DNA of 63,603 nucleotides, counting the filler, from Reticulomyxa filosa (taxonomy: Eukaryota; Protista; Foraminifera), in the NCBI GenBank assembly GCA_000512085.1. It is 17 parts of 17 records of this genome, joined end to end, with 100 filler letters (N's around TTAATTAATTAA, not from the genome) between each part and the next. Parts side by side here need not be neighbours in the genome. Positions count along the whole stretch, not along the records: positions 1 to 12,366 come from ASPP01005113.1; 16 more parts are not named here. One strand, 5' to 3'. The position numbers and the translations under genes were made by a program. Below the pieces are notes generated by a model. That model was given only the letters and a program-made list of their open reading frames with translations. It did not search any database and was not told the origin of the DNA. Shown piece after piece: positions 1 through 63,603 of this stretch. Position 1 is the first letter of the stretch; the number at the start of each line of letters is the position of its first letter.

Positions 1-13
1 AAAAAAAAAAAAG

Positions 14-270
14 ATGATCGATCCATGAATACTCCAATGACTCCAGAATCTCCTCAACGCAATTTTCAAGACAATATTGGAGAAGATGGAGATCATATTC
101 TTCCTGATATTGTCACCAAACAAGAATATGACAATGATGCCGAACAACAGCATGCACAAATACAAGAACAATTACAAGAACAGGAACAAGAACAAGAACA
201 AGGTAATGGCAATGCTGTCGTGCGTACTCCAAGTAGTGATGAAGAAGAAGATATGCAAATGGTTGATTAA
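14..270 (+). CDS. Terminal exon of an unknown protein (acidic, Q/E-rich C-terminus), 5' part outside window
   Basis: Poly-A...AG acceptor-like start at 1-13; ORF ending SSDEEEDMQMVD* with QE repeats. Confidence 0.5.
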
Positions 271-817
271 ATCTAAACATACTTTTTTAAAAAAAACAAA
301 ACAAAACCATTTTCAAGCTTTTTCCATATTTCGCTAACTCCCTTTTCTCATTTATTTCAAAATCATTTCTTTCTTCTCACTACTGAAAATGCATTTCCGT
401 TTTTTTTTCTTACAACGTAGTTATAATAAAATGGCTAGCTTGTTTAAAAAAATTGACACCCAAAGTAGGGGAAGGACATACCATATTTTTGAGTTACTTT
501 GTTGTCAGCAAAAAAAAAAGTATGAAAGGATACGTTTTGTTGTTCACAGAGGAGGCAATGAAAGAGTTCATAATGAAGTTGATATAATATGAGGACAGTA
601 TTGTGAGAATACTCCTTACAATGTATTTGCTTTCAAAATGTAAGTTCTTGTGAAGCGAGGAAGGACAAACAAACAACCCCCTCTGTAAAACAAGACGTTT
701 GTTGGCACCTTTCTTTTTTTTTTTTTTTTTGGCTTCTCCCTCCTCCCCTCCCCTCCCCTTCCCTTCCCTCTCCCTCTCTTTCTTTCTCTTCCAATGTGGA
801 AAGCCCACATTGCAGCA

Positions 818-2383
818 TCACGAGGCGGATGCGTTGAGAGCAGGTCTGTCCCATTGAGTGACTCCAGTTTGTTCATTGTAGTAATAAGCTTCGCCAGTGT
901 CAGTTTGGAATTCACGCCATCCAGGAGGCAGCTGTTGAAGGAGTACCAATCCCTGTTGCCGTTCTCGTCGAACCTTGAAATACTTTCCAACCACTGGCCA
1001 CCTTTCGTACCGATGCAGTTGTTCGTCACTCAATTTCAGATATGATTTGAACGTTGCCCAATCTGTACATACACACACACACATATGTATATATGTATAT
1101 GTATACATATATAAATGAAAGCCCTTTAATAAAAAAAAAAAAAAAAAACAACTAGTAACCCATGTCAGGATCTCTCCAAAAAGTAAAAGCGAGCAAGACA
1201 GTGCAAGTGCAGGTGACAACGGCCAAGGCCAAGAAGAAAAAGAACGCAGCGACACGAGTTTTGTCAGGGCCGACTTCGTCATTGATCACCACGATTTGAA
1301 CCGAGGTGGTGTTGCTCGTATTGCCAGCGATTGTGGAGGCGAGCACAGTGAAGGAAGGAGAAGAGTAAAAAGAAGAGCTGGAGGTGCACTCGTAAGGGTC
1401 AGTCAATTTGCATAGTTGGCATAATTCCAAGCCGTCCAAGTCCTCCGCGTTGCAAGCAGTGTATCGTCTCCAATTCCTTTTTGCATTCGCAATGGAAGTA
1501 GATTTGCAACAACTGCCTTTCGGAACGCCGATGCCACTTTTGTCTTCCAATGTCATTGGCTCGATGCTTGATGCATATGCATACGCGTTCCAGGTGTGAT
1601 CCCTCTCCTTCTCTTCGTCTTCTATTGTCACAAAGTCCCCGCAATTGTAAAGGGTTTCGTAGCGGTTCAATCGCCATTCCAGCACAATTGTGCACGGCTT
1701 GTCCTCGTCGCATTCGTACTCTGTTCTATACTCCACCGACACATTGTATGTTTTTCGTCTTTCCATTTTCGATGCGTCCATTCTTACACTCTTCCCTTCC
1801 ATCGTCATTTCCTTTGGAATTGCTTTTTTTATTTAAAAAAAAAATTAAAAATGGAGTGCCCTCCCCCCCCCCCCCCCTCAAAAATATATATATGTATATG
1901 TATATGATGTATGCATATACATATCTATTGTTAACTTTTTTTTTTTTTTTTTTTGTTGCATACATCAAAAATGTAGACCCCCTTTCATTGAACTCACCAA
2001 ACTCAACTTAATGGAGTCAAGTGGAAACATGCGTTCGGAGTGGTCAGCCGTTCGGAGTTTGGACATAGATACAAGTTAATCGATGAGGGCACAAAGCTTT
2101 GGAAATGAACCCAAGATATATCTATTGTCTTCAACTTTGTGTCCACCCCTTCCTTGTTGGTAATGACCCCGACACTTTGGCGCAATGTCGTTCGCACCGA
2201 CGCGTCGGGTTTGTCAAGGTCACGCCCTCCACATGGGAACTTATTCACCATACGATCCCGATGGCCCTGTCGATACGCTGAACGAGAAAGTGGTGACAGC
2301 AAGTACCCACCGCCTTCGATGGCCACTAGTCTTAGAGACAAGGACAATAAGACCAGTGTCCACAGCATACTAGTTCTCACCAT
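818..2383 (-). CDS. Type-I membrane protein: signal peptide, LPMO (AA10/AA15-like) domain without His1, Cys-rich linker, TM helix, cytoplasmic WW domain (427 aa; exons 2383-2008, 1822-1160, 1062-818)
   Basis: GT-AG introns 2007-1823 and 1159-1063 join in frame (1284 nt). Motifs: GYLLSPLSRS, FPCGG, LYLC, ACF..TPL, C....PC.IVLEW....ETLYNCGD; hydrophobic VAAFFFFLALAVVTCTCTVLLAFTFW; WW domain LPPGW...YYYN...TQWDRP. Confidence 0.8.
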
Positions 2384-2647
2384 TTGTTTGCTTGAAAAAT
2401 AATTATTATCGACTCACCCCTTTTTTAAAAAAAAAAATTTGAAGATTAAAAAAACTGGAAAGTTCTACGCCGTCCTTTTTTTTTTTGGTAGCAAAAATCC
2501 AGTGCACATCTTGAACATAATGTAAGGAAACTTTTGGTATAGTACTGGATCGATCATAAAAGCAGGCTGGATGTTCGCAAAGTGGATTGACAGATATTAA
2601 CGATCTAATGTTTTGTCAGACAAAAAAACTCTTTTTCACGACGTGGC

Positions 2648-5388
2648 ATGGGCGTAGAAGGCCTGAGCGCATATGGCCGCGTATGTCAACGGCAACTATC
2701 TTTGCCTGCGGTGAATCCAATGATGCTTCCAGACTTTAACTATCGCTATGTGTTGCTAGACGGAGCGTCCTTTGCCTGGAACTTTATGAATGGCAACTTT
2801 CATATGGATTACAAATCGATCCAAAGAGAATGTCAAGTCAAGTGTAATCTATTACATCAAAAAAGAGGAAGGGGAAGGGGAAGGGGAAAAGGGAGAAATA
2901 AAAGATAGCAGAAATGAAACATTAGGAGTTTGTAAGTCGATTCGTTCGGTGCGGATTGGAGGTAATAGTGTTTATCGACAGTAACGTGACAACTGATAAA
3001 GTAGGCACATGGCTGGGACGTCGAGCAAAGAGAATGGGACAGCTGTTCGACATGAATGGGATATTGAAGCAAAGAGCGATAACATCGTTATTCGACAGAG
3101 ACGAGACATCGTTATATTTGGACTCCGACTATTGGTTCGCACCAAACGGCTGTTTTTTTTACATTGGTCAAGTGTTTGGATCGCTAAACCATTGTCGCGT
3201 GATCTTTGCGCAAACAGATTGCGATCGAGAAATGGTCGGATATGCTAATCTGTTGGGAAACAAGTGTTACGCAATCGTGTCAAATGACAGTGACTTTTTC
3301 ATTTTCAACGTGCCTTTGTATATTCTCTTACCTTCCATTCACTTCAGTCGACAAGGCCAATCATTACATTTTTCTGGTTTTTTCCACAAAGACTTTTTAT
3401 ATCGAGTTTTGGATTTATTATATATGTATATATGCATATATACATATATACATATATACATATATGTATATATGTGTTTATATTGATCGAAACAACAGAT
3501 ACGACTACCTCAACATCAATTACCACAATTGGCTTCAATTTTGGGCTGTGATGTGGCACCACAACTGCGCGAATACGCAGATCATATACTGGATCGATGT
3601 CGTGGTCGATCCGGCGTGGACATGACGGCCAGGTATGTCCGCGAAATGCGATATCGCAAATGCAAGGATAGCAATGTGTTAAACGACTTGAAAGAGCGCT
3701 TCGCGATAGCCGACTTTTTTTACACGGCTGTGATCCCCATTGACATGTGCAATCATCCATTGCTCATTGGACTATGGATGAACAGTCTCCACGAGTACTT
3801 TGATGGCATGCCACAGCACGCCTTTGCATCTCCATTAAATGCACAAACAACAACGACAACAACGACAACAACGACAACAACGACAACAACGACAACAACA
3901 ACAACAAATACTACCACTCAGCCCATTCGACTGCTGTCTGGGGTGTTCTTTGATGCTAATTACGACGATACGAATTACTTGCCGTCGTCTCAATGGAGTA
4001 CCATTCTGTCCGCAAAGCCCATTCGGCTGCAGTTGTATCGATACATATTTATTTCCCCGCGTGTCAATGCAAACAAGCTCAATTATTCGTCATTATTGTC
4101 AGCAACAACAACAACAACAACAACAACAACAACGACGACGACGACAATGGCGTGTGACTGTTTGAGTGAACAGAGGTTTGTGGAGTCGATTCGCGAAGTT
4201 ATATGCTATCCGCAGAAGAAAAACAGAACAAATTGGAACGCCTTGTCCAGTCGCTGGGCAAAGGGGATCATAGTCGACAACATTGAAGGTGCTGCGGACA
4301 ATGCTTTGGAAGACAATCCCTTGCTGCGCATGAAGTCGTACGCGTATATTCGCAACTCGTTGCACAAATATCCGCGTCACAATATCTCCATTGCCGTCGA
4401 CATGTTATGGGAGGACATTTTGATGCTGTGGCAGTGGTTGATGGAACAGGACCAATGGCAGTCAAAGGGCGAGGAGAATGACACCAAAGAAGAGAGCAAT
4501 AGTGCCAATGCGAAAAAAAAGGAAGATAATGACAATGGCAATGAGAATAGGAAAGAACAGGATAAAGATAAGGATATGTCCTCTTCGAAACTGCTCAAGA
4601 CGTTAAAAGATCGATTGAAGTTGCAACAATTTGCTTTAATTCAACAATTGAAATATCGACATGAGTTGCTCAATCAAATCCATTATGACAATGTTGATAA
4701 AACCATTCACACTTTGGATATGCACTCACGATCCACCATTTTGCATATTTACGAAATCGTGTTCATCTTTTTGCATTTGCAGTGCTCTTTGTCTTGGTAT
4801 CCCCCTTTTCTCACCCATTTCATCCATTACGCCCATCAGCATCCACGCTCATCTGTGGGTGTCGAACAGATCAACGTCGCGAACTGCAGCGACGCAAAGG
4901 AAAGCGAGTGTGCAATGTTGTTCAAACAAGTCCCGTCCATCCTTTTAAAAAATACGTCTCAATATCAAAATACGAATGAGTGGAAGGCCACTTCAGATGC
5001 AAACTCAAAGCCACATGAAAAAGGAAAAGGAAAAAGAAAAGGAAAAGGAAAGGGAAAAGGAAAAAGAAAAAGAAACAGAATAAGCCGCAATGATCAAAAC
5101 AATCACACGCAACCATCCAAAGAAGATAGAAATGACAAAATCGTGGATTGTGCAAACCCAATATCATTAGCCAAAGAGGAAACGACAGACTCCAAAGTTG
5201 AATGCAACACCGAGTCGCAAGTGCAAACAAATTCCACTGGCTTGCCATTGTCTGACGATGATAAGTCTTGTGATAATGAAGAAAACAAAATCCACAATTT
5301 ACAGTCACAATGGCATGAACTGCAGCTTTGGAAAAAAAAAAGTCGAAGAGAGATTTGGCTCGGAGATTATTACAAAAAACAAAATTAA
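2648..5388 (+). CDS. Asteroid (ASTE1)/FAM120-like XPG/PIN-domain protein (introns 2837-2925, 3406-3498)
   Basis: MGVEGL start, LLDGAS, VFID, DCDRE (EAD position), IVSNDSDFFIF, LASILGCD (H3TH-like); both introns restore frame; poly-Thr and GK-rich tracts in the C-terminal half. Confidence 0.8.
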
Positions 5389-5819
5389 TCTTAAAGTTCC
5401 CTGTATCTGGCAGGTTTTTGACACAAAACTTTTATCATTGGATTTGCAATAATCTCTCGTTGGCAAAGAAATACATTAAAAAGGTCAAGTCACTGCATCT
5501 GCATCTGAACCTGAACCTGCTTCGGTCCTGCAACTCCCAGTCCTGAACCCGTCCCGCAAGTTTGAAATGGTGAAGGATGAATCAAATTTGAAAACAAAAT
5601 ATAATTTTTTTCATTCAATAATTTTGTTAGCAAAAACAAAAACAATTCAAATCTCGCATTATAAAAAAACAGAAACACACATAAAAAAAAAAACCGGTCA
5701 ATGACATCCCTTCTATTGTTGAATTATTGTGATTATTATTTTATCACATTCTAAAAATAGCAAAACATAAAACTAAGCAGGCCCCACAACAATTTAAAAA
5801 ATAAAATAAAGGAAAGATT

Positions 5820-7968
5820 TCAAAGCTGAAATTTTTGAGTGTTTTCTTCCACTTTGATAACAATGGAACGACACATTGGCAAACTAGCATTATACTTTTC
5901 CGTAAGTCTTTCTACACGTTCAATCAAGTCTCTTTTGCGAGTGCAATAGAGTGGAATGTCAATGATAAATTTGAAAGTAGCCGGCAAATATTTGAACAAT
6001 TCATTAGTAATATCTTTAATTCCATTCAAATGCGTCATTTGAATAAAATCTTTACAATAAGTATAATTTTTGATATTTCTCTCCACGCATTCCAACCACA
6101 TTGTATCCATTTCATGGGAATAAGAGGACACTCGGATGGTTTCAATTCCCAATTTGTTGCTATTTTATTTTATTAAAAATGAACATTGGTTGTGAAAATG
6201 TGGATTCAATCGAATGATTGCATTATTCGGCAAACATCAGAATTAAATTAGAAAATCAAAAAACAATGACAATAAGGAGACAATAACCTGAAGATGTGTG
6301 TAAGTAGTAATTGCAATATGTTATTCAAATTGGTGACTGGCCGATCATAAGATGAAACGAACTGCGTAAATTGCAGCAATTCGATTGTTTCCAAATTATG
6401 ACATGCGGAGGCAATAGATCGAAACAAAGATGGAAAATCTGAGTCACAAAGCGACAAATAAAAATCCCTCAAGTCTTTTCTGTGCACATGTGAAATGAGG
6501 TCTTCTCCACTTAGTTTCAAAGCCCTTAAGTTGTTGCCGCCAACGGTATCAATATATTGGGCCAACAGCTGAATGCTGTTCAAGCGCCGTTCTGTGCTAT
6601 TGACCATCTTCAATTGGCAAACAGTTTTCGAAGACAGTTGTTTCATCCATCCATAATGAATACGTACATTCTCCAAATAACGTCCGGGTGACGACAGCAG
6701 CGCCTTCATGACAGAGAAGTTTGTTTGTTCAGTCGACATTTGAGAGGATAGGTCTAATGTTTGTAAGTGTAGTTTTTTTTCAATTATTTCGTTTACTCTT
6801 GTCTCATAGATATTATGTGCTTGTTTCGTTTGAGCATTGATAGTGCCTCTATTTATTATGTATTATTTATTTTTTTACTTGTTATTATTAATTATGGTCA
6901 TTTGTTATTCTTTTTTTTTTTTTTTGTGAAAAATCAATCCCTCCTTTCGTGCACGCAACAAGAATGGAATAGAATAGAGTGAACGGAGTAATGGACAGAG
7001 AACGATACGTGACAGTTTCGTGCATAAACACATGACAAATGTTTGGATTGGTGGCAATGCTTTTGTACAGGTCGTCGACGAACATAACTTGTTCTTCCGT
7101 CATTCGGGAATGCAAACAAACGCAAAGTCGAATGGTGTGCAAGCTTCTCAAACCGCTTACACACCTGCATATGTGTTTGTGGCATTTGGTCATGGCGTTC
7201 GTCACTCCGTTCAGCATATCTTCCGTCAAGTGCAGCTGCAACACTTGCAACGACTCAAAGTTTGGCAGCATGTCGTTATATACCACGCTGCAATAATGCT
7301 GCTGAAACACATTCATTCCATCCATTATCAATTCAAACTCACAAATTGAGCGTTGCATTTTGTTTATCGTTGAGTACAAATCCAATAAATTTTTGTCCGA
7401 CACATTGCTTCCGATGCAACCTTTTAATTCCTTTTTTTTTTTTGTTTATCGTTATCAAAAAATTGTATTTACTCCATTTTTTTAATTATTATTATTATTA
7501 AGATATTAAACACAGAGACTCAAAAAATTACCAACTTGTGACCCCAGTTTTATTGGCAATGAACCCCTTCTTTTTTTTTTTTGCCAGTCTTAAAAAAAAA
7601 GTGACAACTGAAAGGTCAATGGATAAATTGGTCAGATATTATCTTTTTTTTTTACAACTTTTTAATGGACATGCGTGTACAGAAAAAATAACAAAAAGCG
7701 CTGTTTTTTCCTCTCGTTGGTTGTAACTTAGGTAAAGCGTTTTTATAGAACCAGAGTGCTTTGTCAAGAGCTGGCATAGTAATGGTATGGATGTGCCGTC
7801 CAAAATTGAAAAGTTTATTTCGACTGCCTGCAAACTGTTGCTGCTTCGCTTCTTCAGTTCTTGCGGAAGTTGAGAGCCCATTCGAAAAGCACTTAGACAG
7901 TCCAAAAAAAGCACTTTGACATCGCTGATTACGTCTATTTTCGCTAACATATCATGAATTCTGTTCAT
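5820..7968 (-). CDS. Multi-exon leucine-rich-repeat/RNI-like protein of unknown function
   Basis: Successive minus-strand exons (about 7968-7720, 7403-6945, 6760-6300, 6150-5820) with LxxLxL patterns (LQVLQLHL, LHTIRL, LRALKLS, LETIEL). Splice boundaries not resolved. Confidence 0.55.
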
Positions 7969-8480
7969 CAATAAGAAAAAAAGATTATGCTCTTTTTCTT
8001 ATTTTTTTTAAATATCCCAAGGGGAACGTTGGCTAGGAAAATGAGTGAACGTTTTGAACAAACAAAACTAGCTTTTGCAAAAGAGATCTTGTCGTTTATT
8101 ATATCTGAGAGGTAAGCTGTTAAGATCATCCCCCATTGTCAACATGAGAAGAGAAAGAGAAAGTGAGATTCAGGACCTGTACATGAAGACATGAGAAAAA
8201 AAGATTTTATTTTTGCAAATAAATATATAAACCCATCAAAATACAGTTCAGCACATTACATTTTAGTCACCGGGTATGGAAGATGCAGCAAATGCAAAGT
8301 GTAAAACAAGAAAAGGAAAAAAAAGAAAGGATAAGACAAAGTTCAAATCGTGGACTTTGGTCCTGGGAAATTTTAAAGTATTTGAAAAAAAGATTAACAA
8401 ATGATCAACCCGCCACTGTACAAAAAACTTTGAGGGTATGAAATATATGTTTTCACATGCACGCCAGCCTTTTTTTTGCA

Positions 8481-9409
8481 TCAAGGATAGTAATCGCCGT
8501 CATAAGTGCCTCCACATAAGGTTCTGCTATCAGTGTATTGTTTAATGGCAGGGCTTGTCCATCCGCCAAATGCGACTGAATTATAATCACTGAAGCTTTC
8601 GACGTCCTATGATGTATACATGAATCTCCTTTTTCTACTTCTTTTTTTTTTGTGTGCACATCGGCTGTTTGGACTTAACATCATAATGGGCATACCAAAG
8701 CTGATAACTACTCAAGGCAGTGCAAGCGTGAACTTGACCCATGACTGTTTGCCATTCATATTGTGAGGAATAAATTCCAACACTTTTGCCATTCTTGACA
8801 ACTTGTTCTGCCATCTTTTGTTTGTTTGTTTGTTTTGTCAACGGAAGGGTATATGAATCCGAAAACACGTAAAAAAAAAAAGATTGAACTTTTTGAACAT
8901 AATCACAATTGCTGGAAGAGCTGTAATCTGCCCACGAGCAACCGGTGCTAGGATTGTATTCAATGTCCAACCACACCATTCCATATTCAACTGTGCTGTT
9001 GAGATTTTGCGGTACTTTCTTCCATTTAGATAACGACTCGGACAAGTTGCCCATCATCCAGTTCACTTGTTCAACTGGACTTTCACTTGCACAAGGAAAC
9101 AAATACACATCTGTGTATTTCACTCCTGCCGCTTGTGCATCATCCTATTCATTACACAATAACATGTTTTTTGTATAAAAGGGATAAAAGCAAAGAAGCA
9201 ACGCCTTACGTAACAAGGTTATGGATAGATGTGTCATCAAAAGCTCCATAGCTGTGCCAAGCTCGGGTTATCATAAACTCAATATTCTCAGCTAAGCAAC
9301 TCCAGTCACTGACGTCACCAGCCACGTCAATTCCCAACACGGCTGTAGTTACGCTCAATAAAGAGCCAAACACTGCTATACAGCACAAGGCCTTCGAAAA
9401 TGCGGTCAT
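8481..9409 (-). CDS. Secreted GH25 (protist-type) lysozyme (introns 9214-9145, 8889-8815, 8679-8607)
   Basis: Signal peptide; GIDV, RAW.SYG..D, DVYLFPC, VWLDIE (catalytic DxE), GIYSS, LWYAHYD, FGGWTSPAIKQY; all three introns are GT-AG and in frame. Confidence 0.93.
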
Positions 9410-9727
9410 CTCTTACAATTGAAAACACTATAATGATCGAGAGTTTTTTTTTTAGAGATTAAAGAGGCGGTCACTTAAAAGTGCCACAAAAGTAAAATAA
9501 TTCAAGAAACCTTTTCCGAAAAAAAATTGAAGAAAATCCAAGTTAAATGTGAAAGGAAATAAAATAATTGTCACGAATCCATGTTTCGGGAGGTAGGACA
9601 AATTAAACAATTTGTTCCTCATTTTTCTCTCAAAACTGAGAAACAAGAAGAGTGGCCAAAAAGGAGGAAACAAAAACGCTTCTACCCAAAGACAAGTTTC
9701 ACAGTATTTTTTTTCCCCTTCTTTTTT

Positions 9728-10827
9728 TTATGATCTCTCCAATCCAAAGATCTCTCTACTTCGTTCATATGTGACAAAATATAAAGTGCACCAGGCCACT
9801 TTTCTAACAATGATGGGAATGAAGCCTTTGTACAAAGCCATAACCCCTTCTTTCCGAGGGATACTAACCAATCCATGGAACATTCCCCGGTATTCATGCA
9901 CGCGGCCCGATTGATTCATTAGCCTCGTTTTGACAACATCGACAGGGGTGCTTACACAGGCACTAATGATGGCAGCACCAAAAGAGGAGTACACGGTTAG
10001 CAAAAGCCCGTCTTGATTCACCACTTTGTATGTGTGCAACAGCTCTTTTTTGATGTGATCATAAGTACCAATTTCCGCGGCGTTAATTAAAAAGGCTCTG
10101 GCAACGTTGGGACGAACCCCTGCCCAAAACCCTACAATTCCTTCTTTCTTGTATATATTCGAGATCACCACACTCATCCTTAACCGATGCAATGTTTGTG
10201 ACGCTTGCATTTGCGTCTTCAGCACATCCGTCGGGTTCATCACAAGTATACCAATGGCCCCTGCCGTACCACCAGCGATTATTCTTGTCACTAACCCTGG
10301 TTGGGCCGGTGAGCCATCTCCGTTGCCGTTATTCGACAATGAGTTCGCTATGCGAGCTATCGAGTCTCGCACCGGCTCAAAGATTACAAAGGCCAAACCC
10401 GTGTAACTCACCTTTAAATATTTGCACCCGTGACACACTTTTTTGTTTTTGTTTTTTTTTTGAGGGATAGGGAGAGAAAAAAAAAGGAGAGGCCACTAAC
10501 TTGTCTTATCAGTGCTGGTGTTAAGCCTTTAAATAACGCACTAGCTCCTTCATGTTTAGCTATTACCGTTGCTGCATTGATCATTCCAGAATATACTCTT
10601 TCTCCGGTCTGAGAAGCAACACGCTGAGCACTGTTCGCAACTGACTTTTGTGTTTGCAGCCTTGTCTTTATCACGTCCGTTGGCAGTGTACATGTTTCTG
10701 CAACTACTGAACCGCATGCACTTGCCAGCAATCGACGCATGGCTGCACCAAATGGAGTAGAATTTGGTTCGGTGGAGCCCGTGGAAGTGGGCTCGACGGC
10801 GGCTGAATCAATATTAGACTCTTCCAT
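9728..10827 (-). CDS. Mitochondrial carrier (SLC25; UCP/2-oxoglutarate-dicarboxylate-like), intron 10500-10412
   Basis: Three PxDxxKxR-type signatures (PTDVIKTRLQ, PTDVLKTQMQ, PVDVVKTRLMNQ); RQVSY, NVARAFLINAAEIGTYD, ALYKGF. Confidence 0.93.
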
Positions 10828-11961
10828 TGACACAAAAGGTTTGAGACCATGGTTTTACTCAAACTTTCCCTGTTGAAAGGGATGTTTACTGTTTGGTGCA
10901 AATGTTAACGATATTTAATTGAAAAAAGAAAAAAAATAAACAAGAAAAGAAAAAATAGACAAAAAAGAGAAAATAAAAACAATAAAAAAATAGAAAACAA
11001 AAAAAAATTTTTGAGTTTGGCATTAGCACTTTTTAATTATTTTGATAGTAATAGTAATGGAGAGACGCCAAACAACAACAAGAATCACGTTAGCGTCCCC
11101 CTTCTGTCCAAAAATATAAAAAATATAAGTTTTTGTGTTTATGCACACGTTGGTGAAAGACTGCAAGTTTTTCAACTTTGTATCAATTCGTCTTCAGTCG
11201 TGTGACGGATCAAGGTATATTATGTGGACAAGAAAGCTTGGTTTTTCCTTTTGGAATATACGTTCAATAGATCGCTAGTCTACGAAAAGGTTTGAGATAA
11301 CAAATACAACAATTAATTTGATTAATATCAACAACTGCAGTAAATAGGCTTATACATGTTGATTATATTTTCGTTGAAAGTATTCAATTTGTGGACAACA
11401 TAGTAAAATAGTAATTTAAGATTACTTTTTGTACAAGTTTACAGAAGTAATATCCAAAACAAGATTAAAGATATATATCATATAAGTATGTATAAAAGTA
11501 CTGACACAATAAAATAATACATTATGAAAATAATCGATTTTCTAAGTCAAAAATCAATATATTTAAAAACCTTTTTAAAAGTATGCTAACATTCAAGTGT
11601 CAAAATACATTTTATTTTTTTCTACAATTTTTTGTCAATTACAGACATTTTCTATAACATTGATACTTAACGTTATTAATTTTTATAATTTTTTTGTGTT
11701 TACCTTTTTTTTATTTTAATTTTGGAAAGGTTTTAGCTTTGTTTATTATATGTTTTATTCTTTTGTTGATATAACTTTTATAAATATTATTAACATTTTG
11801 ACTTGTGATAGTTTTTGATAATTACATCTTTGTGTTAATGCATGTTTTAATTTATATGTGCATATCAATTTCATTGTTTATTTTTTTACATTTTAGGATT
11901 TTCTAGGTTTTTTGAAAAAAAGTCAAGCTTCAAAGAGATGAGATTACTTTAATTATATCAT

Positions 11962-12183
11962 TGTAGACAAGCCCTTATCACGCATGGCTGAACGCTTATG
12001 GAACTGAGGAGCTCCCTTTGGGTTAAACCTCATCAACAAACTACCTCTTACTTGCTTTCTTTACTTTCTTTTGTCCTTTGATTTATTCTTTAATTTACTT
12101 TTGTTTACTGAAAGTCAATCTCATTTCGAGTAACACTCTTTCGTATTACATTTAGTGAAGCTCTTCACCGTAGACTCCCCACA
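11962..12183 (+). mobile_element. Solo-LTR-like repeat, copy 1 (TGT...CACA, 222 bp)
   Basis: Similar to 24713-24941, 33384-33436(-) and 35023-35344(-); TG...CA ends; no TSD seen (TCAT/AAGC). Confidence 0.75.
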
Positions 12184-12366
12184 AAGCTCTGAATTTTTTA
12201 AAAGTATTAGCAATAGAAAAAAAAGAAAGTAAGTTTTGGCAATGTTTTTGAAAGAGGAATATCAATTCTTCCTTTCCCAGTAATATATCATCTCTTTTTT
12301 TTATAATTTCTTCCAAGGTTATGTTATAAATACTACGGAAATTTTTGGTTTGTACGACAATTTATT

Positions 12367-12466
12367 NNNNNNNNNNNNNNNNNNNNNNNNNNNNNNNNNN
12401 NNNNNNNNNNTTAATTAATTAANNNNNNNNNNNNNNNNNNNNNNNNNNNNNNNNNNNNNNNNNNNN
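12367..12466. other. Artificial contig-joining linker (first of 16)
   Basis: 44 N + TTAATTAATTAA (stops in all six frames) + 44 N. Identical linkers start at 12367, 20113, 23366, 31968, 33284, 34923, 36034, 37999, 39288, 44507, 47839, 49159, 56569, 58698, 60311 and 62382. Confidence 0.98.
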
Positions 12467-12607
12467 TTCAAACAAGTTAAGATCTATCCAACTTAGAAAC
12501 ACTCCAATCTTTGTGCAATTTGATGACACATCTAATGTTCCAATGCAAACATCAATTCATTAAAAAAAAAAAGTCAAAGTCTTACGAGTGAAGAAACAAA
12601 AGTGCAA

Positions 12608-12952
12608 ATGAATAGCGACTCAAACTTGTCGGCATTCCAAATCGGACTGCGAATCGATGCTCTAGATCGGTCCTATGAATACTGGTACAGTGCGCAAGTG
12701 ATTGGGATAGACCCTGGGAAAATGCAAGTGTGGGTCAAGTATGATGGATTCGAGTCGCGATGGAACGACTGGATCTCCGCTTCGGAGGTCTATCGCATCG
12801 CCCCGCACGCGTCACGCTGTTGCGCAAGTGCAAATAAGTCTGCCAATCAAAACATTGGCACACATGTGTTTGCCGCAACAAAGTATGGAAAGTCGGACCA
12901 AGCCAAATTGTTGAGAGCAAAAATTGCAGTTTACAAAGACAAACACACAAAC

Positions 12953-12986
<34 letters not shown>

Positions 12987-13687
12987 TATTATTATTGTTA
13001 TAAATACAATGAAATTATTATGTCTTTTTGATATCCAAAATAAAATAAAAATAAAAGGATGGAAGTTTTGATTTCAGTGAAGTGGATGTGCTGATGGCAG
13101 GCTACGTTCACAAAAGAGGAAGTTGGAATACCAATTGGAGCCGACGCTATTTTCGACTTCGAAACGACTGCTGCTTATATTACTCTGACGATGCACACAA
13201 CACGTCAATGTACAAGGGCGTCATTCCCTTAAAATCAATCGTGCGTATGGCAATGGCAAGCGATCCTAAATTTGATTATGCTTTTTCATTGGAAACCAAG
13301 CCGAGAGTGTACCATTTGGCTTGTGTCAGCCAATCCGATCGCATGGATTGGATGAGTACCATTGCCTGCTTGATGACTTCGCCGTTGCAAATCGAACGGC
13401 CTGTGCAGGCACCCGGACGAACTTTTCAAGAGAGAAAGGCACAATTGCAGCAATTTCAACAATTGCAACGAGAGCGACAATCGCAACAAACCACTAACTC
13501 GACTGTCACCGAGCCAACCAAAAATGATTCCAATCATAAACGCAGATATTCCGCTGATGTTTCGACCAATTTTCAAAAAAGTTCCACCAATCAAAGCCAA
13601 AACTCACAGTATAAATTTAGCAATTCTTTTCAACGAAGTTTTTTGGCATTGTTAGGAGTGGATAAAGATCACCAGAACACGCAATAA
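12608..13687 (+). CDS. Tudor/Agenet(chromo-barrel)-like + PH-domain protein (intron 12929-13057)
   Basis: FQIGLRIDALD...WYSAQV...VWVKYDGFESRWNDWI; PH domain GYVHKRGSW..NWSRRYF.L...KGVIPL...RMDWMSTI; phase-0 intron joins the two. Confidence 0.85.
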
Positions 13688-14224
13688 TATCTTTTTTTTC
13701 TTCTTCCTCTTCTTTCAATGTCAAGAAACGAATGTTTAAAAAAAAAAATACGTTTTAAACTTCTAGTATCTTTGGAAAAACGTCGTTTGTTCTTTTCAGT
13801 CTTTTGTTTATTGTGAATGGGTTGTATGTTGTGTTTAGATCACTTTGGTAAATCAATTTATAATTAATTATTTCATCGACAATTTTAAATGTTTCTATTT
13901 ACTCACTTTCTTCAAACAGTCAAAACGATTATACGCAGGGAATTAGCAACATTGGGCCCCTTGCTATCGCGAAATACTTATCAGGTTTCGTGACTCCATC
14001 ATTTTCATTTGAAACATTTCCGAATCAACACACTATCACTCACATAAAACGGCAGTTTCAAAAGCCCCCAAAACAAAAAATTTACAAAAAAGCGAGAAGA
14101 ACTTCAATGGTTGTTTCTAGTTTGCACTCTAACGCACAATAGAGCCACTCGTTACAAAACGTGACCAACTTTTGCAGGGTGAACCGGTTCAAATTGTTCT
14201 TTTGTTGGTGTGCATAATAAGAAA

Positions 14225-17200
14225 TGGAACATCCTTCTCCCAGCCCCGAAGCAATGGATTTGGATACGAAGCCGTCCTTGACACTCGATAATTCCGCAAC
14301 TATTGATGAACACAACTCGGAGCCCAATACAGTTGACAAAAAAAAGCAAAAGGACAAAAAGTTTTTGAAATTTGAGTTGAAAAGAGTGTAAATTATTGAC
14401 AAATGTTGAAAAAATAAAAACAAAAAATAGCAACTAGAGCAAGAACATCAGTAAAACAAGAACTACAGAACTTTTTTGAAAAGATGGAAACAGTAAAGAG
14501 AAAATTGAAAGAGATAAAAGAAGATTTCGAAAAAGAACAAATGGCATTATTGAGAGAATTTGCAATGAAATCGTTGCAATTAATGGAACGTCACAATAAC
14601 TCATTGAAACCAATCCATCGAAGATTATCTACAGCAAAACAACCTTTGTGTGACATTTTTATCAGTTACTTGGAAATGGAAGAGGAGAAAAAAAAACAGG
14701 GACGACAAAAAGGAACAGAAACAGAACAAAGCAACACACACGCAACAAAAAAAAAAAAAAAAAAAAAAAGATAAATACGTGAGCATTCCCTGTGATGAGC
14801 TAGAACGATTGGCAAAAAAAAACAATCCACTTGCAAAGCGATGGGGAATGGCAAGGGGATTTATGAACTTGCACAACCAATCAAAATTGAAATTGAAGTA
14901 TTTTGCATTGGGTGTTCCCAGCGCACCCAATCAACCAGTGAAACAAACACCCGAGTCCACGATGGCCGTCGAATGCGATCCCACTCCTTCTTCACAGCTT
15001 ACGTATGTTGTTTGAAATAGATTGCGTAAACGTCAAGTGTGACTGTGACAATGACCCCATGGCAATGCACGAAATACAAACACAGAAAAGAAAAAACGTT
15101 GGAAAATGTAGAAAGCGTAAGCAAAGGGCAAATCGATATTGTGTTGGATCACGTCAATGGCGTAAGAAATGAAAAACGAAAACAAAGCAATTTATTGGCC
15201 GCCAAAGAACGAGCTGAGCAATTGAGACTTCAAAAGCAACAGCAACGACAAGTCGCTGCTCTTTCCATTGCAGAAATGGTGCCTTGGATTACATCCGAGC
15301 AAGCCATTGCTTTATTGGTATTGTTCTATCTTACATATCCATATATTGTATATGTGAATAATAAATATATACATATTTATATGAATATGTATGTATATAT
15401 TTATGTGTATTGATTGGCTCAACGAAAGTTACAAATATCCAATTTCGAAAAAAAAAACAAACAAAAAAAAAAACTCAATGGAAATAGGAAATGAAAAACA
15501 ACGTGCAGCGAGCCATCGAATATTGTATGTCGACAGAACCAACAGAGGTGTGTGATGTGATATCGAATTACATGGCAAGGCAAAGCGAGACGGAGACCTC
15601 TTTGGACAACGATTCGCTGATTGGAGTGCGGTCACATTTGGATAAGCGCGTGTTAACCCGCAATCAAACGGATGGCCTCCCCAAATCAGTGACGTTTCAA
15701 GTGACGGAAATCGACGATGACGGATTAGTGCAATTGCGAGGAGTGTTGGATCGAAACCAGATCCCATTGAACCCTCAACGCTCGCCGGTGCTTTTATTGC
15801 CGTTGCAAGAGTTAATCCACTCGAACAACCACTTTGTTGCCGATGAAGTGGTTCAGTGTTATTGCCAATGCAATATTCTCAAAGTTGTATTTCAGGTATG
15901 TTTCCATTTCCATTTTCATTTCCGTTTCCATTTGGTCTCGTTTGTGTCTTTTACTGTTCTTGACTGGCCTTAAAATTCACGCGACCAAACACACAACACG
16001 TGTGACAGACCATACACGCGCAAGATCCTCTTCAATGGATAGAGGCTGATGCGGTGCATCTTGGATATGGAGCCAGGGCGCAAGCTGCACTTGAGGCAAG
16101 GATACAGCATTCCGAGGACCAAGACCAAACAGAGTTCACTCCCATTTCATTGGTCCCAAATGTGCGTGAGTTGGAATATAAATTTGACTTTGACAATCAT
16201 CACGATGATGGTATGCAATTGGGAGATCACAGCTTAAAATTGGTATCGCATATTATGGATGGGCCTGTATTGTTTGAAGGAAAGTATGACGACGGCTCGT
16301 TGGGGTTGGTTGGAACGATGCTCACCGATTCTCCTGTGGAGTTGTTCACTCAAGTGATTGACGAGGAAACACACAATATTATCATGATTTTAATCGACGA
16401 TATTCGCGACAATATCGCTATCGAAGTCAAAAACCTTACTCATCTCAACCACTTGACGTTACAAGATTGCATGAATGAATTCAATCGTGATGCCTTGGGT
16501 CACAAACTATCTTATCGTATCGTTGTCAAAGACAGCCATGTCATTGCTATTTTGGCTCCTTTGGGTGACGAAATCAAGCAGGTTGCTTTCTTTGTTTTCA
16601 TTTTGCTTCTCTTTTTTTTTTCTTTCAGACCAATTCAATCAATAAATAGGTACTATCAAATCAACAATAATAGTTGCCTTTTTTGGAGCGTCATGTCCCT
16701 CCTCAAGGAAGTCTCGTCAAGGTTCAGAACGGTAACCGTGTTGCAATTGTTAACAATATTCCAACAGGTCTTATTGTTACTAATAATCCCAAAGATGAGT
16801 TGAGTGTAATTTCCTGCAAACAGTAATTGAAACACTGGCACCTGCAAATTTGACTTTTTACACACATACTCTCAAGTTTTCAAACAAAAGAACTGCTGTT
16901 TCCACGAGAAGAGTCGATTCTGTTCCGCAAACACGTAGCAGATTTACATGGATTTATTGACTGTGAAGTAATTTGTCAAAATGGACAATGGATGCTAGAA
17001 AAGTCCGATCGAAAAGCTTTTAACGTTACTGAATTGGAGCTAGGTTAACTCTGTCGTAAGCAAACCAAAACAATAACATTGAAAAGAAAGGGAAAAAAAA
17101 AGCATATTGTTTGGTTTGTTTTAAAAGCGGATGATGATATTCAAAATGAGTATCTCCACATCAAAGAATCGTTCGAATCCGAAGTAAGCAATAATTTTAT

Positions 17201-17462
17201 GGCACTATTAGGAAAAATTTCTAGTATTGTGCAACGTTTGCAAGATAAGTTATACGCTGATATTAATGAATCCAACAATGCGTTGAAGGAAGCAAATGAA
17301 ATTTTGCAAACAGTGAAAAACATGAAAAACATGTTGGCCCAAAAAAATAAAGACCAAAACGTAGATCCTCAAATTACAGCAATGCTAAATGACTCACAAT
17401 CCAAAATTACCACATTAGAAAGAGAATTACGTGCTCTTCGTTTTGAAGCAAACATGTCATAG
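14225..17462 (+). CDS. Large multi-exon hypothetical protein with coiled coils and a probable CUE/UBA-like motif
   Basis: Chain of coding-like plus-strand exons; IAEMVPWITSEQAIALL / MKNNVQRAIEYC resembles CUE/UBA; C-terminal heptad coiled coil. Exon boundaries approximate. Confidence 0.5.
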
Positions 17463-17856
17463 CTTATATAATTTGTTACTTACTTTTTGTGGCTTTATGA
17501 TTGTTTTGTGGTTATTAATTTGTCTCGTTCGGTTCGGAGTGCTGAACAAAAATGTTTCACACATTGTTTTGCATACTTTAAAATGCATTGTCAAAGCATT
17601 GTCACACTCACATATAATCCTTGTATTTTTTCTTTTTTAAAAGTCAATCAATCCGGATATGTGATAAAAGAATTTATTGAGTAACGTTTTTTACTACAGT
17701 TCTTAAAACATACATCATTCACAAAATTTGATAAAACAAATTTGAATGACAGGATCAAGATATAGAGGATAATGGAAGCGATCTTTCAATTTTAGTTTTC
17801 AAAAAGTTAATTTATGGTAAAACAGAGTGCAAAAACAACGACAAAAAAAAGCAAAC

Positions 17857-20045
17857 TTACATTTTCCTGCGCTGATAAAACAAAATATACGCTTCTTGTC
17901 TATTAAAGCCTGTTGAAGGGATCACATAACTATCCGAAATGTGATACCAACGGTTCTTGAAAAGGACATCGGCAGTGTAGTGACCATCTGTCCACAAAAT
18001 ATTAATAATTTTTTTTTTGGAATTGGAAATGCACATAGTATTTGAGGACAAACACCTAACAATGAAGAGTTCCAGAGTGGTTGACAACTCCATACAAATC
18101 ATAAATGTATTTCTTTTGACCTTTTTCTTTCTCACAATGTACCATCGATGTCAAGTCAAAACCTTCACTGGGAAATTGTACAGGATCCGTGATTTTCCGA
18201 TACCCATGCGCGTCAAATCTTTTTAGCCCAACAATCAAGATATCTGGTAATGTCCATAAATCCAATTTTTTGATGCTTCTGTTTGATGTTTTTTGCATTT
18301 AGGACAAAACCATGGGTTATTTTCGTCCAAAAACTCTTTTTCGACAAACAATCCAAAACATTCCTCCAGTTTATTTACGGTACTGTCTTGTGACATCTGC
18401 ATGAGTCATATCACGTGCCACAAAAGATCAAGCGCTAAACAAAAGTATCCAATGTCTTACAACAACTACAAAGAGATAAAAAAATTTTGTTTGAAACCTT
18501 TGGTATAAAAGAATCTTGCAACGGCAAACTGTAAACAGCATTTTTCGGCCTTTCATTTTCATTCGATTGTGTATGGTTCTGAATTTTATTAATTCCATTT
18601 GATGTTTTTTCATCTTTCGTTCCATTTGAATAAAAATCTTCTTCATTTGCATTCATTTGGTCTAGTTGGGATTGAATTTGCTATAAAAAATATTTTTTAA
18701 TTAATTCTGCAATATCATTACCAAAGTGCGCGTGAAAAGGACATACCTCATTTATTTGTTCAAAGATCTTTGCTTTCTCACAAAAAAATGAATAACCCTT
18801 GTAAGGCATAACCACAGTAATAAATTGAAAATGCTTTATAAATTCGTCAAATGGTGTTTCCCATCTCTGTTCAGAATACTCTCTTTGCCAACTTTCAAAT
18901 TGAGTAGAAAATTCTTCCCATTCTTCATAGTCACTGCCATCAAAATTCGATGAGGAAGGTTGTATCCATAGTTTATACTCAAGATTTTCAGCTGATATCA
19001 CCAAATTGGTACGATTTTTGATCATTTTTTCCAACTTTTCTTTTAGTAAAGAATCCTTTTTCAATAGGTTATTGATTTGGGATGGTTGCAAGTACATAAG
19101 TCGTGGCACACTCATTCGTTCACATTTTGAGTTGAATGAATTTGGAATTTTGTAATAAAAAGATATCTGAAATGACCTTATTCTTTCCAATTCACCTGTT
19201 CCAGTTTCTACACAATTATTTGGAACTTCCACTGCAAACAATTGATACAATCCGCCTTCGGAATAATTCCTCATATTTACAACTAACTCACTTTTGTTAC
19301 TTAATTCAAAATTTTTGTTTTTGTGTTTTTCAAATTGGCTCACAGACATGTATTGTTCGTTCGCCCCTAAAACACACAGCAACAATCGCTCAGTCGTATC
19401 TGACATTTGTATTTATTTTGAGCCATTTTCATTTCAATTCAAAACGATTGAAACGGACAAGATATATTCCTAACTGGTGTAATCGCTGGCATTTGAATCA
19501 AATTCCTGTTGTGATTGTGTCAGTATTTTTTTTCTTTGCAACAATTGATTTCGAATTTTGAAAACAATTTGCTTTCTCATTTGGTTCCACGACATTGGAG
19601 AGGGATCAATGACAATATGCATATCAAAAGGAAGAACCCCATATGAGTATGGAACATATTTGATCGACAGTCTAAGGAGTGAATTTGACTTTGTGAGATT
19701 TACAGGAGACCTTTGTACCAAAGGTCTGTACAGTGACTTTCTCAAGTGCTTGAAGCTGCGTACCGGTAGCAACAAATGCATGAAAGGGTCAAAGGTTATG
19801 CTTACAAAATGACAACAAGGACATCTCACCGTGGAACGGAGCATTCCCCCAAATAACTCTTCAATATGGCTCTTATTCCTTTGGAGATGGAGATCGCGTC
19901 GATGTTGGGCATACTCGGTTTGGAACTCAAGACGGTACATGTTCGACTCGTCCTCCTTCTCGTAGTTTTTGTGAAACCATTGATCAAAATCGGGGATATT
20001 TAAGTACGGTTTTTGTGTGACCTGATTTAGATCTTCGTGCAACGC
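17857..20045 (-). CDS. Ubiquitin carboxyl-terminal hydrolase (USP/C19, USP4/11/15-like), 5' truncated by contig end
   Basis: LHEDLN..KPY, LFGG.LRSTVRC..C..VSITFDPF, WFCPKC, LPDILIVGLKRF, YDLYGVVNH, GHYTA (His box), WYHISDS, AYILFY. Confidence 0.92.
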
Positions 20046-20212
20046 TGCTCCCATCCCAATGGTAAGTGCATGTGAATTGAGTTATTTGTTTATTATTATT
20101 ATTATTATTATTNNNNNNNNNNNNNNNNNNNNNNNNNNNNNNNNNNNNNNNNNNNNTTAATTAATTAANNNNNNNNNNNNNNNNNNNNNNNNNNNNNNNN
20201 NNNNNNNNNNNN

Positions 20213-20250
20213 ATGATAATTGATTTTCTCAATGAAAAATCAATTATCAT
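20213..20250. repeat. Perfect 15-bp inverted repeat with 8-nt spacer
   Basis: ATGATAATTGATTTT-ctcaatga-AAAATCAATTATCAT at contig start. Confidence 0.9.
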
Positions 20251-20679
20251 CATAAGATATGTTTTAGGCGTTCAGTTTTCTTTGCAATATACTGTATATG
20301 GGTATGGTATGCTTCCTGTTTACCGTCAAGTGAGGCTTTAGTGCATCAGCGGTAAGTGGGAGGTACTTGCTACTAATGGAAGGCTTAAGTGCATCAGTAG
20401 CAAAGACATCATATTTGTTAATATGTTTTTGTTATTTTTTAAAGTTATAAAAATAGTAAATATGTAAAAAGTTCAAAAGAAATTGCTGATACGACATTAA
20501 ATATACATTTATTTGTGTCGTCTACATACAAGAAAATTTTTTAAGTAAAAATTAAATAAATAAAAGTATCACTTTAGAACTTTTTTAAAAAAACTTTAAT
20601 CTAGATCATCTTGAAATTTTCAAACAAAAAAAAAGAAGCAATGCAAGACAACCAAAGCATAGTAACTTCATATTACAAT

Positions 20680-21050
20680 AAAGGCTAGTTGTTACAAACA
20701 AATAATTCGAAGAAAGAAAGGATTTTATCTGTTCACTTTGTGAACAAGTCGTAGTCAATCCTATGGAATTCAATTGCTCCCAGCACGAAACTATAAATGG
20801 TAATTTAGCTGTTGGTGAGAATTGTTTGAAAGATTTTTAAAAAATAACAACAATGTATGTCCGATCATGAAACATTCTGATTGTAAATATACCAGAACAA
20901 ATTTTTTAAATCAATTAATTGGAAATTTTCCAGTTATGTGCATTAGACAATTTGAACATAATTTAAATGGAAGACCAAAAGATTTACAAGATCATTTGAA
21001 CAATGATTGTCCTTTCAATTAACTGATTGTTGGTTCAAGTCAAGTATGTT
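20680..21050 (+). pseudogene. RING/TRAF-like zinc-finger pseudogene (expanded family)
   Basis: FICSLCEQVVVNPME.NC.QH...VGENCL, frameshift, then NNN.CP...H..C.Y...MC.RQF...DLQDHL.N.CP, with stops. Confidence 0.75.
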
Positions 21051-21099
21051 ACAAATACTAAAAAAGTCCTTTTTTTGGGTGTATGGTTTTTTTTGCAAA

Positions 21100-22230
21100 C
21101 TAATGTTGCCATGCAGATAAAGGCAACAGTGGCATTCGGAAACTAGTGGATCATGTCCAGAACGTGCACACATTGATTTCTGGTCTTGATCTTGGATACT
21201 TTCTGTAACTATATATTGTCCTTGCCAACTCATTCATGGTTCGCAACTTGCGGATGCGACTTTGGACCAGAGAGATTTCCAACAGTTTGCTATCTTTGAT
21301 CCATTTGAAGAAAAACTATGCAGTCATAAATTTCACTGTGCGAACGATACCTTTGTGTATATGCAAATACACAAATGCAATCCGTTCAAACATTTTTCAA
21401 TGGTTTGAAATTTCAATCGTCCCAATGCTTTTTTTTGTTCGTTTTTATATTGAACCAAAAAAAAAATTTGATCATAAAATAATGTATAGCGTAGTAGTCC
21501 AATGGATTATATATAACACAAATCTATTTCCAGTTAAAAGGCCTCAACTTGTGTGACATTGGCTTTGCTTTTTTCGCGTTGCAACAGTCACTCCATCGCA
21601 TCAACGATTCGAGACAAGGTTTCCTTTTTCAAATCACACAAGTGTAGATCACACATAATCGTGCAATAGCAATACATACTCACAATAGCAGCGACTAGTT
21701 AAGCTTTCCACAGTACCGAGAAATCACACGAATATTTTTGATGGGCATATTTAGCTTGCAGTTATCCATTCGTTGCATTAACGCTTCAAAGCCTACTGTA
21801 CGGCCAAATTTGTTCAACGCTGCTACACAAATTGTGTTATTAAAAATTTTTTAATCATTTTCTCTATTTATATTTTTTTAAATTTGATCGAACTCAAATA
21901 TATTAATCCATCATATTTGTTGCTCCATTAATCATAATTGATTTTGATAAGATTGCATGCTTCACCGGTGCGGTGACGTGATCAGTGTACCATTTGTTGA
22001 CGATATGCATTGCGCATCTTACACCGGCATTTTCTCCACTTTGGCATGACCGAAGGACTGAGAAGTTTGTGTCCCCGGTGGTACAAAATGCCCATTAAAC
22101 TCGGACCCAATACGCACGTGTCAATGAATCAATCGGTGCTGGCATTGACGCTGCGACGATTGCTATTCACTGGGTGTGACCCACTTCACATTGTATTCCT
22201 ACGTATTGTTACATACAAGTTATGCTGATG
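21100..22230 (-). pseudogene. Degraded USP9/USP24/USP34-like N-terminal fragment
   Basis: LNKFGRTVGFEALMQRMD (about 21817-21765) and FMTA*FFFKWIKDSKLLEISL (about 21332-21267) recall USP9X segments; many stops and frameshifts. Confidence 0.5.
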
Positions 22231-23056
22231 TCCAAAGCAAACCAGTTAGTTATGCACACACGCTTACATACATATGTATATAATGTTATTTTCATTGGCT
22301 TACCTTCACTTGTGAGTACGTGTGTATGCATGTAGTATGTATTGTGTGATAAAAAAAGAAGTGACGAGAATGATCACAAAAATACTCTCTCCTTTCATGA
22401 GCAATTGGATAATAATTTTCGGTTGATCTGCTAAATCAAAAATTTTTAAAAATAGAATTAATAATATCTGTAATGGTTTAAAATTGAGTTTAATACGCAA
22501 TTAGAAATTAGTTTTGATAAAGTCTTTTCTATTATTTTAACTTTGGATAGAGATATAAATACCTATTACTTTGTTAAGTTGTTTTCATTGCAAAAGTATA
22601 TTTTGACTTTTTGTTATGATCGTTTTGATTTGTACATTCACTTACATGTCCATCTGATTGAAATCGAAAATTTGCATATCCTTGCTTAAGAACATTTATG
22701 GAAATTAACATTGTTGTATCTTCGCCATTTCTAATGAAATATGAAAGTTAACATTAAAGGAATAATTATAAATATGAACACTATTCAAATATCTTACAAT
22801 TTATTCTGAAAAGCATTTCTGCTTACACAGATTTAATACAAAATTTTAAAATAAGTAACCTTTTTTTAATTTCAAAATTTTTGCATTGTAAAATTGCTGC
22901 AAAGATATTTTACAAAATGTAACATTTATCTTTAATTTCAAAATGTTTCTTGTGTACACGTTAGTTCAGTTTTTCCTTTTTTAAACAAAAATTCAACCAT
23001 TTTTCATCTTGCATCATCAAAAAACATATCAAGAAAAAACTAAAAAAAGATCAAGA

Positions 23057-23365
23057 ATGAGCTTAAACTTATCAGAGAAAGTTAAGTCTATGTTGTCTTT
23101 ACGTTTTTATTATTTCTTTATTTATCATGTAATTGAAATAGTCAAAAAAAGAAGAAATCCAAGTCATTATCAATCATTGGATTCGAACATTAAACATTAA
23201 ATTAGGATGGATCAAAGATTTTGATAAATTCGTTGTCAATTATGTTAGTCCATTTGTTCTTTCTTTTATTAAATACTAATCAAAATATTCAAATGTTTAT
23301 TTAACATAGGCATCTACTGTCTTCATGTTTGACACATTTCGTTCATCATCCAAATTAATCAACAC
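23057..23365 (+). CDS. N-terminus of an expanded-family WD40-repeat protein, truncated by contig end (may be a pseudogene)
   Basis: EEIQVIINHWIRTLNIKLGWIKDFDKFVVNY | ASTVFMFDTFRSSSKLINT, the leader I recall preceding WD40 repeats in a large Reticulomyxa family. Confidence 0.75.
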
Positions 23366-23714
23366 NNNNNNNNNNNNNNNNNNNNNNNNNNNNNNNNNNN
23401 NNNNNNNNNTTAATTAATTAANNNNNNNNNNNNNNNNNNNNNNNNNNNNNNNNNNNNNNNNNNNNATATAAAGTCCTTCGAAATTTTTAAAAATCATTTA
23501 AAAAAATCATATTTTTGGTCAACCTAGGAAAAACTTATTATAAAACCAATTTCATATTTAAAAATTACAAGCTTAGTAGATATTTAAAAAAAAAAATTAG
23601 GTTTAAATCTGTATTTTTCATGGAGAAAATCGATTCTCTTCATATAGTGCTATTTAGGTATGTCAGTTTTTTGCAATATACTTTATTTGTTTTTAAAATT
23701 TAATTCAAGTTTAC

Positions 23715-24080
23715 CAACGTGTTATTCTACTTTGGTTTTTTTAACTTTTTATATTCTCTTTGGCATCGACTCTATTAAGGTTTCACAAATGTTTATTTCT
23801 GTTTCGAATTTGTTCCAAAGTTCTTATGTGGTATTAAATGGTCCTTTTTTGTGAATTCTTGTCTTTACTATTTCATAATTTTTTCCGATTTATAGCATGT
23901 TGCATTATCTTGCTGGAAAATCCAATGCTCTTTTTTTTCTAAGCAGAAATTTACGCTCTTTAGCATTTCGTCAGATAAAATATATATATATGTATATCAG
24001 TATTTACTCCACCTTGCAAGTGTAAACTGTTCATAATGCTCCAAAACATGATCAGACTAAAATGCTTTCAACACTAAATA
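23715..24080 (-). mobile_element. Tc1-like DDE transposase relic with internal deletions
   Basis: SILV*SCFG (VMVWGCF motif), GVNT...IL, WIFQQDNATC (second catalytic Asp), then ELW...CETLIESMPKRI; the WP..SPDLNPIE block is absent; stops present. Confidence 0.85.
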
Positions 24081-24712
24081 TTGCTTTTCTTGTTATTGAA
24101 TTTTCATCTAATTGTTGTCAATCAATATTTCGACAGCAAAATAATCAAAATGACAAAAATCAATATCAAATACCTAAAAAAGAAAGTTTCAAAAATTGTT
24201 TTAAAAAAATTAGGAAATTTCATGACTGAGAAAAAAATGATTGTCAACTTTTTTAAAGAAATTTTACCAAATCAAATGAAAGATTAAATTTTTGAAAAAA
24301 TTTGAAAGACTTATTAAAAAACCAAAATGATATTAAAAACTACACGATTCGTAGATATTTTTAAAAAATTTTTGATTAAATGTTGTTTTTTCATGTAGAA
24401 ACACAATAATCTCTATAAGGTGGCATTTTAGGTGTCAACTTTCTTTTTTATCCTAATGTAGTAAAAATTGATTTTTCGATCAATTAAATTGATAGATGCT
24501 TATGATTGAGGAAATATTTTTATCAACTGATTTTCTGCAAATCGATTTTCCATTTTCTGTCTAATAAAAAAGGAACAATTACTTTATTCCAAACTGATTC
24601 CAATTTTGACACTTTTACACTACACTGACTGATTAACTTGAAAGCGAATTACTTTTTGTTTTTAAGAATATATATTTGCTTTTGCGGTTATCGGATATTC
24701 TAATATTGATCG

Positions 24713-24941
24713 TGTAGGGCAAGTCCCTGTAAGTGTCTGAACGTCAATGGAATGGAGGAATCCCATTAGGTTAAACTTCCTCAACGACCTATTCCTTACT
24801 TTCTTACTTTTATTTACTTTTCTTTTGTTATCTTGTTTTATTATTTAAATTACTTTCGTTTTACGAAACTCTGATTCTCTTCTAAGTAAACACCTGTCGT
24901 ATTACAGTTAGTGCACCAATACTATCAACAGACGTCCCACA
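24713..24941 (+). mobile_element. Solo-LTR-like repeat, copy 2, with 4-bp target-site duplication ATCG
   Basis: ATCG|TGTAGGGC...GTCCCACA|ATCG; shares GGTTAAAC, the T-rich middle and TCGTATTACA with the other copies. Confidence 0.85.
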
Positions 24942-25379
24942 ATCGCAAATACATAATTATGCAAGATGATTGAATAACCAACAAATCCTTAATAATTACC
25001 CATCTAATCAAACAAGATATTAAGAAATGACTATAAAAGATTTCAAAATTCATTGATATACGTTAATATATAATTATTGATTAAAGATAGTGATATTTTA
25101 TTTTTGATTTCAATTTTCAATTTAATTGTCAATTTTTCATCTAAAGCATTCTACCAACAGTCCACCATTGGACCGGGTCAAACAGTTGCCCTGGTAAGAG
25201 CCTGACAACACAGCCCCAACTCCTATTATGTTACTACCTAGAGATAGTACCAAACATTTATGTCCTAATTCGTGTACCGCGTATAATTTCGTGCATCACT
25301 TATTATTCAGTTTTTAGCTTTTTGCAGGGGAGTTAAATTTTGCCTTCAAAGAAAAGATCAGTCATAGATTCGAAGCAGG

Positions 25380-49895: not shown

Positions 49896-52800
49896 TGAAG
49901 AAGAAGCGCAAAGACTGTTGTTCGCTCTGATCGTTAGAGCTGCTGGATTTGTTGGAATGTTATGCAAACTCAAGACGGACAATCAAGAAAACGAAGACTA
50001 GTTTGAGTGGAGACATGTCGCTTATATCGGAAATGGTCGTGTACGTGCGCATATGTGCGACTCTGGATTTTGTCATGAGTGTGCTTATATGAATAGTCGT
50101 GGTCAACTGCCCTAGAATGAAAAAGAATAGCACTCATTCGTTCATTAGATCGCAAATCCAAACGTTTGATATATCGAAATACTAGAGTCCGTTCGTCAAG
50201 ATCCAAGTGTGTGACTATATCGACATTATGGTGTCTCAACAGTAGCAGCAGTGTGGAAGGCAATGAAGAAAAGAACGCTCAAGTTACTAGAAAATACTTA
50301 CGCAATGCGCTCGAGCAAATCACATTGGAAGAATTGTTTAATGTGACATTGGTTTAATTTTGTGGTGGAGTTATGCGAAACTCCATGAGACATCTGCAGC
50401 AAGAAGAGAAAGATGATTAGGAGGATGAAGATAAAAAAGAGTAGCACGAAGTCACATCGCATTGGGTTTGTTAAAAAGTCGGCTAGTTTTGTTTAGTTTG
50501 GTTATAGAATTACAGTCTCTTCAAATAATTGTTGGAGTTGCATAGACAAAGACGATATCGAATTGCGACTACAGGCGCAACAAACAATCAAAACTGTCGT
50601 GTGCATGCGCACATTCGCAACGACGTGGACAAGCTGGTTGAAGAATCGAGCAACGAGTCTCCCAAGAAGAAGAAAAAAAAGAATGATATCCATCAATCAT
50701 TAAATCGCAATCGAAGTGTTGGATGTACTGAAAATACCATCGCAAAGTGTGTCTCTCATCACAACAGATAGACATTTTTCAACTACGAAGTCCATCGCTC
50801 TTGGAAAAAATTGACAATATTTTCACAGATCGTCATGAAAATCTGATCTTGGTGCGCCAGGCGACGAAAGAAAGCTCACCAAGAAGAACAAAAACGAAAG
50901 GTGTAGTGATACTCGCAAAGTAAAAAAAGATTGTGCTGCAACGGCTGCAGAAAAGAAGTGGAAATAGTTAGGAAATGCTTAATCATTGCAATCGAGAAAA
51001 TCACTTTTATGAGAATGTTCCATATCGAGTGGTTTAATTTGGTGGAGTTGTGCGAAACTCCGTGGAGACATTGACCAGCAAGAAGATGAATATGACGAAG
51101 AGGAGAAGGAGGACGATAAGAAAAGAAAAAAATCACCATATCGCGTTGGGTCTGTGAAAAAACAAACAAACAAGTCAGTCTGCCAGATTTACTTAGTGTA
51201 GTTATGTAAGTCTATTCACGCCCGCGAGTGAAGACTTCATGTTTCCAGACATGCACTACCTTCACACAAAACGCACCAATCAAAGAGAATGAATAGTGTG
51301 TGGAAATGCCTAGCAGTAGTAACTGGAAAAAATTGAATAGAATTTAGCCATCAACATATTCGCACAAAAGTCTCTAGTGATTTGCTACTCCAACAGTGAT
51401 CCGCAAAGATAGTACCAAACTGCGATTTACAGACTTCACCAAACAAGTGAAATCTGTTTGTTATAGGAATATGCTAATTAATCGAGCTTACTGTGCGCAT
51501 ATTCGCAGCTTTGGCTTTTTAGTCGTCCGTGTGCTGCTGATGGGAGAAATGGTGATATTGCGAGTGACATAAGCATTATGATTGGTGAAAAGAGAAAGAA
51601 CGAGAACTAGTTGCATTTTCTGTCTTAGTTCGGCAAAGATTATTAGTGCTTATCCGACAGACCCAATGTACTAGGCTCTTGCAGTGATTGTCTCCGGTAT
51701 CAATTATGAGCTACAAACGGCGTGTTGGATGCGACTCAATACTTTATATTCGTTGCATTATCACAGTAATTGGATAACATTAAAGTGTCTGTCATCAAGT
51801 TTAGTTGGATTCGAGTCGACGTGGTTTTAAATGTGAATCTCATAGTGACTTTGGTGTACTCAAAAATTGTTGAACTATGTCACTCAAGAACGAATAGTCC
51901 AATAGTGAAAAAGAAAATACGAGTGGTATATTCTATCATTAAATCACCAATTCGAATATTGTCGAATGAGCACGTGAGGATGGATGCAGAAATTTTTAAT
52001 CACAGCCATTATCCAACGCCAAAGTGTATCCATCATTACAAGGACGACAGAGTGGATGAATTTCGTATTTAGAAAATACCCAATCATATGAGGCATGGAA
52101 TAATTTTAAAAAATTGTCCAGTTCAATCGTGAACAACATTATTTTTGGTAAGCTTGCTTTCGTAGTCTGGCAGCACCAAGATCCAGACAGAAAGACGTTG
52201 CGCAAAAGAAAAGCGATATCGGCATCACGATTGGATGGATCGAAGAAATTGAAGACAAAGAAAGAGAAAACAATCAAATAAGCCATCTCGAAACAATTTT
52301 CCGATGTTGTGACTCCAATTTGGTGGGCTCGGTTTGCGATACTCAAGTCAAGATCATTGGCAAATAAGAAGTGAAGAAGATTAGAAAAAGATGAGTCAAG
52401 GCCATATCGTCGTTGGATTTGTTTTTTTTAAAAAAAATCATTTGCCGACGTTATTTTGATAATGGATTGGCTCTGTCACGCCCACATTAGCGATTTTGCG
52501 CATCTTAACATGGACTAATTTCACATAGTGTATCTCTCAATGGAAGCTACTTGATAAGTGTGATAATGCCAAGTACAGTCCAATGATAACGACAACATTA
52601 ACGCAGTCCATGTTCCTTCTATTATTTGTCAATGATTCAATACATCGGACTGGTGTTCTAATATTTGGTCCACTGCTGTTGGAGTCGCAGAAGAGAGGTA
52701 ATGTTGTTGCAACATTTATTACAAAAAGCAACAAGCTGTGCCAATCGATAAATGGATCGACGATTCAAAAGTCGCTCCATCATTTGCCAAACGAAATAAA

Positions 52801-53020
52801 AGCTTGGATATTTGCAATGCGTTTGTGGCTCTGGTCCATGCTGAGTGCAATATTTTATGTCAGCAGTCGAGCCCCTCTAAGTCATAGCTCAATTGTTCCA
52901 AATAACGGAGTAATTGATTGAAGCATTATCGTTGAAACCAACGCGTGCATTCTAAAACAAGAGTCCAAGGTATTTTGTTGGTAATTTGTGCGCCTATCTC
53001 TTTCATGTGATCTAGATACT
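49890..53020 (+). pseudogene. Long degraded coding region with internal duplications, family unidentified
   Basis: Coding-like composition with dense stops; block at about 50290-50478 recurs diverged at about 50965-51162, with a partial echo at about 52370-52430. Confidence 0.45.
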
Positions 53021-54739
53021 ATAATTCGTGATTGGATCCATTGCCTGAAAAGTTTTTGTTTTATGTGTATATATTTAATATAAAACATCTTTATAACGTA
53101 TATTTATTATTTATTTATATATGTATTATGTGTTGCTTGAACTTTGAATATATCTTTAAGGTGTGCAAATGGAAATGGGAAGTTGTTGTCAATATCTCCA
53201 TTGGTACTGAAGTGAATCCCCAGCAGTAATGGTAATTGTAATAGCGACTGTTCATCGATTATGGATCATGATGTTATTCTTTGAATAACGTATAATTTGG
53301 AAAAAAAAATTAAGTGTCCATATTCGTGTACTGTGCTCATGATTGATTGAAAATGGTGAGCTGCGCAACCTGTATTCCAAGTTATAATATTTTTTTATAA
53401 TGTGATTGTAAAAGTATTTAAAACATGTATGATGGATACACACGTATATAACATAGGTCCCAAAGAATACAACACATATCAATCGAACATTGAAAAGTGG
53501 TTGCGGTGCCAGCAAGCAAGTTGGAATAAAGTCAAATAATGCCAAGTTTTGGCATGTCCGATTGCAAGTATTGATACTTGCCTCAAATGTTGTTTGTTTG
53601 TCCGTTGGAAGTTCTTTTGATTTTTTTTTAAATAACAACGTTAATGTCTCTCCAGCTCACCTAATTTCTTTCGCATCAAATCATATCAATTGTAAAAAAT
53701 TTCTGAATTTTCGTTTTCACTTTTGCCTTGAAAAAACTGATAATTGGAATTAGTTGCACGTGATAATGTGCAATATGCTCTTATATTGCTTAAAGTTGGT
53801 GCCAAGGAAAAAAATAAGGTCTAAAAGAGCCATGCGTACGTCGATTGTACAAAATATGATTGACTCTTGACACTATTCCGGCAAAAAAGACATCGAGTAG
53901 TATCTTCTTGATGTCGAGAATATGTCATAGTTTTATTTGACAATTGATTGCAATTGTTGCAAGATAGTAAACATTGCAGGCATTGGATAGTGAAAAGTTA
54001 TTTGCTTTTTGGCTGTTGTGCTTGAAAGTCATTTCTATTTCAATTATATTGATATGCGTTTATAGTATATCGAACAATAATTTTTCAATTTGCAAATCCC
54101 GATATTTGGGAACTTCATCAACAACAAAGTTTGTCACATATCACTCCTAATTCAAGTATTGTGATTGCAAACGTATTTGGTGTGTTACTGACGTTTCAAC
54201 GTCACAATTAATCTAAGATAGCACATGTTTTCCTACATGTTGTGATAATTGATGGAGCAACTCATCAACCTTTTTTCATTTCCTTCAAAGGCTTTAACAC
54301 ATGCATTGAGATGATGATTGACATATTTCGTCATGTCGATTTCAAAATTTTCTAACCTTGAAAAAACTGAGCAAATAGGATGATAATGATCGACAATACG
54401 TTTCAAGTTTTTATTGAGTTTTTGTTTTTCAATCTTCCACTCCAGTAATTTTTGTTTAATTTAAGCAAAGTCAAAGCATTCCAATTTTCTACAACAATCC
54501 AATTTTTATTGAACCGATTTCTTTTCTTATTGGTGTTACGTAATATTTTTTGTTTTTGAGACGCTTGAGATCAGAATCAGCGCTTGTTCCATCATTCGGA
54601 AGTCACTGCACTATTTCTTGATTTTTTACAAACCTTTTTTTATTTTATTTTCCCCCTTGCAATACATTATCAATGTTAACAGATTTTCGTGTTGTGTATG
54701 ATCACAAGGAAGAAATGTATAACACTAAAAAAATATATT

Positions 54740-55040
54740 ACGCACAACTGGCCGATATTGGCTTAATTCAATGAACAATTCATCGACTTCGTCACCGTCA
54801 ATATTTGTTGGTAATGTAATTGGGACAGTTGTTAGTGAGAAGGCGTTGGCTGCATCAAAATGCAACGAAATTTGTCGGCGTATTGCAATGGTGTGAAGGA
54901 GCCATGACACTCCCTATGCACGATGTTGTCGTTGTTCCACTAACAGAGTAATTCTTTGATAGTAAGTAAAGATTTACCGAACACCATCAATCCACTCGCT
55001 TGACGGTCCATACGATGAATTAATCCGGGTGTCCAAAAGC
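54740..55040 (-). pseudogene. RluA/RluD-family pseudouridine synthase fragment, probably pseudogenised
   Basis: PGLIHRMDRQASGLMVFGKS (about 55029-54970) matches the catalytic motif HRLDxxTSG; in-frame TAG about ten codons later. Confidence 0.75.
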
Positions 55041-56860
55041 TCAAAAATTTAACAAAAAAAAACGAGGGAAATAGATATATCAAGTCATTCCATAATCGAG
55101 GAAAATAATGTGCAAGATTTTACACAAGATAAAATGGATAATAAAATTGAAGAAGCTCCTATAAAACGTATGAAGTGAGCAAATTTTTGAAGTCGATGGA
55201 AATGATTTTTTCCCAGGTTTTTGTTCGAAATTTTTTTCAACAAACAAAACAGTTACAAACCGATCTATACAAAAAAAAAAAAACAATTAGAACGGACAAA
55301 AACGGAAATGATATCTGTAGATAGTTTTACAGTAGTAGCATGTCTGCTGTACCATGAAGAGAAGAAATCTTTTTTTTATTTGTGAAACAATTTTGGCCTG
55401 CAATGTTTCATTCCCGAAAACGGGAACTGAAAGAAATAGATATTAGTAAGCTGACAAGTGATATAGAACAAGTTGGATGTATTTATGAATGTTGTGCAGG
55501 TATCAGATGTTTTTTTTTTTTGTTCCGTTCTTTTCACACAAGAAGTTTCGAATCAGACACAATAATACCCGAGAGTAACTTCCAACCTCAATGTTTGTTG
55601 CTGAACAATAGGACTTATCGACGATAACACGCTGCCTCCAGTTGAAACGGTGCATGTTCGAGTGCTTTGTATTTGTTCAAATATGCGTGGATATGTGTTT
55701 TTGTGTTTGGGTGAGAGAAGTGTAATACGACGTGATCTGTTGTTGTGCACCCAATCAAATTTATAAAAAATAAAGAAAGAGACAAAAGAGGAGTGTCGTT
55801 ATAATGTCCCAACAGAAAAATCCCAAAACCGTCGGTGTATCGTCATGGCAGCACTGGATTGATTGAAAATGTGAGTATTTTTATTTTGGTACGATTAACG
55901 AGTCGATGCGAATTTCCAAAGATGGTGGGAATGAACACTAACATGAAATATCGAATTAGTGTTCTATCGGTGAAAGGGTCGTACCGCTTTGTAATAACGA
56001 CCAGTTGGATTTCCCTGTGGGACTGAAGTTTGAAGTTTTCTGGTTTTATCAAACCCTACCCTGAATTGTATAAAGATATGGATCGTTCCTTATAAAATCC
56101 CTTTCTCGCTCTCTATTACCTTTTTTTTAATTTGTATTCAAACGATCAGCTTTGTGAGTGCATTTAAATAAATAAAAGAGAAAAAAAATAATAAGACTTA
56201 GTATTTCTTTTTTGGAAGTTAATGAAATTGAAGAATATTAAAAATTAATAACTTTACTCGTTTTATTTTTGTTACTTGACTTTCACAAATGCTTCAAATA
56301 AAATTGAATTTATTTTAGATGCTCGAGAACTCTTTACTCATTCTCATGTATGATATCCTCTTACACTATAGTATTGAATGAAAGTACCAATAAAATGTAA
56401 AAAAGAGATATATCGCTTGTCTAACTTTAAAAAAATTTCCTTCGAGTTCAACAAAGTCAAAAAATTCTGGAAAAGGAAAAGCGTGTACAATAGATAATCT
56501 TATATCATGTCAAAAGAAGAGACAAAATTTATTGAAGCAACTAAAGATAAAGAAACAAAAGAAGACGANNNNNNNNNNNNNNNNNNNNNNNNNNNNNNNN
56601 NNNNNNNNNNNNTTAATTAATTAANNNNNNNNNNNNNNNNNNNNNNNNNNNNNNNNNNNNNNNNNNNNCAGCCAAGTTACATTGTTTTGGTTTATTTGTC
56701 TTTTATCATTTTTTATTTTGCTATTACTTCTGGGTTCCCCTTCCAAAAGTTTTCACTCTCCTCTTTAAGATCATCTTCAACCTTTGTTGGGATTAATACA
56801 GAACAACAAATATTCCCATTATCCTACCAACAAAATGCGTTATTTGAGTGTGCGACAAAC

Positions 56861-57779
56861 ATGGAACCATTACCACAACAACTAAATTTAAACAAGCGAT
56901 ACCCAAACACAGAATATTTGGACGCAATAGAAAATAGTTGGCAATCATTGAAATATTCAAACGACATTTCACATTGCAACAAAAAAATTAAAAAAAGCGC
57001 CGAAAAAAAAAATCAGGACAAAAAAGCATTTCAAAAGCACAGTAGTCTTCCTCCATCTTTGGAGTTTAGTCGAAAACCAAGAAAGACACAATATACACCC
57101 TATACTGTCAATGACTTTAAAACACTTACTCCAGCCGAACGTGGTACCCTCGGGCCTCAATTGGATGATGAACACACACTTGATAAAGTTTATATTGAAA
57201 AAAAAAGATTAATACTTTAAAAAAAATTTTTGTTGTGGAATTATGTTATAAATAGAAAGCGAATGTCTGCAAAGTTCGACAATACGCGACCTTGGTACAT
57301 TTGAAAAATAAGACACATAGACCCAAACCAAAATCAGCACCACTTAAAATAAAGTCCAAATTGGAAATTGTATGCTTTTTTTCTGCTTTCGTTTTGCTTG
57401 CAAACATGAAGTAAAGATATGTGTGGCAAAATAGTCACTAGACTACGCTAAAAGAGTGGAACAAGTAAACAAAATCAAATGGCAATTTCAATCTTTCAAT
57501 TCAGATCCTTCACAATTACCCACTTCAGGAGGCCCTATGTCAATTCAAATTGACTCAATACAAAGTACTCCCGAATCTTCCCGTGTAGACACAAGTTCAT
57601 TCACTTCTGCTACAACAAAAAAAAAAACTCCTCACTCTCAAGGTCTCCAGCCACCGAGCGTAAAAACAAGTCGCGGACAACATAGCCAATCACACATGCT
57701 TTTGTTGGAACAATTGCGAGAAACACATGAACGAAATAAAGCTATTGCTCATGCTTTACTGAAGATTGAATCAAATTAA
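56861..57779 (+). CDS. JHY: JHY-like (ciliary/axonemal) protein (introns 57188-57255, 57370-57434)
   Basis: YTPYTVNDFK...GTLGP, VRQYA..V...N, SLDYAK and C-terminal LLEQLRETHERNK.IA recall the JHY domain; both introns phase 0 and in frame. Confidence 0.7.
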
Positions 57780-58229
57780 CTTGTTTTGTGTAGGGCATCA
57801 CGCACATATTGTTGAACACTATTAAAATAATAAATCGGAAAAAAAATACAATAACATCCTCTTTAGTTGTAAGAAATGATTTTTATGCAAGTTTAAATAA
57901 CAGAAAATTTTTTGCCTACCATTGTATGAACTCTTTAACCATTATTCAAAATAAAAATAAATACACTTTTATCCAGTTTTTATGACAAATACATTTTCAG
58001 AATTTCTTCCAAAAAGTAGCATTGCAATAAGCAATAGAAAATTGTAACGATACAAAAAACTACGAACAAAAGTTAACTGACCGCCCCTGAAAAGATGTCC
58101 CAAAAAGAGGATTTAGTGAGAATTTTTTTTTATCAATAACTATCATAAAATAATGGAAAGCTTGACAGATTTTGAACTTGGCATTGTTTGTTTGTGTTAC
58201 AATTTGAAAAAAAACGCCCACCCTATATT

Positions 58230-58697
58230 ATGTCTTTGCTTAGAAAGGCTGTACAAAAACGTAAAACAAAAAAACGGACACAATAGCAATCCCCAAAAGA
58301 ACGACTCTATTTAGTGACAGGGGGATGTGGGTTTGTGGGTTCACATTTGGTCGGTAGGCTATTGGAATTAGGACATAGAGTCAAGTTTTATTTGTTTTTG
58401 AATTTATTTCGGCGTCTCTTCCTATCTCTCGCTTTCAAAAAAAAGAAGTCAAAATAAATAAATAAAAAATAAAGGTAAGGATATTAGAAAAGTGAAACTA
58501 AGCACAGACCAATTACCAGACGGATTAGAATCATTTGTAATTGGCGACATTCGAAACATGGACGACTGTTTGTTAGCATGTGAAGGAGTCGACTGTGTGT
58601 TTCACTTGGCAGCAATGACAGAGCTGTGGAACCCTCCGCATTTGTATCAAGAAATTAACGTACAAGGCACCGAGAACATTATTGAGGCATGCAAGCA
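58230..58697 (+). CDS. 3-beta-HSD/NSDHL-like extended SDR (NAD-dependent epimerase/dehydratase), 3' truncated
   Basis: YLVTGGCGFVGSHLV, GDI, GVDCVFHLAA, INVQGTENIIEAC; 36-nt first intron 58251-58286; second intron boundaries unresolved. Confidence 0.9.
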
Positions 58698-58819
58698 NNN
58701 NNNNNNNNNNNNNNNNNNNNNNNNNNNNNNNNNNNNNNNNNTTAATTAATTAANNNNNNNNNNNNNNNNNNNNNNNNNNNNNNNNNNNNNNNNNNNNTTA
58801 TTATTATTATTATTATTAT

Positions 58820-60310
58820 TGATATAATCGTATCTCTTGTCACCTTGTATCGGATGCCACATTTGAACACAAAACAATATATCCATATAAAAATTACAAG
58901 TATGGATCATCCAGGCAATGACATAGATGGGCCGGACATTATCCATTTTCCACACGTGTGCATGCAGATGTGCAAAAACGGTGACGAGGACGACAATGAT
59001 CATTGCGGCGAGCACAAAGTAAAAGACGTCGGACATTGTCGAAGCCAATTGGTTTTGACGCATCACCAGCGAATAGCCCTCCGCTTCGTAACTCAATGAT
59101 TGCAACTCCATGCCACCAATGACAAATCTGCCACTGTTGCCATATTTGGATTTCATCATATTCGACTCGATATTGTCAAATAGCATTTGCGGATTGGGAG
59201 AGCTCCACAAATATTTTATCAACTCGTTTGATGTCTCTACTGAAGAGGTTTTATCATTGCCACTGTAATAGAGTGTTCCTTGTGCTATTGGTTATTATAT
59301 GTACACATACATATACATATGTATATACAAATATAAATATAAATATAAATATAAATATAAATATAAATATAAATATAAATATAAATATAAATATAAAATA
59401 TAAAATATAAATATAAATATAAATATAAATATACATATAAATATATTTATATGTATATGACAAGCATATACCTTTATAGAAAGCCTTATGTGCGATTTGA
59501 TCTTGTTCATTGTAGACCGGATCGAAATTGGACGGGTCTTCATCTTGCTTGCATGTTAACGACAACGAAAACACAGCGCACATGCGAACGCGAGCGATAT
59601 AGAATTCGACGTTTTGAGAGGTCTGCATTTTGTTTTCCAATGTGATGATCACTGCGTTTTTGACGGCAGTCGCCAAGGTGTTGGCGTAATCGCTCAGATC
59701 CATCGTCGCAAAGTTTTGATTGGTGTGGTTGTAGTACAGTTGAAACGTCTCCAAATTCACATTTGTGGGCGAAACGGTGGGGGATTGGCTCGGCGAGTAC
59801 GTCGGCACTGAGGAAGGAGTGCCCGTCGGTACGTACGTGGGAGAGCGACTTGGTGACGACGAAGGGGCAAAGCTGGGATGAGTCGATGGAGCACGAGTGG
59901 GGGACTGGGAAGGGCTTCGACTGGGCGTCCTGCTGGGAGTCCGACTGGGAGCATCTGTGGGATACATTGAAGGAGATTTCGAAGGTGCATTTGTCGGCGA
60001 ATAGCTCGGAACACGAGTAGGCATACGACTGGGATATCCCGTTGGAAAATTCCTTTTTTTTTACCATTGCCACAATGAACCCCAGCAAAAAAATCAACCA
60101 CAAACACATCATTGTCAACCATTTAAAAAAAAAAAAAATCAAATATGTTACCCACAATATATAAATATATATTTATATATATTTATATGTATTTATACAT
60201 ATATACAAACATAACGAAACGTTGGGGCTTTAGTCGGGGGCTGTGAAGGCATACGACTAGGAAACGCAGACGGCACACGTGTTGGGTTACGTGTTGGATT
60301 TCGAGTGGGC
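58820..60310 (-). CDS. Mucin-like P-T/S repeat surface protein with TM segments, partial
   Basis: 4-residue PS/PT repeats (PSRTPSRSPSQSPTRAPS), globular region, then hydrophobic segments (VFYFVLAAMIIVVLVTVFA). Confidence 0.75.
59330..59430. repeat. (ATATAA)n hexanucleotide microsatellite in intron
   Basis: Directly visible repeat. Confidence 0.9.
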
Positions 60311-60435
60311 NNNNNNNNNNNNNNNNNNNNNNNNNNNNNNNNNNNNNNNNNNNNTTAATTAATTAANNNNNNNNNNNNNNNNNNNNNNNNNNNNNNNNNN
60401 NNNNNNNNNNAAAAAAAAAAAAAAAAAAAAAAAAG

Positions 60436-62285
60436 AAAACATGATTCGAGATTGCAAAAATGCAGTCTCTGCTCATGGTGAGGAAGACGTTGTGACGTTA
60501 TCCCAGTTCCATTTGATATTTGAAGATGTCCAAAATGACACGGTGGCAGCTGTGATATTCCGATTTATCCAGCCCGACCCGACCAAGACTGTGGTTTCGT
60601 ATGATATCGTGCTGAATTTCTTGCTTGCGCTTAAGAAAATGCGCCGCAACTGTGACCGAGAATTGCTAGAAAAAAGTCGCTATCAAATGGTAACTCGTCG
60701 AGAATTTATCAACCTGATCACAAAACAGCAAAAGTCTCAAGAGGAAGATAGCGACGAGGATTCACCAGAGGTCATCTCAAACACGAAAAGACAAAAAGAA
60801 CAAGTTCGAGAATTGAAGAAGCAAGCTAACGTTATATTTGATCGCGTCCAAGAAATGAATACATTAAAAGTCACTCTAACGCAAATTCGATTTTTCATGG
60901 TTAGTTTTTTTGTTTTCCAATTGTAAATGTATGTATGTACATGTACATATTGAATATGATATTGGAACATTGTTGGTCATAATGGGGGGGGGCAAAAAAA
61001 AAAAAAAGCATTTGTTAGGAGATGACTTTATTGAGAATAGAAATATTGTCGTATTTGAAAATCGTATTGAACAGTTACATGACAAAGTCTCCAGAAAAAG
61101 GTAAAGACACTGTATTGACACCGGAATTGTTTCAACAACTTTTGGACCTTGGAGACGTTCAAAGAGAAAAAGAAGAACAAAAGAATTCGGTACATTTTTC
61201 AAAAACAAAACAAATTTTTTTTAAAAAAAAAAAAATTAATTAAATGAATACATAAAAAAAAAAAAAATTTGACAAGTCGCTGGCGCTTGTAAAAAGATTT
61301 GATGGGAAATTACAAGACTTGGACGACGTTCCAGATATCCAATCCTCTGCTACAGAAATTTTTGTGAAACTGAAAGCCTTGTTCGAAAGTGATGCCAGCG
61401 TATTGGAACGAGCGAAGCTGAAGGAATTTAACTATGAAGGGTCATCTGTCATCTCGCAAGAAAATCTCGACAAGATAGAGCGACGTCATCGCAGTGCCGT
61501 ATTTTCTTGTCGCGTTGCCTATGACATTCTGGTGACTCTATATTTATATATGCATCTATGTATATGTATATGTATATGTTGTTCTGTGGGAGTAAAGAGG
61601 GGGGGGGGAGAATGTATCTGCAGTGCAACAATGTGTGATGGACTTTTTGTGGATAGAGTCTGTTGGGAGTAATGCTAAGTCGAGTGAAGACAGAGGTGTT
61701 AGGACGTGCACACGGAATGGAATTGTCCAAAGAACAGTTCATTCGAGCTACTCACAAATATGTAGAATCGAAAATGAAGCCTTATGAAAGAATCAAAGCT
61801 TCAAAACTTGCCCCGCTCTATCCAGTCCACAAAGTAGAACGATGTGCCGTTTCCATTTATCAACATTTGTATGATTATGGTTTGCTATTGTGCTTTCCCT
61901 CTTCTTTTTTTTTTTTCTCCCTCCTCTCCTTCTTTGATATACGCTTGGTTGTTGTCTACTGATGGATGATGGGACATTTGTGTTAGAACAACACCACTGC
62001 ACAATGGGCGAAGTCCGAGATATCCTGTCCGAAATGTACATCATGCTGACGGACTTATGCTTGTTGCCACGCTTGAAAAACAAGCTGAAGAGAAAAACAA
62101 ATCCTCAGTCCAATTCAGAAAACTTTGACACCATGGTGGACAGGTAAGCAACAAGTGTACAATACAACGTTTCTTTATGCTTTCTTGGCCTGTGCGACAA
62201 CATATTGTTTACAGATTCAAATGGTGGGGATTCCTGACAATGGAGTGCAGTGTTCAAGGTGAACGTCGTGTCAGCTTGGTCGAGG
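60436..62285 (+). CDS. Multi-exon protein with degenerate EF-hand-like repeats, partial at both ends
   Basis: VTLSQF, VSYD, VTRREF, VTLTQI, LTPELF, LSKEQF, VSLVE helix-entry motifs without canonical Ca-binding loops. Confidence 0.5.

Positions 62286-62381
<96 letters not shown>
62286..62381. repeat. (AT)n microsatellite at intron start/contig end
   Basis: Directly visible repeat. Confidence 0.95.
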
Positions 62382-63570
62382 NNNNNNNNNNNNNNNNNNN
62401 NNNNNNNNNNNNNNNNNNNNNNNNNTTAATTAATTAANNNNNNNNNNNNNNNNNNNNNNNNNNNNNNNNNNNNNNNNNNNNATTAATAAAAGAGTTTGTT
62501 TTTTTAAGGAAAAGATTCATTTCACCGTTTTTTTGAAGTTACATTGTAAAGTGTTTGCAAAATTTCAAGGAAATAAACATATCAATGAAAATGACCAAAA
62601 CAACAAAATTCCTGTCGTAATTAAACTTTTGAAAACGAAAATGAAAAAAATCGTGGATTTCTAAAAGTTGTAATTGTTGGTGTTGTTAGAGTTTGAGTTG
62701 TTGTGGTTGTTAGAATAGTTTGAAGTGTTGTTGGAATAATTGGGATTGCTTGAAGAATTGTAAGAATTGATATTACGATGCTCAAGGATCAAAACGGTCC
62801 TTCCTAAAAAAACAAAAACAAAATATATAAATGAAAAAAAATATATAAATATCATTAACTTGTTAACGGAACAACTAGAAAGATTAAACCAAAAAATATT
62901 TGCGAAAATCGTAACAAATATAATCACAAAAATTTTATACTTGAACTACGATTAGCCATCTATACAGGCAGCAATTTACATGATGACATCTGGAGATCAT
63001 TTCATTTAAGTAAATCTTTAGTTGATTTTTTCTTTCTTGAGTCATATAATTAAAAAAATGATTGGAAATTTATGAAAAAATGAATTTTTTGAACTTAAAA
63101 AAATTTTAATTTATTTTCAACATTTCTTATATTACTTTTAAAATAACAGAAAATTAAAAATAATATTTAAAAAGAATTATCCACTATAATCATATTCTCT
63201 TTGTATAGTATAAGTTTATTGATTGTTTGCAATGACAAAAAAAAAACTTTCTTTACAATCACTATATCTAATTTGGTTATACTTTTAAAATAGCATTTTA
63301 AACGTTCATTATTTTCAATATTGAAATTATTACATTGAAAATATGCAACTAAATATAAACGTATCAAATCACTTTCATTTTTTGGATAAAACATATTCAA
63401 TAAAACTGTGTTCAATCATGAATTATTCACTATCACCAAAAATAAATTTTAATGTTCTATACAAACTTAAACAAATAAAATCATATCTATAACCAACTAC
63501 TAAATCCAATAAATTTAAAATCCAAAAATAACGAACAAATAAAAGGAAAAAAAAAAAAGGAAAACAATGA

Positions 63571-63603
63571 GCCAGGCGGCACGAAGTGCCGCATGGCCCA
63601 TAG
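63571..63603 (+). mobile_element. GC-rich hairpin resembling a Helitron 3' terminus
   Basis: GCCAG-GCGGCAC-GAA-GTGCCGC-ATGGC stem-loop followed by CCATAG at window end, in very AT-rich DNA. Confidence 0.4.

What the first reader, a model, noticed from the sequence alone, without database searches (positions are those of the whole stretch)
818..2383. Candidate pseudo-enzyme glycan receptor: His-brace-less LPMO-like ectodomain + TM + cytoplasmic WW domain
Seen: three exons splice in frame to 427 aa. A signal peptide (...LVAIEG) is followed by GGYLLSPLSRS...FPCGG...IDISW...INLYLC...ACF.LTPL...YNVSV...EC....PCTIVLEW....ETLYNCGDF, then a Cys-rich segment, a Ser/Thr stalk, one TM helix and a canonical WW domain at the C-terminus. 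Known: AA10/AA15-type lytic polysaccharide monooxygenases start with HG.L..P.SR directly after the signal peptide, end with C.LQW....E.F.NC.D, and need His1 plus a second His to bind copper; WW domains bind Pro-rich/PPxY motifs. Here Gly occupies the His1 position and the usual W..TA.H second His is not in register. Inference: a non-catalytic LPMO fold reused to sense chitin, cellulose or prey/substrate polysaccharide and signal through WW. I do not know of this architecture being described. The ORF track splits it into three unrelated-looking pieces.
Basis: partly seen in the sequence, partly recalled or inferred. Interest (0 to 1): 0.85.

Follow-up and report, generated by a model that had tools for sequence, protein, structure and literature searches.

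The report
Copper-site-less LPMO-like membrane protein with WW tail
A three-exon gene of the foraminifer Reticulomyxa filosa encodes a surface-anchored protein whose outer domain is a distant relative of polysaccharide-cutting copper enzymes (LPMOs) but lacks both copper-binding histidines, and whose inner tail carries a WW protein-binding domain. This combination has not been described, and its function is untested.

Summary
On the minus strand, exons 2383-2008, 1822-1160 and 1062-818 join in frame through GT-AG introns to 427 aa. The order is signal peptide, ectodomain, Cys-rich segment, Ser/Thr stalk, one TM helix and a Pfam-significant WW domain (E 8.7e-13). The organism is Reticulomyxa filosa. 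NCBI's model RFI_05979 misses exon 1 but uses the same exon 2-3 junction.

The ectodomain belongs to a very small family: five R. filosa loci and one intronless marine-metagenome protein, P0003. None has His at the position matching LPMO His1 (Gly, Ile or Leu instead), and none has the second His.

Kinship to LPMOs is remote.
- Pfam, NCBIfam and HMMER find nothing.
- Profile-profile comparison with 14 bacterial AA10 domains aligns end to end in register. The score is 37.4, against 11.1±1.8 for shuffles and about 12 for two decoy beta-sandwich families.
- Language-model neighbours are all LPMO-like.
- A structure model built with AA10 rows in its alignment matches AA15 best (Z 11.8). This result is not independent, because the model without AA10 rows was poor and matched only generic sandwiches.

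No RNA evidence covers the junctions. A glycan-receptor function is plausible but untested. I rate it a new variant of a known kind, of moderate to high interest.

The parts
2008..2383 (-). Exon 1 (125 codons plus the first base of a split codon): start codon, signal peptide and the N-terminal ~100 residues of the LPMO-like domain
   Evidence: Homologous to P0003 residues 23-107. Missing from NCBI model RFI_05979.
2312..2383 (-). Predicted signal peptide (residues 1-24, ...LVAIEG). Gly at -1 is shared by all family members
   Evidence: KD13 maximum of 2.42 at residues 10-22. The cleavage site is inferred from the (-3,-1) rule; no dedicated predictor was available.
2008..2311 (-). LPMO-like domain, N-terminal part. 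The mature N-terminus is GGYLLSPLSRS. It also holds FPCGG, the central strand WVHFQSF...LYLC, and NACFHL
   Evidence: hhalign and MAFFT place Gly25 on AA10 His1, and Phe (in QSF) on the second His.
1823..2007 (-). Intron 1 (185 nt, GT...AG, 30% GC, homopolymer and TA/CA repeat runs)
   Evidence: Paralogs have an intron at the same place in the domain.
1160..1822 (-). Exon 2 (663 nt): end of the LPMO-like domain, Cys-rich segment, Ser/Thr stalk and TM helix
   Evidence: Homologous to P0003 residues 129-240.
1632..1822 (-). LPMO-like domain, C-terminal part (YNVSVEY...PCTIVLEWRLNRYETLYNCGDF)
   Evidence: Aligns with the AA10 C-terminus hvIy.WQrsD..EAFY.C.DV. For the family's C-terminal half profile (P0003 as master row) hhalign scores 26.2, against 9.7±1.7 for shuffles.
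1386..1631 (-). Acidic linker and Cys-rich segment (6 Cys). The GVP(K/Q)GSCC motif is shared with P0003
1254..1385 (-). Ser/Thr-rich stalk (44 aa, 39% Ser+Thr, two N-x-S/T sites)
1176..1253 (-). Single transmembrane helix (VAAFFFFLALAVVTCTCTVLLAFTFW)
   Evidence: KD19 maximum of 2.49. Paralog C27496 and P0003 also end in a hydrophobic anchor.
1063..1159 (-). Intron 2 (97 nt, GT...AG, 23% GC, TA/TG repeats). An in-frame stop lies 2 codons past the donor if the intron is not spliced
   Evidence: The junction is the same as in NCBI model P0001.
818..1062 (-). Exon 3: 81-residue cytoplasmic tail (including the split Asp codon) and the stop codon
   Evidence: A 164-nt contig of one public run lies on 838-1001.
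842..931 (-). WW domain (LPPGWREFQTDTGEAYYYNEQTGVTQWDRP)
   Evidence: PF00397, E 8.7e-13. Best PDB sequence matches are the WW domains of NEDD4L, Itch, WWP1, PRP40 and Pin1.

Best explanation
This is a type I membrane protein of Reticulomyxa filosa. Its ectodomain is a highly diverged member of the LPMO fold superfamily, nearest to AA15, X325 and AA10. It has lost the histidine brace: Gly stands at the mature N-terminus where LPMOs have His1, and Phe stands where the second His would be. It therefore most likely binds no copper at the canonical site and cuts no polysaccharide.

It belongs to a small family of surface-anchored proteins. Five loci are in R. filosa and one is in a marine eukaryote, and all lack the brace. 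This suggests the scaffold was kept as a non-catalytic binding or adhesion module at the cell surface.

Only this copy gained a third exon. That exon adds an 81-residue cytoplasmic tail with a WW domain, which would tie whatever the ectodomain holds to proline-rich cytoplasmic partners (cytoskeleton, endocytosis or ubiquitin-ligase adaptors).

Shown: the gene structure, the domains, the family, the absence of the His ligands, and the profile-level similarity to AA10.
Inferred: the fold, the loss of copper binding, a glycan ligand, and coupling through WW.
For: Gene model:
- The three exons join in frame with GT-AG introns, and GC content differs sharply between exons and introns.
- The intronless homolog P0003 is collinear across the exon 1-2 junction.
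- The NCBI model shares the exon 2-3 junction.

Family:
- Paralogs lie on contigs C22992, C27805, C27496 and C2142.
- The residues at the His1 position are G (window gene), G (P0003), I and L. All are preceded by Gly at -1.

Kinship to LPMOs:
- hhalign of the family against 14 AA10 domains, local mode: score 37.4, P 3e-5, probability 73%.
- The same in global mode: 142 columns, 1-170 against 1-180, P 2.4e-7, probability 89%.
- Controls: 60 column shuffles gave 11.1±1.8 (maximum 15.5), the reversed alignment 20, PapD_N 11.6 and CopC 12.2.
- Each half of the domain aligns in register on its own.
- MAFFT finds the same register independently.
- The ESM feature neighbours of P0003 residues 23-200 are the SCE4755 polysaccharide monooxygenase family (0.91, 193 of 256 features), BIM1-like and LPMO_10.
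- The AF2 model built with family and AA10 rows has pLDDT 69.7 and pTM 0.70.
- Its best structural match is TdAA15A (5msz; Z 11.8, 2.9 A over 141 residues), then LaX325 (Z 10.9) and AA10s (Z about 10). Unrelated sandwiches score about Z 6.

WW domain: PF00397, E 8.7e-13.
Against: - No Pfam, NCBIfam or PDB sequence hit for the ectodomain, even at E 10.
- A local AA10 HMM scores the family no better than shuffled sequences.
- The AF2 model without AA10 rows was poor (pLDDT 37) and matched only generic Ig-like sandwiches. The LPMO-like model therefore depends on the alignment it was given.
- hhalign probability is 73-89%, not above 95%.
- No transcript covers either junction.
- If intron 2 is retained the protein stops 2 codons later with a short tail, as in paralog C27496. 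The WW fusion therefore rests on a gene model.
- No ligand or partner is known.
Confidence: 0.62

Rival explanations
1. The ectodomain is a lineage-specific beta-sandwich unrelated to LPMOs. On this view, the N-terminal G-G-Y-L..P..RS and C-terminal W...Y.C.D resemblances are convergence or chance.
For: - No HMM-to-sequence signal.
- The model made without AA10 sequences matches only Ig-like or FlaG-like sandwiches at Z up to 7.8.
- The family has only about Neff 2.3, so its profile is thin.
Against: - The profile-profile score is far above shuffled, reversed and two decoy-sandwich controls.
- Three separate blocks align collinearly in register, starting exactly at the predicted mature N-terminus.
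- All ESM feature neighbours that carry a family are LPMO-like.
- AA15 and X325, which were absent from the alignment, are the best structural matches.
Confidence: 0.17
2. The WW exon is not part of this protein. The real product ends 2 codons after the exon 2 donor (...WRDPDMGY) with a short tail like its paralogs. The WW-coding stretch is then a separate small gene or a gene-model artefact.
For: - An in-frame TAG lies 2 codons past the donor.
- Paralog C27496 ends after a short cytoplasmic tail, and P0003 has no tail and no WW.
- No read spans the junction.
Against: - The 97-nt spacer looks like the family's other introns: GT-AG, 23% GC, TA/TG repeats.
- The phases match.
- The WW stretch has exon-like GC (48%).
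- Its only upstream ATGs lie inside the low-complexity spacer.
- NCBI's model makes the same join.
Confidence: 0.15
3. The domain is still a metalloprotein or enzyme that uses other ligands. One candidate is His92 of WVHF, four residues before the column of the second His. Acidic residues could serve as well, for example for copper or another metal at the cell surface, as in X325/Bim1.
For: - X325 is among the best structural and feature matches and is also membrane-tethered (PMC10952591).
- The window protein has a His near the second-His strand.
Against: - That His is not conserved in P0003 or the paralogs.
- No member has an N-terminal His, whose amino group and side chain supply two of the three brace ligands (PMC10952591).
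- The family-invariant residues are Cys, Arg, Ser, Asn, Pro, Leu, Trp, Thr and Asp, not a metal triad.
Confidence: 0.05

Closest known systems
AA15 LPMOs (TdAA15A, PDB 5msz; insect LPMO15 groups I and II)
   Same: - Best structural match of the model (Z 11.8, 2.9 A over 141 residues).
- Eukaryotic, with a signal peptide directly before the domain.
- Insect group I carries a Cys-rich stretch after the domain, and group II a C-terminal TM span (PMC9156745). The layout domain, then Cys-rich region, then membrane anchor therefore has precedents.
   Different: - AA15s keep His1, His91 and Tyr184 and are active on chitin or cellulose. Here both His are replaced.
- No Pfam LPMO_10 match here.
- The L2 region is much shorter.
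- No AA15 with a cytoplasmic WW domain came up in what I read.
AA10 LPMOs (CBP21, EfCBM33A; Pfam LPMO_10 PF03067)
   Same: - The only family compared at profile level, with an end-to-end collinear alignment.
- Shared G2, P7, R10, central strand, the P at the end of the penultimate strand, and the W...(F/I)Y.C.D C-terminus.
- Z about 10.
   Different: - About 20% identity in the aligned columns.
- An insertion of about 37 residues in AA10 is absent here.
- His1 is replaced by G, I or L; the second His by F, L or S; the axial Phe by I or L.
- Below the detection limit of HMMER.
X325 / Bim1 LPMO-like copper proteins (LaX325, PDB 6ibh/6ibi)
   Same: - A small LPMO-fold domain with no known polysaccharide cleavage, tethered to the cell surface (PMC10952591).
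- Z 10.9.
- BIM1-like_dom appears among both the feature and the shape neighbours.
- P0003's C-terminus looks like a GPI signal.
   Different: - X325 keeps the His brace plus an Asp and binds copper; this family has no brace.
- X325 is fungal and GPI-anchored. The window protein has a TM helix and a cytoplasmic domain.
[quoted passage not shown] 2019, J Biol Chem 294:17117, cited in PMC7949027)
   Same: A precedent for an LPMO-family protein that has lost the N-terminal His and hence the copper site.
   Different: A secreted fungal AA9 that is clearly recognisable by sequence. It has no membrane anchor and no WW domain. I could not read the paper itself.
WW domains of NEDD4-family ligases, PRP40/FBP11 and Pin1
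   Same: Canonical LPPGW...W..P with 22-residue Trp spacing, and significant sequence matches.
   Different: - Those are soluble cytoplasmic or nuclear proteins. Here a single WW sits on the tail of a membrane protein.
- The residue after the conserved Asn is Glu, not the His typical of PPxY-binding WW domains (from my own knowledge). The ligand class is therefore open.

Membership tests
LPMO (CAZy AA10/AA15; Pfam LPMO_10 PF03067) | Sequence match to the family profile above its curated cut-off | tested here: not met
   No Pfam hit at E up to 10 for exon 1, exon 2 or P0003. No PF03067 match anywhere in the R. filosa genome at E up to 1. A local AA10 HMM scores no better than on shuffled sequences.
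LPMO (CAZy AA10/AA15; Pfam LPMO_10 PF03067) | His as the first residue of the mature protein (amino group and imidazole bind Cu) | tested here: not met
   Gly25 in the window protein, Gly in P0003, and Ile or Leu in the paralogs. There is no His within reach of the predicted cleavage site.
LPMO (CAZy AA10/AA15; Pfam LPMO_10 PF03067) | Second copper-ligand His in the central strand (TA.H in AA10) | tested here: not met
   The aligned column holds Phe (window protein), Leu (P0003) or Ser (paralogs). His92 of the window protein lies 4 residues earlier and is not conserved.
LPMO (CAZy AA10/AA15; Pfam LPMO_10 PF03067) | LPMO-type beta-sandwich fold | tested here: inconclusive
   The model built with AA10 rows in the alignment has pLDDT 69.7 and Z 11.8 to AA15, 10.9 to X325 and about 10 to AA10. 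The model without them has pLDDT 37 and gives generic sandwich matches only.
LPMO (CAZy AA10/AA15; Pfam LPMO_10 PF03067) | Full-length collinear profile-profile similarity (remote homology) | tested here: met
   hhalign score 37.4, P 3e-5 (local) and 2.4e-7 (global). Shuffles gave 11.1±1.8, the reversed alignment 20, and decoy families about 12.
LPMO (CAZy AA10/AA15; Pfam LPMO_10 PF03067) | Copper binding and oxidative cleavage of a polysaccharide | not testable with these tools
   Needs purified protein.
X325 / Bim1-like copper proteins (PF20238) | His brace plus Asp copper site; GPI anchor | tested here: not met
   No Pfam hit and no N-terminal His. The window protein has a TM helix. Only P0003 ends in a GPI-signal-like hydrophobic tail.
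WW domain (PF00397) | Profile match above cut-off; two Trp 20-22 residues apart, followed by Pro | tested here: met
   E 8.7e-13, 48.5 bits against 26.9, profile positions 1-31 of 31. The sequence reads W50...W72-D-R-P75 in the exon 3 translation.
Type I single-pass membrane protein | Cleavable N-terminal signal peptide and one TM helix, with the C-terminus in the cytoplasm | tested here: inconclusive
   Hydropathy peaks are KD 2.42 (residues 10-22) and 2.49 (exon 2 residues 194-212), and exon 3 has no other peak. No SignalP or TMHMM-type tool was available, so the topology is inferred.

The most novel reading that the evidence does not exclude
The protein is a true surface receptor. Its dead LPMO scaffold recognises a crystalline or prey-derived polysaccharide (chitin, cellulose, beta-glucan) on the reticulopodial surface. 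Occupancy or clustering is passed on by the cytoplasmic WW domain to proline-rich cytoskeletal or endocytic partners. That would be a previously unknown way of wiring glycan sensing to phagocytosis or pseudopod dynamics in Rhizaria.
Probability: 0.15. Interest if true: 0.85.

Novelty: new variant of a known kind. Interest (0 to 1): 0.58.

Why it matters
LPMOs are studied almost entirely as copper enzymes. Non-catalytic descendants of the fold are few (X325/Bim1, one AA9 member), and their roles are unclear.

This is a membrane-anchored clade in a foraminifer that has lost both histidines entirely, and one copy is wired to a cytoplasmic WW domain. If the reading is right, the scaffold has been reused at the cell surface of a free-living amoeboid protist. 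It would also give a concrete protein on which to test what an LPMO fold does without copper.

Two practical points follow:
- The public gene model RFI_05979 is wrong at its 5' end.
- LPMO-related proteins in Rhizaria escape Pfam-based CAZyme surveys.

Tried and rejected
- Joined model. Exons were used one by one by reference, and the intronless homolog P0003 stood in for the whole ectodomain.
I redid it by reading the alignment from files.
- Sequence searches. Pfam, NCBIfam and PDB sequence searches of the exons, P0003 and the family half-profiles gave nothing significant. The only hint was an AA10 chain (5aa7) at E 0.4 in the right register.
- Exhaustive phmmer with exon 1 gave one true homolog among 1.84 billion representatives. 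The other two hits (P0002, P0004) are repeat proteins matched on short stretches.
- Word-index searches found only P0001 and P0003.
- Metagenome scans found nothing real. L003 is a bacterial oxidoreductase that shares one octapeptide by chance.
- The family N-terminal profile against 401 Pseudomonadota genomes gave noise only.
- RNA evidence. One run holds a 164-nt contig inside exon 3, and no junction is covered.
- AF2 with a 3-row alignment gave pLDDT 37. Its Foldseek and VIA-wide matches are generic sandwiches.
- Other WW loci in the genome share only the WW core and are not paralogs of the tail.
- I could not obtain AA15, X325 or SCE4755-family sequences for a direct profile comparison. 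A paper search for SCE4755 found nothing.
Full report
**What is there.** The window is contig C5113 of Reticulomyxa filosa. On the minus strand three open pieces join through GT-AG introns:
- exon 1, 2383-2008
- intron 1, 185 nt
- exon 2, 1822-1160
- intron 2, 97 nt
- exon 3, 1062-818

The phases fit (1 base + 2 bases at both junctions). Exons are 48-49% GC and the introns 30% and 23%. The introns carry the homopolymer and TA/CA/TG repeat runs that also fill the introns of the paralogs.

NCBI's model RFI_05979 (P0001, 338 aa) starts inside intron 1, translates low-complexity intron sequence and lacks exon 1. It makes the same exon 2-exon 3 join.

**Domain order.**
- Residues 1-24 have a hydrophobic core (KD 2.42). 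They end in ...AIEG, with Gly at -1.
- The ectodomain runs to ...YNCGDF, at exon 2 residue 63.
- An acidic linker and a 6-Cys segment follow.
- Next is a 44-residue stalk with 39% Ser+Thr and two N-glycosylation sequons.
- One hydrophobic helix follows (KD 2.49).
- The cytoplasmic tail is 81 residues. Its last part is a canonical WW domain (PF00397, E 8.7e-13, full profile length).
- Solved WW domains of NEDD4L, Itch, WWP1, PRP40 and Pin1 match it.

**Support for the joins.** Instead, an exhaustive phmmer of exon 1 against 1.84 billion representatives gave one true relative, P0003 (287 aa, E 2.4e-7). P0003 is encoded without introns on a Tara Oceans scaffold. It is collinear with exon 1 (its residues 23-107, 34% identity) and exon 2 (its residues 129-240, 28%). 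The gap between the two matches is of the expected size. The exon 1-2 join is therefore supported by an independent gene.

For the exon 2-3 join I have only the splice signals, the GC contrast, the lack of a credible separate start, and NCBI's identical junction. The one public run holding any of this sequence gives a 164-nt contig inside exon 3 and spans no junction. If intron 2 were retained, the protein would stop two codons later with a short tail.

**A small family, all without the brace.** Searching the genome with P0003 and then with the new pieces found four more loci:
- C22992
- C27805, a near copy of C22992 with in-frame stops
- C27496
- C2142, which is frameshifted

The intact-looking ones have the same layout: signal peptide, domain split by an intron at the same place, then (C27496) a TM helix and a short Cys-rich tail. 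None has a WW domain.

After a conserved Gly at -1, the first residues are GGYLLSPLSRS (window), GGFLVDPKPRS (P0003), IGYLERPHPRS and LESLELPQTRS. No member has His there.

Invariant positions in the N-terminal half are L4, R10, S11, R18, N23, P26, C27, L77, C78, C91 and L94. In the C-terminal half they are T, W, N, C and D. Those read as a structural core with about two disulfides, not a metal site.

**Is it an LPMO relative?** Sequence-to-profile methods say nothing:
- No Pfam, NCBIfam or PDB hit.
- No PF03067 match anywhere in the genome.
- An AA10 HMM I built locally scores the family no better than shuffled sequences.

To test at profile level I fetched 14 AA10 domains from bacterial genomes. 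I found them with a degenerate pattern for the CBP21 N-terminus and then a PF03067 genome search. I aligned the family with exon pieces kept as separate rows and ran hhalign.

| Comparison | Result |
|---|---|
| Family vs AA10, local | score 37.4, P 3e-5, probability 73% |
| Family vs AA10, global | 142 columns, 1-170 vs 1-180, P 2.4e-7, probability 89% |
| 60 column shuffles | 11.1±1.8, maximum 15.5 |
| Reversed alignment | 20 |
| Family vs PapD_N | 11.6 |
| Family vs CopC | 12.2 |

The two halves align separately in the correct register: 21.0 against 11.4±1.9 for the N-terminal half, and 26.2 against 9.7±1.7 for the C-terminal half. MAFFT on the mixed set gives the same register.

In that alignment:
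- The first mature residue sits on His1.
- G2, P7 and R10 are shared.
- The second His falls on Phe, Leu or Ser.
- The axial Phe falls on Ile or Leu.
- CTIVLEW....ETLYNCGDF lies on hvIy.WQrsD..EAFY.C.DV.

Independently, the language-model neighbours of P0003 residues 23-200 are all LPMO-like. They are the SCE4755 polysaccharide monooxygenase family (0.91, 193 of 256 features), BIM1-like and arthropod LPMO_10. Exon 1 alone gave only a weak lead of the same kind.

**Structure.**
- AF2 on P0003 with only the family rows gave pLDDT 37. Its matches are generic Ig-like sandwiches.
- With the family plus the 14 AA10 rows, the model reached pLDDT 69.7 and pTM 0.70.
- Foldseek's top rows for that model are LPMOs (E down to 8.6e-5).
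- VIA-align gives TdAA15A Z 11.8 (2.9 A over 141 residues), LaX325 Z 10.9, AA10s about Z 10, AA11 about 8.5, AA16 7.2, AA9 about 6.5-7, and unrelated sandwiches about Z 6.
- The ESM Atlas shape search returns LPMO_10 and BIM1-like clusters.

Because AA10 sequences were in the alignment, this is a consistency check and not an independent test. It carries some weight that AA15 and X325, which were not in the alignment, come out on top. I put the LPMO-fold kinship at about 0.8.

**How it most likely works.** Without His1 there is no amino-terminal chelate, and without the second His there is no brace (PMC10952591). Copper-dependent oxidation can be set aside unless shown otherwise. What remains is a compact sandwich held on a glycosylated stalk at the cell surface, conserved across at least two organisms and duplicated in R. 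filosa. The economical reading is a binding or adhesion module.

A polysaccharide ligand is suggested only by ancestry. The long L2 loop that forms much of the AA10 binding face is missing here.

The WW domain would bind proline-rich cytoplasmic proteins. It has YYYNE where PPxY-type WW domains usually have N-H (my own knowledge), so I leave the ligand class open. Only one of the five loci has this tail. That fits a recent exon gain better than an ancestral receptor design.

**Comparison with what is known.** Insect AA15s already show 'domain + Cys-rich stretch' (group I) and 'domain + C-terminal TM' (group II), but with intact catalytic sites (PMC9156745). X325/Bim1 are surface-tethered LPMO-like copper binders that keep the brace (PMC10952591). 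An AA9 member without the brace has been described (Frandsen et al. 2019, cited in PMC7949027; the paper is not held). I found no paper linking Reticulomyxa with LPMOs or with WW domains.

The finding is therefore a new, very divergent, brace-less and membrane-anchored branch of a known fold superfamily, with one WW fusion that I could not find described.

**Verdict.** Interest is 0.58.

Noticed in passing
window 1726-1968 and 2008-2383 (-): NCBI model RFI_05979 (338 aa) begins with a translation of intron 1 (MYATKKKKKKV...) and omits exon 1. The public protein therefore lacks the signal peptide and two thirds of the ectodomain.
   Followed up: yes
L006 (C22992) 1321-2259; L008 (C27805) 222-1205: Two near-identical copies of a paralog (exon 2 100% identical at protein level). 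The C27805 copy has TAG and TAA stops in exon 1, so it is a pseudogene, an allele or an assembly error. C22992 is cut by the contig end after the domain.
   Followed up: partly
L009 (C27496) 737-1731; L010 (C2142) 27-1071: A second pair of paralogs (54% identical to C22992). C27496 is intact, with a third exon that encodes a TM helix and a Cys-rich 20-residue tail. C2142 is frameshifted in exon 2.
   Followed up: partly
L002 2548-3411: The only non-Reticulomyxa relative (P0003) is intronless and AT-rich. It ends in a ~30-residue hydrophobic stretch with no cytoplasmic tail, which looks like a GPI signal. It lies on a Tara Oceans scaffold beside genes with PIG-L and DUF4336 domains. The organism is unknown.
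   Followed up: no
window 9728-10833 (-): A mitochondrial carrier gene in two ORF pieces (PF00153, E 1.1e-45 and 1.3e-18).
   Followed up: partly
window 3529-5388 (+): A 619-aa ORF with two long poly-Thr tracts and Lys/Gly-rich repeats. It has no Pfam match above cut-off.
   Followed up: no
window 1063-1159, 1823-2007; L006 1672-1919: The introns of this gene family are filled with TA/CA/TG microsatellite-like runs and long A, T or G homopolymers (23-30% GC, against 48-49% in exons). This contrast is a handy exon/intron marker in this genome.
   Followed up: partly
L075 (C26546) 156-389: Another R. filosa WW domain, 55% identical in the core to the one here. It sits in a small ORF with no TM segment in that ORF, so it is not a paralog of the tail.
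   Followed up: partly
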